From: Lepidodermella squamata
Taxonomy: Eukaryota; Animalia; Gastrotricha
Length of the DNA stretch: 64,000 bases
NCBI GenBank assembly: GCA_047495785.1
Contig: JBLDXI010000033.1
Coordinates: forward strand, 1,426,001-1,490,000
Direction of reading: 5' to 3'
Program-made: the position numbers and the translations under genes
In this document: piece by piece, positions 1 to 64,000 of the stretch
Layout: each line of letters begins with the position of its first letter
Numbering within the stretch: the stretch's first letter is position 1
Notes under the pieces: generated by a model
The model's database searches: none
What the model was told of the DNA's origin: nothing
The model's input: the letters and a program-made list of their open reading frames with translations, nothing else

Positions 1-209
1 GGGAAAAAAACATCGTCGAGCTATTTTCTTCGATTTTCCAATAAATAAACATAGCTATATGACTATGTATTATTAGGATTTTCATCTGGCTTGAATTCGG
101 ATCTCGCGTTCTGATGGGCATTAGATGGTCAAATTGCTCGATTGGCTAGGAACTGGCGCCACAAAACACGGTTGTAACTGCGGTGCGGAGCCCGGCTTCG
201 CAGCGCAGG

Positions 210-3200
210 ATGCCTAACCTAAACCGCTTCATTCTATACATTTTCCTGGCCATCGGTTACATTCTATCTGCGATAGTCCTGACTCTTTTCATCTATCAGC
301 AAATCACATTTGATCAACAGCAACAAGTCTTAGTGAAGGATATCGAACGGTATCGAAAAGCTCTTCAGGAAGAACGCCTAGCCGCCAGTTTGACAACTAA
401 TCCGCCGAAAATTACTGATGAACCTGGTCGAGTTGTGATAGGAAGTCGCTATGGCTTCGAAAATACGGCAACTAATGGTATCTTCATTAGCAATAGCGAT
501 GACTGGCTGAGTAAGCTTCATCACGATCAAAACGAGATGACAAGAAGGTCCGGGGTCGAAGTTTCCCCGACCCGAGCTTCGTTCATAAAACCTGACGAGC
601 TAATACGAACTTCTTCCCACGAAAAAACTCTGGATTTTCCTGTCGAAAAGCTGGAACTAGAACTGCCAGTATCGTCGTATTCAGGGGAGAGCATCGACTT
701 AACAACTCCAATGGACAAGGTAAAACGTCCGTCGGGCGGGTTTTCGTCGGAAAAATTTGACGAAGAAGTTGCTACGACAGAGCATTTGCCGCAGACCACT
801 GCTTCTCCAATGATCGTGATATCTGACCTATTCGAAGAGGCTGTTGTTCAAACAAAGCCGGTCGATCTTTCAACACTCCCTCAGTTGATTATAAATCGAG
901 TTACTGAAGAACAAACTAGTCCGAAGACAACAACTAAGGAGGAATTTACAATAACTACAACTCAATCGACAGTCGAATTTTCTGGGATGTCGGTAACGCC
1001 TGAGTTGGCATTGAGCTCTCAAGGTTCTGGCAGTAGTCAAGAATCACTACGACCTAGTCGGTTATGTGAAAGTGAAGAGTGCGTCCTAGCTGCGTCGAAT
1101 ATTCTGAGGTTGATGAATCGAAAAGCTGATCCGTGTCAAGATTTTTACGAGTTCACGTGCGGCCGATATGGCGAGACTGCCCAGGATCAGCACATTAGCC
1201 CTCAGGCGGCTATGCATAGGTTCCCATCTCAAATTGAACAAACATGTGATTTTTGCTGAAAAAGGAGATGAATATGTTAATGATTTTTTGAAATTTTAGA
1301 TAAATTTCTCATCGAAAAAACTCTGGAACGTCAAACGTCCGCGAATCACATTCTGAACCCGCATGGCGGGTCGGATGCGACCGTTAAACTTCAAGACGAA
1401 TTTTTAGCTAAGCTGCGCGGCTTCTACGCTTCGTGCATGCATCAAACTTCTTTCAATAAGTACCTGACTGAACTTAAAAAGTTCCTATTCGGCGTTGGCA
1501 GTTATGCTGCAAGGTAACAACTTATATGACTGCAGACAAATCTTTAGACAAAATTTAAAAAAATCCGGAGAAATTTGGTTCAACCGGGTAAAAACCGAAA
1601 ATTACCGAACCAGTTACCATCGGGGGTTTCCGGATTTTCCCAGATAAATCTTCAGATAAATTTATTTGGTAAAATCGTAGATAAGGCATGGAAAATTCCC
1701 AAGTGGGCTTGATTTAAAAAAAATTATTTCAATTTCCAGAATATTTTTTGGCGGAACCAAATTTGGCTATTGCGGAACCTTATTCTAAATAAGCAAAAGG
1801 CCGCTTTTCGAATATTTCTACGAAATTAAGGAAATCTATGAATTCTTTAGTGAAGAATGCGTGTTTTACAGAATTTTTCGCCGAATTTAAAGATATTTTA
1901 TTTTACAATTTTCTGGTCAATCATATCCCTTGAAAATTTCAAAAAGTGGCTTCGAAAATTCGAATTTTTTTTTGGCTTCGAAAACAATGAAAATTCCAAA
2001 ATTTGATTCCTTTGATCTTTGATTTCCTTTAAAAAGTTGCGAAGTTTCAAAAAGGTTGCGAACCATATGGGACACGCTGTTTCGTTATATCAAAATGAAA
2101 AAATGGCCAATTTTATCGTAATTTTATTGATGATTAATGATTTGATGAACTCGAGCAATAAAACGCACCCTAATTAAGGTATATTTAATTTAATTTTCTT
2201 GTTACCTTAGATCAACTGATTTGAGTCGAATAATAGGCGAGCTGGTGCTGAGGGATGTCTTCCCGCTCTTCGGCATCTCAGTTCACCGATCTCCACTCGG
2301 AGATGGGCAAGAAATAGTTGATGGCCGGCTGGCGTTCACGGCTCCAGTTCGGCATCTTCACCCATTCACCCTACAGCCCTCGGCAACTTCCTCGGCAACG
2401 CTAGTCAAAATCGACTCGGTCGTAGATCTTATGGCTGATGAACTATCAGTGGCTTTCGGTATCGATAGATCTCTCATTTTCGATATCGATAAGGACATGG
2501 AGTCGTCGCGGCTTCGCAATCTCTACGGCAGCACTTTCATGCAGCAAAACAAAGACTGCGAGAAGACGATAACTGTCGATTCTATGACAAAAAATCTCGG
2601 CAATTTCAGCCACCTGTTTGATTGGGAAGAACTCGTCCATTTCTTGGTCGACGTCGATAGTACAGGGGCGAAAACTTCGCTACGCACAGTTTGCGTCTCA
2701 AACGAATTCAGGCGATACATGCAGTCTATTGAGCCGATTTTCGCCAATGTCACGAAAATGGAACTTCTCCTTTACTCAACCTTCAAAGCTGGTCAGCATT
2801 TGATCAACTATTGGACAATGTTCGAGGAGCATGGCAATTCGTTTTCAAGGCGGGCTGAATGCTACAAGCTGGTCCACGATAACTTTAGAGATTTCATCGC
2901 TGAAATTCTGCATAACAACCTAGTCCGGCCTGATGTAGAGCGGGAAGTCGAAAGCATGACGGCAATCATTCGTAAAATCGCGCCGAACTTTTCGACAATC
3001 AACCTTCGAGACGATATGATTAACGAAATGGGAACAGTCAAGTCAAAAGTGCCGGAAATTCGTCGCCTCGATGAACTGCTAGATTTGAGCCAGAAAATGC
3101 CTGATACAACCGGGAAATCCTTCCTACCGAACGTGCTATCGGCTTGGAAGTTCAAAAATCAGCGAGAGCTGGCTAAAGTTGGTCAGAAAAAAATTGACCT

Positions 3201-4017
3201 AGTTAAAGAGTTGGATTTGATCCTATCACTCAAAGCCCAGGCTGCGTTTGTTCCAGGTATGAAGCAAGTTCGAATCTACCCACTACTGCTGGGGCTTGTT
3301 TCTCCCGAGTTGGGGTATAGCGGCTCTTCGTTGCCAACTTCTTTCAGCTATGGAACGTTAGGATTCGCAATCGCTCACGAATTCGCTCATGTCCTTCAGT
3401 TTTATCAGGAAAGGTCAGTGAAGGGTGACCACCGTCTGACTTCTACCTTCCAAGCTCGGGAGGAGAGGAGGAAGGACTGCTTGAATGATCGAAATGCCGA
3501 GGTTATTCGAGATAGGATAAGGAAGTTGTCGAGGAAGTCCGGCAATTCGAGTCAATCCCCAACGGAGGAAGATCAGGAACTCATGTCCGATGCCTCTGAT
3601 AGCTACCTTAACGAATTATGGGCCGATGCGATTGGGTTGAAGCTGGCCTATTACGCGTTTCAGTCGTCATTGCTAGACAGCGACGACAGCCTGGACCGAG
3701 CCTTACCAGGCCTGTCGAATATGACGGCGTCTCAGCTATTCTTCGTGTCTTTCTCTCAGGTGTTCTGTTCAAAGTCGCCGGCGTCGAATGTGATCAATGC
3801 GCTGCGAAGGTCGCTGCGATCGGGCAGCGGCGGCGGCGGCGCCGCGAATAACCGCCACTTTGCCCAGTACAGCCAGAGCCAGCTAAGCCATCCGCCAAAC
3901 TACGTTCGCGCCACTCTGCCGCTTGCGTTGTTCCGGGGCGAGTTTGCCCAAGCCTTCAACTGCCCAACTTCAGCGCCGCCGTTAGATTCGACGACCCCTT
4001 TCGACGACTGCAGCTGA
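210..4017 (+). CDS. M13 family (neprilysin/ECE-like) zinc metallopeptidase, type II membrane; join(210..1245,1300..1513,2211..4017)
   Basis: N-terminal TM (FILYIFLAIGYILSAIVLTLFIY), Ser/Thr-rich stalk, then CESEECV...ADPCQDFYEFTCG, KLRGFYASCM in exon 2, HEFAH zinc motif, NELWADAIG (GENIAD-like), QLFFVSFSQVFC, HPP..R and FNCP. Both GT-AG introns keep the frame. Confidence 0.9.
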
Positions 4018-4138
4018 AATAACTTCCAATACATCAGCGTCTCCTTTACATTTGTGATTATTTGTTACACACAAAATTTGTCATCTGTTTCTATTTGTTG
4101 CCAATGCGGACTTTCGTTTTTTTGTTATTTCCATAATC

Positions 4139-4687
4139 TGACCGTTAACAGGTGAAAAGTGGGGTTTAGCGAAATTTTCGACACTATGAGATTTGAACTT
4201 TCAAGATCAATGAACGAGGAGTCGAACGATATAAAAAAAATGTTGATAATCATCAGGGTTGCTTAGAAACTGGGCTTCAAAGTTTACGGGTGAAAATAGC
4301 TAATTTCGAAAAATGCGCGCTTAATAAATTAGTTTTTTATTGCATCAATTAAAAATTCTTCGCGCACTAAACCCTAGTTTTAGTTTCCTATGCGCAGTCG
4401 AGATTTTTCGGGGTTATCTGAGGTGAAAAATCTTGCTAGATATTCACACATTTTGATGGAATCAAGCCAGTGCTTCCACGTCAACCTAAATCGATAAGCT
4501 TTTTCGGCGACACTTCGGGGTCTCATATTTTTTTAGGTGAATGAAAGCCTCCTAGAGGTCTGAATTTTAAAAATTCAAAATTTGAAGGAAAATTTGAGTA
4601 AGAACATCTAGGAATCCATACACTTTTAGCCATTTGCTGCAAATTCAAACAATTCATCAAACCCCACTTTTCACTTTTCAACGGTCA
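4139..4687. mobile_element. Non-autonomous DNA transposon (MITE-like) with 29-bp imperfect TIRs
   Basis: Left end TGACCGTTAACAGGTGAAAAGTGGGGTTT versus reverse complement of right end TGACCGTTGAAAAGTGAAAAGTGGGGTTT (3 mismatches). Non-coding interior; no clear TSD. Confidence 0.65.
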
Positions 4688-5150
4688 TGTCATCACGAGT
4701 CCCAGCTCCGAATTCACCAGGTAGAAATTCATCTTTTTGAACACAAAAAAAACAGAATATGCCCGGTATAATAATCTCTATGTTGTGCAGCTTTTAGGAG
4801 AGGTAAAAATAATTGTGAACTTTCATATGTTGCAATAACGATGTTCTCGTTTATATTCGCCAGTTTTTCTGTACCTTTATTCAGCAGCAGGGATAAAGGA
4901 CTATTTGTTTAAGGCGTGAAATAATTCTCTGTATTATTTCAATGAATGCGCACAGATATACAAATAAAAAAGAAGACAATTCAAGGGAAAACTGCCGTGT
5001 CTTTCGCTATCTCGCTGATAAGCCTTCAGCACTCGATGCTCCAGAATGAAAGATGAAACACTTGGCGCAGAGCCTTGCTGTGTTATCTGCACTATATCCC
5101 TACTTAAGTAGCTGGGCTGAGCAGCATTTCTGAACCTAAATTTGCTGAGC

Positions 5151-5399
5151 ATGGCTTCTACATCACTCGAAGTTCCGAAGGAAAAGTTCGGATTCCAATC
5201 TCCTGACCTAAAATTGGTTAAACAGCGGAACAACTTGCAAAGTCTCAAGTCGAGAATTGAGGAAATTGAGCAGCTTATCGATAAGTTGGAAAACGATCGA
5301 ATGGAATACCTGACGTATTTTCAACGCCGTTCGTCATCGCAACAAAGCAGATCATCGCAGTATTCTGTGGACGAAATCGATGAAATAATTTTCACTTGA
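5151..5399 (+). CDS. Small coiled-coil hypothetical protein (82 aa)
   Basis: ATG at 5151, heptad pattern LQSLKSRIEEIEQLIDKLE, and AATAAA at about 5424. Confidence 0.45.
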   Translation: MASTSLEVPKEKFGFQSPDLKLVKQRNNLQSLKSRIEEIEQLIDKLENDRMEYLTYFQRRSSSQQSRSSQYSVDEIDEIIFT

Positions 5400-5458
5400 C
5401 CTACTTTATTTTTCTGAATCATCAATAAATTAAAATATGATGCGCGCTAGCAGGATTT

Positions 5459-6337
5459 TTAAGAGCTATAAGCTGGGCATGACGCGTGAGGTTCCCATTG
5501 ATGTTGTAGCGTTAGGCCGCAGACGAAGCAGAACCTTAAATGGCAGGAGTGACAGGTAACTCGATTGCTGCCAAGGTAATTCCTGTAAACCTCAGTCCCA
5601 CATTTGGCACATTTAGCAGTTTTAGCAGCCGTTGATTCTTTTACGACGACATTCAAACTAGCTGAGGTATAACCCAACTGCTCAGTTTCCCGAGCAATCT
5701 CCGCCAACTGGACCTCCATAGCCTCGGCAGGCGTGAGAACGCACGAGACATCGTCGCTTGAGACTTCAACCCGGCAAACAGGGCATCGCAGCGGGAAATG
5801 CTTGCGATCAACATCGTTTGACATTGTAGTTCTCGCACATTTTTTACACAACTTATCGCGGCAGGTGGACATTTTCAACAAATCCTCGATGACGTTTCTT
5901 TGATGGCACAAGTCGCAGGTGAATAGCTCGCCAGGAGCTTCGGGTATAGATTTAACGTCACTCAACTCGTTGAGTCGTGATCGTAAATTTGAGACATCTT
6001 CCGTTAGCTGGTTGATTTGGTCTGTGAGTTTCACGTTCAACTCTCGCATGGAGGTTACCTCAGCTTGAAGAGATCGAACTTCTGCGTGTAACACCATGTC
6101 TCGGAGAGGTTTTAAGACGTCAACCGCCTCGCCGGTTATAAGCTGCCTTTCAGACTCAAATTTCCGGTAAACCTCCTCAGCTTCGGCATCGTTTTCAAAT
6201 TCGATCGAGAAAATTTGTGAAGCTGAACCTCGACCGGCCAATGCGATACTTTTCGCCACAATAGGGTGTATTGATTGCTCTATTTCCAACACGGTGGTTG
6301 CTTTTGTAGTGTGAACGACGACTTCAAGGAACGCCAT
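5459..6337 (-). CDS. Intronless coiled-coil + RING1-like + Rcat/IBR-like zinc-finger protein (truncated RBR E3-like)
   Basis: Coiled coil, then FTCDLC...CRDKLCKKC...LRCPVC (RING1-like), then TAKCAKC...GSNRVTCHSCHLRFCFVC...H..C (RBR RING2/IBR-like). Confidence 0.75.
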   Translation of the reverse strand: MAFLEVVVHTTKATTVLEIEQSIHPIVAKSIALAGRGSASQIFSIEFENDAEAEEVYRKFESERQLITGEAVDVLKPLRDMVLHAEVRSLQAEVTSMRELNVKLTDQINQLTEDVSNLRSRLNELSDVKSIPEAPGELFTCDLCHQRNVIEDLLKMSTCRDKLCKKCARTTMSNDVDRKHFPLRCPVCRVEVSSDDVSCVLTPAEAMEVQLAEIARETEQLGYTSASLNVVVKESTAAKTAKCAKCGTEVYRNYLGSNRVTCHSCHLRFCFVCGLTLQHQWEPHASCPAYSS

Positions 6338-8101
6338 TTGATGTAGGAACGATTGTATTTAAAAATCATGCAAGAATTAATGCGAAATTATTCAGGAGCA
6401 GCAGATAAGGCTCTTATCTTTATTGCAATGTTCAGTTATCAAAGAGACCGGTCAAGCGTGACCTTGGACTTTTTTTCGACCGCCTATCCTTATCACAGAA
6501 GTGCTATGTGGGTTACAATTTGGTGGTTAACGGACTATAATGAATGTGTTATTTCCAGCTATTGATTAAATATTTGTTATAAAATTGAATTTCGCCAATA
6601 TTGGCTCGAAAATGATACAAGATAATTCCTCATCTTAATAATGCGGGGCGAAGCTAATGATAAATAAATGACATATTTGACCCAATTTGTAGTTCAATGG
6701 CTCTGGAATATAATTGAAAAATGTCAAACTAACATATTCTCACAATCGATCTATTTTTTAAGGATCGTGAAAAGTGAATCTATTTACGTCCGTTTTTAAA
6801 CAATTTTAACCTTGTTTCGAAATGCGCGAAATTTAACAAAAATAAATCCATTCCACCGATGTGACGTAGATGTCTACGCATCGCGCGCGCTTCGTTTAGA
6901 TGAGATAGAAAATTCTTCGGATGAAATCTGATTTCAGTTTTCGACTCTCGTATTATTGGAAAGTCCGGGATATGCATATGACGTCTCGTGTTTATTCTGG
7001 TAGATAAAATCCCTCGGCTGAAGAGCATTCTTCAACTCAATTCGCAGTTCTTTATATTTCGAAGTGCGACAGCCGGATTAGCGCAAATAATACATTGATT
7101 CAAGGCTTTCGATAGCAGTGAAACGTCGCACTTTAATGACTCAATTGTCTAGGCTCCAGACTTAGGATATAAACGATTATAAGGGATAAAAATGACCATC
7201 TATTCGCCGCCTCGTTTACCCCTCAATTCCGATCCAGCAAGCTGCCGACATTGCCAATAATAATTCAACCATTTCGCTGAGAATTTACTTCTTATAAAAA
7301 CTGTTGATGTTCAGCAATCAGGAAACCGAAAAACAAACGAAATCACGCGCATCTGCTTTCATCAAATGTAAGCAAAGACAATTTTGAATTGTTTAGACGG
7401 GAGATTTAGACAACCGCCGTCGTTTGACTTCAGTCCCACAAATTTCATTATAACCAAAATGCAATTTTCTCGCCGTTATTGCATGCCAAGCTATAATGTA
7501 AATATTTTAGCCAGAAAAGTCATAATACATAGACAAATCAAGGCACATCCAGAATAATACGAACTGTAATTAGATCGCCTTATATGTTGCTATAACGTCA
7601 TGTTTTTCCGCGTACAAAACAACTATATATCTACCAATCGGTCATTGATTGATTGAACAAATTTGCTGGCATCCCGCGATCAAAAAAAACAGAATAACAA
7701 TAACACAAAAAATAATTGCTACTGGCCCTGCCCGTGGTGGTCGCATTTTTACAGACTACCATATAGCCGAGACTTTTGTTAACATCGATTTTTCGCTACC
7801 ATAAATTGTATAGTGATGCGTAACTCAATTTAACATGCGGCCATTTCGTAGAGTGGGCGTCGTCGTTGTAGTAAAGACTTTGCTCTAGTTCGGAATTTTC
7901 AAGAAAAACGTCGCCACCGATGTACTTATATTTTGGTCGACCTTATACCAATTAATCCATAATATACCCTCTCATATTAGCATTTTTGATTTTCTCCTGA
8001 TATATGGAAATAATATGTGCCTACATATATTTTTAGTTTGCATCAAACGACTTCAGCCCCTTTGCGCGTTTATTTACGAATATTTGCAAAATTTGAAAAT
8101 A

Positions 8102-8730
8102 ATGGGCGCTGCAGGTAGCAATTTGTCGGAGGAAGAAATCGCGGCGCTGAAGCGTGACACACGGTTCACTGAGCAGGAACTGCGCGCGTGGTACAAGGGC
8201 TTTCTACGCGACTGCCCAACCGGCCTCATCACCCCGGATGATTTCGAGAAAATCTACAAATCGTTCTTTCCGTTTGGCGATTCGTCAAAATTCGGCGATC
8301 ACGTTTTCAAGCTGTTCGATCTGAATGGCGATGGCAAAATTGATTTTCGCGAATTCGCTATGGCTGTCAACCTGCTACTATGCCCTGAGCCTGAGGAGCG
8401 ACTCAGGTTTGTCTTCCGAATTTACGACGTAGACGACAGTGGGTACATAACAAAAGCTGAGATGCAAGAGATTTTCAAGGTGAGATTGAAAAAAACCCTC
8501 CTTAAAAATATCAATTTTGCGATAATTTTTTCCAGTCTCTCAGCCGCATGTTAAGCGTAACTTCGCAAAGTTACCGCGACGATCGCGAGCTGCGTCGTTC
8601 TGTCGAGGCCATGTTTCGCAAAATGGACCTCAACGGCGATGACAACATTTCAATGGAAGAATTCGTCAATGTGGCCCGTGCAGATCCGAATATTTTCAAA
8701 ATTTTGGACGCAACAATTTGCCCGTTGTAA
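8102..8730 (+). CDS. Neuronal calcium sensor (recoverin/frequenin/hippocalcin family); join(8102..8479,8536..8730)
   Basis: MGxxxS myristoylation start, WYKGFLRDCPTG hallmark, EF-hand loops DLNGDGKIDFRE, DVDDSGYITKAE and DLNGDDNISMEE; phase-0 GT-AG intron. Confidence 0.93.
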
Positions 8731-8966
8731 GAAACGGCCTATTCTCTTCAAATGACTCACATGCATTTATGATCTTTAAAATATGTAATATATTAAGAGA
8801 TTTTCAATAGTCTCATCTCCTTTGTAGCAATTTCGATGTAAATAAAAATAGTTCATGTACTTCATTTTTATATACCAGAACAAAGGCACAAAGACAAAAA
8901 GGGTCATGTAATAACAAGAATTGAGGTAGGTCAAAAATATAGGTCATTCAATTTGATTATCGCGCC

Positions 8967-9455
8967 TTAGAAGTTCATGCTTGTCGCATATTTTCGATTA
9001 GGAAGAGACGCCTTTCTGTAGTTTTGATGGAAATAAAGAGCCGGCGAATCAGATCCTGGGACGAATCGATTGTCTTGTTGGATTTGTTGGACATGTTCGT
9101 ACAAAGATGTGCCGCCGAATAGGGGAAGAGATTGCTCGATCAGATAACTGCTCTTGCTCTTCGTTTCTTCATCGCCTCGTTGTTGCTGCCGCCTTCTTTT
9201 CCAACGTTTCCAACAATTCATTACCTGAATAATTGCGATGGCTATCAGAAAGGCGATGAGCCACATAGCGGCAGCTAGAGCCATGCATCTCCAGTTGGCG
9301 ATATATTCTTGGAACGAACCCAAGTCAGTTTGAACCTTGGCAGTCGGAGTTAATTTTTCCGTCGTCGGTCGTGGGGCTGGTTTTTGCGTCGAAAGATCAA
9401 ACGATTCATAATCGTCTCTTGGAATAGGCGGGGGAAGCAGGAGAATTTTACTCAT
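8967..9455 (-). CDS. Single-pass (type III-like) membrane protein, unknown function
   Basis: ATG at 9455 (MSKILLL), TM CMALAAAMWLIAFLIAIAIIQVM followed by basic stop-transfer KRWKRRR, and a Tyr-containing tail. Confidence 0.65.
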   Translation of the reverse strand: MSKILLLPPPIPRDDYESFDLSTQKPAPRPTTEKLTPTAKVQTDLGSFQEYIANWRCMALAAAMWLIAFLIAIAIIQVMNCWKRWKRRRQQQRGDEETKSKSSYLIEQSLPLFGGTSLYEHVQQIQQDNRFVPGSDSPALYFHQNYRKASLPNRKYATSMNF

Positions 9456-9749
9456 GATGATGGTTGTATAAAAATTATGACTCGAGTGTATTTCGACCGC
9501 AAAAATGCACTGCACCCGTAAAATGCGCGACCTGCTCGACAACAATCGATAACAATATGGCCAGGTAATTTCCGCCAATAGAGCAGTCGCTGTAGGCGGT
9601 CGAGGTCCATTAGTTGTCCAAATATGATATTGCCAGGCAACAACCACGGCTGATATTTACCTAGCGAATAATTTTTTCCCCTCGATTTTTCTTAAATTAA
9701 TTAAACCAGCCGGACGTAATTATCTTTATTTTGGTAAACAACATTTTTC

Positions 9750-10815
9750 TCACACGATCAAATGAGCTTCAGTGTTTTTGCGACTTCTTCCTGTTGACTT
9801 GGCGCTTTTTCGCTTCGATTTATGAGATTTTCCGGATTGGCCTCTTGAACGCGACAAATTGACGTGACTCCCATTAATTATTATCTGCTCATCGTAGCCA
9901 ACAGCTACCCGTTTCAGCTCGTTGTTCAAATGATTCAACGACTGAGACTTTCTAAGGGGGTTATTTGCTACTACAGGAATTTCATCGTCTTCATCCTCGT
10001 CGTCGCCAGATTCGTCCTTATCAGGCTGGAAGACGGTTTGCTGAGGGGCGAACATGCCGTTGCCCATCCCTGTGATTGCAGCCATGTGAGTCGGGCCTCC
10101 GGGTATCATTCCAGGCGGGCCGAACATCCCAGGCATATTACTCATCGGAGGCATCATGAAATTATTCCCAGCACCAAATGGGTGATGGCTGTGGTTTTGA
10201 TTGAAAAATGGATGCGGTGGCATCATCCCGCCAAACATGTTCGGATAGCCAAGCGGCATCGGGAATAAAGCCTTTGAATTTTTATCCGCTAAAATGTCGT
10301 TTTTATCCGTGTTCTCGCTGATATCGGACGACGCTGATTTAGCTCGCTCCTTTTTGCCGCGCTTTTTCCCGGCATTTGACTCGTCATCCGTGCTTTCGTC
10401 GCCGTGGTGGTGGATGTGAACCTCGGGCTGTTTGACGGGTAGCGGAATTTTCAGCGGTAAATTAACAGGTTCGCCCTTTTCGTTTAAAATCTGACCGCCT
10501 GAATCTAAATCGCCGCCGCCGTAAGGTTGAGGCATGACTTGCCGGGGTGGGATGTAAAACACAGGCCGACCAGCGAAAATTCTGTAGAAAAATACAAATT
10601 TACAATAATCGTCTAAAAATTAGGCCATGACCTTACTTTGGCTTTATTGCTCTGACCCCGCATTTATAGCACATGTAAGCTGAACAGGCTGCTATGCCGC
10701 CTGATATTAGTAGAGCCGCCAGTGACACTAGCGACCATTGCAAGGCTTGACCTTCAGAAGTGCTCCAGTACGAGGTTGTGCTTGCAATCGATGTAGATTG
10801 GGTAGATGATGACAT
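9750..10815 (-). CDS. Single-pass membrane protein with disordered Pro/Met/Gly-rich tail; complement(join(9750..10581,10637..10815))
   Basis: Ser/Thr-rich N-terminus, TM WSLVSLAALLISGGIAACSAYMCY; a phase-2 GTAAG..TACAG intron joins the two listed ORFs in frame. Confidence 0.7.
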
Positions 10816-11140
10816 CGTTGTCTATTTAATTCATGGGAAAAGATTCTCTGAAAGTGCCTGGTGGTGTTGATGAATAAATGAAAGGAAATAGTGAATTACT
10901 CATTGGAACTGCCGGGCAACAGGATCAAAAGATGATCGTCAATGAATGAAAACCCATTGAAAATACAAACAATTTACAAAAAATCGTTTTATTTCTCGAC
11001 TTTGCGTAATAGTGGAAAATTGATACATTATAACTGGATCGACGGAATGTTGAATCGATGACTCTGCTCAAGCTTGAAGTTGCACTGTGAAAGAATCTCA
11101 GGAATTTAGGCGATAAAAATTTCATTGGAATTCGACTGAT

Positions 11141-11488
11141 TTAGACGGGCTGCTCTCCTACTCTATCACCTGCCGAGCTGTGCTGAGGCCCAACTGATGC
11201 TTTCGTGTAAAGAGCACCGCCAATCGGTTTATTCCGAACTTTTTCAATCACTTTGGCGACCGCGATAAGAGCTACAACGCACGTTATGGCAATCCCCATG
11301 CCGAGGGTCACGCCAAACCAGTTGACATTATTCTGTTTCGACCACCAGGCTGGGTCATAACTAGACCCGGATGAGTAAACTGCTGAAGACGTGGTCGAAA
11401 CTTGAGCTTGATAGTAGTTGAGGGAACAGTCTGGCTGCGTTGAACCATTCGGGCAAAGTTGCTGTCGTTTTATCCGAAGTAGATCCAT
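11141..11488 (-). CDS. Small single-pass membrane protein, paralog 1 of a tandem triplet
   Basis: Shares CxNGSxxPDCSL, AWWxKQNNVxWxGxTLGMG, the TM segment and KPIGGxxYTK with the two adjacent ORFs. Confidence 0.85.
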   Translation of the reverse strand: MDLLRIKRQQLCPNGSTQPDCSLNYYQAQVSTTSSAVYSSGSSYDPAWWSKQNNVNWFGVTLGMGIAITCVVALIAVAKVIEKVRNKPIGGALYTKASVGPQHSSAGDRVGEQPV

Positions 11489-11851
11489 GTAAAAACGAGG
11501 CTTGAGATTCTTGTAAATCGAATAATTTGTGGTCTATTTTGCAACTATAAATGACCTGCTCATCTGTACAAAAAGTGCATTTTTGACCCACTACGACTGT
11601 CATTTTACTATACTGCGTGAATGAAATATTGTCGCATTGAGGTGCTTAGTAACGACATTGTTGGATAATCAATACTCACGGCTTGTTTTCATCTGCCAGC
11701 AGATACATACTAAACCTGAATAAGTAGTACGCATTCTCATAAATAGCGGCTAAATGTATCGAAATACATAGGTTTTATTGGATTACACATGTTTTCGATA
11801 GCAAAGTCTTTCTTTGTGTTCCTGGTCCCTCGCCAGTAGAGTTGAAGGTAA

Positions 11852-12205
11852 TTAAACTGTTAAAGGACCGGCTTCTGTTGAAGAAGGTCCAGCATCTTCA
11901 TTATGATGAGAATGCGCCGGTATTTTAGTGTAAATAGAGCCGCCGATTGGTTTGCCGCGAATTTTTTCTATAATTTTTACTGTTGCGATGAAGATAACAA
12001 CGCACGCCACTGCGAGTCCCATTCCAAGTGTTAGACCAGACCAATTTACGTTGTTTTGCTTTGACCACCAGGCTGTATCGGATTTTGAAACTGAAATTGA
12101 TGAAACAAGCCTCGAAAATGGAGGTGGTGGGTAGTTCAGAGAACAATCCGGGGCGATGGAGCCGTTAGGGCAAGGTTGCCGCCACCACAACCACGGAAAA
12201 TCCAT
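11852..12205 (-). CDS. Small single-pass membrane protein, paralog 2 of a tandem triplet
   Basis: Same motif set; first ATG at 12205 (MDFPW). Confidence 0.85.
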   Translation of the reverse strand: MDFPWLWWRQPCPNGSIAPDCSLNYPPPPFSRLVSSISVSKSDTAWWSKQNNVNWSGLTLGMGLAVACVVIFIATVKIIEKIRGKPIGGSIYTKIPAHSHHNEDAGPSSTEAGPLTV

Positions 12206-12652
12206 TTTCAAAATTTCCAATATTGGTCGGTCATGTTTTGCAGATTTTGCGATAAATATTCAAAAAATAAGAAATCACGATTGACAAAAATTTATTTTGT
12301 AGCTAATACACCTTGGATATTTTGACCGACTGCCCACTCCTAAGAATGGCTTACGAGAACGGAAAACTCACCAGGGATTGTGCTTAGTTACGTGCACTTG
12401 ATTACTTATTTCCAATCGATAAATATCGAGGCTGTGAAATAAACCAGCCACCAAGCCAAATACTTTTATTTTCCTGCTACATTTATAAAATTTTGTAAGA
12501 TTCATACAAAAAATAAGTGTAACCCAGAGGTGAATATAAATTTATTTCTTTCAAAGCAAAAGCAGGCATGAGCAGTAGAAAAATGGAAAATTAGCTGGCA
12601 GATGAGCTGAAAAATTCAGCTATGGTACAAATCAGATAATATCAATTCGATT

Positions 12653-13045
12653 TTATACTGATTGCTCCTGTTCACTAGGCCGCGAATCTTCGGCGACTTC
12701 AGTCGGAGGATCTTCAGCCTTTGGAGCTGGCTCATTAACTGCTGCCATTTGCGTAGACGCCGCGCTTCTCTGAGGTCTCTGAGCCGGAACTTTCGTATAG
12801 AGAGCGCCACCAATCGGCTTTTTCCGAATTTTTTCTATCGCTTTCACCGCTGCGATAAAAATGACGACGCAAGCTACGGCGATGCCCATGCCGAGAGTTA
12901 CGCCGAACCAGTCCACATTATTCTGTTTGGCCCACCACGCAGGGTCCTGGTTCGATGATGATTGAGTTGTAGAGCTAAGGGAGCAGTCGGGCGCCGTTGA
13001 TCCATTGGCACATGGCTGCTGCCTCCTAATCCTCAACAAATCCAT
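12653..13045 (-). CDS. Small single-pass membrane protein, paralog 3 of a tandem triplet
   Basis: Same motif set; ATG at 13045 (MDLLRIRRQQPC). Confidence 0.85.
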   Translation of the reverse strand: MDLLRIRRQQPCANGSTAPDCSLSSTTQSSSNQDPAWWAKQNNVDWFGVTLGMGIAVACVVIFIAAVKAIEKIRKKPIGGALYTKVPAQRPQRSAASTQMAAVNEPAPKAEDPPTEVAEDSRPSEQEQSV

Positions 13046-13538
13046 GAAAATTCTAAACAATTTGACCTACTTAGTAGGCTATCAATTAAAATATTGGGGA
13101 AATTGTAAAAAATGAGAGGAAGATGCATCAGAACCATCAGCTAATTTGTCTAATTGGTTATAGGCACGCAATTCCTATATTCCTAATACATTCCTGATAC
13201 AGGTGAACTATCGCAAAAAATTCAAATATCCCATCGCTAAATGTTCCTTATTACACTGGACAATACGCTATAATTGTATCCAGCATGTGCGGTTATAACG
13301 TAATAGAAAAAGTAAATGTATATACATACTCATGTACACAGGTAATGGCGTGCGTCAAGCGTATAGGTTTTACCAAACATGTAATTGCAACAGCGACGCG
13401 AGTTGTTGTGTGTACTGGGAAGCGTTCAAAAACACCACATTCGTATTATTTATTACTCTCATAATATTATACTAGTGGCACCCGGGTACGGTTACTTTGA
13501 CCTGTGAGTGTTAGCCACAAACAACGCACGTAATAAAA

Positions 13539-16500
13539 CTAGGATGTTATGCATTGAGGAGCGATGCAAGGTCGCTGGATCTGAATGCTGCGACGGCGTT
13601 CACTCGATTCATCATTCGCGGCTTTACTCGAGTCGTTGTTGCTGTGCTTCCTGTGTACAGGCACGTGGTGGTCGTTAGGGTAGAAGCTAGATTCAATCGT
13701 GTGAATCGCTTCCATAGCTGGTTCGTTAGACCCGATTCGGAAATTCACCCGATTCTTACTTCGCGACCTTTGACTTCCATTGCCCTGGCTGTAAATTCCA
13801 CTGACGCGGCTACTAGCACCATCGCGGTCTCTATGCAATTTTAAAACTTTCACATTAGTGCCGAGAACTGCGTTCTGAATGAAATCAATGTGAAGATTCG
13901 TAGGGGACCCATGTGACCCAGCTCCTGTCCTTGAGGTTGTAGTCGAAACGTGGGTTGAAACGCTTGAAGCTCTCTGCTGGAAAAAACGATGCAAAAATTG
14001 ATAAAAAATCATGAAAAATATTACAAGAACCCTATCTTCAGCTTTCCGTTCCTCGGCGTCAGTTACAGTAGCCGAGTCTCGTAAACTTGTCGTAATTTGT
14101 TGTAGCATTTGTCTGTTGATCGATTCCATGGCGTAAACCGTCCCATCAGCTGACTGATTTCCTTTTATCTGAATAAAAAATCGAAGAGTTTCAAGTGATT
14201 TTCGGGTGATTTTATCCTTACCGTAGGAATTTCAATAGGCTTCTGGCTGAAATGCTCTTTCAGCTCGCTTAGAAATAAAAGCTCGGAAATTCGCGAAGTC
14301 CAAACGATTTTCTATTAAATTATAAATACAATGATGAAAAAGAAGAAAAGAATATTAAACTAACCCCAACTAAAGGTGAATTCATCGCCATGCTACAGGC
14401 AATTTTTATTGCCTCGCCACTGGCATAAAATCGAGGAGGTTCGATTTCAGTCCAAACGGAACTCTCAAGTGGGCCAACGTCCAAAGCTTGAAAACCAAAA
14501 TGGTAAAGTATTATAGGAAAAATGTGTTTAAAATTCCTAACCGATTTTAACAGGCAGTTTACTAGCCGCCGATTTCGTGCCCAACATCTGAAGACCATCA
14601 ACAATTTCACAAGCTAGCTGAACCGCCAAATGGGCTGGGAAATGAAACGCAGCCGGCGGTCCGACGATCACTACATAACAGCCGCTTGTGAACACCGTGC
14701 TAAGTTTCATCGCGCAATTAGAGTATTTGATCAGTAAAAGATCAAGCTGAGCGTTCAGGTTGTTCATCGCCGATACAACATCCTGAGGGGTGATATTTCG
14801 CTGCTCCAACATTGATGAGTCATCGGCGAAACAGCAAATAACAGCCGCTCGTTGGGAAAGGTTCAATTGATAGTCCTCGAGGCTACATTCAGGCGTGATC
14901 AAATTCAGCGGCATCATTTCCTCAATGAGGGCTAGTCGTTTTGAACGATAAGCATTGGCTTCTTTCAGCAAAAGGTTCAGCTGAGAGCTCATAATGAATT
15001 CCTGATGAAAAAGTTGAATTTTCCGAATTTTTTTTAACCAATTTTTCGATTTACCGAATCATGAAGGTTTTCATCTCGAGCCTTTTTCTTCTCTTTGATG
15101 CCACGATGGCTCAACAGATCGCGGCTTGTATCAGCTTTTGACAGGTCACTTGTATTAAGACCGACCTTTTTCAAATCTTGCAAGTTGTTTATGCTGTAAA
15201 ATCCAAATTTTTAAGGCGGAATTTTCAAATTATTTCCTCACATTGGCATAGCCATGAAAATGACGCAATCAAACTCCTTGAAATAAACCATTTCGCCCCG
15301 AAGTCGAAGAGGCATTAGCGTCTGGTCTTCCTCGTCGTTCAAATCAGCTGCCGTTATTGTTTCAACAGGTTTCAGGGACACCACTTCAAAGGCATTGCAC
15401 CGAAAATTCAAAATCTGAGTGATTAGTTTTGAGTGATTAGTTATTTCAGGATGGTCATAAAAATCGGCTTACATTATCCCACGTAAGTTCAATTTCCGGC
15501 CGGATCAGTTCGAAAATAACGCTGAAATCCTCGCCGACAATGCTAGGCAGTGTCGCTTTCAGCCCGGCTCCGATCGACAGAATTTCGAGATCGCGATTAA
15601 ACGCGACATAGAAAGGATTCGTATCCATGAGCACATCGGCGCGCAAAAAACGACCCTTGACATCATCTACGCAAGTCTGAAAGATCAATTCAACAGTAAT
15701 CCTATGAGAATATATGAATAGATTAATACCTCGATAAAGTACATGTCTTTATCGAACTCTTTCATGTTATCGAATTCGAGTTTAAACAAGGTGGTCACTC
15801 GACTAGTCGCATCACGGCCGGCAGTTTCGCCGTGCGACATGACCGAAACTGTCATTTGGATATTGAAGTAAGCCTTAGCCACTTCCTGTATTTCGAAATA
15901 ATAATTAGAACGAAGGGAAAAATGCGAAAAAAAACCTTCAGTTGCCCGATCACGTAGCCGTCAAACCCGCCTCGAGGTGACCTATAACTGATCAACATGC
16001 CATCGGGGTCTTCTTGAAGTATAGCAAACGATGGAGGCCGCATTTTTGGGTACGTCAGTCTGAAGTACTCGTGGACGTTGTCCAGACTAATGATAAAATG
16101 GCGCAGAGATCGGCCGATGGTTTGCAGCACCTTGTCGTAGCCACCCTGGCGGCAGAATTGAACGAAAGCCTGGCCGAAACGTTCGAGAACCACGTCGACG
16201 GGAACTTTAGTCAGCCGCGCTGTTGCGATGGCCAGACGGGATAATAACTAATGAAAAATATTCATCCCCTGGAAACTCAAAAATTGAAAGCAAAAATACT
16301 TTATCGCTATATAGTTGGTGATAAGCGAAAGCAGATCGGCTAGTTGTAGAGCTTGGACTAGTCGGCAATTCGAAATCTGGACCATCAGCCGAACTTTGAG
16401 TGTTGACAACACTGGCTACGGCAGGGTCAAAAGTAACAGCATGAAGCACATCGCTTCGACTTTCAGCCAGGTTCAAAATTTCCCGCGCCATTTCGACGCC

Positions 16501-16551
16501 GAACATTTGCTTCAAGCATTCGAAAGCAGAATGCAGCAATATTCCGTACAT
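13539..16551 (-). CDS. Atypical soluble guanylate cyclase-like protein (H-NOX, PAS/HNOBA, coiled coil, degenerate cyclase homology domain); about 11 exons
   Basis: MYGILL start, LDNVHEYF (proximal His), YRSPR (YxSxR heme motif), PFYVAFNRDL and LRLRGEM (HNOBA), then cyclase-like VKIALDVGP...PRF...IKG. In-frame exons 16551-16300, 16247-15936, 15885-15730, 15676-15473, 15414-15242, 15193-15055, 15001-14542, 14486-14365, 14311-14222 and 14168 onward. Confidence 0.88.
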
Positions 16552-19500
16552 TATTTTCTATAATATTGAAAATTGCTACTCGTCCGCGGTTAAATAGGCG
16601 GAATGACGAAGGTAGTGTCCCTTTTCCTACGATTTTTCTGATTTTTTGTGGCTTCTCATTCAGAACAATTTTCGCCAAGCCGCTTATCGAAGCTTAATTC
16701 TAGATAGTCGACCTAGATTTCGAAGACCTATTTTTGTCATTTCAAATCTTTTCAAATCGATACACGATGTTTTGACCTCCTATATTATGTAGCACCAGCG
16801 TGGTGCTTTTTCCCCATGACAGGTATAATTTCGACAAAAACAATAATAATATAATGTCGACGACGGGTGTGTGTGTATAACAATATTTTCGGTTGTTTTA
16901 CAATGGTAAGCATGTAAATTAGGCAACCAGGAAAAACAATCGGTATTTACCGGGCGCACTTGTTTATCATCCTGTAAAAGAATAACACTCGGACAAACAA
17001 AAACACACATCAGTCAATTAGCCTGTCGCAGAAAAAAATCGTCGCCGTTTTTCTACGCTGTATTGCAAATGTAATAAAAACGTATATGAATTTGAAAGAA
17101 CAGGCGATTCTCGTTCGTCGCGCCGTCCATCCATTGTCCAGTCTCTACATCATGTAGACAGACAGAGATATCGGCGAAGAATCGTCGAGATGTGCGCGCG
17201 ATTAAACTGCGACAGATAGGCGCCTTTATTTATTTGTCTCATCGCCGCGCAAACAACACGGCGCGCGTGATTTTTGTTTGCCCGATCCACACATATTATA
17301 TATATCCCCGTTACTGGAATAATCAATCAGCGCGCAGGGCAATTAATATAATAGTAATAAAATTACAATTAAGGTAAAACGGCTAACATTTTGTTATAAA
17401 ACACAATTTATTCGTATGCTATATACCAATTTCGGACAGCTGAATTTTTATTGAAATCTTACCGAGATTTTTTAGCAACTTTTTTTCTTACCTCTCGCGA
17501 TCGCCTGGCCTGTTATTATTTACGTTGTATTTTTGGGTCTGCACCTGTTCAGGGCTGTTGTTTGTTAATGATGAAAATGGCGCGATATTATTGTGTTGTT
17601 TAAGGTGGAGCGCACACACCTTGACTCGTCGCGCGCTTTTGTTTTTTCCCGCTCTTTTTGCGCGCATCGACACGCGGTATATATTATTGTTAAATAAAAT
17701 GCTGATGCTCACTTGTCAAGCAATTACATTACCGCGCTTGCGAAAAATAATGGCCCTCGCGCCTATCTGATGCTGTGACCCGAAAAACACGGGCTCACTT
17801 TTTGTAGTATTTATTTTTCTGCTGGCAGTAGGTGACACGAGGCGAAACGAGTCGAACGTATATATCGTAGGAGTCGAGTCGCAGAAAATTGCGCCGTGTT
17901 TACGCGCTAATAGCATTTTTGCAGGCCCCAAGTTTTTGGGTGTTTATTATTTACGCGGCGCCAGCAGTCGGTATGATGTCGTCGTTCCGGTCGGCTTGAA
18001 TCAGGGCGCACTCGTGCCTACTTAGCGTTGTCATTTCCTGTGTTACAGCGCGAGCGCGCGTATTTTGAGTCGCATTATTTTTATACAATATATAATGTTA
18101 AAGGGCTCGCGCGCAAAAATAATGAAAGGCAATTTGTGCCGCGCACACACGCGCGCAAACCACGCCTATTTCGGTGTTTTTAACCGCGCGGGTACTTGGC
18201 GTGCGCGGAAATGTACCTGCCTCTCGTCATATAAACAGCGCGCAGCAAAAGACGTTATTGTTGTTCGTTATTATTATTGTTATTGTTGGTAATAACAGTA
18301 TGTAGTATGTTGCAGCATCGGAGTGCAAAAAGACACCACCGTGGACCGCGCCCATGCTGTCACGCGGGTCGACGTGATGCGAGGCGGGCCGCGCGCGCGG
18401 TGCCACTTATAGAAAACATGAGTATACACAAAAGGCATATACGCGGGTAGCATTTAGCGCAAAAACTACGCGGAGACCGCACAGCAATGAGTCGTCGCCG
18501 TCAGGTAACAATGCGCCTTGTTTGCCATTGATCATTTGTGTGTCCACGTTGGCACTTGCGCCGCGACGGCGGGTCACTTTTACGGGCCGCCCGCCCACAT
18601 CAGCAGCCTGGAGTCTGCTCATCAGCGCTGTTTTATTACTGCGCTGGAGTCAAGAGCCGGTGTCTTGTACCGTGTATTTTTCTTCAACGAAACGACTTAT
18701 TATCTAAACGCGTGCGCGATTATTTGGCCAAACACGCAGCCGAGCGACTGCTGACGACTGGTCAATATAGTAATAATAGGCGCATGATGGCCATGGCTGG
18801 GCAGTATAGTGGCCTAATTCAACGCGCGCGTTTCTTTATGTTTTGTCATTAAGCAAAATAAAGCGCTGTGGCCCACGATCGCCACTTGACGAGATTGCAA
18901 GAGTTATAGGATCCGTCCTACCTACCCACCCGCCGTTATAATATCTATACCTACTACGTATTTGCCGTTTCTTTAACGTGAGCGCGCGCTTTTAGCGCTT
19001 AATAACACGGCCGCCCGAGTGGCGCCGCTGCCACGAGAGCGATGAGGCACGACGCAATAATATCACAATAATATTGCTAATAGCGGCGCGCTCACTGGAT
19101 TTACGTTGTTAGAAGCAGCCTTGATATTACACAATCACAGCGCAAAAAAATACGCGCAAGTGGAGCGCGACCCTGGTCAGCATTTCACCGATTGTAGATT
19201 TTGTATCTTATAACACTGCGCCATTACACGAGTGGCCTCTCGTTAGCATTCGTATTAAACACCGCACCTCCCACCCTCGGTTTTTTTGTGTCGCCGGTCA
19301 TGCCCCCGCCCCCGAAAAACACGCCCGAAAACATCATAACACCTCCGACGTGCTGCCATCCGTCGGTCACGCTGCGTCCGGATTAGGCACCGCGACTCGT
19401 CGACGCGGCTATTTTGTTGCATTTTTCGCGTTCGCAAAAACAACTCCCTTAATATATGCGCACTTTTTTCTGGCCCGCCTCGCCAGTCGGTTCTTTTTTT

Positions 19501-19600
19501 CTCCCAGGCGCACACCTCTTACTATGCCTTATATGTATATTTTCCCATGATTTTTCTAGACGCACTTAATCGATAAGTTGTCGCGATAACCGCCTAGCAA

Positions 19601-22600
19601 ATGCATTCGATTGTCGTCTGCTTATTGCTGACGGCAACAGCAGACGTCGTATTTACGGAAGGTTTGTTAACATTTAATTCATTAATTTCATTCGGGTAGC
19701 TTTTCAATCGTTCACGCCTTCTAGGTATTAATTTTCGAGAATTTTCCTTCCTTGGTTTATAGGTTGGAGATAAATTTCTTTCACTAAATTTTGTGAACGG
19801 TTAGGAAGCGTTCGGTTTTCAGTTTTTTCGATAATTTTTTACTCATCGTTATGATCTACTATATAAGTCGCTTCAATAGCCATAGTGACGAAGCATAATA
19901 GGAAGCGAAGTGCCGCGCCGGCCGTGTCCGAATTCGACGGCTACTCGCTGGCGGCCGGCAACTGCCCCGGCGGCGAGATAGACCAGTTCGGCGTGCACTC
20001 GCGCGAGGCGTGCGCCGCGCGCTGTTCAATCATCGACGAGTGCCGCGCGTTCACGATTAGCAACGAGCGCATGACCGACGCGCAGTACCTGTGCCTCATC
20101 AAGTCGGCCGTTTGCCGCACGCCCGTGCCGTCGAACGGCTTCACGTTCCACTACAAGCTCGGCCCGTCCCCGCCCTTACCTGTTGAGCTAGAACCTGCTG
20201 ACTCATCACTGCGGCTCGTTGTCTCCCATGACGAGCCGGCGGCGCCCGTTCGAGCAACATCACTTACTAATAAAGCAGGTTATTAACGCTCACCTACCCT
20301 ACCATACCCTGACCCGTGTCGCTACTCGCTCTCCTCTTGTCTCTGCCTGTATTAACAGTTGTTGTGGGGTGTCCGCAGTCTTCTCTCTTCACACTGAAAT
20401 TTTCAACTCACAAACTCTGCTTTTAACATCAACCGCAAATCTGTTATTAATCGAGCTCATTTTTCGCAACATCAAAAAACGATAGGTTTAACGATATTCA
20501 CCTCGGACACCCCATGCTTGTTACCCAACCCAACGCTATAGGCTTCGACTAAATGTTTTTCACAGGTGATGTTGTGGGTCGTCGCGTCAATCGGCAGTCA
20601 GCCAATCAGCGAAATTTTCGATGTCGTCGGGGTGTCCTCTATAATTATTATATAAGATAAACGCTTAAACTTGTAATTTTTCTGATTTTTTTCCACAGAA
20701 AATTATTGCGTTATTTAAGAGGATTCTTTTGTATTTATTTTATAGTATACAATTACGGCGCCAACTATCCAGTGGGAGCAGCGTGGAGTCCTTGGGCGGG
20801 AGGTATGCCAAACGTACCCCCAGTTCCGAACGTGCCCAACGTACCGCCGGTCGGTAATTCTTGGAACTACGTCCCATCTTGGAGCTCGTGGACACCCAGC
20901 AGCTGGACGCCCCAGGCATGGAGCCCAGCCGCATGGGCGTACTGGGGCAACTGGGCGCCGAGCTGGTCGACCTGGGCGCCTCCGCCCGCGACCTGGGCAA
21001 CTTGGGCACCCACCGTCACATGGGCGCCCTGGTACCCGCCAGCGACGTGGGCCCCGTGGTACCCGCCCGCCACCACATGGGCGCCGCCGACCTGGACACC
21101 CTCTCCATGGAGCCCAGCCACCTGGGCTCCAACTTCTTGGTCGCCAGCTTCCTGGTCACCGTCACCCACCAGCAATTTCGGTACGAAAAACTTGAATTGA
21201 CCCAACTGACGTCACGTGACGTGTTTTCTTTTCGCTCTAGAATTTCCTGGATTTAAAAACACTGGTGGCCATTGCTATGGCAACAACTTATTCACAGCGC
21301 AGTACCCGACGCCGCAACAGTGCGCCGACGAGTGCGCGCGAAATGCCGCCTGCACTGGCTTTTCGATCGACGTCCACGAACTGACTGCGCCTTTCGATTG
21401 CGTCTTCAAAAACGGCGACTGCCCCTCGCCGCAGCCGGACGCGCGTTGGCGGTACTACCGGAAAGGTACGGTTATTCGTTTTCATCGGTTTTTTAGATGA
21501 TTGATGAAATGATTTAACAAAGTAACAGTTGTAACAGCCCCAGTAGTAGATTAATTTTTCTCGTGACTGTGACTATTTACTCTGTCTCTGTCTGACTGTT
21601 CTAATAACAGCTAACCCATCTGTCCCTACGTGGACCCCTACTTGGTCAACAACGCCTTGGACAACTTGGTACCCGAGTACGTCGTGGACAACGTGGTTCA
21701 CGCCCCCGCCGACGTGGACCACCTGGACTACTCCACAGCCGTGGACAACATGTAAACACGCGTTAACCCCAGCTCGCTTGCATTTTTATTAGATTTTTTT
21801 TTGAAAAAAAAACAACACATAGTAACGCGCAATTAAAAACGATGATTCATCATCATCGTGAGAGCTTGCAAAATTTTGCGATTTTTTTGTCTATCGTTTT
21901 TTTTCTAAAATTTGCATTGTTGTTGTTGTTGAAATTACCACCCCGGTCTCGGTAAACAGCAAGCTGGACGCCGTGCTCTCGCCCTCCCGCGTCCACGTCG
22001 ACTCCGTGGCGTTCGCCATGCTCGGCTGGTTCCTCGTGGGTTGCCCCACCGGTAGCGTGGACTGCGCCTCCGGCTACGTGGACTCCCCCTCCAGTAGCGT
22101 GGACCGCGCCTCCAGTTGCGTGGACTCCCCCACCAGTTGCGTGGACTGCGCCTCCAGTAGCATGGACTCCGCCTCCGGTTGCGTGGACAGCGCCACCGGT
22201 CGCCCCACAAGTCATCGTTCCACCAGTCACTTCTTGGATTCCCGCATCGAGTATTCACTGAACTTTGTTTAAACAACCCTTAAACAACGCGTTCCCCTCG
22301 CATACTAGTATAGATTAAATTAATCTAAAACCCCCTCGCGTTTTATTTATCGAGAATAAGCCCGTTTTACTCACGTTTCAACTGTTTGACTAACAGGATT
22401 GTTTTCGCTTTTTCATGCTTATAACTAAGACATGTTATAATGACCAAGTGAGTAATTTCAACTTTTTTAATTCGCTTCGATAACAGGTTACCAGCCTAAC
22501 TACCCTACCACCCCGTACCCGTTGCCTTCGTGGACCCCCAGCAGTTGGTACCCAACAGTGCCGGCGACAACGGGCGGTCTCGCGCAGTTCACCCGCTTGG

Positions 22601-23779
22601 CCGGCAATTGCGGCGGCAACTTCATCGGCGGAATTAGGTCACTCAGCCTCGACCAGTGTGCCCAGGAGTGCCTCAACACCCAGGGCTGCCAGGGCTTCTC
22701 ATTCTGCATGCAGACGACCTACCCGCAGTGCATCCTCAAGTCGGCTGGGTGCCAGTTCCCCGATCCGGCCGGCGTGTTCACCTTCTACCAACGCGGCGGT
22801 TATGGAAGCCCTGTCGGCGCGATCAATACCAACCCGCCTTCGAATCCTTGGTGGACAGCCGGGGTTAGGCCGTTTAAGAAATGTGAGTCATTTAATTTCA
22901 TTTTTTTCGGGTAATTTTTTCATTTTTTCCAGTGGCCCGTAACCGTTATTACGAACTTCCATTCCATTGCTCGGGCCCGATTCTTCAGGGCCCGGAGAAC
23001 TGGGACTTGGACACGTGTGCTGAGAAGTGTCTGAACGATTACAAGTGCACCGGTTTCTCATTCGACGTCACGCTCAAAGTTGAACCATTCGCGTGTATCC
23101 TAAGAACCGGCGTTTGCCAGGCCATGGCGATCAGCAGCCGATGGGCCTACTACGAACGGGCGGATGTTAAAGGCCCTAAACAAGTCACGTCACAGGTGCC
23201 AGGCGCCGACGACGGTAAAGAAGCTGTAGATCAAATCATTACCAAAACAACTGTCTCGGTTGAAACGAATGCTCAACAACACCAGTCTAGCAGCCATTCC
23301 GCTACGGATAGTCAAAACGAACGACAACCTCTTCCAACTCCTACCTCTCAAAAACCAGCGTTCACAATTTCGAAAAACATCGAGGAGAGAACAATCTACA
23401 ACATCGAAAACATCGACTGTGAGAAAAAATTTTAAGGACGATTTTTTGAATTACAGATTATTTTATAGTGACAAGCCGTTTCGAGCAGTTGAATGGTAAC
23501 TGCCCGGGCAACGTGCTGGGCGACGAGCAAGACCTGACGGTTGCCGAGTGCGCGAAAGCGTGCCTGCAAACGCCGGGCTGTGCCGGATTCACGTTCAACG
23601 TGCAGCGGCAGACGCGGCCATTCCAGTGCGTTATGAAGTCGCAAGGCTGTGCAGATCCGGCCGGCGTTAACGGCCAGTGGCGATTTTTCTCGCGGCGATC
23701 ATCACTGGTGCAACACGACGCCCTCGAAACCGAAGCGCCCGTAGTGTCAACGCACTCGACCCAGTCGAGGCGGAAATGA
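19601..23779 (+). CDS. Secreted protein A with five PAN/apple-like Cys domains and Trp/Pro/Thr-rich linkers; join(19601..19661,19886..20278,20746..21180,21241..21465,21611..21751,21960..22251,22487..22882,22933..23418,23469..23779)
   Basis: Signal-peptide exon MHSIVVCLLLTATADVVFTE; repeated 6-Cys module G(N/H)CxG..CAxxC.....CxGF(S/T)...CxLKxxxC; all eight introns are GT-AG and phase 1. Confidence 0.8.
22044..22204 (+). repeat. 21-bp coding tandem repeat encoding (A/P)PPVAWT, about 7-8 units
   Basis: CCNCCNGTNGCGTGGACN units recur inside exon 21960..22251 with synonymous variation. Confidence 0.85.
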
Positions 23780-25139
23780 TCCGCGGCTTGTGTGTGTGTT
23801 TTTTTTATACCCACCCCATCCTCTCATCAAGTCCTGTTTGTATAAATAAGTTTTTACCGCTACCAATTTTTGGTGTCAAAAATTTACACAGATTTCGCGC
23901 GTGCTATTTGCCTTGTCCATGAAAAAAAATGATCAATCAAAAGAATCTACTCTAGCCTTTTTCACCCTAACTGAAAGAATTTTATTGTAAATTGTTGAAT
24001 TTGTGAGAGAAATGTACAGCGGTTGATCGATGATGCGGCTCCAACAGAAAAAAAGTGTTTGAAAAATATTACGCAAAATCTGGAAGTAACAGTGTTGGGC
24101 AAAACCAGACGAAATCTTGTCGATGATAAGACGGAGGCTTATACTTGATCTATTTCGAAAGTTGTTGTGTGTGTAAATAAAAATTCCAATCTCTTCTCGC
24201 TCTCAATCTCATTGCGATTGGTTGTCCTATCATCGAGTGCGACTTTGACAATGATGTGCCTAAAAAAATTTGCAGCTTGATACGTTTATATTCTTTCTCT
24301 CGCATATGCATATAATTATTTAATACTGACAAAGTTATATGATTATATAAAAAATGATGAACAATAAAGTTCTTGTTAAAATCGAAATATTGCCCGAAAC
24401 GGATTCGGTTAATTAAGGACTTCTTGAATTTCCGAAACCACATCATCGCGTGCGGCCCTGTAATTTACAAACCTTTCGACTTGAGTGTTAGCGCTGAAGT
24501 CAAATTTTACCCTCTGATTGCGCGAAATTAAGCGGCGTCCGGGATTGAGCAGAATTCCACAGCCTGAAAATTACCATCATATCAAAGACTTGTTGGTCGG
24601 TTGTCCAGTACACTTACTTTTTCGCACAGAATGCAATGGGTAAAATGAACCTTTTGGGCTTATTGGCCAAAAATTGAAGTTTTCACACTATTTCAGCGCT
24701 GCACCAACCAAAGATGGGGCAAATTTGCTATTAAAAAGTTGTTTTTGAAGAGCACGCGATTTTTTTTTATACAAGCGACTCTACAAAGCAACGCCTTAGC
24801 TCGAACCGGTGGCTCAACCGAATAAATTGGGGCTGTTCTTCGCTTAGTTCGGCTCCCAAAGAAGCTTTTATTTGTTCCCTTTTAAAATGTTTCCAAGTTC
24901 AAAAAGAAATTAGGCAGATAAAAAATAAATTTTTAAAACAGATTGATAAAAGGGGTAACTGATGAAGCAAATAATTACCAGTGAGAGATCGATATGGCAA
25001 AACGCTCATGCTGGCACGCGCAAAAAAACACGCGACCACCTCACGCGTAACAGTGTAACATATTTCGGAAATACGACTCATCAATATCTAAATCGCGATA
25101 TTGAGTCTTTACGGACGAGAATCTTGCGTCTTTGTGGCG

Positions 25140-26851
25140 TCAATACAGCACACGACATTTCAACCGCGATTTTTCCGGGCAGATTTTTTCGGCTAAGAAG
25201 TTCGCCAAGGCCGGTGGGTTGAATGCGCGGACGCGGCACAAAATCACATCCTTGAGTATTCCCACACACCTGAAAATGAAATTAAAAATTGAAAAAATCG
25301 GCGCCTTCTTTTTCTCAAGTAGCTTGATCTTAATTGGCAATTAATGCAATAATATAAGTATGCGAGTTGAGGCTGAAAATTAAGCAAATTTGACCTACCT
25401 TTCGACGACATTGTTGGTCATGTGTCCATGGGAGTAGGCATTACGAAAAGCGGCGACAAACAGGCGAGACCTCTGAAGTAGGCAAAGTACGTGTAAGCGC
25501 CAGTTGATATATTTCGAAGTGAGCAGCGAATCCAGGAGAGCGCGGCGCGCTGTTTCGTATTCGTCTTGCGTTTGAGAAAAAACTAGATTCTGGAAAACTG
25601 AGAAAAAAAGATATTTCCTGACATTCTCATGAGTTCATACATACGCTGCAACAACTCGGGAGCATCTTCTGACGAAATCTTGTGCTTTTTTTCAACTAGC
25701 CAACGCCAGAGCGCTTGTAAAATGTGAAAGGCACACAATAGGATCGTAGCATTGACGAAAACTGATTTCAAAGCTTCTCGCTCGGCGTCGCTGTCGTCCG
25801 TTAGAAATAATTTCGGTTCGATGCCATTCAATGCGCGCTTGACGGTGCTGAAGGCCAATCTAAAATTTCATTATTATTCATTAAGGTAGACCACATTTTT
25901 TTATGAAAATTTTATAATGGAGAGGCGCAAAATATATTTAGGTGGATTTTTCGGGGCAGCATGTGGCAAAAAAAATTCTGCTTCAAATTTTTCCTCCCGA
26001 ATTTTTTTTACTATTTTTTACCAATTTTTTTATAAATTTTATATAGGTATCCATTAAAATTTAAAAAAATTCTCTTATTGAATTTATATTTAAAATAAAT
26101 CTCAAATTAATAAAATTAACGTACTTATAGCAGTCAGTGGTCTGAGAAGAGTGAATGATGGCAGCAACAGGCAAAGCACCAGCCGATGAGGCCGTTACCA
26201 TCAGAGTCAATGAGCTGTTGATTAAATCGCAACTTGCAGTCGAGTCGACAAACAAAACGTCTCGCGCGTCCGTAATCTTGTCGAAAACTCGCTGCATGAG
26301 GGCCGTCCTCACCATGAGGCACCAGTTCAGCTCGCCGTCTTTTCCGCGCGACTCGCGATATGTGAATATGCTCGGCTGATTCTCAGAAAGTTCTTTCAAC
26401 TTTGCTCGCATCAAATCGCCGTTTCGGTCGCCGTGCGTTTCGAGCTGGACTCGATTGGCAAAGTGGTACCAGTCTTGTTTTGTCGGACACACTGAGCGAT
26501 CGGCCGATAGCAGCAGCCACGCTATATCCGGATTCAATGACTCCAATTCGTTGTTGTAGGCTTGCCGAGCCGCTGCTGCATTGCCCTCAGCAACTAAATG
26601 ACGCATCATCGCGTCTTCAACGCCGGGTGCCGGGTACCATGCGGGGCCTGTTTTAAATCGAGGCGGTTGAGTCGCTTTAAGGCGCCGATGAAATCACCCC
26701 ATTCATTCGATCGGAAGGGTGCGCGCAAAACGAGAGACCATGAGTGATCATTTTTCGCGTCGAACTCGTCAACAATATACATTAACCGATGCCGATCCTC
26801 GGGCAACACGGCTTGAACAGCTGGCGGTAAATCGTGTATACGCTTGGACAT
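25140..26851 (-). pseudogene. MULE (Mutator-like) DDE transposase, intron-containing, with frame break near 26610
   Basis: VLFVDSTASCD (D1), GALPVAAIIHS, FLTDDSDAEREAL (D2), LLCAFHILQALWRWL (CxxH), GHMTNNVVE (E) and ILKDVIL.R..AFN. The N-terminal ORF is out of frame with the core. Confidence 0.85.
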
Positions 26852-27639
26852 GATTGCGATTTTATTATTTGCAAAGATTAGGGCAGTTTTCATTTCTTTC
26901 TTTCCGTCATTCCAAGTCAAACTTGGCGCCAAAATTTGAATTTTAAATGGCGCGAATATATAGCCGAGACCATAGCCGTGGCGGTGCGGCCAGTACCTGC
27001 CGGCATAAGACGCGCGGCCACTGAGCATGTAATTATACCCGCGCCTTTTTCGCCTCGCGGGGCGTGCGCGCGCGCGATTAACCGGGCTGAAGTGTGCGAC
27101 GAACATCACGAAGCAATGGGTTCCGCCTATCTGGGACATTGTGCCACCCGTGTGCCAGCTGGAGGACATTATTCTGAGTAAATCAAGGTGTATTGCAGCC
27201 TTATATCACTTACCATCATAAAACTGGAGTGAAAAAACGAATTCGGGACATTTTCAGGTCATCCGCGACTGGCATTAGCGTCGCTGCATGTGGTGCGACA
27301 GCTTGTGCCAGTCATAAAACTTGGGGGCTAGGGGTAAAATTTTGTGCTGAATCAGAATCTGCAATCCTTTTTTGTACTGCTATCATGTTCAGACGATAAT
27401 AAACGTTTTTGACCTCAAATGTGACAATTTTGACATTTTATTTGACCTTTGAACCCAGGTGAGCATGTGCCACTCCCGAAAATGACACCATTCGGTAGAG
27501 CGTCTATGATTACCCTATTTGAAGGTGCTTTAACGATAGTTTAATCATTGCTCGATTTTAAATAAATTTTGAAATGAAAAAATGAGGCAGAATCGCGTCG
27601 AAATCGATTATTTCTATCTATTCATGTCTCACGGAAGCA

Positions 27640-28120
27640 TGGCATGCCTTGTGCCAGTGACGCAATCTGTTGTGCCAACAGCAGAATTTTGCAACGAAGG
27701 CAACGCTGCAAACCCCGTGTATATAGCTATCACCGTTGTTAAGGTGGAACCATTTTTGTGAGGCAAGTGCGAGCGCAGATTCCCTCGAATCGATGCCGGC
27801 AACCTAAATTCGGTTTCAATGGCTGCAACGGAACTTTTGTGCCAGCAACGAAATAGGTGGTGCCAGTAGCAGAATTTTGAACTGAATCCAAAACTGCAAA
27901 CCCCATATTTTTAGCTGTTGCCGTTTTCAAGGTGGAACGAGTATTGTGAATCAAGTATCTACCTACACTCGATACCATGACAAAGATTTGATTTAAATGG
28001 CTGCTACGAAGGGTTTGCGCCAGCATCAATATGTGTTGTGCCAGTGTCAGAATTTGTCGGCGATTCTGATGGAGCAAACCGCATATTTCTATCTATCAAG
28101 GATTTGACGCTGGATCGATT
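27640..28120 (-). repeat. Left-arm array of about 190-bp TGGCAC-containing units (about 3 copies)
   Basis: Paired GTGCCA motifs near 27651, 27840-27865 and 28017-28045 are the inverse of the right-arm units. Confidence 0.75.
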
Positions 28121-29265
28121 TATTTGACGTCACTAGCACATCATCACACGATATTTTGCGAACGCAAATATTTGATCTTGTACCTATCATCAATTAGGGA
28201 TAATTTAATTTAATTCATACCTAACCATTTTGACGGGTGACGGGTGATACCGCATCACTCAGAGTGAATCACGAATTTAATTTTTACCGTTATATATTAA
28301 AAATGCAGATGACTGAAGGCTTATTGCAAAACCGGGGATTAGGCGTGGGGGATTAGGGCAACGTCAAGGCCCACAATTGAACGTGCGGATAGGTTTCCGA
28401 ATCAAGATTACTTTACCGCAGAGGTGGAAACAGGTCGGGTTGACCGGCCGGTAAGTCTCCCGGTTGCGCCGGTTGGGTATAGGGCGAAAATAATAGCACT
28501 CGCACCGTACTGCCGGCACGGTCAACCACGGCGTAACTACGGTGCCGGTACGGCCGGTCATCTACGGCGCCGTAGCGATTCCGTAACTTTTTGAAAATTC
28601 CCCCTGACTTCAAATTTATGAAATTTAACAAAATATCATACCAATTAGGGACACGGATTGGCCAATAAGCTTAATATGAACCGGTGATTAACGGTCACGT
28701 TAACATTAATGAAAAATCAGGTAAAGGCTTCAGATAACAGTCCCGCTCTTGAAAACGTTTGAGGGTATGTATAACCGTGAAACGATGTATTCAATCACTA
28801 CCTGGAGGTCGACAGTATCAAGGCGGAAAAGAGAATGATGATTTAACTACAGTTCGAACTGACCAATGTGTCCTTGAAGTAGTTACACCTTGAAGTAGTC
28901 GAGCGGCAATAGGCTGATTTCAGACTAGAAATGTTAGCCCTATTTCGAGCTTTGTTTCAGTTTGTTTAACTTTGTCTGGGAATACATCTGAATTATTACG
29001 GAATAGTTGAAATTTTGCCCAAAAATGAGGTGATCGAAGCGATTTTTTCAAAATTGTACGCGAATTTCACGTTTACTCTCAGAAGTAATTCGAAGTACTA
29101 CAATAAAACTAGGCTGCTTCCATTCCGACTGCCGATAATGTCCCATTTTTGAAAAATCGGTAGTAGTAGATAAGTTGAGAGTTGATTACCATAAATGCCG
29201 AATTATGAGGCACTGTCCTCTATTTTTTGAAGGACATTCTCAGAAAAATAAAGGTCGTCGCTAGC

Positions 29266-29869
29266 TGCACCCGCGCGCTGGGTGCATAGAATTTGCTCGC
29301 TACACCCGAGGGTGCAGGATTATAGCTAGTTACACCCGGAAGGTGCGCGAAAATAGCTGCGTGCACCCGCATCTGGGTGCGCCCATTTTGCTACGTACAC
29401 CCAATACATTTGATAGGACGGTAATGAAATCACGGGTGTAGGGAGAAAACCCGCTACACCCACTTGACAACTTCAATCTGGTTAAGAGTTGGGCGAGTTG
29501 GACGCTGTACTACCGCTGCCTTCCGCTCGCTTTCATCAACACCACTTATCTTCTTGAGCGGCTCTTCGCCATGTCCCAGAATGGGTTGTGTTGATGCGCA
29601 TTACACATACAGACTGGCTTTTCCTTGGGCTATCCCACTCACGGGTATTTACCGTACCATCTTCGATTTTTGGTATGCCAAATCACCCCATTTCGGCATG
29701 TCAAAGTGACCCCACTCAAAGTGACGGTGCGTAATCTCGCGAGCTTGCATTTGACCTTGTTCAATTCCTTATTGTTTGTATAGGGTGTAGCGAGTCAAAT
29801 CGTCGCACCCTCACTAATGCGCGGCATAGGGTGTAGCTAGCAAATCGGATGCACCCGCGTGTGGGTGCA
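29266..29869. repeat. Two clusters of T(A/G)CACCC / GGGTG(C/T)A inverted half-site hairpins (possible nested element ends)
   Basis: Hairpins at 29266-29286, 29301-29316, 29331-29347, 29362-29381 and 29396-29440, with a second cluster at 29783-29869. Confidence 0.7.
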
Positions 29870-30169
29870 AATAGCACACTCGAAAAATAAACTGCTCACA
29901 TGAGATTGATGTAAAACAGGTCTTAAATTCTTAGGAGGGTCTAATGTCTAATGTCAACCCAGCCCATGATTTGGGTACTGCCTTATGATTCGGTATTCAT
30001 AGTAGCAAATTTGAGGACTAGCGAACTGATAAATGTTTCCTCTACTATTAGCCTATTGAATATCAGCCTCCATCATAGAAATCGTTAATTACTTTTTGCT
30101 GAATTCAAATAGGAAATGTGGAGGCGCCATAATTCTGCGCATAAAATGTTGTGTGGCTTTATTGTTGCG

Positions 30170-30870
30170 TGTCAATTATAAAGATCGATCCACCTTAAAA
30201 ACGGTGATACCTAAAACCACGAGGTTTGCTGCGTTGGATTCAGCGCAAAATTCTGAAACCGGCACTAAACATTTGAGGCAGGCGCAGCACTTTCGGAGTA
30301 GCCATTTAAACAGAATTTCGGTATCCCTTTCCTCATTTGCTCACGTATCCTCACGTAGCCTTGCTCAAGTTGATTCATAAAACTCAATCCATCTTACAAA
30401 CGGTGATAGCTATAAACACGGGGTTTGTTGCGTTGGATTCGCCGACAAATACTGCTACTGGCACATGACATTTCATTGCTGGCACAAACGTTTCGGAATA
30501 GCCAATGGTATCGAATTCTGTTTACCAGTACCAACCTAGGTTTGTTTGCGCAGACTTGCATCACAAAACTCGATCCAGCTTAAAAATGGTGATGGCTACA
30601 AGAACGGGGGTTGCTGCATTGGATTCGTCAAAAAATACTGCTACTGGCACAACACATTTCGTTAGTGGCACAGCCCTCCTGGAGTAGCCACAAAACAGAA
30701 TTTTGGTCTCCTTTACCACATTTGAAGGAATCTTTGCTCAACTTGCTTCACAAAAATGAATCCAGCTCAAAAACGGTGATAGCTAAAAACCCGGGGTTTG
30801 TTGCGTTGAATTCAGGGCAAAATTCTGATACTGGCACAACACATTTGGTGGCTGGCACAAAGCTTCCCAT
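30170..30870 (+). repeat. Right-arm array of about 187-bp units (about 4 copies)
   Basis: Recurrent AAAACGGTGATAGCTA..GGGTTTG..GGATTC..CTGGCACAACACATTT..TGGCACA near 30260, 30459, 30645 and 30832. Confidence 0.8.
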
Positions 30871-31812
30871 GCTTCCGTGACACCTCAATAGATGGAAATG
30901 ATCAATTTTGACGCGATTCTGTCCCATTTTTTCTTTTCAAAATTTATTTAAAATCGAGCGATGGTTAAATCCTCGTCAAAGCACCACCGGGTAGGGTAAT
31001 CATAGGCGCTCTATTGAATGGAGCCATTTTTGGGGTGGCACATGCTCACCTGGTGTCAAAGGTCACGCAATATGCCAACTTTGTCATATTTTGAGGTCAA
31101 AAACCATTTTTATCTTCCGAACCACGATAGCAGTACAAAAAAGGATTGCAGATTCTGATTCAGCACAAAATTTTACCCCTAGCCCCCAAGTTTTATGACT
31201 GGCACAAGCTGTCGCACCACATGCAGCGACGCTAATGCCACTCGCGGATGACCTGAAAATGTCTCAAATTCGTTTTTTCACTCCAGTTTCATGATGGTAG
31301 GTGATATGAGGGTGCAATACACCTTGATTTGCTCAGAATGACGTCCTCTAGCTGGCACACTGGTGGCACAATGTCCCAGATAGGCGGAACCCATTGCTTC
31401 GTGATCTTTGTCGCACACTTCAGCCCGGTCGCGATTACGCGGTGTGGCCTTGCGCGCTCGCGCATTGGTTGAAACACTGGGCCAATGAGAATACGCGTAG
31501 AGCCGTAACATAGGCGGGCCTGAAAATGTGCTTTTATTAATGGTTCGAGTTGTTGGGGACCTCCTTATTCTGCACTGATCAAGGTGGGGTCATGACACGT
31601 GCCTAAACATAACAGCGGTGATAACTTATTTTGACGACCAAGTTTAACGCGTGTCGGAAGCACGTGCGATTTACGCGGGAAATAGCCGGCCAGAGAGTTC
31701 AGTTTCAGTGAAACAGTCGGAGAATTCGTTCTCAAAATTCAACCCAGAAAATTTTCGTGTTAAAATTTTGATAATATCGCTATCCCCGAATTTCATCACC
31801 TATTACCTAATT

Positions 31813-32437
31813 ATGCATAAGCTACAAATTAAAACACCGTCCAACACCTCTTCTTCGGAGTCATCGGGCACGCCGTCGCCGCGTCCAAGTCGAGGTCCGG
31901 CTCTCAAATATACTGCGAAACTTCGGGAATTTGAAAGCCATGAAGCCGGGCTGGCTTGGATAAAGAAAAATACGCCGTACGTCATAGCGAAAGGCGATGA
32001 CAGCAGTTACTGTTGCCGCTATATGCGAAAAGCTGGCTACGAGCGATGCCACAGCCGAGCAAAGTTACTCTTGGATGGTGAAACTTGGGTCTTACTGGCG
32101 TCCGAAGCGAAGCATCGTCACAAGACCACGTCGAACCGCCTACCCTCCAGGTTGACGACGCCTGTGAAAAAGCGTATTGACAAGTACAGGAATTATTGTT
32201 CACTGCAACAGACCGTCTCCTCCCAGTGACGAAGATTTCCGCTCGCCCGATGAGCTGGCTGTCAAGTGCCATCAATGCGGACGAACTATGCGCTGGGACG
32301 ATACCTGCCCCGGTTGCCAGCTATTGATCTCCATCGACTTTGACTCCACTACAGCGCGTGACAGGGAACGCATGCCGAGGATGGCGAAGGCACAGAAGCG
32401 AAAGACGATCCGCCGGCTCAATTTGGAGGGGCCATAA
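31813..32437 (+). pseudogene. Transposase-derived fragment: WRKY/FAR1-like C-C-HxH zinc finger plus frameshifted Cys-rich tail
   Basis: YCCRY...RCHSRAKL...EAKHRH resembles a MULE N-terminal finger. A second frame gives VHCN...CHQC...CPGC. No DDE core is present. Confidence 0.55.
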
Positions 32438-32676
32438 GAACTTTCGAAGCAACTTTCGACATTTAAAAAATATTCGGACAAATTTATGAAATTCACAAGT
32501 TTTATTTTCAAAATTTAAAAAGTTTTCCACAACTTTAAAAATACGTGTCTGTTACAATTTTTAGGATTTTTGTCTAACGGGTTTCACAGAAATAAACTAG
32601 ATTCACTGCCCGATTTTTCCTTTATTTTTGCAGACATACTACTCCCTCATTATTTTATCAGTTCAGGTCGTAAAAC

Positions 32677-33839
32677 TGTAAGGATCTGCCGGCTGGCATC
32701 TGCGCAATAACTAAGAACAATATTGTGATTCTCATGTGATATCTAATTAGGAAGTGATCGCGTGTTCGACTTAGATTTGTATCGCTAATATTTAAGGCCT
32801 TGAATTCCAACGATCAATGTTCGATTCATTCACAATAAAGTATAGAGTAGTGCCTGGCCAAGTCTTGATGTTTCCCTGACAGAATGAATCGAACCAAAGT
32901 CCTTGCCGGACGGCCACCCACTACTCTACTTCGGAATCTTGCTGCTAAGTCTCGTTCAGTTCGAATTCGTCTACAATGCCAACGCTATGCTGATATGGTA
33001 TCGCCCTGGCCCGCGTGTGGTGTTCCGACGTCGACTTACAACGATGATTTCTGGCGCTTCGCTGGTCAATGGCTTTGGCGTTCAGCGCATCACCACTGAA
33101 GTTCGTCTCCAAGATCCAGCCCTTACGCTCAAGGTGTCGCCCTGGCTTGCGCGCTCGATTTGCCGACGGCTCACTGGTTATGGCTACGCATCTTCTTGTT
33201 CACGGTCAAGCGTTGATTGGGGCAGCCTCGCTGATGTTTGTCTTCAACGCCCGCAACTCGCTGGATGGCTTGTCTCGGGTGCCGCGATCTCGATCCTGCG
33301 ACTGCTTGGCCCCTGTCTTCGCTCCATGGCGTTGTCGTGTTACCTGGCTGGTGTCATGGCAACGATTCCGTGATTTGAAACACTGTCTTGTCTTGTCTCT
33401 GCATGTTCATGATCTCCTGCCTCGTTGGCTTCGCTATTCTCGAGTTTCATCTTCCGTTTCGCTTATTATCTTCATTTATTGACTGGAGCTCGCAATTCAG
33501 GCCGATTCACGGTTCCAAGGCGTTGTCGTTCCGTTGGATAGCGGTCGCATCGCAATTTTTTCGGACTGGAGAGCGCGTTTCTCGATTTTTCGTGGCTAGC
33601 AAGCGGCTGTGGGAGGTGTTCGAGGAGGGCAAAGTGTAAGGATCTGCCGGCTGGCATCTGCGCAATAACTAAGAACAATATTGTGATTCTCATGTGATAT
33701 CTAATTAGGAAGTGATCGCGTGTTCGACTTAGATTTGTATCGCTAATATTTAAGGCCTTGAATTCCAACGATCAATGTTCGATTCATTCACAATAAAGTA
33801 TAGAGTAGTGCCTGGCCAAGTCTTGATGTTTCCCTGACA
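32677..33839 (+). mobile_element. Miniature non-autonomous LTR retroelement (TRIM-like), 1163 bp; LTRs 32677..32881 and 33635..33839
   Basis: Two identical 205-bp LTRs with TG...CA ends, 5-bp TSD AAAAC (32672-32676, 33840-33844), polypurine tract GAGGAGGGCAAAG before the 3' LTR, TATTTAAG and AATAAA inside the LTR; no gag/pol recognisable. Confidence 0.95.
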
Positions 33840-34159
33840 AAAACTGAACGTATCGAAATTTGGTGTTGAAAAAAGAGTTTGCTGATGAAACAAGTAATTT
33901 GCTGATGAAAAAAGAAAATTTGATGTTGAAAGAAGAGTGACCCGCCTTTTTGTAACAAACTGCCCGTACCTGTTGCGGCTTCACAGCGATTTTCATCAGC
34001 GCGCCGCAACCCCGCCGATTGCCGCATCTACCTGTGCTGTTGTTTAGCTGCTGGTCGTGCCGGCGAATCATGTCGACCTTTGATTTAGGCTACTTACGGC
34101 AATTTCTTCAATTTTTTCAGATTTTGAGAATTTCATGAATAAAATACATGTGATGTTGC

Positions 34160-34384
34160 GCTCTTCCTGAGTTAACTCAAGTGCGTATTTATACAATTTT
34201 TAGCACGAGTAAACTCAATTGGTACAAGTGTATACTCAGTTTCACAATGCAAAGTCCAAAAAAGGAGGTCCCGGTTGAGTATACACACGTAGATTGCTGT
34301 ATATACTCATTTTGAGTCAGTTTTGACCGATTGAGTAAACTCAGTTTGTATAAAGCCGAGAAGCTGCCGGCATTAGAGGGTTAA
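34160..34384. mobile_element. Orphan piggyBac-like right end with palindromic GAGTAWACTC-type subterminal repeats
   Basis: Repeated GAGTTAACTC, GAGTAAACTC and TATACTC motifs ending in AGAGGG|TTAA. No convincing left end found. Confidence 0.4.
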
Positions 34385-34579
34385 AATAAAATTCCTTGTG
34401 CGTTTGATGTTTGGAGTCGGTTTTTTCTTAGCTAGCGCATAAACCATAAACGATAAAATCTATCGGCTGGTTATCGTATTTGTCCAATAGTAGCCCAGTC
34501 GCTAATAATCGCCATCTTTAATAGTAGCCCAGGGTTAAATCTCAATCTCGGTTAGAAATAAAACTATTGGGAGTAGTTA

Positions 34580-34722
34580 GGGCTGAATTGTCGCTGGCTA
34601 AAATGTCGAATGCGGTATTGTCGTCTTTGAAATGAACATTTTGGGCTGAAAAGTCCCGCGCTGAATTGTCTTCCGGCTCAAATGACGGGATTGAAAAGTC
34701 GTGGGCCGAAATGCATACGACC
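34580..34722. repeat. Degenerate ~15-bp tandem array (GGCTGAA(A/T)(T/A)GTC), typical of transposon subterminal repeats
   Basis: GGGCTGAATTGTC, GGCTAAAATGTC, GGGCTGAAAAGTC, GCTGAATTGTC and GGGCCGAAATG. Confidence 0.55.
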
Positions 34723-34887
34723 AAAAATATGTTTATTCATCCGTCCCCATTTGACATACAAATTGAGTTAATTTAAAAGCAGACAAAAATAACAAAAACA
34801 GATATATCACAAATAAAGCGAACACGCGATTTCGTTTCCTGGGGCAGTTCGCGGAAGAATTTAATACTATGTGACATCATAGTTGGT

Positions 34888-35154
34888 TTAGGGTGTCGGA
34901 CTCACAAGAGCTGCAATACAGTAGCTCATGCATGCCGAATAGCCTGCGCTGCAGCTGCCAGCGAAAAACGACAGGCAAGTTGCAAATATTGGAGCCAGCG
35001 GTCCGGTAGCCGGGGATGCCAGAGTAGCTCCTGCGCCCATGCATGCCATCCATCCTGACCCACAAACTAAAGCGCAGGCAGTACCCAATGCTGGTCCTGC
35101 TTCAGCTGGAATAATGACTAGAATCAGGAATGCGGCAGTAACAACTGCCTTCAT
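34888..35154 (-). CDS. Small secreted Cys-rich hydrophobic peptide (88 aa, GP...C...PTP type)
   Basis: Signal peptide MKAVVTAAFLILVIIPAEA; mature part starts GP, carries CxxxC and Cx6Cx3C spacing and ends ALVSPTP; intronless. Confidence 0.8.
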   Translation of the reverse strand: MKAVVTAAFLILVIIPAEAGPALGTACALVCGSGWMACMGAGATLASPATGPLAPIFATCLSFFAGSCSAGYSACMSYCIAALVSPTP

Positions 35155-35388
35155 GTTGTAAGTGGAAAGCATAATGTTAACCAACAGCAGACTCTACATT
35201 TTAGAAAGTGACATAATGTTATAGACAATATGAACAGTTTCGAATAAACTCATCAGAGTCGATAAAGAGAAAGGATAAGTACGAAAGAAAGAAGTTGAAA
35301 AGGGTTGCCTGAAAGATCCAAACGGGCTGCAATCATTAGGATTGAAAAACTCAACACTGCGTAAGAGTTCAATCGAAAATTCCTCATA

Positions 35389-35609
35389 CAGGGACCGGCA
35401 GAAGTTATTCTACAGACGCATTTGTTATAATCATTATTGTCATCATTAGGAGTCGTGTGACCGTCAATTTCTTCAACTTCTTCAATTTCATGCCGAAATT
35501 TGGCGTATGGGGTTGAAGAAGTTGAAGAAATTGACGGTCACACGACTCCTAATGATGACAATAATGATTATAACAAATGCGTCTGTAGAATAACTTCTGC
35601 CGGTCCCTG
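35389..35609. mobile_element. Hairpin MITE (Tc1/mariner-like ends) with 97-bp perfect TIRs and TA TSD
   Basis: 35389-35485 is the exact reverse complement of 35513-35609, with a 27-nt spacer; ends are TA|CAGGG...CCCTG|TA. Confidence 0.92.
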
Positions 35610-35989
35610 TATTCAATAGCTTGCTCTCTCGTATGAAGGCATTGCTTGTAGATGCCTTATATAGACAAGGGATGATTCATTTTACACCCTATGATGCCCT
35701 ATCATTGCAAGCTCTCATAGGGTGCATAATTTAAAATTAATCATTTATTATCACTGCAGTTATAAATCCTCTATAAACAGTGCCTTCCCCGTGCAGAAAA
35801 ATAAGATATATCTCCACGGAAATCTATCTTATTCCACGTCACAAGACCCTGTGATATGGCATCTTATCTAATTTCATGGCATTTCCATGGCATTGAACAG
35901 AAATTTCATGGAATTTGCCATGGTATCTCTGTCAACTCCACGGAATCAGGCATAACGACGCAAAAGCGCCATGGAATTAAAGATAATAC

Positions 35990-36150
35990 CAAATGAATTA
36001 GCACTAGAGAGCAACTATTGAATCTGAAGAATTGGCAAATCGATTTGTTGAAATGGTCAAGTCTCAAAAATCGCAATGGTCTGTCCTGGTTCAGCTTATA
36101 ACCTAAGAGCAAGGACTTTTGCAAAATTATCAGCGCGACTGAGCTACTGA
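35990..36150 (+). pseudogene. Decayed fragment of the 57819..58661 gene (shorter second copy at about 40215..40297)
   Basis: GAATTGGCAAATCGATTTG..GAAATGG.C.AGTCTCAAAAATC.CAATGG matches about 58430-58585 with indels. Confidence 0.75.
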
Positions 36151-37149
36151 GCTACTGAGCTGTAGTGCCGATCTCGGCCAACTTCGAAAACTACCCCTAC
36201 GACTGCAACTACGCCTACTTCTTCAAAATCGTGCACTATCGATAAGAACTGCGAACTCGTTCGACTTCTTTAAGGCAAGGTTCTTTTCAAAGGCAACTTC
36301 TCAGCCTGCTCAAAGGAGACTGGAATCAAACGACCTACGCTTCAGCCTTAGAAGAGAAAAATTCCGGAAATGGAAGCCTTGGGAGAGAGAAGAAAAGACG
36401 AATGTTTTCGATCGGTTCGTAAAATGCGCCGAATTGCGATCGAAAATAAAAAAAACCCGAGCGTGTGGTAAAGGGCTAATGGTTAGCGGTATAAGTTGCA
36501 GCACGTTGCCTTGGAAATTTCAATCCCTGATTACGCAGGTGACTTTCCTCTGAATTATGTGGTCGGAGGACGCGCTTGACTGCTCACGAGTTCGATGGCT
36601 CGAACTGAGGTCATCACTTTTTCTCAGTGAATTAGTTTTTAATTCGATTAGCTAATTGTTTCTCCATTCGACGAAAATTTGCATAATAAATGATACCTGA
36701 TCTATATTTGTATGCTATGACATGAGTAAAACGTTTATATCTGTACGGAGCCGCCCGAGATTTACGAGTCGTAACGAGCCGGTGGCGAGTTGCGATGAAT
36801 AAATCGAGTGCGGCGAGTTCAGATATGAACGATTTACGAATGTTATACCGTAAAATATCGAATTGTCAAAGCTACTCGACCTATATTTCTGGTGACAATT
36901 CTATATTTTGCTATGGTTAAAAGCTCTAATTTGAGCAAAAATGGTGGAAATTTGAAATGAGTTTAATTTCGAAAACCTCCACCCGACGAAATTCAAAGAA
37001 AATGGAAAAACATCAAAATTAAATTTTGCAGACCAATCAAAGGTCTGTAAGGGGTTTTTCTATTCGCAACAGTAAATACAGCTACAGCTACAGTTTTTTT
37101 GCATTCGAAAGTTCGCTACTGAAATACTGTATCTCTCCTGTACTTTCTA

Positions 37150-38882
37150 CAGGGCGATTCACAAACTCGTGTTTTCCACATGAATGATGCAAAAGATTTT
37201 TTGCAGGCTCACTTGAATCATGAACGATGAACAAAACCCTTTCACAAATTATTTGTCATAATTCATGATTCAAATAGCTGCTTAGCCAATTTTTTCTTTT
37301 TATTGCGTTCAAAAAAGGAATGCGGCCGCAAGGCACCGAACTGGCCACACTTGGCATGATAGTTCTAGCTTAACCCACTGTGCCACCAGTGAGCTGTTGT
37401 TGATTTGGACGTTTATGTAATTATCTCCTATTTTCACTGTCGACTTGGAAAAATTAAATGAGCTATTGAAAAAATCTATTAAAAATTCGATTATTTAAAA
37501 ATACAGCATTTTTAAGCAACATTTTTGGCCCCAACCTTCGACTAGAACACACTAATTAACTGAGTAATTAGTCGAAACTGATTTGTTTTTGCTAAAATAT
37601 TTATCCTTGGGCTTTAGACTAGCTATTTTCGGCTATGAGCTATGATAATATCGGCTACTGCTTTGAATTTAAAATTCGATGTAATGACTAGCCTTCAAAT
37701 AAGCGGACGCAGTGCGCAATATAATCGGGAAAGTTCGAAAATTAAATTTGCATGGGACTTGTTCAAATTCTGCAAGTCAAAACAAAAATGGAAGATGATG
37801 ACAGCAACGCGGTCAACCACCGAAGCTCGCTACTGGCATAGTAGCTCCAACCGTGCTAAACCAGTATCCTGGGTTCAGTGCTCGGTGGTGACTTACCTAG
37901 TTTTTTTGCTAATTCGCACACAAAAAATCGCCATTGAATCATGAATTATGACAAATAATTTGTGAGCGGGTTTCGTTCATCGTTCATGATTCAAATGGCT
38001 TCTCGACCGTTTTTTGCAAGAGCTGAATTTTGAGCATAAAAAATGAACAATGAATCATGAATGTGTATTTTACACCAGTGGTTCGCAAATACCTTTCCCT
38101 AGATGCGCAAGAGTGGCGCACGCGGCCGGTCCTACGTGCGCCACTCTTGCATATTGTATTCTCCTCAAGCCAATTGCAAAGAACTAATATTCAGGATGTT
38201 TCTCATGAATAATTTGGGTTTCTGCGAATTTTGCCAGGTTGAACTTCTTCATATTATATCATAGGTCAATATTGGTTGTTAGAAACGTTTTGTTGCTAGC
38301 ATAGACAGAATAATGTCTATGGTTGCAAGTTACCTCGCTCAAAAATGAACATGTGTGTTCCGCGTTCCGCATTGGTTCAAATTATAGGTTATCTGAACAA
38401 ATTATACGAGCGATGCGAGGAAATTTTGAGGATTTTCCCTCTAAAAAGGCTCCGAAATCTTCTAAAAATGAGGATTTAGCAGTTTCTTCCAGACTTCGAC
38501 TTTGGTTATTACATTCATTCCGATTAGTTGTTACATTGTGACATGTGTAGCATGCTTGAACACACTACCTAAACCTAGAAAATCGAACACTTAGCTTCCA
38601 TGGAGTTTAACGGAAGAAACCTGGCGAGCGAAGCGAGCCAAATTTGTATCATTTGCACTCTTAAAAAGCTGAAAATAGCCTACAAATGACAGAAAACCGG
38701 TGTCCTTCAATTTATAAAACGTCTATAGAAGGGGTGGAGTCGCTGGCCAGAGAGGGTTGGCTCAAAGGCTCCGCGTGCGCCAATGCGCATGCGTGCGAAA
38801 CCGATCTTTCGAAATGCGCCAATGCGCACGGGTGCGCCACTTTGCGAACCGCTGTTTTACACACTAGTTTGTGAACCGCACT
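37150..38882. mobile_element. Probable degenerate non-autonomous DNA element with internal inverted repeats
   Basis: Imperfect termini (CAGGGCGATTCACAAACTCGTG vs reverse complement AGTGCGGTTCACAAACTAGTG), inverted block about 37215-37272 vs 37936-37994, and a 16-bp stem hairpin at 38107-38150. Confidence 0.5.
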
Positions 38883-39383
38883 TAAGGATTCAAAAATACA
38901 GAAAATTCAGCCCTATTTTTACTACAAAAAATACAGCCATAAAAAGCAAAGTTTAGAAAAGGGGATGCTTGTGCGTATAAAAAGTGCCAAGGCGATAATG
39001 AGAAGATACTAATGGCTTGACCCCACGAGGACTCCCCAAGCAGAAAAATAAGATCTATTTCCATGGAAATCTATCTTATTCCACGTCACCAGACCATGTG
39101 ACATGGCACCTTATCTAATTCCATGACATTTCCACGGCATTGAAGGCAATGACGCACCACAGATTTATTTATTTATTTATTAAGAGCTTAAGTCCGAGTT
39201 CGAACGCTCACAACAATAGTTATTCATGCAATCCACAGGAGCCGGCAGAAAATTCGTGGTCTGTTCGGTCCGTTTCAGATTCCGATGTCAAAAAGGTTTA
39301 CTACAATAAAGTGTATCATGTAAGATAGCGCAGCATTAGCACATAGAAAATATGTTAATTAAACAAAGGATATAAAGTATTTA

Positions 39384-39846
39384 CCGTAAAATCCGAATTA
39401 GAAGGCACTGCCCTATATTTGAAACAATCGACCCCGAACCCCTGCCTTATAAACGAGACCTGCCCTGTATTTCGGGTCTGCCCTATATTTTTTCAAATGT
39501 CCACATCGCATTGTGGCACATGTGAAAATTCCTATTATCAAGGTCGCGAATCATTTTCGTGTAGCCACCACCTGGAAAGTGACCCATCGCGCTCGAGTTG
39601 TGTCAACGAATAGCGATCATTTGTTGACACTCGGGGATTAAGGTGGATTAGCTTACGCAACGGGCAACGGGTAACCTTTAGGAGCTCGCTTCCATGATGC
39701 TTCATGTGGATCATTAGTGTCCGATCAAAGGGCACTGCCCTCTAAACCGGGTCTGCCCTTTATTTCAAACAATCGAGCTCTACCCTCTGCCTTATAAACG
39801 GGCCTGCCCTCTATTTCGGTTCTGTCTTCTAATATGGATTTTACGG
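39384..39846. mobile_element. pogo/Tigger-like MITE with TA TSD
   Basis: TA|CCGTAAAATCCGAATTAGAAGGCA versus reverse complement CCGTAAAATCCATATTAGAAGACA|TA; internal direct repeats at about 39404-39485 and 39731-39825. Confidence 0.85.
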
Positions 39847-40603
39847 TACACTTGGATGCCAGGCTGATATAAAAACACAACAAACAGTGAGTCGTAGCAA
39901 AATTATAGAATGTAGAGCGATCATTACTCATGGTTTAGGTGACGGATTAGACAATTTGAACACACTATCATTGAGCAGATGTGAATATAAGTTTTGGCGA
40001 AATTCGAAGGCTGTTTCGGCGTTTTGAACGATGTGTGGGTAAAAGGCGTTATAAGCGATGGAACCTTTGAAAGCAAGCGTTGATTGTCCGTGAGCGCTAG
40101 TAAGGAACGGGACTTCCAAGACTTGGCTGATGATACTGCGCTAGTAAGGAATTGCTGCAATTCCACGGAATTAGGCATCATAATGACGCAAAAACGCCAT
40201 GGAATTAAAGCCAAATGAATTAGCACGAGAGAGCAAATATTGAATCTGAAGAATTGGCAAATCGATTTGTTGAAATGGTCAAGTCTCAAAAATCGCAAGT
40301 CTCAAAACTGCTACCCGCTTTTGCGGGAGTCTTAATTTTCCTAATAAATCACGATAAATTGGCCTCGCCTGCAAATAATAACACGCAGCAACGGCTCTAC
40401 TGGACCAGCGGCAGTTTAGGGGGATTTATTATTTATTCAGTTCATTTCAGTTATTTAAAATTTGGCTCCGCTAAATGTAGGAGCCTTTCAACAGTTGGTT
40501 TTGAAAGTGCAAGCTGAAAGTGCACCGGCTCTCGTAAAAAAAATTCAATTTGACCCAGCAGACTTAATTTATTTGCATTCTATGAGTAATAAGCAATCAT
40601 CAA

Positions 40604-42319
40604 TCAGCTGCCGTAGATTTCGATCCCACTCGCGCCTTTGCCCAGAAAAACAAGCAAATCAGAATCTTCATCGGCTCGGCAACGTTTTTCGATGACTAGC
40701 AAGCGAGAGGCCGTGTTCGTTTGGCTTTGAGACGCCCACACCGCTATCAATTCCGTTTCCACGGTTGTAGGACTCCGCCTACGCTCGAGAATCTGCAATC
40801 TTTCATTGAAGAGATCGGCCACATACAGATTGCCATTCCGATCGAAGGCGAGTTCTTGAGGTTCATGGACTACTCCTAAGCGTAGCTTGTCCTCGTTAGT
40901 AACAGGCGGTCGTAATCTTTCAACCGGAATAGCCAGCCATAGCCGATGCACAAAAACATTGTCGAGACTCATCGGAGCAGCTTTATCATCGTCGAGTAGG
41001 GTTAAGAACCTCGATAGGCCGCTGGATAGTAGGATGACTCCGTCATCATCGCTTGAAACTGCGACCTCGAGGCGTTGGGAAAACGCGTCGACTCGAGCGG
41101 CGACAAACCAGGGCCGGTTGATCAAATTAATCCGGCCAACTAACCGCAGGCCTTCGTCGCCGTTGAAACCCAGGTACCAAACAGCTATGCCGTGGCCATG
41201 TTTCTCACAGCCGAACAACAACCGGCGATCAGCGTCGACAAACAGGCCTTTGAAGTAGGATGAAGATGCCGAGGCTGGTAGAAATCGTTGAAGAGTTATC
41301 GATCTGTCTGCGCCGCGGGCTAGTTCCAATCGGGAGGCTCTGAAAACCCAGGGTTCATCGGCCATTGATGAGAAGTACAGTTCGTCACGCAGAGGATCGT
41401 ATGCGGAATGGAAAATTTCGAAACGGCCGCTGTTACGACTTATAGGATGTCTGCTGTTGCTGATTTCACAACACGTTAATCTGCCGGCGTTGAAAGACAA
41501 TTCGTGATCGGGATGTCGGACTGAAGCACGCCATGCGAGTTGATTCCATTTTCCGCCACCGCGCGAAAACGCCTGTGAGAAAAATGGATGAATGATGACT
41601 GATGAATAAGCCAGGGCGGGTAAAGAGAAATTTGTTACAATTAAAATCTTCGAGGAAACTCTCACTAAGTGTTTCTCTAATAAACGAAAATCTGCATAAT
41701 TAATGATACGAGAGGTTGCTATGGGTAAATGGCCCTAAAATTGAGCAAAAATGATGTCAAATTGAAATGAGTTGGAACCTTCTTGAATGTCCCTAAAAGC
41801 ACCATACAGCGAAATATAAAGGATGTGAATTAAAGTTGAATGATCAAGAACTTATCGCGATATTGACTAAATTTGTAGACCAATAAGAAATGCCTTCCTC
41901 ATCATGGTCCGAAATACAACAATTTTCTGAATTAGGGATTGTTACCACTGGTTTTTCAACTCAAGTTAGTCTAAATTTTCCTAAAAGCTCACGATTAATT
42001 GGCCTTGCTTGCAAACAACAAGCAGCAACGGCTCAACTGGGCCAGCGTTGATATTCCCGAGCTCGTCCACCGGAGAGTCAGCCACCTCAAGTAACGCCAC
42101 AATCATAGACGGTGGCTTCAGCGGATGCACAGCGATAGGGTCCGTCGACCATGCTCCGTATATAAGACTGCCTTTTTTAGGCTCAGGCAACGTCATACTT
42201 CTTACGACTGAAAGAAAGCTCGATGTGCTGGTTAAGTGCATGTAGTTTTTCCTACTCTGCAATCGATCGAGTAATAATCGATTGCGTACTTCGAAGGTAG
42301 TAACCGCGCGGATGTGCAT
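40604..42319 (-). CDS. NHL-repeat / beta-propeller protein; complement(join(40604..41572,41993..42319))
   Basis: Canonical NHL repeat HEPQELAFDRNGNLYVADLFNERLQIL plus degenerate blades (KGLFVD, RPWFVAA); phase-0 GTGAG..ACAG intron. Confidence 0.7.
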
Positions 42320-43518
42320 TTTACGCTAATGGGGCCCATTCCGTTCTCCTTTCATTATTTATGCTCGCTCTTTTTTAGACGCGTCGCGATGCCGAGAGCT
42401 CGAAGATCGAACGCGAAAAATGGATGTCTGAGATGATGGCTAGTGGAACTTTAATTTTGCGATATCGAAGGAAGACCAGCCCGAAGCAAGAGGAAAGTTC
42501 TTGCTATTTAAATAATTTATAGGTGAAAAACGGCAGCGGAATCGAATTATCGAAAGCATGGAGAGCCAGGAATGACTTTTCCACCAGACATAGGTCTAAT
42601 TTTATGTTTCAACTTAATATTTAATCTCAAATATCTGACAATAAATTTTATTCTGAGCAGCAGTTTAGGAGAGACTGAGTGGCCGTCGGCCGTATCTACT
42701 GCAAATCAGTAGACATTCCATCAGCTGATAAGCCTTTTTCAGGAATTTTCTTGAATCGAATGGAATAAAATCCTTAGATGACTGCAAACGTTTGGTGGTT
42801 TTTTGAAATGTTTTTCCCGATTTCTCAAGGCAAAATCACAGGATTAAAAATGGATTTCGGTCAGCATTTTACACATTTTTAGCTCTTTTCACGGTTTGCA
42901 GCTAGATGTTACTTTGATTATTTTCCAAAATAAAAATCCAGTGTAAAACAACGATTATTCCCGCTAAATATTGAGTCACACTCATGAACCCACGCGTGGC
43001 ACTGGTGTAGTATAAAAACTAGGTGATATGAGGCGGGTACGGAAGTAATGAGACGGCCAAGTTCCCTACCGCTGGCCATGCATTATTATCAACACGTGGA
43101 TGCACTTTTTCGCTTCGAAAGCGACGGGGTTAACAGATAAGGATGTACGCGAGAGAATTGCGAGAGAAAAGATGATAACGTAGAATGTGCCAGAGAGAGA
43201 TCAGTTAGTAGCCACGCACCAACGGTGGCACCACTCATTAATTTCACCCTGAATTACGGACATTTACCCGACAAGTCAACATTTTTTAGACAGTTCATAT
43301 TATTACGAGAAGAAAGGCTCATTATGAGAATACTATTGGAACAACCGAAAAGTACCCCTCCCGGTCAGAGAATCCAATTTCTTTAGAGTTTCTAGGTGTT
43401 CCAGTAGTCTTCTAACTCTCCTGAGTAATTACAATCATTATACACTCTAACGTAAGAGCTAACTCTCATAGATACCTATTTATTTGTGAATGATAGGTCA
43501 TCATTTGAGTTAAATAAA

Positions 43519-45186
43519 ATGGTATTTCTGTTCATTGTAACCTTCCTCGTCACATGCTTCGTCGCTTTCTACGTCTATCGGAGGTTTTACTGCCATCAAT
43601 TCTTCAAAAAGCTCGGTGTCCCTGGGCCTGAACCTCATTGGTTTTATGGTAACCTAAAAGAACTATGGGCAACTAACAATCGTCATTTGGTTTACCTGAA
43701 CTGGGGGAAAAAGTACGGAAAGTTCTATGGCTACTACGAAGGATCAAGTCCTATTCTAGTGACGAGCAGTTTGGAAGCTGCTGAACAGATTTGCGTTAAA
43801 CAATTTTCGAGTTTCCAAGGCCGTCGAGCTCTGCCTGTTGAAGTAATTTGATAACACTTGAACTTTCACCTAGAATAAATGTTTGAACTTCAACAGCCCG
43901 ATCCAGAGAGCAAGCGTGACCGTGAAAGCAAGGTATTCATCCCCAACATCGTTTTCGAGCGCGGAAACAACTGGAAACGCTTGAGAACCAATGCGAATCC
44001 AGCGTTTTCTACTGGCAAGCTCAAGTCCTATATGCCACTAGTTATCAAAAGCCAGGATTCGCTCATCGCGGCGTTGGAGCAGAAGGCTAAAACAGGCAAA
44101 AGTTTCGACATTCACGACCAGTTTCAATTGATGACCTTGGTAAGCTATTATCTTGGTAGCTTGTCAATTCCATGATGTATTGCATTTTAGGACGTGATTG
44201 GCGAAATCGCCTTTGGAGTGTCGTTGAACACTCTCGCCGATGGCGGCACTACAAATCCTATGGTGCCAATGATCCGTCAATTCCTTGAAGTTGTGAAGGA
44301 GACACCGCCCCAAATGCTGCCAATCCTCGCAGTTCCAGAAATCGGTGGTCCATTGGTGAGTTTCATCAAGGCTCAAGCCGAGTTCTGGCAAGCTGGGGAG
44401 CTCGGCATCATGGCGAAGATTCAAGATCTCGTCGCGGATGTTGTTGTTAAGCGTGCGAAAGACCCGTCTCTTCGCCGAGTCGACATGCTTCAAGCTCTGA
44501 TTGACGATTCAGACTTCAACGAAGGAGGCAAGCAATCTCTTAACCAACGCGAGGTCGTCTCTCAAAGTTTCGCATTCTTCATCGCTGGGACAGAAACAAC
44601 GTCAACCGCCTTAGCGTACACTTCCTACTTACTGGCAACTAACCCACGCGTTCAGGATAAGTTGTATCGGGAAATTGTCACTCTTTTCAGAGATGGTAAA
44701 GATCCTGATTATGACGAAGTAATGTCGCTGCCCTACCTGGATGCTGTCTGCAAAGAGGCGATCAGAATCTACCCCATTGGCTACAACGGTGTTAACCGTT
44801 ACATCATCGAAGAGACTAACGTCTGCGGCATTCATATCCCGAAAAAGCTGAAGAGTGTTATGATCGATATCTACTCGATTCACCACGAGCAAGAGCACTG
44901 GGGGCCTGTTGACGTTGCTGAGTTCCATCCTGAACGATTCAGTGAGGAGTATATGGAGGCACACCCTCGCCCAGAAGCTGCCTTCATGGGCTTTGGTTAC
45001 GGGCCTAAACTGTGCGTAGGCATGCGGTTGGCCTATCTTGAGATGAAATTGACACTGGCTAACATTTTGTACCGCTACCGCATCGACGAGCCTGAAGGAG
45101 GCTATCCGGATGGTTTGCCTGTGAAAGCAGAGTTCCTCATTCTTCCAGTGAACGGTGTTTCAGTTAAACTGGTTCGGCGGCAATAA
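43519..45186 (+). CDS. Cytochrome P450, CYP3-clan-like; join(43519..43842,43897..44139,44191..45186)
   Basis: N-terminal anchor plus PGPEP, WKRLR, AGTETT, EAIR, PERF and FGYGPKLCVG heme motif; in-frame GT-AG introns. Confidence 0.95.
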
Positions 45187-46180
45187 GATTCATTTTTTCA
45201 AATAACTTTATGCAGCAATCTTTTCAATCTGATTGACATTACATTTTTCAAATGTTTAAAACTGTGCCAGGACAAAGTGATAGCAGGCGATGATGCTTCC
45301 AATGATTCGCCTTGCTTGATTTGCCTTGTTTGCTTTTGCTTGCTTCGACCATGCGGCTAATGATGTTCGTGATTTAGCCTCAAGGTTTATTTCTCGCAAA
45401 GATGCTCCACAATTGACGAAGAAACCGGAAAATATGACTCATTCGTGGAGCATACTGTGAACGCTTTATTCTCATCAAACTCAGCTCGCCACGACGAGAT
45501 TCGTATCTTTGACTCGTTGTGAGCTGTTATTGCAATTCTGAGCCAAAGAGCAATTTAAATTTGCTTTGACTTGGCAAGGATGCAAACGATGATGAATGCC
45601 TTGCTTATCATAAACAAAAGGTTGCTCATTCAAATAAAAATGTGTTTCAGGTGAAAGCTGATAGCATCCATTGGGCTTGACTGCGCTTCTTCTTCCAACT
45701 GATTAGTACTGCATGTAAAACTATCAAATTTAACATCCCCATAAACCCGACCCAGGACTGAAATGTGAAAACATGTTTCAATAGCTTCAATTTTTCGTAA
45801 GTAACAGAATTGTATCCAACAACTTGAAAACGTGAAAAACAGGTTGCAGGTTGCAGGCGCTAGAAAACCGTCAGAAATTGCTGCTCGTTCTGCACCGCAC
45901 ATGATATAATTTTATTGATATAATACGGCCCTTGGCAACTATAACAGGGCATAATGTTCTATCACCGATCACGCAGTTAATCATGGGATATCAAGTTCCA
46001 TCACCGATCAGGGAGCCATAATGGTAAAATTTTAAATTGTTCTCACAAAGATCGCATTCCAGGATATTAACATATTCAGATAAATTCAAATTAGTGAAGT
46101 GTATAGTCGATATAACTACTCAAAACCTTTAACAGAATAACCTCCAAATGACTCCTGTCATTCTGTCATTCATCCTGTCA

Positions 46181-46814
46181 TTAGAACTTCCAGAGGGAGA
46201 ACGAGGATGATGGCTTATCCGAGATACTATCGCATACTTCGCTCAGTCGGCACTCGCCTGTCTTCCACAGGTATAACACGACCTTGCACTTTTTCGACTT
46301 CGAACATTGGTCAGTACAAGCAGCAAGGTTGGGTACGTTGACCGTAGAGACAACTTTATTGCAGGCAGACCAGTAAAAGTCATACTTGAGCACGGCTGCA
46401 TTAAAGAAAGCAATAGAAGGTATCATATCAATGACGATCAATATATTATTGCTTACATGGGGATTTCTCGTACGCAACATAGCCAGCCGTAGCATTCCTG
46501 TTGACCTTGTCTTCACATGGATCATATGTGAAGCAAGTCTGTGTGCCTTGGCTGTATTCGAAGTACTTGCACGTGCCAATGTTTATGCAAATTTGGGCGC
46601 AAATGTCGAGATAGGGAGTGCGGGCCTTCCTGACATACCCAGGGCAAAACGCTGAGGTTAATTTCTTATAACTGTACGTAGTTTCTGTCAACTGCTGCGC
46701 ATCTGTGCAGTAAATGAATTAGAATACAAGTTCAATAGTTATAACAAAATCCTTACCACAAAAAGTGAACACAACGCTAATAGCTACAAGGGAGAACAAA
46801 ACTGCATTCGACAT
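46181..46814 (-). CDS. Small secreted protein with two divergent PAN/apple-like domains; complement(join(46181..46395,46457..46702,46757..46814))
   Basis: Signal peptide MSNAVLFSLVAISVVFTFC; modules CPG..CAQIC....CKYFEY...C and C..CTDQC....CKVVLY...C; both introns are phase 1. Confidence 0.7.
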
Positions 46815-49738
46815 GCTGTATGAGTTTTTGAAACTTTCAGAAAATGAAACTTTCTGTAAAACTGAAAGCTGCTTAATGATGGGATGAGAAATTATGAGCT
46901 CTCGATGCGCGATGCGCACTCGCTCTCTGTTGAAGCAGCTGCAAGACATTATTTCTATGCTCGGCGTAGGAGATGGCTATGAATAGTTCGATTTAACTTT
47001 ATGCGCCGGCGAGAACAAAACGGTATTATTATTTATTTTAAGTTCTATTTTAAATATCTACCTAGCATTTTCCGCCCTCTCTCTTCCTTTCCTCTTCCCT
47101 ATTGAAGCAGCTGCAGACAATTTCTATTCTCGTAGTTTGGGAAACAAATTTTGCTATGACTAAGCTTGAGTAAACTTGATGACAAATGCACTTGATGACT
47201 ATTGAAAAATCATCATCTGAACTGAAAACCCGCGAGAGTATTAACTTGCCACGCGTAACTAGCCTGTTGGTTGTCCTACAATATTTCTCGACAACAGGAC
47301 AAATCTCCTAGCGAAGCTCCACAATGCTATTGAGAGCAATCCGGAGAGGAAAGCGCCTCCGCGATGCAGTTTGTGAGCGTACTATGAGTCAAGCTACTGT
47401 CATTTGTCAGATATCGGAAACGGGAAACACGAATCAACGAAGGTGGCTCGGCATGAGTAGAAAATGCCCTCCAACGCCGCGATGATCAGCTTTTTGAACC
47501 AGCTCGAATCCGGCCGGTCGAGCAGCCACGAATACTGTCGGTCACATTTGTCTGGATTCCGCAGGCAATCGCCGCTACTTCGCTAACGCCCGCACGTTCT
47601 GCCGTTGGATGCTGGGTCTTGCTTCTTGCTTGGAGCCATCAACGGGTTACGATTGCCTTGCCTTACCTTAACTAGGGTGACTACGTCAGATTTTCAAACT
47701 GCTTGGATTCTATACTGACTAGACAAAGACCTTCGCTAATCTATCTGTGGACCTTTCTCTGCATGAAAGGAGTGCATTTTCTGCAATTTCTTTGCAAGGG
47801 AATCTTGCTGTTTGAGCATCGGAACAGCAGCAACAATGTCCCCACTGCACAAGACTCGAAAGTCACCGGTGAAGGAAGCGGAGACAGTTAGGATGAACAG
47901 AGCTTCGATGGAGGAAGAACGAACAGAACCGTTGTCCCTAAACCTTTGCCTAGGCGCCTAGGAACTCTCGCGGATGTTACTTTTACTCATTTCTGTCATT
48001 TATGATCGTAATCTTCTGATCTTTCTCACTCTTACGGTAGATTCAGCAGGAACGGCGTCTTTTTTTAATATCACTATTTGTCACAATTAATTGTTAACAT
48101 CACTAATGACCAGTGCACTTGTGCTGTATTCCTTTGTCACAGCTTTCCCGCAATTATTCGTTTACTTCCATTTCAGAATTGTTCTGCAGCCCACTCTTTG
48201 GCGTTACGAAACGAAACGAAAATCATTTTACAGCCTTCGAATAAATAAATTTCACCGAAATCTCAGTAGTGATCGTGATTGCATGCCGGAGATGTCTTAC
48301 AAATCGGAAGACATTGGCTAAATGCACTCGCGACATGTATCAGTCCCCAGCTGCTAATAATGGATCAGCCACCAGAATCCAGAAAAAGATATGGTCCTCA
48401 TGTGAGCTGTACAGGGTACCTGCGAGTGCAGTTGATATTGTCTCATGATGCTCAATTCTAAGTGGATGAGTTAGATGATACATTCTTGTCTTGTGTACTG
48501 CGAGGGCAAACAGCTCGCTTCGTACTTGCCTATAAAGTACTCGTCGACAAGCGGCGCTTCGTGACGAAGAGCATATAGCTACTTTGAGTAGATTTTTTCC
48601 TCCTTGCGTACACTGATTCAATGAAGCGTGATCGTGAAAACATGGAAAGCATGTTTTTGCGACAACAAAAAAACAAGCCCAGTTCAATACACTTGTTAAG
48701 CAGCGAAGAGGTGTATTTTCACCATCAGCAGCTATCACTTGGCGCGAGGGTGAGGATAACATGCGCACTTGTAAAATCACACCCAGTGGCCAGGTATCAC
48801 CGGCGGCGGCAAAAGCGCACTTGTCATCATTCGGCAGTTGCGCGCTCTTAACGCCCCCGCAAACACTCTTGAATCAGTGGTGTTAAGGCGTGTTGTCGTC
48901 AGCGAAATCACATAACCGTGTCTGTGTCGCGCGCGAGCGGATGTTACACAAGTGGTGGCTATAAAACAGGTTGCTTTTTTCGCGGGGCAAGGCCTATTTT
49001 TTAGCTCTCAGCTAAGCGAGCGGCTGGCGAGTGATAATCGAGCTCGAATAGCCCGTCTCAGTCAACACACTTGAGGCGGCGCTGCTTTTTGTGCGTGCGC
49101 GCGTTCACGGCATTGTCCATACAGCCATTTCCGAGGTTGCTTTTTTGCCTGTTTTACATTATCAGCAGTGCTCGGACTTTGCTAACACACCTATTGTTTC
49201 CGCTTGGCTTCCAGAATCGCTGTCGTGCTTAGCTATACGCGCTTAGCTAACTTTGGACACTGGCCGGCCATTACAAGCGAGTTAACGCGGCGTATTATCG
49301 CAGTCATACATGTATCGACAGTGCAAATCCATCGTAAGAGATGGCCATTATCTTAGAGTTGCTTGTTTGCGCAGCGCCCTGTGTACCTCATCATTTTTCG
49401 TTATTACTTCGCCTCGAACGAATGGTATTATTAACTCATGCTACCTCGCGCTTCAGGGCCCTCTATTTTCGTGTGGACGGTTTGATGCTTCTTCCTCTTG
49501 GGCGCATATTTTGGCCGCACGTGCGACAACACCTTAATGTTTTTGTCTCAGCTATTATCATCTATGATCATCGCGAAAGCTCGAGTAGTGCGGGCAGTAA
49601 AAAAGCGGATCACGGGCGTTGTCGCTTGTCATTCTTGTATTTTTCATTTTTGAGCGACTTCCATTTCCACGCCTCAGTCATAACTTGCTTTTTTACTCTA
49701 TAATATAGGTGAGACTTAAATAACTTTGGGCTTCCAAG

Positions 49739-51006
49739 ATGTCAGCTATCTCGTGCCTTGTCTTGGCAACCGTGGCCATCGGTGAGTGATCGACCCCCTA
49801 ATATAGCTATTCCGTAATGATTTTTCTGCTGCACAGGTGCCATGGCGCAGGATTTCAACGGCTACGTCCGTGTTCCCGGCAACTGCCCGGGCAGCAAGCT
49901 TGCTGAATACCCGAACCTGCCTTATGAAGAGTGCGCCAAGCTGTGCTCGGAAAACGAACAGTGCCTCGGCTTCACCATCCCCGTTTCTAAATCTGCAACT
50001 GGTCTCTGCATCCTCAAGTCGTCGGAATGCACCAAGCCAGAACCCAGCTCCGAATTCGCGTTCCACAGCAAGAAGCAGGCTCTGTTCGGCGCCGCCTTCG
50101 TCGATGACGTCGTGCCATGGTACCCGCCTGCTCCGTACCCAGTCCCAGGCCCGGCTGCCTATGCTGGCTACTACTACGGTGGCATTGCTGGCTTCACCCG
50201 CGCCAACGGCAACTGCCAAGGAAACTTCCTCAGCGGTGTCCTTGCCCTGCCCATCGACCAGTGCGCTGCTCAATGCCTCGCGACTGCTGGCTGTGCCGGT
50301 TTCTCGTTCAACTTCCACGCTGCCTATCCTCAGTGCATCCTGAAGGCCGCGTCTTGCGCCTACCCTGATCCTGGTGCCGTCTTCACCTACTTCGCTCGCG
50401 CTGCTCCGGCTCCCCCAGTCTACCCGGCTCCGGCTCCGGCTCCTTACTACCCTCCCTACTACCCGGACGTCTACGTCCCTGACTACCCTGCCTACCCGAT
50501 CTACACTCCATGGGTTAAGTGTAAGTGAAAAATTTCTGGTCTTAGAGAATTCCAGCTTAAAATGATTTCTTGATTTAACAGCTGCTCGCAAGTTTTTCAC
50601 CTACTCGAACGAGCTGTGCTCAGGCGCCATCAAGAAGTCCGTTGACCTCGACATTGAGAAGTGCGCCGATGCGTGCCTCGCCGATCACGAGTGCCACGGA
50701 TTCTCGTTCGACAACCACGCTGCCTCAGCTCCGTTCACCTGCATCCTGCGCGCTGAGCCGTGCCAGAAGCGCGAGAACAGCACCCGGTGGTCGTACTTCG
50801 AGCGCCAGTCTGGTGAAAAGTTCGACCTCGACGTCAAGTACCTGGAGGAACTCGAAGCCGGCAGGCAGCAGAAGCTGGCCGCTGAGCAGGCCGCCGCCAA
50901 CCAGAAGCCAACCTCCTTCTTCGACCTGCAGCGGTTCTTCGGCCAGCGCGCCAACGGCCAGGCCCACCACCAGGCTGGTCCCCAGGACGAAATCAAGCGT
51001 CTGTAA
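49739..51006 (+). CDS. Secreted protein B with three PAN/apple-like domains and Pro/Tyr-rich linkers; join(49739..49781,49837..50520,50582..51006)
   Basis: Signal MSAISCLVLATVAIGAMA; GNCPG, GNCQG and LCSG modules homologous to gene A; phase-1 introns. Confidence 0.85.
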
Positions 51007-52750
51007 ATGCGACGCCGCCTCTCTGCTCTACTATCATCATCAAGTATTAAATCGACTCGCGAACGAACACTTCGTAGCATTTATATCATCTATCTTCGCA
51101 ATTTTCTCGTTGTTGGGAACAATTTCTTCACTTGAAAAAATTCAATCATAAACGTGCCTCTTAATCATCATTAATCATCATCATCTGTTTTGTGATTTGC
51201 AATCACTTGAGTTCAAGCTTTTTCATCTATGTCTCGCAAGCAATTTAGTTCAAATCGACACAAAACCTAGATATTTCAATCTTATTTTTGTTTCTGATGC
51301 TGTATCACAGATCTGTTGTTGCATACTTTATTCTATTGGAAAAAATAAACCCACGGAAAAGTCTGTAATTGGTATTTTGTTTCCCCCGCACATTCCTTAA
51401 CGGCGGCAGCAGCAGTAGCAGCGACTACCGACTTAGCGGATCTAGCCCACTCGAAATTAAATCCGTTTACACAGCGGAGGAAACGTGCGTGACGTAGATG
51501 CAGCCACGTGGGCGGTGCGCATCGTTTTTTGCCGGTATTGTCAAGTTTGCGTCCGAAGATAATCCCGTAAATGACAAGTGGCGTAACCATAGCCAAAAGT
51601 AGCCGTTGTAACGGATACAAAGAACCGGTAATTATATGTACCGCTGGAAAAAAAACTCAAGTGGGTCCGTTGAAAGCTAACATCAGGCGAGGTCAGTCGG
51701 ATGCGGAAAAAACGGCAATAACAAAGCCCTCTACGGCGCGACACGTGCCGGCATGTCAGTCATGCCCTGGAAACACCTTGCACGTCAACGCTGCCGGTCG
51801 GTTGCACGCGGCGGCGTGTTTTCGAGCCGTTGGTGCGGAAGTCGGCTCGGCTCTCTTAGCCAAGTATCTCATTTCAGGGCTGGACGGGGCACGTCCGTCA
51901 AGCAGCGCACGGCGGATGTATCCAATGAAAGGCACGGATTTGTTGACCCTTCTTATTTGGTGTTATTGTCCGAAGGTACAAATCCATCAAAGATACACGG
52001 CCGGCTGTTTACACGAGCCGGCGTTTACCTAGCGCGGCTGCCGGCTTTTTCGACGACTGTCACTCTTAGTTACGCCCGCGCGAACGTCAGACAAATTACT
52101 ACCTCGCAGATAGGCGTGTAGTGATGAAGGGCAGGATGTCAAAGAAAAACTGTCGTTCATACAGTGTGTGGTGGCGGCGCACGAGTAGGCTGACAAGTGG
52201 GCGAAAACGCGAACCGGTGATATGCCTGCAATAGTTCACCAGCTGCTTTTTCCGCGATCGAGCAGCCGGCGGCGCCACCGCAGCAGTGGTGTACTCGACA
52301 ATTGAATCGTCATCCATTAGTGCCTCCCGACTTCACAATAATAAGGCGGCTGGTTATATGTTATTAAAGCGCGCGCGTGAGATATTTTTTTGCCCGCGCG
52401 ACACACAAATCATCGCATGTGCGCGCTTCTATTTCCGCCCCAACAAACAGGTAGTTATCAAATCGCGCCTCCCCCTCAGCTCCTTTTAAAGCTTTCTATT
52501 ATTCTATCAACGCTCCTTTTGATTGTACCCTTGTTTTTCTCAGATGCTCACTCATAACCGGCAAAACGGTTTTGAGGATTTACAAGATGACTCAGCTCAG
52601 TTTTCATACTTTTTACTCTCTCAACTCGTCTCCTTAAGCCGCTTTTTCACTACATATATATCGACAGCACCTAATTCGGTCATCTCATTTTCTATAATTT
52701 CTCTTTTCTTATTTTCTGTTATTATTTAGTGTCCTTTGCGGCTGAAGAAC

Positions 52751-55121
52751 ATGAATTTCCAGATCGCTTGCCTACTTTTAGGCATCGAAGTCGCCTTTGC
52801 CGAAGGTTATCTCTTAACTCAAATCGATTTTATTATCATTTCTTAATTGTTGTCATGTGATTAGTTTTCAATTACGGCGCTGGAACGGGAGGTTCGGCGC
52901 CAGCTGCCCCTGTCATCCCGGCAGCTCAACCCGCGGCCGGCTCATGGTCGCCTCTTAATGATCTCAATAGTTTGTTCACTACCCAGCTACCAGGTATGGG
53001 TGGCATGGGCCCTGGCAGCAGCTGGACCTACAACCCATCTGCCTGGACCGGCGGCGACCCCTTCGGAACCAACCAAGCGTGGATGCCGACGACCCCGGCG
53101 TGGAACCCGACCGCTCCGCTCACCTGGGCCCCGGTGACTAACCAAGCTACCGGCGACTCTGTTTCGCAATTCACGCGTTACAACGGCAACTGCCAGGGCA
53201 ATTACCTCGGCGCTGTCACCCAGCTGACCCTGGACGCGTGCGCCGCCTCGTGCCTCGGCACCCCGGCGTGCGCTGGCTTCTCGTTCAACCTCCGCTCGAC
53301 TTACCCGCAGTGCATTCTCAAGAACTCGGTCTGCTCGTCGCCCGACCCGGCTGCTCCATTCACGTTTTTCGCCCGCAACGGCTACCAGCCAGCCGCTCCG
53401 GCCTACTACCCTGGTTATCCGACCTACCCAACTTACGTCCCGATCGGCCCGCCAATTGCCATCCAGCCCGCCTACCCGCCAGCTATCCCGCCGCCGCAAT
53501 ACCCGCCAGCGATCCCGCCGCAATATTCTGGTTATCCGTACAACCCATCGGTTTACCCCTACCCATGGGGCCGCCCGTCGCCTTATTGGAAATCGGCCAA
53601 CGTTCGCCAATTCAAGCGATGTGAGTTCATAGGAATATAGCTGAAAAATTAATATTGCCTTATTAATCAACTAATTTTCAAAGGTTCTAACAAAAGATTC
53701 GCCTGATTTAGACGAATATATTGATGAATAGAAAGTAGTAAATTTAGCGATTTTCACTGGGATAATTCATTTTAGCAAATTTTAGGCGGAAGCAGATTAT
53801 TCAAAATTTCAATGATCAAATAATTTTACCAGGAAAAAAAATTAAGTTGTTGCAAATTGGCTGTTTGGTATTCTCACGACTCTCAGTTTTCGCTACCGTA
53901 AAATTGGATCCACCTTTTACCGGAACCAAATTTACGGTGAGCGGAACCAAATTTTGAAATTTTCTATTGGCCTGAAATCACTTTTCCTTCTTACGGGTCA
54001 AGATTAATCATAATAATTAAAAAAAAATCATCAATAAATTCAGCGTAAAATTCTCTATAAGACCGAGTGTTCGATTCAAAACCAATGCGCGCCTAAAATT
54101 CGCGAATTAAAAAAATGACTCTTGGCATATTTCGACGTTGGTTCCTCAAAATGCATCGTATTTGGTTCCGCTAAAGCAAATTATATTTCTCTCATCGTAA
54201 ATTTCTCTCCGCTAGCATAAAATTCCAGTATTTGGTACATTTTAAGATCATTTATATCTAAAATTTATATAGAAATTTTAGCTAGATACAGGGAGAAGAA
54301 ATAACCAGTTTTGGGACATTTATCCCATTTTTCTGGGTCATTTCTCTATTTTTCTGAATTTTCTGTAATTTTTCCAATTTTTTTCGATTTTTCTCGCCTA
54401 GCTGGAGCTCCGTTCTATGAAATGCCGGCCAACTGCTCTGGGCCGATCATGCGCGGTCCATACGGCGCTCATGTTGAAAAGTGCGCCGAAGACTGCAGCG
54501 CCCTGAAGGACTGCACCGGTTTCTCGTACGACAACGCCGCCGAGGCGTGCGTTCTTCACACCGGCGTTTGCCAGAGCATGTCGCGCAGCACGCAGTGGAC
54601 GTACTTCGCGCGCGGCGATCGCATGCCGAACGCCGAAACTGAAGCCGCCACTCGTGCCATTGAAACCGAGCCGGTGGCGCCACTCAAGCCGCAGCAGCAC
54701 CAGCCGCAGCCGCAGCAGCAGCAGCAGCAACGCCAGCAGAATACCGAATACGTCTCGTACAATCTTAGCCCCATGGACAGTAAGTCCACCCCCCTTGCGT
54801 AAACACACTTGACGCCATTATCCGCAATGTGACATTTTTACAGTGCTCAACCGCTTCGAGCAAGTCAATGGCAACTGCCCGGGCAACGCGCTCGGCGATA
54901 CGATGAACATCGGCCTCGATGAATGCGCCCGTCTTTGCCTCGAGAACACCGCCTGCTTCGGCTTCTCGTTCAACATGCGCGTCAACCGCCCAGAGGAATT
55001 CCAGTGCATGCTGAAGCGCAGCGGCTGCTACCGCCCGAGCGAGTCCTCGCCTTACCGCTTCTTCAGGCGGCGCATGTTGAACCAACAACAACAGCAGCAG
55101 GCGGGTCGTCTTCGCGCGTAG
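52751..55121 (+). CDS. Secreted protein C with three PAN/apple-like domains and W/P/Y/Q-rich linkers; join(52751..52805,52865..53620,54402..54779,54844..55121)
   Basis: Signal MNFQIACLLLGIEVAFA; domains are colinear with domains 3-5 of gene A; phase-1 introns. Confidence 0.85.
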
Positions 55122-55650
55122 ATTTCAAATTGAAAAAAAATCGAAATCAGAAATATGTGCCGTCGTATTAGTGTGCCCCCTGAATTATAACGATTTTTTA
55201 CCTTTTCTACCCGCGCGCATGAAACGTCAGGGTTGTCAGCCTGAAAAGAGCAACCCTTGATAACAAGCCTGTGAAAGTCCAACTATATGAAAAAAATGAG
55301 AATTGTTCAACATGGCCGATAGCAGAACATGGCTCACATTTTTTTTTACGCCGAAATCTAATTCGAAAAAAATTGCTTATTTTGTTCCAAAAAATATTAA
55401 TTATTACTAGTATTTATTTTTCACACATCGCGATCGATGCGAAAACATATTATAGCGTATATAACAATCACCAAACATTTACGGGTTGTGTCTTCGAAGA
55501 AATCAAACGATTCTATGAAATGCATTTATTTTAATCAAAGAATAAAAGCTGATCTTGAAACCGAAATAGCCGCGCCTTTTTTGTTATAGATAAGAAATGC
55601 ATGAGAGGGGTGAAGCAATTTATCTCACCACTCTGCAATAATAATTAACA

Positions 55651-56326
55651 ATGGAGAGGTTAGGACTCATCCTTATTTTGCTTGTTGTAGCTTTTCAAGA
55701 TGCATATTCCCAACATTCCATGTGCGTAAATTACAAAAATGGGACATGTTACTGTCAAACAGCTGCCGATCCAACTCAAGCCATCGATTTACGGCCGTTG
55801 GTTAACTTGACCCGGGGAAACCCGATCGTCGGCCACCTTGATGATCAGGACAAAACACCGTATCACCTGTCGTTTTGCATCCCGATTACGAACAGAACTA
55901 GCCTGCCTACTTGTAACAACGTCGCCTCAGTTTGCCGGCAAAATTTTATGGATGAGGACTTGGGTCGGCCTCAGTACACGCATTTTGAGATGAGAGTACC
56001 ACGTGACCAGAATTACACTGTCCCAACAATGCTTGTCGACAACCCCTTCGACGGCAGGACGTAATTGCTTGAACACGAAATTGAGTGGATTTATATTTTT
56101 CTTTAATTTTTTAAGGCGGTCTTTCGTATTTTTATTCTGCAATCAATCAATGCCTGAACTTTACTTCAAACCGCTGCCTTATTGGGGCGAGCAGGACTAC
56201 GATGGATTCTACATTTACGTAAGCTATTTCTTTAAATGTTACTCATCAACCTGAACCTTTATCCAGCCGATGGAGCTACATGGAGCTGCAGTTTGCCCAG
56301 TAAAAATTCGACGCAATGGTCATTGA
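55651..56326 (+). CDS. Secreted MRH (mannose-6-phosphate receptor homology)-like protein without TM; join(55651..56060,56116..56218,56267..56326)
   Basis: Signal peptide, then IDLRPL, YHLSFC, C..ASVC, DLG, RSFVFLFC and LHGAAVCP, an MRH-like pattern; stop follows the last Cys closely. Confidence 0.65.
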
Positions 56327-56499
56327 AGATCGAAACAACTTTCTTATCTTCAGCGTCCTTTTCTTGGAGCAAAGATAATAAGGCACATATAAATTTGATA
56401 TCTTCAAGCTTGTGTTTACTGATAAGAGGGACATATTACAAGGAATAAAGCGAAAATAAACTAGAATTTTAGCCCGCCATCTCTCTCGTAAACATAAAA

Positions 56500-57520
56500 A
56501 TGCTGTTCAGAATATGGGTCCTAATACTACTGACCATCTTCATCGCTGGGCATAGCCAAGCGGATCCAGGGGTTTCGATGTGTACCGATGATTTCTACGT
56601 CGGGACTTGCGTTTGCATCCTTAAAGATGACCCGACGAAAAAAATTGATTTGACATCTTTGCAAAAGCGCGATAAGCCGTAGGTTGCAGATACGATTATT
56701 TTTCATTCGACTATGAATTAACTTTACAGGATTGTTGGTTACCTAGACTTCGAGCCTGGCGATGACTCGCTGCAGTACGAATTTTACATGATGTTTTGCA
56801 AGCCGATAACAGAAATGGAACAACAACTGCCGCAATGTAATGGCATTGCTTCGGTGGCGCGAAATTTGGATGAGACTTGCGATATTCTTGGAACTCCTGA
56901 TACGACCCACTTCGAGACGAGACTGATCTCTTCAACGAATCCAAATATTGGCTTTACTATGATTACGGAGACTGCGAACAAACTGTAGGCTCCGCTAACC
57001 TTAGTTAGTCCAAATAATTCAATGAAATTTTCCAGACGAACTGTTTCTTATTTGAATTGCGACGCTTCGCTAGCTGAACCTGTCTTGAAACCACGTGCCT
57101 ATAGCTCCAGCGAAGAAGATCATGACGGTTATCATTTATATGTAAGAAATTGTTATTGAAATTTCTTATTTTTTTTATTTTTTGTAATATTTAGGAAATT
57201 GATCTATATGGCGCAGAATTTTGTTTGAAGGACTCTGGTCTTACACCTAAACCTCCGACACAGCCGACATCAGCTACAAAAACAGACGACGAGGAAACAG
57301 AACAACTCGGAGCCATTGAGATCTGCTTGATTTTGTATAGAAAAATCTCGAATTTTTTCGATTAATTTCCTAATTTATTCAATTTTTCAGAATTGCGATC
57401 GCTCTGTTTGGAATTCTTGTGGTATCAGCTTTGAAACTATATCTGAAGTGCCAGGGTCGCCCTATCTTCACAAATGCAATTGAAATGAACAGTCATCAAC
57501 GTTTACAAAATGAAGCTTGA
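56500..57520 (+). CDS. Type I membrane MRH-like protein, paralog of the upstream gene (about 5 exons)
   Basis: Signal peptide, IDLTSL, FYMMFC, RTVSYLNC, LYGAEFC, a P/T stalk, TM (ICLILIAIALFGILVVSAL) and a short tail ending NEA*. Confidence 0.7.
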
Positions 57521-57818
57521 ATCATTATTTATCTGGGTGAAATAAAGCGAAAATTGAACTATTGCGTCATTACCTTGCAAAATCCACCTTATCTTATCAA
57601 ATTTTCTTCGAACAGATAAGAAAAGCTGTGATACGAGTGATGTTTTGTCGTGCAGGCATGACTAGCGTGAAATTTGAATAAAAAAATGTGTTAACGCACT
57701 CTCATCAGCATGAATGAATACTCTTTCAAACATGAACGTTCGTAATGAATCATATTCACTACATTTATAAAGCATCCATAAACAGTGCTTTTATCAGCAT
57801 TTCATCAGAAAGCCAACA

Positions 57819-58661
57819 ATGGAACTCGAACTTCAAAAACTGTTGAGCTCGTTCTTGCAATCCGACGGTAAAGCGGCTGTGAAGAAGGAACGCAAGAGGC
57901 CGTATGCTGGGCCGAAAATCGAAGATTCTGATTCTGAAACTTGTGAGCCAGATTTTACCAGCCCAATCCATGGCCTAGATTCTCGCCAGAACTCTCATGC
58001 TCATCAACAACAAAGAAGTCATGACCCATTTCCTACCTTCATGCCGAGTGCTATCAAGGGCAAAGCAATAAAAATGACATCGAAGCCGAGGACAACTGGA
58101 CCTATGCCGACGATTTTCTTCGGAATTTTGACTAAAGGCTTTGCACTGCCAAGCTGGCTGGCAGATTCTGCCGAAATCGGCCGGTTATTCGAGTTTGATA
58201 TTAACGATTCAATTTTAGTCAGATCTTTAGTCCTTTTACCCGACCTGGAAAACAGCAATGCTCTCGACTTCAAAGACGCCTCAAGACAAATCAGCGAGCT
58301 ACTTTCAGATTCTGCCTTCATCGAAATGATTCGTGATTTTGGACGATTAAGAATTGTTCGGCTCGGCGATGCAGGCCATTGGTTTTGCTTTAACGTCATC
58401 CAAGTTATTTTACAGCAAATTACGAGAGAGCAAACTATGGAACCAGAGGAGTTGGCAAATCGATTTGAAATGGCCGAGTCTCAAAAATCACAATGGCCTG
58501 TTTCTGTTCAGTTTATAACCTCTGGCGAGAGTAAGGACGGCGATTGGTTTCAATTTTGCAAAATGATCAGCGGCACTGAGCTGGTACGCAGTGTTGAATT
58601 TTTCAAGCCTAATGATTACAGCCCGTTTGGATCTTTCCGGAAATTTGATTTACGAACTTAG
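57819..58661 (+). CDS. Intronless hypothetical protein (280 aa)
   Basis: Long open ORF with ATG and downstream AATAAA; decayed copies occur at about 36 kb and 40.2 kb. Family not recognised. Confidence 0.65.
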   Translation: MELELQKLLSSFLQSDGKAAVKKERKRPYAGPKIEDSDSETCEPDFTSPIHGLDSRQNSHAHQQQRSHDPFPTFMPSAIKGKAIKMTSKPRTTGPMPTIFFGILTKGFALPSWLADSAEIGRLFEFDINDSILVRSLVLLPDLENSNALDFKDASRQISELLSDSAFIEMIRDFGRLRIVRLGDAGHWFCFNVIQVILQQITREQTMEPEELANRFEMAESQKSQWPVSVQFITSGESKDGDWFQFCKMISGTELVRSVEFFKPNDYSPFGSFRKFDLRT

Positions 58662-59806
58662 TAATTCATATGCTTTATTGCTGAACCATTTAAATTGTTA
58701 TTATTCATGTGAAAAAAAATAAAATAAAAATATCGGCATTAACATTGTGGGGGCGAAGTGATAAAAGCTAAGGAAAAGCCCTAGAGAGCGAGGTTCGATT
58801 CTCGGCGAAATAAAATCGAGCTGGATGAGCATCATCTAACATTCCTTCATTTTCGGGTCAACATTAATCCCGCTCTGTGATTGAAGGGGTGGAATGCCTG
58901 CAAACACCTTGCCTTAGTTCCAGCACGCAAACTCGGTATGAGTTCCAGTTAACGCTCAGGGCTTAGAAAGGAATTAGAGGAATATCCCGAGGGGAATTCG
59001 CAATCAATTATAACTAAATAGATGCAATTTTACATCATGTAGGCTCCAAATGTTTTCGACCTATTCTAATATTCCAAGTGGTCCCAAATTGTGATTTTTT
59101 TAATTCTATTATAGTAAATTAACCTATACCGATTTTCTGTAAGGAAGATCAATGAGGAAGTGAAGAGCACGGTTTCCTTAACGAGATCAGAGCGCATTGT
59201 CTAGGACTATATAATAGGATATTATTTTCCTTTTTTACGCAAGACTTAATGTACGCTCCAGATAGTTTTTGCATACCTGGAAACCAACACGATAATTGCA
59301 TGGTTCTACTGTCTATCCTTTGCACCATAGCCATTCGGCATTAAAAGCGAGTTCATTTGTAGCATGAAGTACACATGCTGTATTTTATTCGTAAATAATT
59401 GGATTCCTTATATAATTTATATTGCGTCGTATGTCGGCGGCCTAATATTTGTTGAAGGCTCCGGATGACTAAATTTTCTTCGAATTTATATCGCCTACAG
59501 GCAGATAAATAATAACCGCATCTCTTTCACTGTATATACCAATCTATGATATCAACACAACCGGCAATTTATCGAGTGAAAGAATAGTTTTTAATTATTG
59601 ATTGAAGGTCCGTAGAGCACCGCAACCTGGGCCTCTAAATGCACAGATTATCCCAACTACTGACTACTCAAGTGTCACTTTCGAGACATTAAAAGTGCGC
59701 AATAATCGATCGGTATGCATTTTCTCGGTATTATAGAGGCACATAAACAAGTTTATAAAATCGCCCCAGTTCTCCCAACTATTTTAGCTAGTTAAATGAT
59801 TGATTA

Positions 59807-60292
59807 ATGCTTGCGAAATGGATGATGGCAATTATTACTGTAATTACAACATTGGTCGAATCGAGTGGAGGTATCTTATGCTATCAAACAATCGGTGACA
59901 AAACGCTGACTCAGCAGTGGGTTGAAAGCGACGGGTGTCTAGAGTGCAGCGTGATTCGCGTCTACCGCATCCCGCCCGCCCTCGTCGGGCACATCAACAA
60001 GTCCAACCTCAATCAGAGTCTACACCTGCTGTATCCGAAAGCGCCTATTTTCAGCTGCTTCACATCGCTGGACTCGGATTTGACTTGCAAGTCGCGATGC
60101 TGGCTAGTTAAACATCATTTACCCAAGGACGAAAAAATTGTCGAATGTCGGTGCTGTAGACAAGCTTTGTGTAATTACTACATCGAAAAGCGGCTAAGGA
60201 ACAGCTCAGACTTGACCTCACTCAATGTCCTCAACGCGTTGATTTTCTTAATATTTTCTATAAATTCAGAAAACATATTTTTACCTATTTGA
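59807..60292 (+). CDS. Ly6/uPAR three-finger-like GPI-anchored protein (quiver/Lynx-like architecture)
   Basis: Signal peptide, ILCYQ start, several Cys, terminal CCRQALCN, then small residues (NSS) and a hydrophobic C-terminal tail. Confidence 0.7.
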   Translation: MLAKWMMAIITVITTLVESSGGILCYQTIGDKTLTQQWVESDGCLECSVIRVYRIPPALVGHINKSNLNQSLHLLYPKAPIFSCFTSLDSDLTCKSRCWLVKHHLPKDEKIVECRCCRQALCNYYIEKRLRNSSDLTSLNVLNALIFLIFSINSENIFLPI

Positions 60293-60498
60293 AATAAAAT
60301 TTCTGATTAATCAAGGGGCGTTTTGTTATTGGATTTTATGACCTTGGTGAATCATTATTTTCTTGTTTTTCCCCTTATGAGTACGTCATTGCAAAAGATA
60401 GTGCAAGATGTGGGCGCGTAGTGGCGTGACACAGAAAAAAACAATTATATAAAGCCACCTTAATATTTTGATTTCATTATTTTGTCCATAAAATAAGA

Positions 60499-60817
60499 AT
60501 GAGCTTAGCCATGAAAGTTTTGACAGCTCAGTTGGTTTTCGGATTTTTCATGTTTCTGGCGCTCTCTTTGGTGGTTTCACTCAGACTTCCCATCATGACA
60601 CTTCTGATCGCAGCAGCCAGATCATGGTTAACTTCGCTGTTTCTTACTAGGTAAATTTCATTTAAAATTCGATTAATTGTTCTATTAATTTTTTTATTTC
60701 AGTTTCGCCGCATTTCTAGTCTTCAAATCTATTTTTGATTATTGGCAAGCGGTGAAAAACGGAGGTAGCTTGGCTCCAATTGGCCGATTTCCACTTGTTC
60801 AGCGGCCGACTAATTAA
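60499..60817 (+). CDS. Small hydrophobic membrane protein (about 88 aa), absent from the ORF track; join(60499..60650,60703..60817)
   Basis: TATAAA near 60448, ATG, a GTAAAT..TTTCAG intron that keeps the frame, hydrophobic product and AATAAA near 60873. Confidence 0.55.
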
Positions 60818-61086
60818 CCGTTATAAAATATAAAATGATTATATACCATGATATCTCAATTTTTACGAATGAAATAAAACAAAAATTAATTTTTATTGAA
60901 ATTTTAAATGATAATGCAAACTGTGGCTATAAACCATATGAATATTGCCCATTGTATCATCAACATTTCCGCAGCTCCCATGTGTAATCGTTGTACTCGG
61001 AACAATCGATTAATTTCACCGAGTTCGCACCTGATTAGTTCAAATATCCTAATATATCGGCCAGTTTGAGGGCAATTTTTTCCGTG

Positions 61087-62808
61087 ATGCAATATTATTT
61101 GTGTGTTGGACTAATTATTTTTTGTACTTCTTTCATCTTCTCAGTTAAATGTGCTATAGTTCGCCCGATACCGCTGTCTGGCGAGGAATACGTAGTCTCC
61201 GACCCAAGTCATCCGAAATGTCGCAACGCTACCGATGAAGAACTGCTTTCGGCTCATCTTTTCAGCAACTATGACACTATGGCGGGTATGAAATTCACGG
61301 AAAAAATAAGCAATTAAGATTAATTAACTGGAAATCAGGGCCAAAACTCAACGGCATTGATCCTATCAACATTCAAATCGGGTTTATGATAACTTCTATT
61401 CAAGAGATGGATGAAGTCAGCCAAATACTTCACCTTCTAGTATGGTTATCTGTGGTATAATAAAATTTAAACAATTAATTATGAAAATATTAAATTTAAA
61501 TTAAATTAGGTATGGCGCGATGAAAGACTCGAATGGGACTTGAGGCAATTTTCCGGCATCAAGACTTTAACAGTCCGTACCTCGCAAATTTGGCTAGCGG
61601 ATTTGGTGCAATACAACTCAGCCGAAGAAATGAACTCGAATTTTTTGAATACCGCAAATGCTGTTATTAGTAATCAAGGTGTCGTGCGAATCATGACCCA
61701 ATTACACCTATTCGTCGCCTGTCACATGGATCTCACGATTTTCCCATTCGACGACGCGAAATGCCACGTAAAATTCGGCTCTTGGACTTACGATATGGAT
61801 AGCTTGATACTTCACAACGATTCATCGCAAGCTGATATGACTAAATATTCGGGCAACGCGAATTGGGTCATAGACAGCACTAGTTTCTTCCAAATTCAAG
61901 AGCGAGTAAGACCGGTCGTGAAGCATTCCCATACCCCGGCATTTGTCATACCCTCTGGATATCCACCAACATTCGTCCCTAGAACTGTCACCCGGCCATT
62001 CGCTGACGTCGAGCTTGTGCTAAGATTGACGCGAAAATCTTACTCATCCTACATTTTCTACATCTTCATACCATGTTTGACTGTTGAATTTGTTTCATTG
62101 CTTTGCTTCTGGCTGGATCCGAGGGATAACGAAAAAGTCACACTAGGTATTGGCCTTATCTTGACCTACGTCGTTTTTCTGCTTGTTGTCAATCAAAAAT
62201 TACCTCGCTCTGCTACGGAAATTGTCCCTCTTATAAGTATTTATCTTGCTTTAACTATGTCTCTAACCGCTATCATGGTTTTCACCCAAATCTTCCTATT
62301 AAATTGGTACCTCCGCCCCGTTCATTTAGGCCCAGTTCCGAACTGGTTGCGTAAGGTTTGTCTCGAGTGGCTCGGGTGTTTAGTTAAGGTTTGCAGTAGT
62401 GAGTCCTATCGATTGATCGATGAAAGCAAAATCGAGAGTACAAAAGCTCCATCGTCTATTAAAACAGCTAAATTGACATCATCACCTGCCTTCAACTCAT
62501 CAATGTCGATGGATTCGTTTTTCAGTCGTAACAAAAACGAGGGTCTAGATGGCAATTTACAACGGCTGAAGGTTATTGAGACGAAAGTTGAGAATACGGT
62601 CAAGTATTTTACGTCGGACCGGTCTGAACGATGGACGCGTGAACGGTATCGGCAGGACTGGTTTCGCGTCGCCTTCATAATTGACCGCGTGTTGTTCTAC
62701 CTGTTTTTCATCATCACGTCCGTCATCAATGTTATCACGCTATTTTGGATTCCAATGTCGCATTACGTCCACGCATCTGACGGCGATAGTGATGCGACCA
62801 ATGACTGA
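61087..62808 (+). CDS. Cys-loop ligand-gated ion channel, nAChR-like non-alpha subunit; join(61087..61285,61339..61454,61510..62808)
   Basis: Signal peptide, WRDERLEW, IWLADLVQYNS, Cys-loop CHMDLTIFPFDDAKC, FGSWTYD, M1-M4 with EKVTLGI and DWFRVAFIIDR; no vicinal CC. Confidence 0.93.
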
Positions 62809-62951
62809 TTTTGTATAAATAAAATTTTTATTTCGGCGGCGTTATTCCACAAGGGTTCAATGTTGAGAGGATGTACCGATATCAAAATAAAAATGATTTA
62901 ATTTTTAACAAATTTAACTCAAAGCACCAAACAAAAAAATAGCGGCTAAAA

Positions 62952-63619
62952 ATGATAGCCCTATTTATTACTCTAACGATTTTTCGAGTGGTTGAAGCCT
63001 CGGTAGTTCGGCCAATTCCTTTATCAGGAGGTGATTATCAACTCTACGACCCGGAACACCGGCGAATCCGCAATGTGACAGATGAAGAGCAATTAGCTTT
63101 GCATCTGTTCAGTCATTACGATAACATGACAGGTAAATCAGAAAAAAATTCGAAAAAAAATATTTAAAACACCTTAAAAATAGGGCCTGTTATCAATGGG
63201 AGCAAAACAATACATTCAACGTTAGGGATTTTTATTGTATCAATTCAAGAAATGGATGAAATTAATCAAATTCTTCACTTGTCGGCTTGGCTTACAATAG
63301 TAATGAATTTTTCTTTGAATAATCGAATGTTTAGCGCAGTTTTCTTTCTAGACTTGGAATGATGAGAGGCTAAGTTGGAACCCAGAGATTTACGGCGGCC
63401 TGAAATCGGTGACCGTGAATGCCAATCGCGTCTGGCTGGCTGATTTTGTCTTCTACAACTCGGCGGCTGAGATCGATTTGAACTCGCTGCGGGCCCGTAA
63501 TGCTGTAATCGATTACCATGGAAACGTCAGAATCACCCCTCAAGCTCAACTTTGCGCTGCTTGCTACTTTGATTTAACTGTATTTCCTTTCGATGACACG
63601 ACATGCCGGATAAATATAG
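62952..63619 (+). CDS. Second nAChR-like subunit, tandem paralog, partial (about 62952..63132, 63184..63299, 63351..63619; probably continues past the window)
   Basis: Shared VRPIPLSG N-terminus, WNDERLSW, VWLADFVFYNS and CYFDLTVFPFDDTTC. Confidence 0.85.
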
Positions 63620-64000
63620 GTAAAAATGGTCAGGTTTTGAGGTGAATTTAAGGTTCCAGCTTTGAATTCGAGCCTTCTCTTTCTCTGATTATAATCCGAT
63701 TATCCGGATAAAATTAAAAATTTTTTTTAGAAAATTAGTTGATCCAATTTTCTTTATTCGGTGATACAAAATTTGATTGGTAAACATTTTATTTTGATTT
63801 TCCGATTTTTCAAATGTGTGCCTTGGACTTCGAATTCTTTGGCCGCAATTCAAAAATGATCAACAACCGATGCTTCAAGCCCAATAATCGGAAAATCAAA
63901 TAAAATTTTCAGTAATAAAAAATGTGCTGGACTATTGGAATGTAATGCTGGAACCTCAATTTTAGTGGTCCAAACTCGTTTTAAATTTTTCTAAATTTTT

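Follow-up and report, generated by a model that had tools for sequence, protein, structure and literature searches.

To our knowledge, all animal H-NOX domains characterized so far are parts of enzymes that answer gas binding with cGMP synthesis, and our literature search found no exception to cGMP production among animal H-NOX proteins. A gene encoded within a 64-kb stretch of the Lepidodermella squamata genome (64,000 nucleotides of contig JBLDXI010000033.1, hereafter the window) raises the question of what such a sensor does when its cyclase motifs are eroded. A manual gene model, checked by translation, gave the following structure:

13539..16551, minus strand: H-NOX pseudo-cyclase gene, coding region in 11 exons (828 aa)
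16551-16300, 16247-15936, 15885-15730, 15676-15473, 15414-15242, 15193-15055, minus strand: exons 1-6
15001-14542, 14486-14365, 14311-14222, 14168-14025, 13973-13539, minus strand: exons 7-11
13429..13538, minus strand: 3' untranslated region, at least to 13429 (record 1 of the X1 contigs spans 13429 to 13716)

The frame runs from a start ATG at 16551 to a TAG stop ending at 13539 and is interrupted by ten GT..AG introns of 48-58 nt, which agrees with the original prediction of an intact reading frame across about 11 exons. Introns 2, 3, 4, 5, 8, and 10 are spliced exactly in contigs of the public run X1, introns 6 and 9 are backed by loose ends of X1 contigs, and at introns 1 and 7 the orthologue L003 (see below) has uninterrupted exons that run colinearly across the junctions. 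With the RNA evidence, the position of one intron changed by a few bases, which brought the protein to its final length of 828 aa. The spliced contigs also establish expression, on which the original prediction depended. Public reads contain 27 synonymous and 3 non-synonymous coding variants (P about 2e-14 against neutrality), a ratio that excludes the pseudo-cyclase exons, as these carry 0 polymorphisms. The gene is thus intact, expressed, and kept by selection. Rfam and tRNA scans of the 64-kb window gave no matches.

It is extremely improbable that the locus is a decaying pseudogene or a gene-model artefact. Such a reading could draw on the very weak score of the cyclase domain and on a search with exon 7 among 1.84 billion representatives, which returned four matches, all of them unannotated metagenome or Logan ORFs and one spurious (a repeat protein), with neither this genome's own protein nor an annotated family member among them. 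A pseudogene is nevertheless ruled out by the intact 828-codon frame over 11 exons, the spliced RNA contigs, the 27:3 variant ratio, and a syntenic intact orthologue.

From its N-terminus, the protein contains an H-NOX domain, an HNOBA/PAS domain, a coiled coil, a degenerate cyclase fold, a Ser/Thr-rich tail, and a C-terminal CITS. Domain profile searches were run exon by exon and through relatives, rather than with the spliced 828-aa protein. The heme domain comprises the following features:

15730..16551, minus strand: H-NOX heme domain, exons 1-3, residues 1 to about 240 (Pfam HNOB, E 2.3e-29)
16071..16073, minus strand: proximal heme ligand His143 in LDNVHEYF (aligned with beta1 His105)
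15972..15986, minus strand: Y172-R-S174-P-R176, the YxSxR heme-propionate motif (alignments to beta1 and relatives)
15954..15956, minus strand: distal-pocket Tyr182 (rat/human beta1 Ile145 column)
16330..16461, minus strand: Ser/Thr-rich stretch, residues 31-74, inserted after the second H-NOX helix and before the third (lacking in seven Gyc-88E-like proteins)

Exon 2 alone matches HNOB (PF07700) with 102.9 bits (E 2.3e-29; cut-off 25.5), and the domain matches sGC beta1 and Nostoc H-NOX in PDB with E-values of 2e-21 and 1e-12, respectively (2e-21 to 5e-16 for the H-NOX domains of sGC alpha1/beta1). His143, Pro156, and Y172-x-S174-x-R176 align with beta1 His105, Pro118, and Y135-S137-R139, and His143 is conserved in L003, in a further relative (L006), and in Gyc-88E-like proteins. 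The heme-binding residues are therefore intact, as had been proposed.

A Tyr in the beta1 Ile145 column is a correlate of O2 binding and by itself no guarantee of it, and work on the beta1 I145Y substitution reportedly gave negative results for the full-length enzyme. The placement of Tyr182 in this column, claimed from the first inspection of the sequence, was recovered both in HMMER alignments with sGC beta1 of Manduca and human and in an alignment with Gyc-88E-like proteins, six of seven of which have a Tyr there. In Tt H-NOX, Trp9 is a partner in the O2-binding network; it is absent here, as residue 9 is an Ala in the ungapped N-terminus MYGILLHSA; since animal atypical sGCs also lack the Trp9/Asn74 hydrogen-bond pair, Ala9 has no bearing on membership of the atypical-sGC clade. 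A distal Tyr is a hallmark of the atypical Gyc-88E-like clade (PMC1435932). The "O2-type" label of the original prediction nonetheless appears to go further than Tyr182, as a correlate, can carry.

The insertion, predicted to be about 35-40 aa long, is real and measures about 40 residues relative to the seven Gyc-88E-like proteins, with 15 Ser/Thr in residues 31-78. In L003 it is present and not conserved (17% identity, dN 1.16), and in L006 it is shorter. An unspliced intron is ruled out, as X1 contigs cover the insertion and that of the orthologue lies inside a single exon.

Downstream of the heme domain we identified four further regions preceding or following the cyclase fold:

15055..15676, minus strand: HNOBA/PAS-like domain, exons 4-6 (Pfam HNOBA, E 4e-13, 1e-4, and 6e-4 on the three exons)
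14852..15001, minus strand: coiled coil/signalling helix, C-terminal part, start of exon 7 (colinear with the Gyc-88E-like coiled coil)
13554..14120, minus strand: low-complexity Ser/Thr- and basic-rich C-terminal tail (22% Ser/Thr, 19% Arg/Lys/His)
13542..13553, minus strand: C-terminal CaaX-like box CITS, a predicted prenylation signal (sequence reading)

The coiled coil has strongly diverged from that of Gyc-88E-like sGCs, in which it is almost invariant across phyla. The cyclase domain itself retains a single catalytic residue:

14121..14851, introns included, minus strand: degenerate class III cyclase-fold domain, residues 463-652 (Pfam and family profile)
14822..14824, minus strand: Asp472, first metal-binding Asp (D1; FAD for FSD), the sole surviving catalytic residue (alignments)
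14681..14701, minus strand: KLSTVFTSGCY segment, with the guanine-specifying Glu replaced by Ser513 and the second metal Asp by Gly519 (alignments)
14392..14427, minus strand: PRFYASGEAIKIACS segment, with the specificity Cys replaced by Tyr586, the catalytic Asn by Lys593, and the catalytic Arg by Ser597 (alignments)

Guanylate_cyc (PF00211) scores 14.3 bits on exon 7 (E 0.032), below the 21.9-bit cut-off, and a family profile matches the cyclase domains of AC5 (E 2e-9), GC-A (E 1.5e-7), and sGC beta1 (E 1.3e-5) in PDB. For the corresponding domain of a relative (P0002), protein-language-model Atlas matches and all top-50 Foldseek matches belong to class III cyclases. The structure prediction is low in confidence: AlphaFold modelled this relative's pseudo-cyclase with a pLDDT of 54.7 and the Foldseek TM values are 0.24-0.36, and the model was left out of residue mapping for this reason. 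By homology, the cyclase fold has thus been kept despite the catalytic loss.

The motifs CCFADDSSM, KLSTVFTSGCY, and GEAIKIACSMA, from which erosion of the active site had been deduced, were all located in the translated gene. The loss of the second Asp, the Asn, and the Arg stood up to alignment; the first Asp, which had been called doubtful, is retained, since FAD aligns with FSD/FAD. Read directly, KLSTVFTSGCY contains neither Asp nor Glu and GEAIKIACSMA lacks Arg, and small alignment shifts therefore cannot restore these residues. With the Lys of the KGKG motif lost too, six of the seven canonical catalytic and specificity residues are replaced. Because only D1 is retained, these data support the view that the domain would be unable to assemble a canonical active site, whether in a homodimer or in either position of a heterodimer.

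Could the protein still be an enzyme, retaining a degree of nucleotide cyclase activity, or another activity that depends on nucleotides, by way of non-canonical residues? The retained first metal Asp, the Arg of the PRF motif, which is also kept in the cyclase-fold domain, and the homology of the fold to active cyclases speak for this. We consider it quite improbable, given the six replaced residues, the Pfam score under threshold, and the variation of the replacements between relatives: D1 itself is Asn in L001, Gly in L005, and His in L006, a pattern of unconstrained former active-site positions.

These relatives also bear on the age of the loss. L003 is the positional orthologue, found on metagenome contigs that share a divergent PAN-gene neighbour with the window, and its cyclase is dead as well, with a Lys at the Asn column as in the window gene. 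L001, L005, and L006 also lack the catalytic set, through different substitutions, which indicates that the loss is old. A word search that used the H-NOX-PAS ORF of the orthologue as query gave three matches, and L002, L003, and L004 differ at 3 synonymous and 0 non-synonymous sites. In a profile search, weighted toward the trout sequence placed first, no dead-cyclase member was present among the best 120 matches, all of which were canonical 88E-like proteins.

The closest named relatives of the window protein are the Gyc-88E-like atypical sGCs. The Gyc-88E/MsGC-beta3 clade has the same domain order, long C-terminal tail included, and mollusc, annelid, and brachiopod 88E-like proteins can be aligned with it at about 30% identity over the first 600-640 or so residues (230-273 bits over full-length alignments). 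The H-NOX core (exon 2) scores 88-105 bits against 88E-like proteins and 62-79 bits against beta1, and the window protein has in common with the former the LDN(L/V)HEY motif, the distal Tyr column, and a Cys at position -4 (in five of seven). In contrast, 88E-like proteins have the full homodimer-competent set (FSD, KVETIGDAY, GDTVNTASRME, KGKG) and a PF00211 domain, whereas the window protein retains one of these residues, carries the H-NOX insertion of about 40 aa, and has a far more diverged coiled coil. In a tree built with no beta1/alpha outgroup, the window gene groups with those of L003 and L006 in a long-branch clade of their own (100/100 support), which is compatible with a position inside or beside the Gyc-88E-like clade.

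Comparison with the orthologue revealed a steep gradient of constraint along the protein. Identity falls from 71% in the H-NOX core to 55% in the PAS domain, 40% in the coiled coil, 34% in the pseudo-cyclase, and 21% in the tail, and dN rises from 0.19 to 0.39, 0.58, and 0.75 over the first four regions, with 1.16 in the insertion and 1.17 in the tail; the dN/dS check was limited to dN, as dS is saturated between the orthologues. The 34% identity of the pseudo-cyclase indicates no more than weak constraint on that domain. Nevertheless, frames of 823-828 aa have stayed intact between the species despite the saturated dS.

This gradient, in which conservation is much the highest in the H-NOX domain (71%, dN 0.19) and the C-terminal half evolves fast, would suit a membrane-anchored heme protein that buffers, scavenges, or stores gas, with a globin-like H-NOX domain and the rest a slowly decaying appendage. 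We regard this as improbable: the PAS domain, coiled coil, and pseudo-cyclase evolve clearly more slowly than the unconstrained insertion and tail and have kept frame and length despite saturated dS, and a protein serving purely as a buffer should have lost some 600 residues.

The same comparison is relevant to whether the protein acts on an ordinary cyclase subunit. In NO-sensitive sGC, the alpha and beta chains are "half-dead" subunits, each missing part of the site, with a pseudo-H-NOX in alpha, and the two complement each other to give one active site. The window protein is homologous to alpha1/beta1 in its H-NOX, PAS, coiled-coil, and cyclase-fold domains, and differs in having a distal Tyr where beta1 has Ile; lacking both the Asp pair of the alpha role and the Asn/Arg/Glu/Cys set of the beta role, it complements neither. 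Under the class III cyclase mechanism, a subunit with D1 only cannot complete either pseudo-symmetric site, and any heterodimer it enters would be inactive. As one of several candidate outputs, it could be a regulatory or dominant-negative subunit that heterodimerizes, by its PAS domain, coiled coil, and pseudo-cyclase, with a competent subunit of the sGC family or of a receptor GC and silences its partner, gas-gates it, or anchors it at the membrane, and the full sGC dimerization architecture is retained. Subunit pairing in sGC is mediated by the coiled coil and cyclase domain, the parts of the window protein that have diverged most from canonical Gyc-88E-like proteins; this divergence makes it somewhat less likely that the protein pairs with ordinary sGC subunits. 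These interface parts are also only 34-40% identical between the orthologues, and no catalytically competent sGC subunit was seen within the 64-kb window. A precedent for silencing is provided by MsGC-beta3, which forms inactive heterodimers with NO-sensitive subunits, according to work cited in PMC1435932. On balance, we find a role as partner of a competent subunit conceivable and rather doubtful.

Taken together, the protein probably senses a gas and signals other than by its own cGMP. Our preferred reading, to which we assign a probability of roughly one half, is that the gene encodes a non-catalytic pseudo-enzyme, descended from the atypical Gyc-88E-like sGC branch, whose output runs via protein contacts. 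In such a pseudo-enzyme, the H-NOX domain would hold heme by means of His143 and the YxSxR motif, and would then take up a diatomic gas; O2 would be the likelier ligand because the distal Tyr182 is clade-typical, and NO and CO are further candidates. The PAS domain, coiled coil, and cyclase fold may act as a dimerization and conformational-relay scaffold, the cyclase-fold domain being predicted to be unable to make cGMP, and the CaaX-like box would place the protein at a membrane if prenylated as predicted. The output may then be passed on by contact with a partner, most likely one of its own pseudo-cyclase paralogues or a membrane-associated protein. Heme and gas binding, prenylation, dimerization, and the nature of the output are all deduced from homology and motifs.

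Bacterial stand-alone H-NOX proteins (Tt, Nostoc/Shewanella), with a heme domain homologous to that of the window protein, offer a parallel, as they relay gas binding to a distinct effector through contacts between proteins, without an attached active cyclase. They are single-domain or MCP-fused, whereas the window protein is an 828-aa animal protein with the whole sGC scaffold. We tentatively suggest that a lineage-specific family of prenylated sGC descendants may use a dead cyclase dimer as a conformational switch that relays O2/NO binding directly to a protein at the membrane. If true, the logic of bacterial H-NOX proteins would have been re-invented in an animal, and the sGC scaffold would have its first output independent of cGMP. 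The scaffold has been retained by selection long after the loss of the active site, is expressed, and is syntenic in a distant species, which implies a second, non-enzymatic read-out of the heme gas sensor in animals. The protein is also a natural pseudo-cyclase, comparable to pseudokinases, in which non-catalytic roles of the sGC dimer could be studied.

Two features of the gene were absent from the original prediction, namely its Gyc-88E-like ancestry and the C-terminal CaaX-like signal. The window protein has a Cys at position -4 from the C-terminus (CITS followed by the stop) and the orthologue L003 ends in CAQS, neither of which is a textbook aliphatic CaaX box, and five of the seven Gyc-88E-like proteins end in CMLL, CFIL, CVII, CCLL, or CCIS. 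A C-terminal Cys at this position is thus widespread in Gyc-88E-like sGCs, which points to membrane targeting as an old trait of the O2-sensing branch.

Our analysis resolved the region carrying the H-NOX pseudo-cyclase gene by linking open frames across GT..AG introns into one gene, with a final product of 828 aa. The features of the window discussed here are:

16551-13539, minus strand: H-NOX gene, 11 exons
14024-13974: intron 10 of the H-NOX gene
19858-22887, plus strand: PAN/apple-domain gene
11141-13060, minus strand: three tandem ORFs, immediately downstream of the H-NOX gene
61540-62808: Cys-loop receptor-like ORF

The frame is uninterrupted across all exons, as originally predicted, and the ten introns measure 48-58 nt each. 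Contigs from the public run X1, which is labelled just "RNA?" in its record, skip introns 2, 3, 4, 5 and 8 exactly and also skip intron 10, whose position in these contigs was adopted for the gene model; the exon 6/7 and 9/10 junctions are present on loose ends of X1 contigs. Introns 1 and 7 are without RNA support, and both junctions correspond to unbroken exons in L003 (the contig bearing the orthologue), with a continuous protein reading. Since spliced RNA is the only possible source of contigs lacking GT..AG introns, the gene is expressed. X1 depth drops to zero immediately upstream of the ATG. It should be noted that X1 contigs also contain "opposite strands" joints within or beside the gene (13324/13429, 16022/16153 and 16305/16395), most likely artefacts of the assembly or of library fold-back.

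In an exon-by-exon scan, exon 2 matched Pfam HNOB (E 2.3e-29) and exons 4-6 gave HNOBA matches; exon 7 reached only E 0.032 against Guanylate_cyc (14.3 bits, cut-off 21.9). The H-NOX domains of Manduca and human sGC beta1 align with exon 2 (E 2e-21 to 5e-16), with the proximal His, the Pro and YxSxR in register, which bears out the prediction of intact heme residues. The predicted distal Tyr was also found, as Tyr182 falls in the column of beta1 Ile145, suggesting that the ligand may be O2.

A search with exon 7 among 1.84 billion representatives matched only four proteins, three of which are real relatives, all unannotated ORFs from metagenome or Logan assemblies, and the relatives were studied on metagenome assembly contigs, none of which looked human. 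The near-identical contigs L002, L003 and L004 carry a three-exon gene encoding 823 aa with the same architecture as the window protein. Upstream of it in L003, and transcribed divergently, a PAN-domain gene of several exons (L003:15-3679, minus strand) matches the exons of the window PAN gene in order, at 40-52% identity per exon and with orientation conserved. Because the exons of the two PAN genes are colinear, L003 is the positional orthologue. The intron density differs sharply, with 10 in the window gene versus 2 in L003 (L003:7893-7957 and L003:8333-8401); a phase-2 intron after AMP(I/V) is common to the window gene, L003 and L005, and an intron in the cyclase-fold domain (after MFNN / SAINW) is common to L003 and L005 and absent from the window gene.

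Further relatives lie on L001, L005 and L006. Their H-NOX heme residues are present wherever that part is covered, and the catalytic set is absent from every one. A family profile built from the window gene and its relatives matched solved cyclase domains (AC5, 2e-9; GC-A, 1.5e-7; sGC beta1, 1.3e-5). Every Atlas neighbour of P0002, the protein of one relative, whether by feature or by structure, is a cyclase, as are 50 of the top 50 Foldseek hits of its low-confidence AlphaFold model. By these comparisons, the degenerate C-terminal domain is truly homologous to class III cyclases. Active-site calls agree across three independent alignments: with AC5 C1, with GC-A/AC5/AC8 via the family profile, and with seven Gyc-88E-like sGCs.

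Catalytic positions in the window protein and, where compared, in its relatives
First metal Asp: kept, D472 in FAD; L003 Asp; L001 Asn; L005 Gly; L006 His
Guanine-specifying Glu: Ser513
Second metal Asp: Gly519
Specificity Cys: Tyr586
Transition-state Asn: Lys593; L003 Lys; L001 Val; L005 not covered; L006 Ser
Transition-state Arg: Ser597; L003 Glu; L001 Lys; L005 not covered; L006 His
KGKG Lys: lost, motif absent

The second Asp, the Asn and the Arg are thus missing, as the original prediction held; the first Asp, which it considered doubtful, is retained. KLSTVFTSGCY contains no acidic residue and GEAIKIACSMA no Arg, so that small alignment shifts are unable to bring these residues back. Substitutions that differ in this way between lineages are what one would expect where an active site was lost long ago and its positions have varied freely since. 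In class III cyclases, one subunit provides the Asp pair and the other the Asn, Arg and base-specifying residues; the window protein is predicted to supply neither half of such a site.

Hundreds of proteins named "soluble guanylate cyclase 88E-like", atypical sGCs of the Gyc-88E / MsGC-beta3 clade, came up in a profile search. The first 600-640 or so residues of the window protein align with those of molluscs, annelids and brachiopods with an identity of about 30%, and the window H-NOX core scores 88-105 bits against 88E-like proteins versus 62-79 bits against beta1. Multiple alignment showed that LDN(L/V)HEY and the distal-pocket Tyr are common to both. A Cys at position -4 from the C-terminus, found in five of seven 88E-like proteins (CMLL, CFIL, CVII, CCLL, CCIS), is kept in the window protein (CITS) and its orthologue (CAQS). 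A tree built from H-NOX-PAS sequences with no outgroup groups the window, L003 and L006 genes in one clade with 100/100 support and a long stem, which may sit inside or beside the 88E-like clade. We interpret the window protein as an offshoot of the atypical sGC lineage that has lost catalysis. In the distal-pocket column, the salmonid "88E-like" paralogue A (P0010/P0011) has Phe rather than Tyr (TQFVKGQ), and six other 88E-like proteins have Tyr.

Between the window gene and its L003 orthologue dS is saturated, and dN is graded by region. The PAN/H-NOX gene pair is still together despite this saturation.

Identity and dN by region, window gene versus orthologue
H-NOX core: 71%, 0.19
PAS: 55%, 0.39
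Coiled coil: 40%, 0.58
Pseudo-cyclase: 34%, 0.75
H-NOX insertion: 17%, 1.16
Tail: 21%, 1.17

This gradient, lowest in the H-NOX core, points to the heme domain as the functional core and to weak but real constraint on the dead domain. Reads from X1 and a second public run, X2, revealed a second haplotype or strain, in which 27 of 30 coding differences are synonymous, whereas the gene's codon composition would predict a non-synonymous fraction of 76% (P about 2e-14; about 5e-10 with transitions only); none of the 30 lies in the pseudo-cyclase exons. This haplotype, seen in X2 (depth about 46 versus 62) and partly in X1, is about 5% divergent in patches (13844-14205, 15933-16119 and 16152-16492), and 14206-15962 is a single contig with zero differences. 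Patchy divergence, gene conversion or collapsed homeologues could account for this. X1 also contains a divergent read across the exon 6/7 junction, a hint that both forms are expressed.

The window protein seems to retain its heme-sensing domain, its scaffold for dimerisation and relay, and a predicted membrane-targeting signal. Its most likely output, to which we give roughly even odds, would be cGMP-independent signalling via protein contacts. The main rival, a dominant-negative or regulatory role through heterodimers with active cyclase subunits, is less likely: it is weakened in that the coiled coil and cyclase-fold interface are strongly diverged from those of canonical subunits, and in that no catalytically competent sGC subunit was seen in the window. 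Among the papers searched, none described an H-NOX protein of the sGC type whose cyclase is dead, and none dealt with rotifer sGCs; the locus contributes new evidence in the form of synteny, ancestry and domain-by-domain constraint.

The three tandem ORFs (115, 122 and 135 aa) encode alike small single-pass membrane proteins with one hydrophobic helix each, sharing the motifs CPNGS..PDCSL, AWW.KQNNV.W and KPIGG..YTK; they do not match the L003 ORFs at the corresponding position. In L001, two Cys-loop receptor-like genes (Neur_chan_LBD; L001:2070-4270) adjoin the relative; tblastn at E 1e-4 found no match. The Cys-loop receptor-like ORF of the window lies 45 kb from the H-NOX gene.

What the first reader, a model, noticed from the sequence alone, without database searches (positions are those of the whole stretch)
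19601..23779. Modular secreted PAN/apple protein built entirely from phase-1 exons with Trp-periodic low-complexity cassettes
Seen: nine exons and eight phase-1 introns. Five compact 6-Cys modules alternate with exons of extreme Trp/Pro/Thr/Ser content (WTPSSWTPQAWSP, TWAPWYPP, TTWYP, (A/P)PPVAWT repeats). Three linker exons (20746-21180, 21611-21751, 21960-22251) carry no domain and could be skipped in frame. Inference: Trp spaced every 4-7 residues in a Pro-rich chain suggests a sticker-spacer, self-assembling extracellular material (cuticle, shell, glue or egg coat) with tunable isoforms. WxxW sites could also be C-mannosylated. I do not recognise this architecture as a named family.
Basis: partly seen in the sequence, partly recalled or inferred. 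Interest (0 to 1): 0.75.

Follow-up and report, generated by a model that had tools for sequence, protein, structure and literature searches.

The report
Tryptophan-rich secreted PAN-domain protein
A tiny freshwater animal (probably a gastrotrich) has a gene for a secreted protein that strings five ordinary PAN/apple binding modules on uncharged spacers where every third to seventh residue is tryptophan, a very rare sequence type; its role, probably a sugar-coated matrix or glue component, is untested.

Summary
A nine-exon, all GT-AG, all phase-1 model (19601-23779, +) gives one 912-codon frame. Exon GC is 0.60 and intron GC 0.36.

Five exons carry true PAN/apple modules: Pfam PAN_4/PAN_1 hits, six cysteines invariant in 49 genomic modules, an AlphaFold model at pLDDT 91, and Z 10.4 to the plasminogen PAp domain.

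Three exons (286 aa) are 15% Trp, 25% Pro and 27% Thr+Ser, with 2 charged residues. Trp is never closer than i+3. Repeat copies differ almost only at synonymous sites, so the frame is selected.

These cassettes have no paralog in the 121-Mb genome and no hit in two protein word searches. Neighbouring paralogs use Tyr/Pro linkers instead.

All 12 WxxW/C sequons lie in the cassettes. The genome encodes two DPY19 C-mannosyltransferases, and the copy I checked has the WxxW-type pocket residue.

A relative's transcript fragment confirms the exon 8/9 junction. The exon 2/3 join is unverified, and a two-gene reading remains open.

Verdict: an ordinary PAN mosaic protein with an unusual, apparently undescribed Trp-periodic linker, most likely a glycosylated matrix or adhesive spacer. 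The sticker-spacer and isoform ideas are untested. The scan had already noted the paralogs and many other PAN genes in this genome.

The parts
19601..19661 (+). Exon 1: start codon and a 20-residue hydrophobic N-terminus (putative signal peptide), with a phase-1 donor
   Evidence: An in-frame stop lies two codons upstream of the ATG. Kyte-Doolittle 9-residue mean reaches 3.1. Donor is G|gtttgt. Paralogs A and B have analogous signal-peptide exons.
19886..20278 (+). Exon 2: PAN module 1 (19933-20166) plus a charged, Pro-rich tail
   Evidence: PAN_4 22.9 bits and PAN_1 21.0 bits, both just under the curated cut-offs. Six family-invariant Cys. An environmental ortholog, P0095, is 56% identical.
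20746..21180 (+). Exon 3: Trp cassette 1 (144 aa; 24 W, 33 P, no charged residue; unit roughly (S/T)-W-x-P)
   Evidence: Composition. W spacing 3-7 apart from one gap of 23, with 0/5000 shuffles keeping minimum spacing >=3. 15 of 24 W follow S/T and 17 of 24 have P at +2 (0/2000 shuffles each). Eight WxxW sequons. No Pfam hit. No paralog. No word-search hit.
21241..21465 (+). Exon 4: PAN module 2
   Evidence: Sub-threshold hits to PAN_2, PAN_1 and PAN_4. Six invariant Cys in the family alignment. Hit by a profile built from this gene's own five modules, so that hit is by construction.
21611..21751 (+). Exon 5: Trp cassette 2 (46 aa; 9 W, 18 T, 10 P, no charged residue)
   Evidence: three WTTW sequons, spacing 3-7.
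21960..22250 (+). Exon 6: Trp cassette 3 (96 aa). Seven 21-nt heptad repeats (A/P)PPVAWT lie at 22043-22189, and two extra Cys lie near its start
   Evidence: TRF finds period 21, 6.7 copies, 78% matches. 63 of 87 inter-copy differences are at codon position 3, with 52 synonymous against 24 non-synonymous codon differences. No word-search hit.
22487..22882 (+). Exon 7: short Tyr/Trp/Pro lead-in, PAN module 3 (22579-22803, with one extra Cys), and a Gly/Pro/Trp tail
   Evidence: PAN_4 33.4 bits, above the cut-off of 27. Ortholog P0001 is 63% identical by phmmer and 52% by BLAST over the whole exon, and also has a W/S/T-rich lead-in.
22933..23418 (+). Exon 8: PAN module 4 (22938-23168) plus an 83-residue charged, Ser/Thr/Gln-rich spacer
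   Evidence: PAN_1 20.1 bits. P0107 is 79% identical over the module. P0016 covers the spacer.
23469..23779 (+). Exon 9: PAN module 5 (23471-23704), tail and TGA stop
   Evidence: PAN_4 29.8 bits and PAN_1 25.8 bits, both above their cut-offs. AF2 model pLDDT 91. Z 10.4 to plasminogen PAp. The spliced relative fragment P0016 is 85% identical and reads straight across the predicted exon 8/9 junction.
20569..20596 (+). Candidate mini-exon inside intron 2 (ATG plus 9 hydrophobic residues, weak phase-1 donor gtcagc). It belongs only to the rival two-gene model
   Evidence: A TAA stop lies two codons past the exon 2 donor (20284-20286).
49739..51006 (+). Paralog A: a three-exon, three-PAN secreted protein with Tyr/Pro-rich linkers
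   Evidence: The 378-aa transcript-derived protein P0002 from a relative (Logan contig, 1213 nt; about 80% identity) maps to exons 49739-49781, 49837-50520 and 50582-51006. Both introns are phase 1.
52751..55118 (+). Paralog B: a signal-peptide exon, then an exon whose start is homologous to the start of exon 3 but only mildly Trp-rich, then three PAN modules with Tyr/Pro linkers

Best explanation
This is one lineage-specific member of a large, tandemly expanding family of secreted PAN/apple mosaic proteins. The host is a small invertebrate, and the assembly statistics fit the gastrotrich Lepidodermella squamata.

Shown: five disulfide-locked PAN modules of the ordinary apple fold. Between and before them lie three exon-sized, uncharged, non-globular spacers made almost only of Pro, Thr, Ser, Ala and regularly spaced Trp.

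Inferred mechanism: the protein enters the ER by its N-terminal signal. The unfolded spacers are good substrates for two modifications. The first is mucin-type O-glycosylation, because S/T sits directly before most Trp with Pro three residues on. The second is DPY19 C-mannosylation of the first Trp of the 11 WxxW sequons.

Once secreted, the PAN modules would act as the carbohydrate- or protein-binding nodes. The stiff, extended, glycan-coated spacers would set the distance between nodes. Their exposed indole rings would add many weak cohesive or surface contacts.

The most likely setting is an apical extracellular coat or secretion (cuticle or scales, egg shell, or adhesive-tube glue). Which one is unknown.
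For: Gene model and coding evidence. PAN identity.

Family expansion: at least 59 module matches in the genome and 81 in the window plus 200 kb of sampled loci.

Spacer properties: 80% of the 286 residues are P/T/W/A/S and only 2 are charged, against 109 of 598 elsewhere in the protein. AF2 gives pLDDT 45 with no secondary structure. The (S/T)-W-x-P unit is far beyond chance.

C-mannosylation: all 12 WxxW/C sequons are in the spacers and all have S, A, G or T at +1. DPY-19 prefers small +1 residues and acts only on unfolded chains (PMC10154233). The genome has two DPY19 genes, and one has the Leu474-equivalent that defines WxxW specificity.

Precedents: mussel Pvfp-1 combines Thr O-glycosylation with Trp C-mannosylation in an adhesive (PMC4275877). 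C. elegans LET-653 uses PAN domains as matrix anchors next to a PTS region whose length varies between splice isoforms (PMC4970718).

Constraint on the linkers: the lead-in of exon 7 keeps its W/S/T character in a relative that is 52-63% identical. Paralogs carry aromatic/Pro linkers with Tyr in place of Trp.
Against: There is no expression, localisation or glycosylation data for this gene.

Only one of the eight junctions is supported by a transcript, and that transcript comes from a relative.

The cassettes have no paralog. They may therefore be a young, fast-drifting repeat expansion with little specific function.

The O-glycosylation preference for Pro at +3 is recalled knowledge, not tested here.

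Apicomplexan DPY19 enzymes did not modify a short WxxW peptide without the following Cys (PMC8433626), so sequon use varies between enzymes.

Single-sequence AF2 on low-complexity sequence is weak evidence for disorder.
Confidence: 0.5

Rival explanations
1. The Trp residues are unmodified hydrophobic stickers on Pro-rich spacers. They drive coacervation or self-assembly into an insoluble extracellular material, and exon skipping tunes the sticker number.
For: Evenly dispersed Trp with no WW or WxW. Almost no charge. No predicted fold. Paralogs have Tyr/Pro-rich linkers of the same style. Secreted low-complexity proteins with phase-separating capacity dominate the C. elegans pharyngeal cuticle (PMC9629831). 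All cassettes are in-frame skippable.
Against: An uncharged chain with 15-20% Trp would probably aggregate in the secretory pathway unless glycosylated. The sequons and the enzyme for modification are present. No isoform data exist. W-rich low-complexity domains are rare in nature (PMC11132505), so there is no worked precedent.
Confidence: 0.2
2. There are two genes rather than one. Exons 1-2 would make a small secreted single-PAN protein ending at the TAA just past the exon 2 donor. A mini-exon at 20569-20596 would supply a short signal peptide to a second protein made of exons 3-9.
For: The stop lies two codons after the exon 2 donor. Intron 2 is the longest at 467 nt. It contains an ATG followed by nine hydrophobic residues with a phase-1 GT. 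In paralog B the signal-peptide exon splices directly onto the exon homologous to exon 3. Earlier notes report many small secreted PAN proteins in this genome.
Against: The mini-exon donor gtcagc is weak and the peptide is very short. DNA alignment to paralog B's signal-peptide exon shows no homology. Stops within 2-12 codons follow every donor of this gene, so a nearby stop is not unusual (read). Orthologs of exons 2, 7 and 8 each list an environmental contig of the same length, 21,528 nt, probably one contig. I saw no canonical poly(A) signal after exon 2.
Confidence: 0.2
3. The cassettes are polysaccharide-binding strips. In a polyproline-II-like chain, Trp at i and i+3 face the same side about 9 Å apart. 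That is close to the sugar repeat of chitin or cellulose, so they could stack on glycan chains as the aromatic faces of carbohydrate-binding modules do.
For: Spacing 3 is the commonest Trp-Trp distance, at 11 of 42 intervals. Pro content is 25%. PAN/apple modules of MIC4 and SML-2, which match the fold, are lectins.
Against: This is a purely geometric inference from recalled helix parameters. Spacings of 5 and 7 are nearly as common. No fold or homology supports it. If the Trp are C-mannosylated, the stacking face would be blocked.
Confidence: 0.07
4. It is a fast-evolving recognition or immune lectin. The PAN family expansion reflects an arms race, and the Trp cassettes are neutral repeat expansions in spacers that need only be long and flexible.
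For: Large, tandem, diverging PAN family. Linker chemistry differs between neighbouring paralogs. The cassettes are unique to this gene.
Against: Repeat copies differ mainly at synonymous sites. The (S/T)-W-x-P unit and the ban on close Trp pairs are strongly non-random. The costly residue Trp is unlikely to accumulate to 15% neutrally.
Confidence: 0.1
5. The Trp-rich open frames are not coding. They would be GC-rich repeats that happen to be open, and the gene model would be an artefact.
For: There is no direct transcript evidence for exons 3-6. Low-complexity GC-rich DNA is open in several frames, and minus-strand ORFs overlap it.
Against: All splice sites are canonical and all are in one phase. 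There is a sharp exon/intron GC contrast, and variation concentrates at third positions only in this frame; the other two frames give stops or mostly non-synonymous change.
Confidence: 0.03

Closest known systems
PAN/apple module superfamily (Pfam PAN_4/PAN_1: plasminogen PAp, HGF N domain, Toxoplasma MIC4 apple domains, Sarcocystis SML-2)
   Same: Profile hits. Six conserved Cys. A sheet-plus-helix fold matching plasminogen PAp at Z 10.4 with rmsd 1.9 Å over 72 of 78 residues; HGF N domain about Z 10, MIC4 Z 8.7, SML-2 Z 8.5. As in MIC4, several modules occur in one secreted protein.
   Different: Sequence identity to solved members is only 14-22%. None of the top 107 related proteins I fetched has a Trp-rich linker; the highest count is 4 W in any 30 residues.
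C. elegans LET-653 (PAN domains + PTS/mucin-like region + ZP domain, apical matrix)
   Same: Secreted, with PAN modules next to a Pro/Thr/Ser-rich region whose length differs between splice isoforms. The PAN domains act as matrix anchors (PMC4970718).
   Different: I saw no ZP domain or furin site here. The PTS regions here carry 11-20% Trp and no charge. There are five PAN modules rather than two.
Perna viridis foot protein Pvfp-1 (mussel adhesive)
   Same: A secreted repetitive Pro/Thr/Trp-containing protein in which Thr is O-glycosylated and Trp is C-mannosylated and hydroxylated. It has been proposed that modified Trp stands in for DOPA (PMC4275877; listed as a C-mannosylated protein in PMC8433626).
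   Different: No homology was tested, because I held no reference sequence. From memory, Pvfp-1 repeats are Lys-rich decapeptides, whereas these cassettes are uncharged. Pvfp-1 has no PAN modules.
Thrombospondin type-1 repeats and other WxxW C-mannosylation substrates
   Same: WxxW sequons with small +1 residues in a secretory protein. DPY19 enzymes are present in the genome.
   Different: TSRs are folded, Cys-knotted, Arg-stacked domains with WxxWxxWxxC. Here the sequons sit in Cys-free, Arg-free low-complexity chains. No TSR profile matched.
Diatom cingulins (Trp-type and Tyr-type aromatic-rich regions in an insoluble matrix)
   Same: An extracellular matrix protein family in which aromatic-rich regions come in Trp and Tyr flavours. 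This parallels the Trp cassettes here and the Tyr/Pro linkers of paralogs A and B. Cingulins form an insoluble organic matrix (PMC4220933). The W/Y subdivision is from memory.
   Different: Unrelated organisms and no homology. Cingulins alternate with Lys-rich silica-forming regions, whereas these cassettes have no Lys.

Membership tests
PAN/apple domain (Pfam clan PAN; PAN_4 PF14295, PAN_1 PF00024) | Profile match at or above the curated cut-off | tested here: met
   Modules 3 and 5 exceed the PAN_4 cut-off (33.4 and 29.8 bits against 27). Module 5 also exceeds PAN_1 (25.8 against 21.4). Modules 1, 2 and 4 fall just below (17-23 bits) but align to the same profiles.
PAN/apple domain | Conserved cysteine framework (six Cys in apple-type modules) | tested here: met
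   C11, C27, C31, C37, C53 and C60 are invariant in 49 modules from this genome, and G39 and F40 are nearly invariant.
PAN/apple domain | Antiparallel sheet packed on one helix (apple fold) | tested here: met
   AF2 model pLDDT 91.2 with strand, helix and three further strands. Foldseek's top hits are all PAN/apple. VIA-align gives Z 10.4 to plasminogen PAp and 9.4-10.1 to HGF N domain entries.
PAN/apple domain | Disulfide connectivity C1-C6, C2-C5, C3-C4 | not testable with these tools
   Model coordinates are not returned, so connectivity can only be inferred from the shared fold.
DPY19 C-mannosylation substrates | W-x-x-W/C sequon in an unfolded secretory chain, with a small residue at +1 | tested here: met
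   There are 11 WxxW and 1 WxxC, all in exons 3, 5 and 6, with S, A, G or T at +1. No fold is predicted. Sequon rules are from PMC10154233.
DPY19 C-mannosylation substrates | A WxxW-type C-mannosyltransferase in the same organism | tested here: met
   Two Dpy19 loci score 520 and 490 bits. The C19 copy aligns to C. elegans DPY-19 (7zlg) and keeps the Glu71, Leu474, Pro576, Tyr578 and Glu579 equivalents.
DPY19 C-mannosylation substrates | Mannose actually attached to Trp | not testable with these tools
   This needs mass spectrometry of the native or recombinant protein.
Mucin-like PTS domain | Long Pro/Thr/Ser-rich, non-globular stretch in a secreted protein | tested here: met
   P+T+S make up 51.7% of 286 residues, and no structure is predicted. 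Atypical for a mucin: 15% Trp. O-glycosylation itself was not testable.
Class 1-1 (phase-1 flanked) shuffled extracellular modules | Every module exon is flanked by phase-1 introns | tested here: met
   8 of 8 introns are phase 1. The same holds for both introns of paralog A, fixed by a relative's spliced protein. The rule itself is established knowledge (Patthy's exon-shuffling work), cited from memory.
Pvfp-1-type Trp-bearing adhesive proteins | Sequence or repeat homology to Pvfp-1 | not tested
   No Pvfp-1 sequence was available by reference. The resemblance is compositional and functional only.

The most novel reading that the evidence does not exclude
The cassettes are a new kind of extracellular low-complexity domain. 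They would be an intrinsically disordered, uncharged chain in which densely spaced Trp residues, largely C-mannosylated by DPY19, and neighbouring O-glycosylated Thr/Ser form a cohesive glyco-aromatic material used in gastrotrich glue, cuticle scales or egg shell. That would be the first poly-C-mannosylated domain outside folded TSR or cytokine-receptor modules. It would also be a natural Trp-based counterpart of Tyr/DOPA-based adhesives.
Probability: 0.2. Interest if true: 0.75.

Novelty: new variant of a known kind. Interest (0 to 1): 0.5.

Why it matters
Trp is the rarest and most costly amino acid. A survey of low-complexity domains across reference proteomes found W-rich ones rare in all four domains of life, including viruses, and suggested that selection limits them (PMC11132505). 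That survey used stricter composition cut-offs than these cassettes would meet.

Here a secreted animal protein holds 44 Trp in 286 otherwise uncharged residues. The spacing rule is strict and the peptide sequence is under selection. If the Trp are C-mannosylated, the protein would widen the known substrate range of DPY19 enzymes from folded repeats to disordered chains.

If the cassettes act as cohesive stickers, they offer a natural Trp-based design for wet adhesives or matrix materials. They would also give a first molecular handle on gastrotrich cuticle or adhesive biology, for which I found no molecular study in the literature searched.

If they are only drifting spacers, the gene is an ordinary member of an expanded PAN family.

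Tried and rejected
1. A whole-genome DNA pattern for periodic TGG. It was swamped by collagen genes, where TGG occurs out of frame, and the reversed control gave as many hits. Uninformative.

2. HMMER searches of the genome with exons 3 and 6. They returned only self hits plus two weak Pro-rich hits on contig C2.

3. A composition scan of 200 kb from 20 other PAN-cluster stretches. No further Trp/Pro cassette turned up, only out-of-frame noise.

4. Word searches of 5.8 billion proteins with exon 3 and exon 6. Nothing scored at E <= 0.01. The length filter (0.55-1.75x) and HMMER's composition correction limit what this blank means.

5. ESM Atlas with exon 3. Recognition was low and only bacterial hypothetical clusters appeared. 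No lead.

6. The look-up of encoding contigs for P0001 and P0002.

7. A JGI metagenome scan with exon 7. It gave only a distant 32% PAN hit.

8. Alignment of intron 2 to paralog B's signal-peptide exon. No homology, so it neither supports nor excludes the mini-exon.

9. A tyrosinase (PF00264) search of the genome, to test quinone tanning of the Tyr-rich paralogs. There was no hit, but the control genomes were silent too, so absence is not shown.

10. The Pvfp-1 paper itself (PMC2749108) is not held.

11. Exons were searched one by one, by reference. Scripts joined exons only to check frame and stops and to choose the paralog A splice sites that best fit P0002.


Full report
**What is there**

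The stretch 19601-23779 (+) reads as a nine-exon gene. The exons are 19601-19661, 19886-20278, 20746-21180, 21241-21465, 21611-21751, 21960-22250, 22487-22882, 22933-23418 and 23469-23779. Every intron is GT-AG and phase 1. Introns are 50-467 nt long. The joined frame has 912 codons with only the terminal stop.

Exons are 60% GC and introns 36%. An in-frame stop sits two codons before the ATG. The first 20 residues are strongly hydrophobic.

Exons were used one by one, by reference. Scripts joined exons only to check frame and to place paralog A's splice sites.

**The modules**

Exons 2, 4, 7, 8 and 9 each hit the PAN profiles. Modules 3 and 5 exceed the curated PAN_4 cut-off and module 5 also exceeds PAN_1. 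Modules 1, 2 and 4 fall just under.

I aligned 49 modules taken by reference from the window and from 19 other stretches of the same genome. Six cysteines are invariant, and a Gly-Phe pair is nearly so.

With that alignment AlphaFold2 models module 5 at pLDDT 91.2, as a sheet packed on one helix. Foldseek's list is PAN/apple from top to bottom. VIA-align gives Z 10.4 (rmsd 1.9 Å, 72 of 78 residues) to the plasminogen PAp domain, 9.4-10.1 to HGF N domain entries, 8.7 to Toxoplasma MIC4 and 8.5 to the lectin SML-2. Membership in PAN/apple is therefore met on profile, cysteine framework and fold. Disulfide pairing could not be checked.

**The cassettes**

Exons 3, 5 and 6 (144, 46 and 96 aa) hit no Pfam family. 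Together they are 24.8% Pro, 15.7% Thr, 15.4% Trp, 12.9% Ala and 11.2% Ser. Only 2 of 286 residues are charged, against 109 of 598 in the rest of the protein.

- Trp-Trp distances are 3 (11 times), 4 (2), 5 (10), 6 (5) and 7 (10), plus four longer gaps, and are never 1 or 2. No shuffle out of 5000 keeps so large a minimum spacing in exon 3 or exon 6; for exon 5, 48 of 5000 do.
- In exon 3, 15 of 24 Trp follow Ser/Thr and 17 of 24 have Pro at +2. Each scores 0 of 2000 shuffles, so the unit is about (S/T)-W-x-P.
- Exon 6 holds seven 21-nt repeats encoding (A/P)PPVAWT.

The frame is under selection. Between the heptad copies, 63 of 87 nucleotide differences lie at codon position 3. The other two frames give stops or mostly non-synonymous change. 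The two 9-residue copies in exon 3 differ at five codons, all synonymous.

A single-sequence AlphaFold run on exon 3 gives pLDDT 45 and no secondary structure. That fits a non-globular chain but is weak evidence.

**Context in the genome**

The assembly has 121.2 Mb in 151 contigs, and the window is about 43% GC. The published Lepidodermella squamata assembly has 122 Mbp, 157 contigs and 43% GC (PMC11660948). I did not prove the identity.

PAN modules are very common here. There are at least 59 matches to module 5 and 81 profile hits in the window plus 200 kb of sampled loci. Earlier notes list many other PAN mosaics.

Two paralogs lie in the window.
- Paralog A (49739-51006) has three PAN modules and Tyr/Pro-rich linkers.
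- Paralog B (52751-55118) has a signal-peptide exon spliced to an exon whose start is homologous to the start of exon 3. That exon has only about 7 Trp. Tyr/Pro linkers and three PAN modules follow.

So aromatic/Pro linkers are a family trait, and the extreme Trp version is specific to this gene. Genome searches with exons 3 and 6 found only themselves. A composition scan of 200 kb of other PAN clusters found none.

**Relatives elsewhere**

A full HMMER scan of 1.84 billion representatives with exon 7 gave 101 hits.

- P0001 is an open-frame call on an ENA metagenome contig. It is 63% identical by phmmer (52% by BLAST over the whole exon) and keeps a W/S/T-rich lead-in.
- P0095 (56% identical to exon 2) and P0108/P0107 (79% identical to PAN module 4) each list a contig of the same length, 21,528 nt. 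The gene order is therefore probably conserved in an environmental relative.
- P0016 is 207 aa, from a 1288-nt JGI contig, and is mislabelled as a pseudopilin. It runs from the exon 8 spacer straight into exon 9 with exactly the predicted junction residue, and is 85% identical in exon 9. This is transcript-type evidence for removal of intron 8 in a relative.
- P0002 is 378 aa, from a 1213-nt Logan contig. It is the spliced ortholog of paralog A and fixes two phase-1 introns there.

No relative of the cassettes was found in word searches with exons 3 and 6 or in the ESM Atlas. None of the 107 fetched PAN proteins has more than 4 Trp in any 30 residues. These blanks are limited by length filters and by composition correction.

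**How it probably works**

What is shown: a secretory-type N-terminus, five apple-fold modules, and three uncharged, unstructured Trp/Pro/Thr/Ser/Ala spacers whose peptide sequence is conserved between repeat copies.

What is inferred: the spacers are modified in the ER and Golgi.

- All 12 WxxW/C sequons of the protein lie in the spacers, each with S, A, G or T at +1.
- DPY-19 mannosylates the first Trp of WxxW, prefers small +1 residues, and accepts only unfolded chains (PMC10154233; PMC8433626).
- The genome has two Dpy19 genes. The C19 copy keeps the catalytic Glu71 and the Pro576/Tyr578/Glu579 equivalents. It also keeps the Leu474 equivalent that the structure paper names as the determinant of WxxW rather than WxxC preference.
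- The (S/T)-W-x-P unit puts Pro three residues after most Ser/Thr. From recalled knowledge, this favours mucin-type O-glycosylation.
- The whole protein has no N-glycosylation sequon.

A chain modified in this way would be an extended, hydrated brush studded with indole rings, with PAN modules as binding nodes. There are two close functional precedents. Mussel Pvfp-1 is an adhesive that carries both O-glycosylated Thr and C-mannosylated, hydroxylated Trp (PMC4275877). C. elegans LET-653 has PAN domains that anchor it in a luminal matrix and a PTS region that varies between splice isoforms (PMC4970718).

The setting is a guess among cuticle or scales, egg shell, or adhesive-tube secretion.

**Rivals**

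1. This is plausible in kind (PMC9629831) but untested. Such a chain would be hard to secrete without modification.
2. Two genes rather than one. A stop lies two codons past the exon 2 donor. Intron 2 is the longest and holds an ATG plus nine hydrophobic residues with a weak phase-1 donor. Paralog B splices its signal exon directly to the exon 3 homolog. Against this, the donor is poor, there is no homology to paralog B's signal exon, and every donor in this gene is followed closely by a stop. I put this at about 0.2. It would not change the cassette finding.
3. Glycan-binding aromatic strips, a geometric idea only.
4. Drifting spacers in an arms-race lectin. The selection signals argue against this.
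5. Non-coding repeats. Splice logic, GC contrast and third-position variation argue against this.

**Novelty and score**

The phase-1 modular build is standard for animal extracellular mosaics, and PAN proteins are abundant in this genome. Those parts are ordinary.

The unusual part is the Trp-periodic, charge-free cassette. A survey across reference proteomes found W-rich low-complexity domains rare in all four domains of life, including viruses (PMC11132505). That survey's composition cut-off is stricter than these cassettes would meet. I found no description and no relative of the cassettes.

I class the finding as a new variant of a known kind: a PAN mosaic protein with a mucin-like linker. 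Interest is 0.5. The sequence is real and odd, and it gives a testable link to C-mannosylation and bioadhesion. There are no functional data, and only one junction has transcript support, in a relative.

Noticed in passing
window 49739-51006: Paralog A is a three-exon, three-PAN secreted protein with Tyr/Pro-rich linkers. A relative's 378-aa transcript-derived protein (P0002, about 80% identical) fixes its exons at 49739-49781, 49837-50520 and 50582-51006, with two phase-1 introns of 55 and 61 nt.
   Followed up: yes
window 52751-55118: Paralog B has a signal-peptide exon (52751-52805) spliced directly to an exon whose start is homologous to the start of target exon 3. That exon carries only about 7 Trp, and its later linkers are Tyr/Pro-rich. 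This suggests the Trp cassettes grew from a milder ancestor.
   Followed up: partly
P0016 (JGI/IMG contig of 1288 nt): A spliced fragment of this animal gene's ortholog sits in a public metagenome or metatranscriptome set. It is labelled 'type II secretory pathway pseudopilin PulG', which is a mis-annotation of a eukaryotic transcript with a Gln-rich stretch.
   Followed up: partly
L025:66-965 (G000 C33:2,218,066-2,218,965, minus strand) and P0003: An 822-aa environmental protein (P0003) combines PAN modules, Tyr/Pro linkers of the EEPYYPP type and a Kunitz domain. It looks like the ortholog of a 796-aa open frame in this genome's second PAN cluster on C33.
   Followed up: no
window 19601-23779 (whole protein): None of the eight exon translations I scanned (885 of the 912 codons) contains an N-x-S/T sequon. 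That is unusual for a secreted protein of this size.
   Followed up: no
L018:1501-3555 (G000 C19:958845-960899) and L017 (G000 C9:5013125-5015200): The genome has two DPY19 C-mannosyltransferase genes. The C19 copy is one uninterrupted open frame of about 700 aa and keeps the WxxW-type pocket leucine. I did not examine the C9 copy residue by residue.
   Followed up: partly
window 20597-20660 (intron 2): A CCAAT motif and a TATA-like run lie 85-150 nt upstream of exon 3, just after the candidate mini-exon. This is probably chance in AT-rich intron sequence, but it bears on the two-gene rival.
   Followed up: no
G000 whole genome: No tyrosinase (PF00264) match was found. The Tyr-rich linkers of the paralogs may therefore not be cross-linked by that enzyme. 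The control genomes were also silent, so absence is not shown.
   Followed up: partly
G000 C1:348,000-364,600 (minus strand): A long collagen-type Gly-X-Y gene dominated the TGG-period pattern search.
   Followed up: no

Follow-up and report, generated by a model that had tools for sequence, protein, structure and literature searches.

A gene-less, TRIM-like LTR retroelement of the gastrotrich Lepidodermella squamata with a predicted Tf1-like self-priming site

Introduction

Self-priming of reverse transcription has, to our knowledge, been proven for Tf1 of fission yeast only; in the other cases, all of them autonomous elements found in fungi, vertebrates or some plants, it has been inferred. 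Tf1 and Tf2 of Schizosaccharomyces pombe and Tj1 of S. japonicus are self-priming Ty3/gypsy chromoviruses. In Tf1, for which the proof exists, the pairing extends over 11 nt and RNase H cleaves between bases 11 and 12 (PMC7175516). From the same arrangement, self-priming has been deduced for Tj1 and for elements ranging from fungi to vertebrates (PMC4600332), and the plant lineages Tcn1 (gypsy) and TAR (copia) have been read in this way from the arrangement of their sequences (PMC6317226). TRIMs, by contrast, are elements of less than about 1 kb with repeats of 100-250 bp and, by definition, a tRNA-complementary primer site; for the TRIMs of bivalves no priming mechanism could be proposed (PMC6934838).

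Here we analyse an LTR element, 1163 bp in total, that occupies positions 32677-33839 of a 64,000-nt stretch of the L. squamata genome (the window). As in Tf1, Tf2 and Tj1, its primer site adjoins the 5' LTR and complements a segment of its own LTR at the predicted transcript start, no tRNA site is present, and additional RNA structure surrounds the primer site. Whereas 11 nt pair in Tf1, 13 nt do so in the window element and 14 in a sister family described below. Unlike the three yeast elements, the window element is gene-less, helper-dependent and resident in an invertebrate, its transcription start and primer cleavage are predicted, and its second stem would cross the primer helix in a pseudoknot-like manner. 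The likeness to Tf1 and to sushi elements is one of LTR and primer-site arrangement, the window element having no reverse transcriptase by which it could be placed in a clade. With the vertebrate sushi group and with plant Tcn1 and TAR it has in common a self-priming that is predicted from this same arrangement, but those elements are autonomous and carry gag-pol, which it does not. Plant and bivalve TRIMs resemble it in being small and non-coding, with direct repeats of 100-250 bp, a polypurine tract, a 5-bp duplication, many solo copies and dependence on a helper. Its length is slightly over their limit of about 1 kb, whereas its 205-bp repeats lie within their range. In contrast to the defining tRNA site of TRIMs, its primer site pairs with its own LTR, and, in contrast to the bivalve TRIMs, a priming mechanism can be proposed for it. 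On our reading, it is a Tf1-like self-priming, TRIM-like element that would work as Tf1 does. A limited literature search returned neither a non-autonomous self-priming family nor an invertebrate case, which is no proof of absence.

Results

The features of the element are collected in Table 1. The identical 205-bp LTRs, the AAAAC duplication, the polypurine tract and the 753-bp interior without gag or pol that the original prediction had described were all borne out on re-reading, and the missing TGG site, the 13-nt reverse complement and the TATA-like box 30 nt upstream of 32819 were confirmed in the sequence. Directly after the 5' LTR there is neither TGG, as read from the sequence, nor any tRNA complement. 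The interior (32882-33634) matches nothing in Pfam and nothing in Rfam; its open frames are not kept among the copies, which differ by many insertions and deletions, and no reverse-transcriptase motif is present in any locus examined. The window element is supported as a genuine non-autonomous LTR retroelement. Neighbouring genes for a Cys-loop receptor, a P450 and an M13 peptidase (Pfam) agree with the animal host that had been proposed. Just 13 nt past the insertion site, at 33857-33936, the window holds four tandem copies of a 20-nt unit (AATTTGNTGNTGAAAAAAGA-like).

Table 1. Features of the window element; the U3, R and U5 borders of the 5' LTR are predicted from the TATA box, the AATAAA and the GT-rich tail.
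Feature	Positions in window	Strand	Remarks
Left target-site duplication, AAAAC	32672-32676	+	Read from sequence; single AAAAC in empty-site contig
5' LTR, 205 bp, TG..CA	32677-32881	+	100% identical to 3' LTR
Predicted U3, about 142 nt	about 32677-32818	+	
Predicted R, about 42 nt	about 32819-32860	+	
Predicted U5, about 21 nt	about 32861-32881	+	
TATA-like box, TATTTAAG	32789-32796	+	Begins 30 nt before the putative self-primer segment at 32819
Putative self-primer segment, GTTCGATTCATTC	32819-32831	+	Predicted first 13 nt of transcript; kept in LTRs of all subfamilies
Poly(A) signal in LTR, AATAAA, then GT-rich stretch	32834-32839	+	Kept in family copies and sister family
R/U5-leader stem, 5' arm	32843-32859	+	Inverted repeat; in minimum-energy fold
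Predicted primer-binding site, GAATGAATCGAAC	32882-32894	+	Adjoins the CA of the LTR; complement of 32819-32831
R/U5-leader stem, 3' arm	32912-32928	+	In most conserved part of leader
Non-coding interior, 753 bp	32882-33634	+	No Pfam or Rfam match; frames not kept among copies
Polypurine tract, GAGGAGGGCAAAG	33622-33634	+	Adjoins 3' LTR
3' LTR, 205 bp	33635-33839	+	Identical to 5' LTR
Right target-site duplication, AAAAC	33840-33844	+	

The first 13 nt after the 5' LTR pair with the LTR segment at 13 of 13 positions. When the LTR was subjected to composition-preserving shuffles (n=100,000), a 13-nt complement anchored at the first post-LTR base was obtained twice, the usual length being 3-5 nt. 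Because the complement starts at the first post-LTR base, it lies where the 3' end of a primer is required to be if it is to define the U5 border. A second inverted repeat, formed by 32843-32859 with 32912-32928 (17 nt, 15 pairs), encloses the primer site; the original prediction had recognized the inverted repeat at the primer site and overlooked this second one around it. The resulting R/U5-leader stem belongs to the best fold of both the window family and the sister family, which builds an equivalent stem from different sequence. A conserved 19-mer of the leader that overlaps the 3' arm of the stem was found, in a search of the genome, in family copies only. In a nested fold the primer helix and the R/U5-leader stem exclude each other, and the folding program gives them as alternatives; modelled together, the two helices would form a pseudoknot with the primer site in its loop.

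Judged from these arrangements, the window element probably primes its own reverse transcription as Tf1 does, with a predicted transcription start and a postulated helper. Transcription would start in the 5' LTR about 30 nt past the TATA box, no more than a few bases from 32819, and would end after the AATAAA of the 3' LTR. In the RNA, the first 13 nt would fold back onto the 13 nt directly after U5, while the R/U5-leader stem would hold the primer site in a loop, the two helices giving a pseudoknot-like fold. The RNase H of the helper would then cleave the RNA behind the paired segment, and the 3' end so released would serve as primer for minus-strand synthesis through U5 and R. From there a normal LTR cycle would follow: strand transfer via R, initiation of the plus strand from the polypurine tract and, finally, integration into a target of which 5 bp are duplicated. 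An autonomous element would have to supply Gag, protease, reverse transcriptase/RNase H and integrase in trans. A transcription start well upstream would make the paired segment internal, and cleavage could still free the primer.

Searching the genome (121 Mb, 151 contigs) with the LTR, as the original prediction had advised, did turn up further copies: more than 40 LTR matches, about 20 solo LTRs, whose 5-bp duplications are all perfect and differ in sequence, and about 15-20 interior copies at 76-91% identity. Pairing is kept at some 15 junctions of 5' LTR and primer site, in several subfamilies; 11 junctions elsewhere are exact over 16 nt, and the remaining ones differ at single bases, including one C-to-T variant by which a G:C pair becomes G:U. 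The junction of polypurine tract and LTR recurs in three other full copies. Two LTR subfamilies are about 70% identical in U3 and identical at 63 of 63 positions in R-U5 as measured from the start of the 13-mer, the identity between them beginning 4 nt upstream of the 13-mer, at CAAT. Such a border is as expected if U3/R, and with it the start site, lies about there, and the 63/63 identity is as expected under strong constraint on a module of R-U5 and primer site. Identical R-U5 next to unlike U3 points either to exchange between RNAs packaged together or to strong constraint.

Several LTRs of the family are composite or damaged. The window LTR is a mosaic, its first ~15 nt (32677-32691) being those of the second subfamily and the remainder those of the first. 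The copy on C24 (L033; C24:2881096-2882280, minus strand) differs in U3 type between its 5' and its 3' LTR. Deletions in L033, L034 and L037 remove the part from TATA to R or most of the LTR, and several copies have 3' LTRs with deletions in or around R. Faulty strand transfers possibly account for the deleted and mixed LTRs of L033, L034 and L037.

A sister mini-LTR family is represented by L070, which lies on the minus strand 1.36 Mb upstream on the same contig, and by L071; its LTR measures 238 bp and its copies are 1.7 and 4.05 kb long, L071 being the longer. The sister LTR is homologous to that of the window, with the termini (TGTAA..TGACA), a U3 motif, the TATA spacing, the AATAAA and the U5 end common to both. 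Both families also have the polypurine core GAGGAGGG, the sister tract being GAGGAGGGTGTAG, and the sister TATA-like box, TACTTAAG, lies 31 nt before its own primer segment, compared with 30 nt in the window family. As for compensatory changes between primer site and LTR segment, which the original prediction had put forward as a check, the window's own family has none and displays conservation and decay only, whereas in the sister family four positions have changed on both sides and 13 of 13 pairs are kept (14 in fact, the sister complement starting one base earlier). Over the whole structure, seven pairs are changed on both sides where 2.2 are expected, a number reached in 0 of 500 shuffles, and these counts, coming from one sister family, stand for a few independent events. 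Sliding the partner by one to three columns destroyed the pairing. Since self-priming recopies the primer into the primer site in each cycle, the covariation fits the mechanism and does not constitute an independent selective test.

Two independent insertions of the window family are aberrant, in that an inverted R-U5 replaces the 5' LTR and is joined to the leader at the 13-mer; both have U5 ends on both sides and a 5-bp duplication. The first, flanked by GCTCT, is present on C42 and C32 (L035, from C42:2051927; L036, from C32:2128214) by way of a later duplication, and the second, flanked by GGAAC (L037; C34:943531-944330, minus strand), has two extra bases at the junction. In forming such copies, the 3' end of the finished minus strand, that is, the primer segment, would anneal to its complement inside the minus-strand LTR and would then be extended through R and U5, yielding the inverted R-U5. 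Such a slip requires a primer site that is complementary to R, and it indicates that the 13-mer was involved in annealing while cDNA was being made. The U5-to-U5 integrants probably arose as a side product of this complementarity, and taken alone they do not prove that the 13-mer is the primer.

The same integrants bear on a reading that we regard as unlikely, namely that the pairing is a structural signal, for packaging, dimerization or control of translation or polyadenylation, and that some other primer is used. A signal of this kind would be in line with the second R/U5-leader stem, with the conserved U5-leader structures known around the primer sites of retroviruses and LTR retroelements, and with a start site and primer that are predicted rather than mapped, but the complement begins exactly where the U5 border of the cDNA is set (in the sister family, one base before), no further primer-like site, be it TGG or the complement of a tRNA, follows the LTR, and the aberrant copies place the 13-mer in strand annealing during cDNA synthesis.

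In the whole genome the 13-mer has 54 exact sites, which are family LTRs and primer sites except for 8 unrelated ones; the 10 sites that earlier LTR and primer-site matches had left unexplained are 2 more LTR copies and these 8. ARAGORN identified no tRNA gene at any of the 54 exact copies, as the original prediction of a 13-mer without a host tRNA match implies. The 16-mer near-matches examined are random non-LTR sites and contain no tRNAs, and the 64-kb window has no tRNA gene. A tRNA as the primer is rejected on the basis of the tRNA-free exact copies (54 sites) together with the tRNA-free near-matches examined, and the sequence does not have the character of an internal-tRNA-fragment primer site as found in copia-like elements. 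It is also very improbable that a different host RNA, either a T-arm tRNA fragment or a small RNA ending in GTTCGATTCATTC, acts as primer and that the match to the LTR is secondary. On our own reading the segment opens with nine bases, GTTCGATTC, that are reminiscent of the T loop of a tRNA, and half-tRNA primers are known in Ty1/copia lineages (PMC6317226); however, tRNA genes are lacking at the non-family exact copies of the 13-mer and at the near-matches examined, the 13-mer of the sister family differs, matches its own LTR and is not T-loop-like, and a host primer would leave unexplained that each LTR contains the sequence of its own primer, equally far from the TATA box in both families. 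Chance complementarity in an inert, functionless repeat, which has nothing but the AT-rich make-up of the 13-mer in its favour, can be set aside in view of the shuffles (13 nt in 2 of 100,000), the pairing kept at about 15 junctions and through the four double changes of the sister family, and the many integrations of the family.

For self-priming, the reading that we prefer, the original prediction had also called for an autonomous self-priming partner elsewhere in the genome; none was found near any of the 149 integrase matches. The queries were the LTR, the U5-PBS-leader, a PBS 16-mer, the U5 end, the leader 19-mer, the junction of polypurine tract and LTR, the interior and the sister LTR, and across the genome no cis-sequence of the family lies within 10 kb of those 149 matches. 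Within 9 kb downstream of the primer-site copies there is no coding sequence of helper type. The short U5-end pattern TTTCCNTGACA, with at least 346 matches, was of no use for the helper search. Integrase and chromodomain occur together in single frames of 1365-1541 aa at C3:2954926, C11:74071, C32:3130797, C20:2902334 and C7:432676, and these long frames are candidates for genuine chromoviruses. Frames of 474-541 aa that also combine integrase and chromodomain were rejected as helper, the example fetched (L072) being Polinton/Maverick-like with an A32-type ATPase.

These shorter integrase frames form several near-identical groups with tens of genomic copies. L072 (G000:C33:23300-31000; frames 1345-2811 on the minus strand and 5986-6687 on the plus strand) is a Polinton/Maverick-like DNA element whose integrase, 488 aa long, includes both a chromodomain and a domain like phospholipase A2; an A32-type packaging ATPase is encoded close by, and internal tandem duplications repeat the 5' part of the integrase gene. 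Other loci were considered as full-length elements and rejected. The pair C15:3279469/3285985 represents one solo LTR that was duplicated along with its flanks: at L031 (C15:3278500-3287500) two diverged LTRs stand 6.5 kb apart with identical left and right flanks, which marks a duplicated segment. The 7.8-kb repeat of C36 (L047, C36:394000-403999; also C36:411442) has an ankyrin frame and no pol. Its unit, present three times in tandem, runs from an LTR, primer site and leader into non-retroviral sequence that includes a 345-aa ankyrin-repeat frame, and the triplet is either an LTR-bounded array produced by unequal crossing-over or a segmental triplication. The copies on C29 (L050, from C29:3891500) and C46 (L051, from C46:517000) consist of a 5' LTR and leader, with about 450 nt of family interior, and then of unrelated frames, one of which encodes a 441-aa PQQ/BamB-like beta-propeller; the same arrangement on two contigs suggests a duplicated segment.

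Two public runs were found, both in the form of contigs and one of them tentatively taken for RNA. In run X2 one contig, at a depth of 37, joins 32671 to 33840 and represents the exact empty site with one AAAAC. The left-flank contig, at a depth of 69, ends two bases into the LTR, at the point where filled and empty forms diverge, and the depth of the empty-site contig is about half that of the flank. Filled and empty forms both appear to be present in the run X2 sample, for which the data, being contigs, show presence and not frequency. Over 32642-33845 run X2 has two more element-free contig forms (35 replaced letters; CAAT), which resemble diverged versions of the locus, either allelic or duplicated. 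The identical LTRs and the exact empty site support a recent insertion, as the original prediction of a young, recently mobilized copy had held. As the copy appears to be polymorphic, the family and its helper are probably still active.

Discussion

A wider reading, which we offer tentatively and consider doubtful as a whole, would combine several of these observations. The host would harbour a guild of LTR retroelements without tRNA primers, made up of at least two diverged non-coding families and possibly their helper. This helper would have no detectable LTR, primer-site, leader or polypurine sequence in common with the mini-elements, and recognition and the RNase H cut in trans would rest on the conserved fold, in which the R/U5-leader stem crosses the helix of 5' end and primer site. 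Integrants with an inverted U5 would be a by-product of this architecture alone, a genomic fossil by which self-priming might be diagnosed from sequence alone.

Compared with the known cases, what is new is the invertebrate host, the absence of genes from the element, and an unusually good comparative support for a sequence-based prediction, which consists of the compensatory changes between two families, the second conserved stem and the aberrant integrants. Pairing with the element's own LTR explains why annotation of primer sites by tRNA complementarity fails for such elements. With about 120 nt of 5' RNA, the element would provide a minimal natural substrate for studying how the primer is cut and used. 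The cis-requirements of the predicted self-priming would be open to parasitism in trans.
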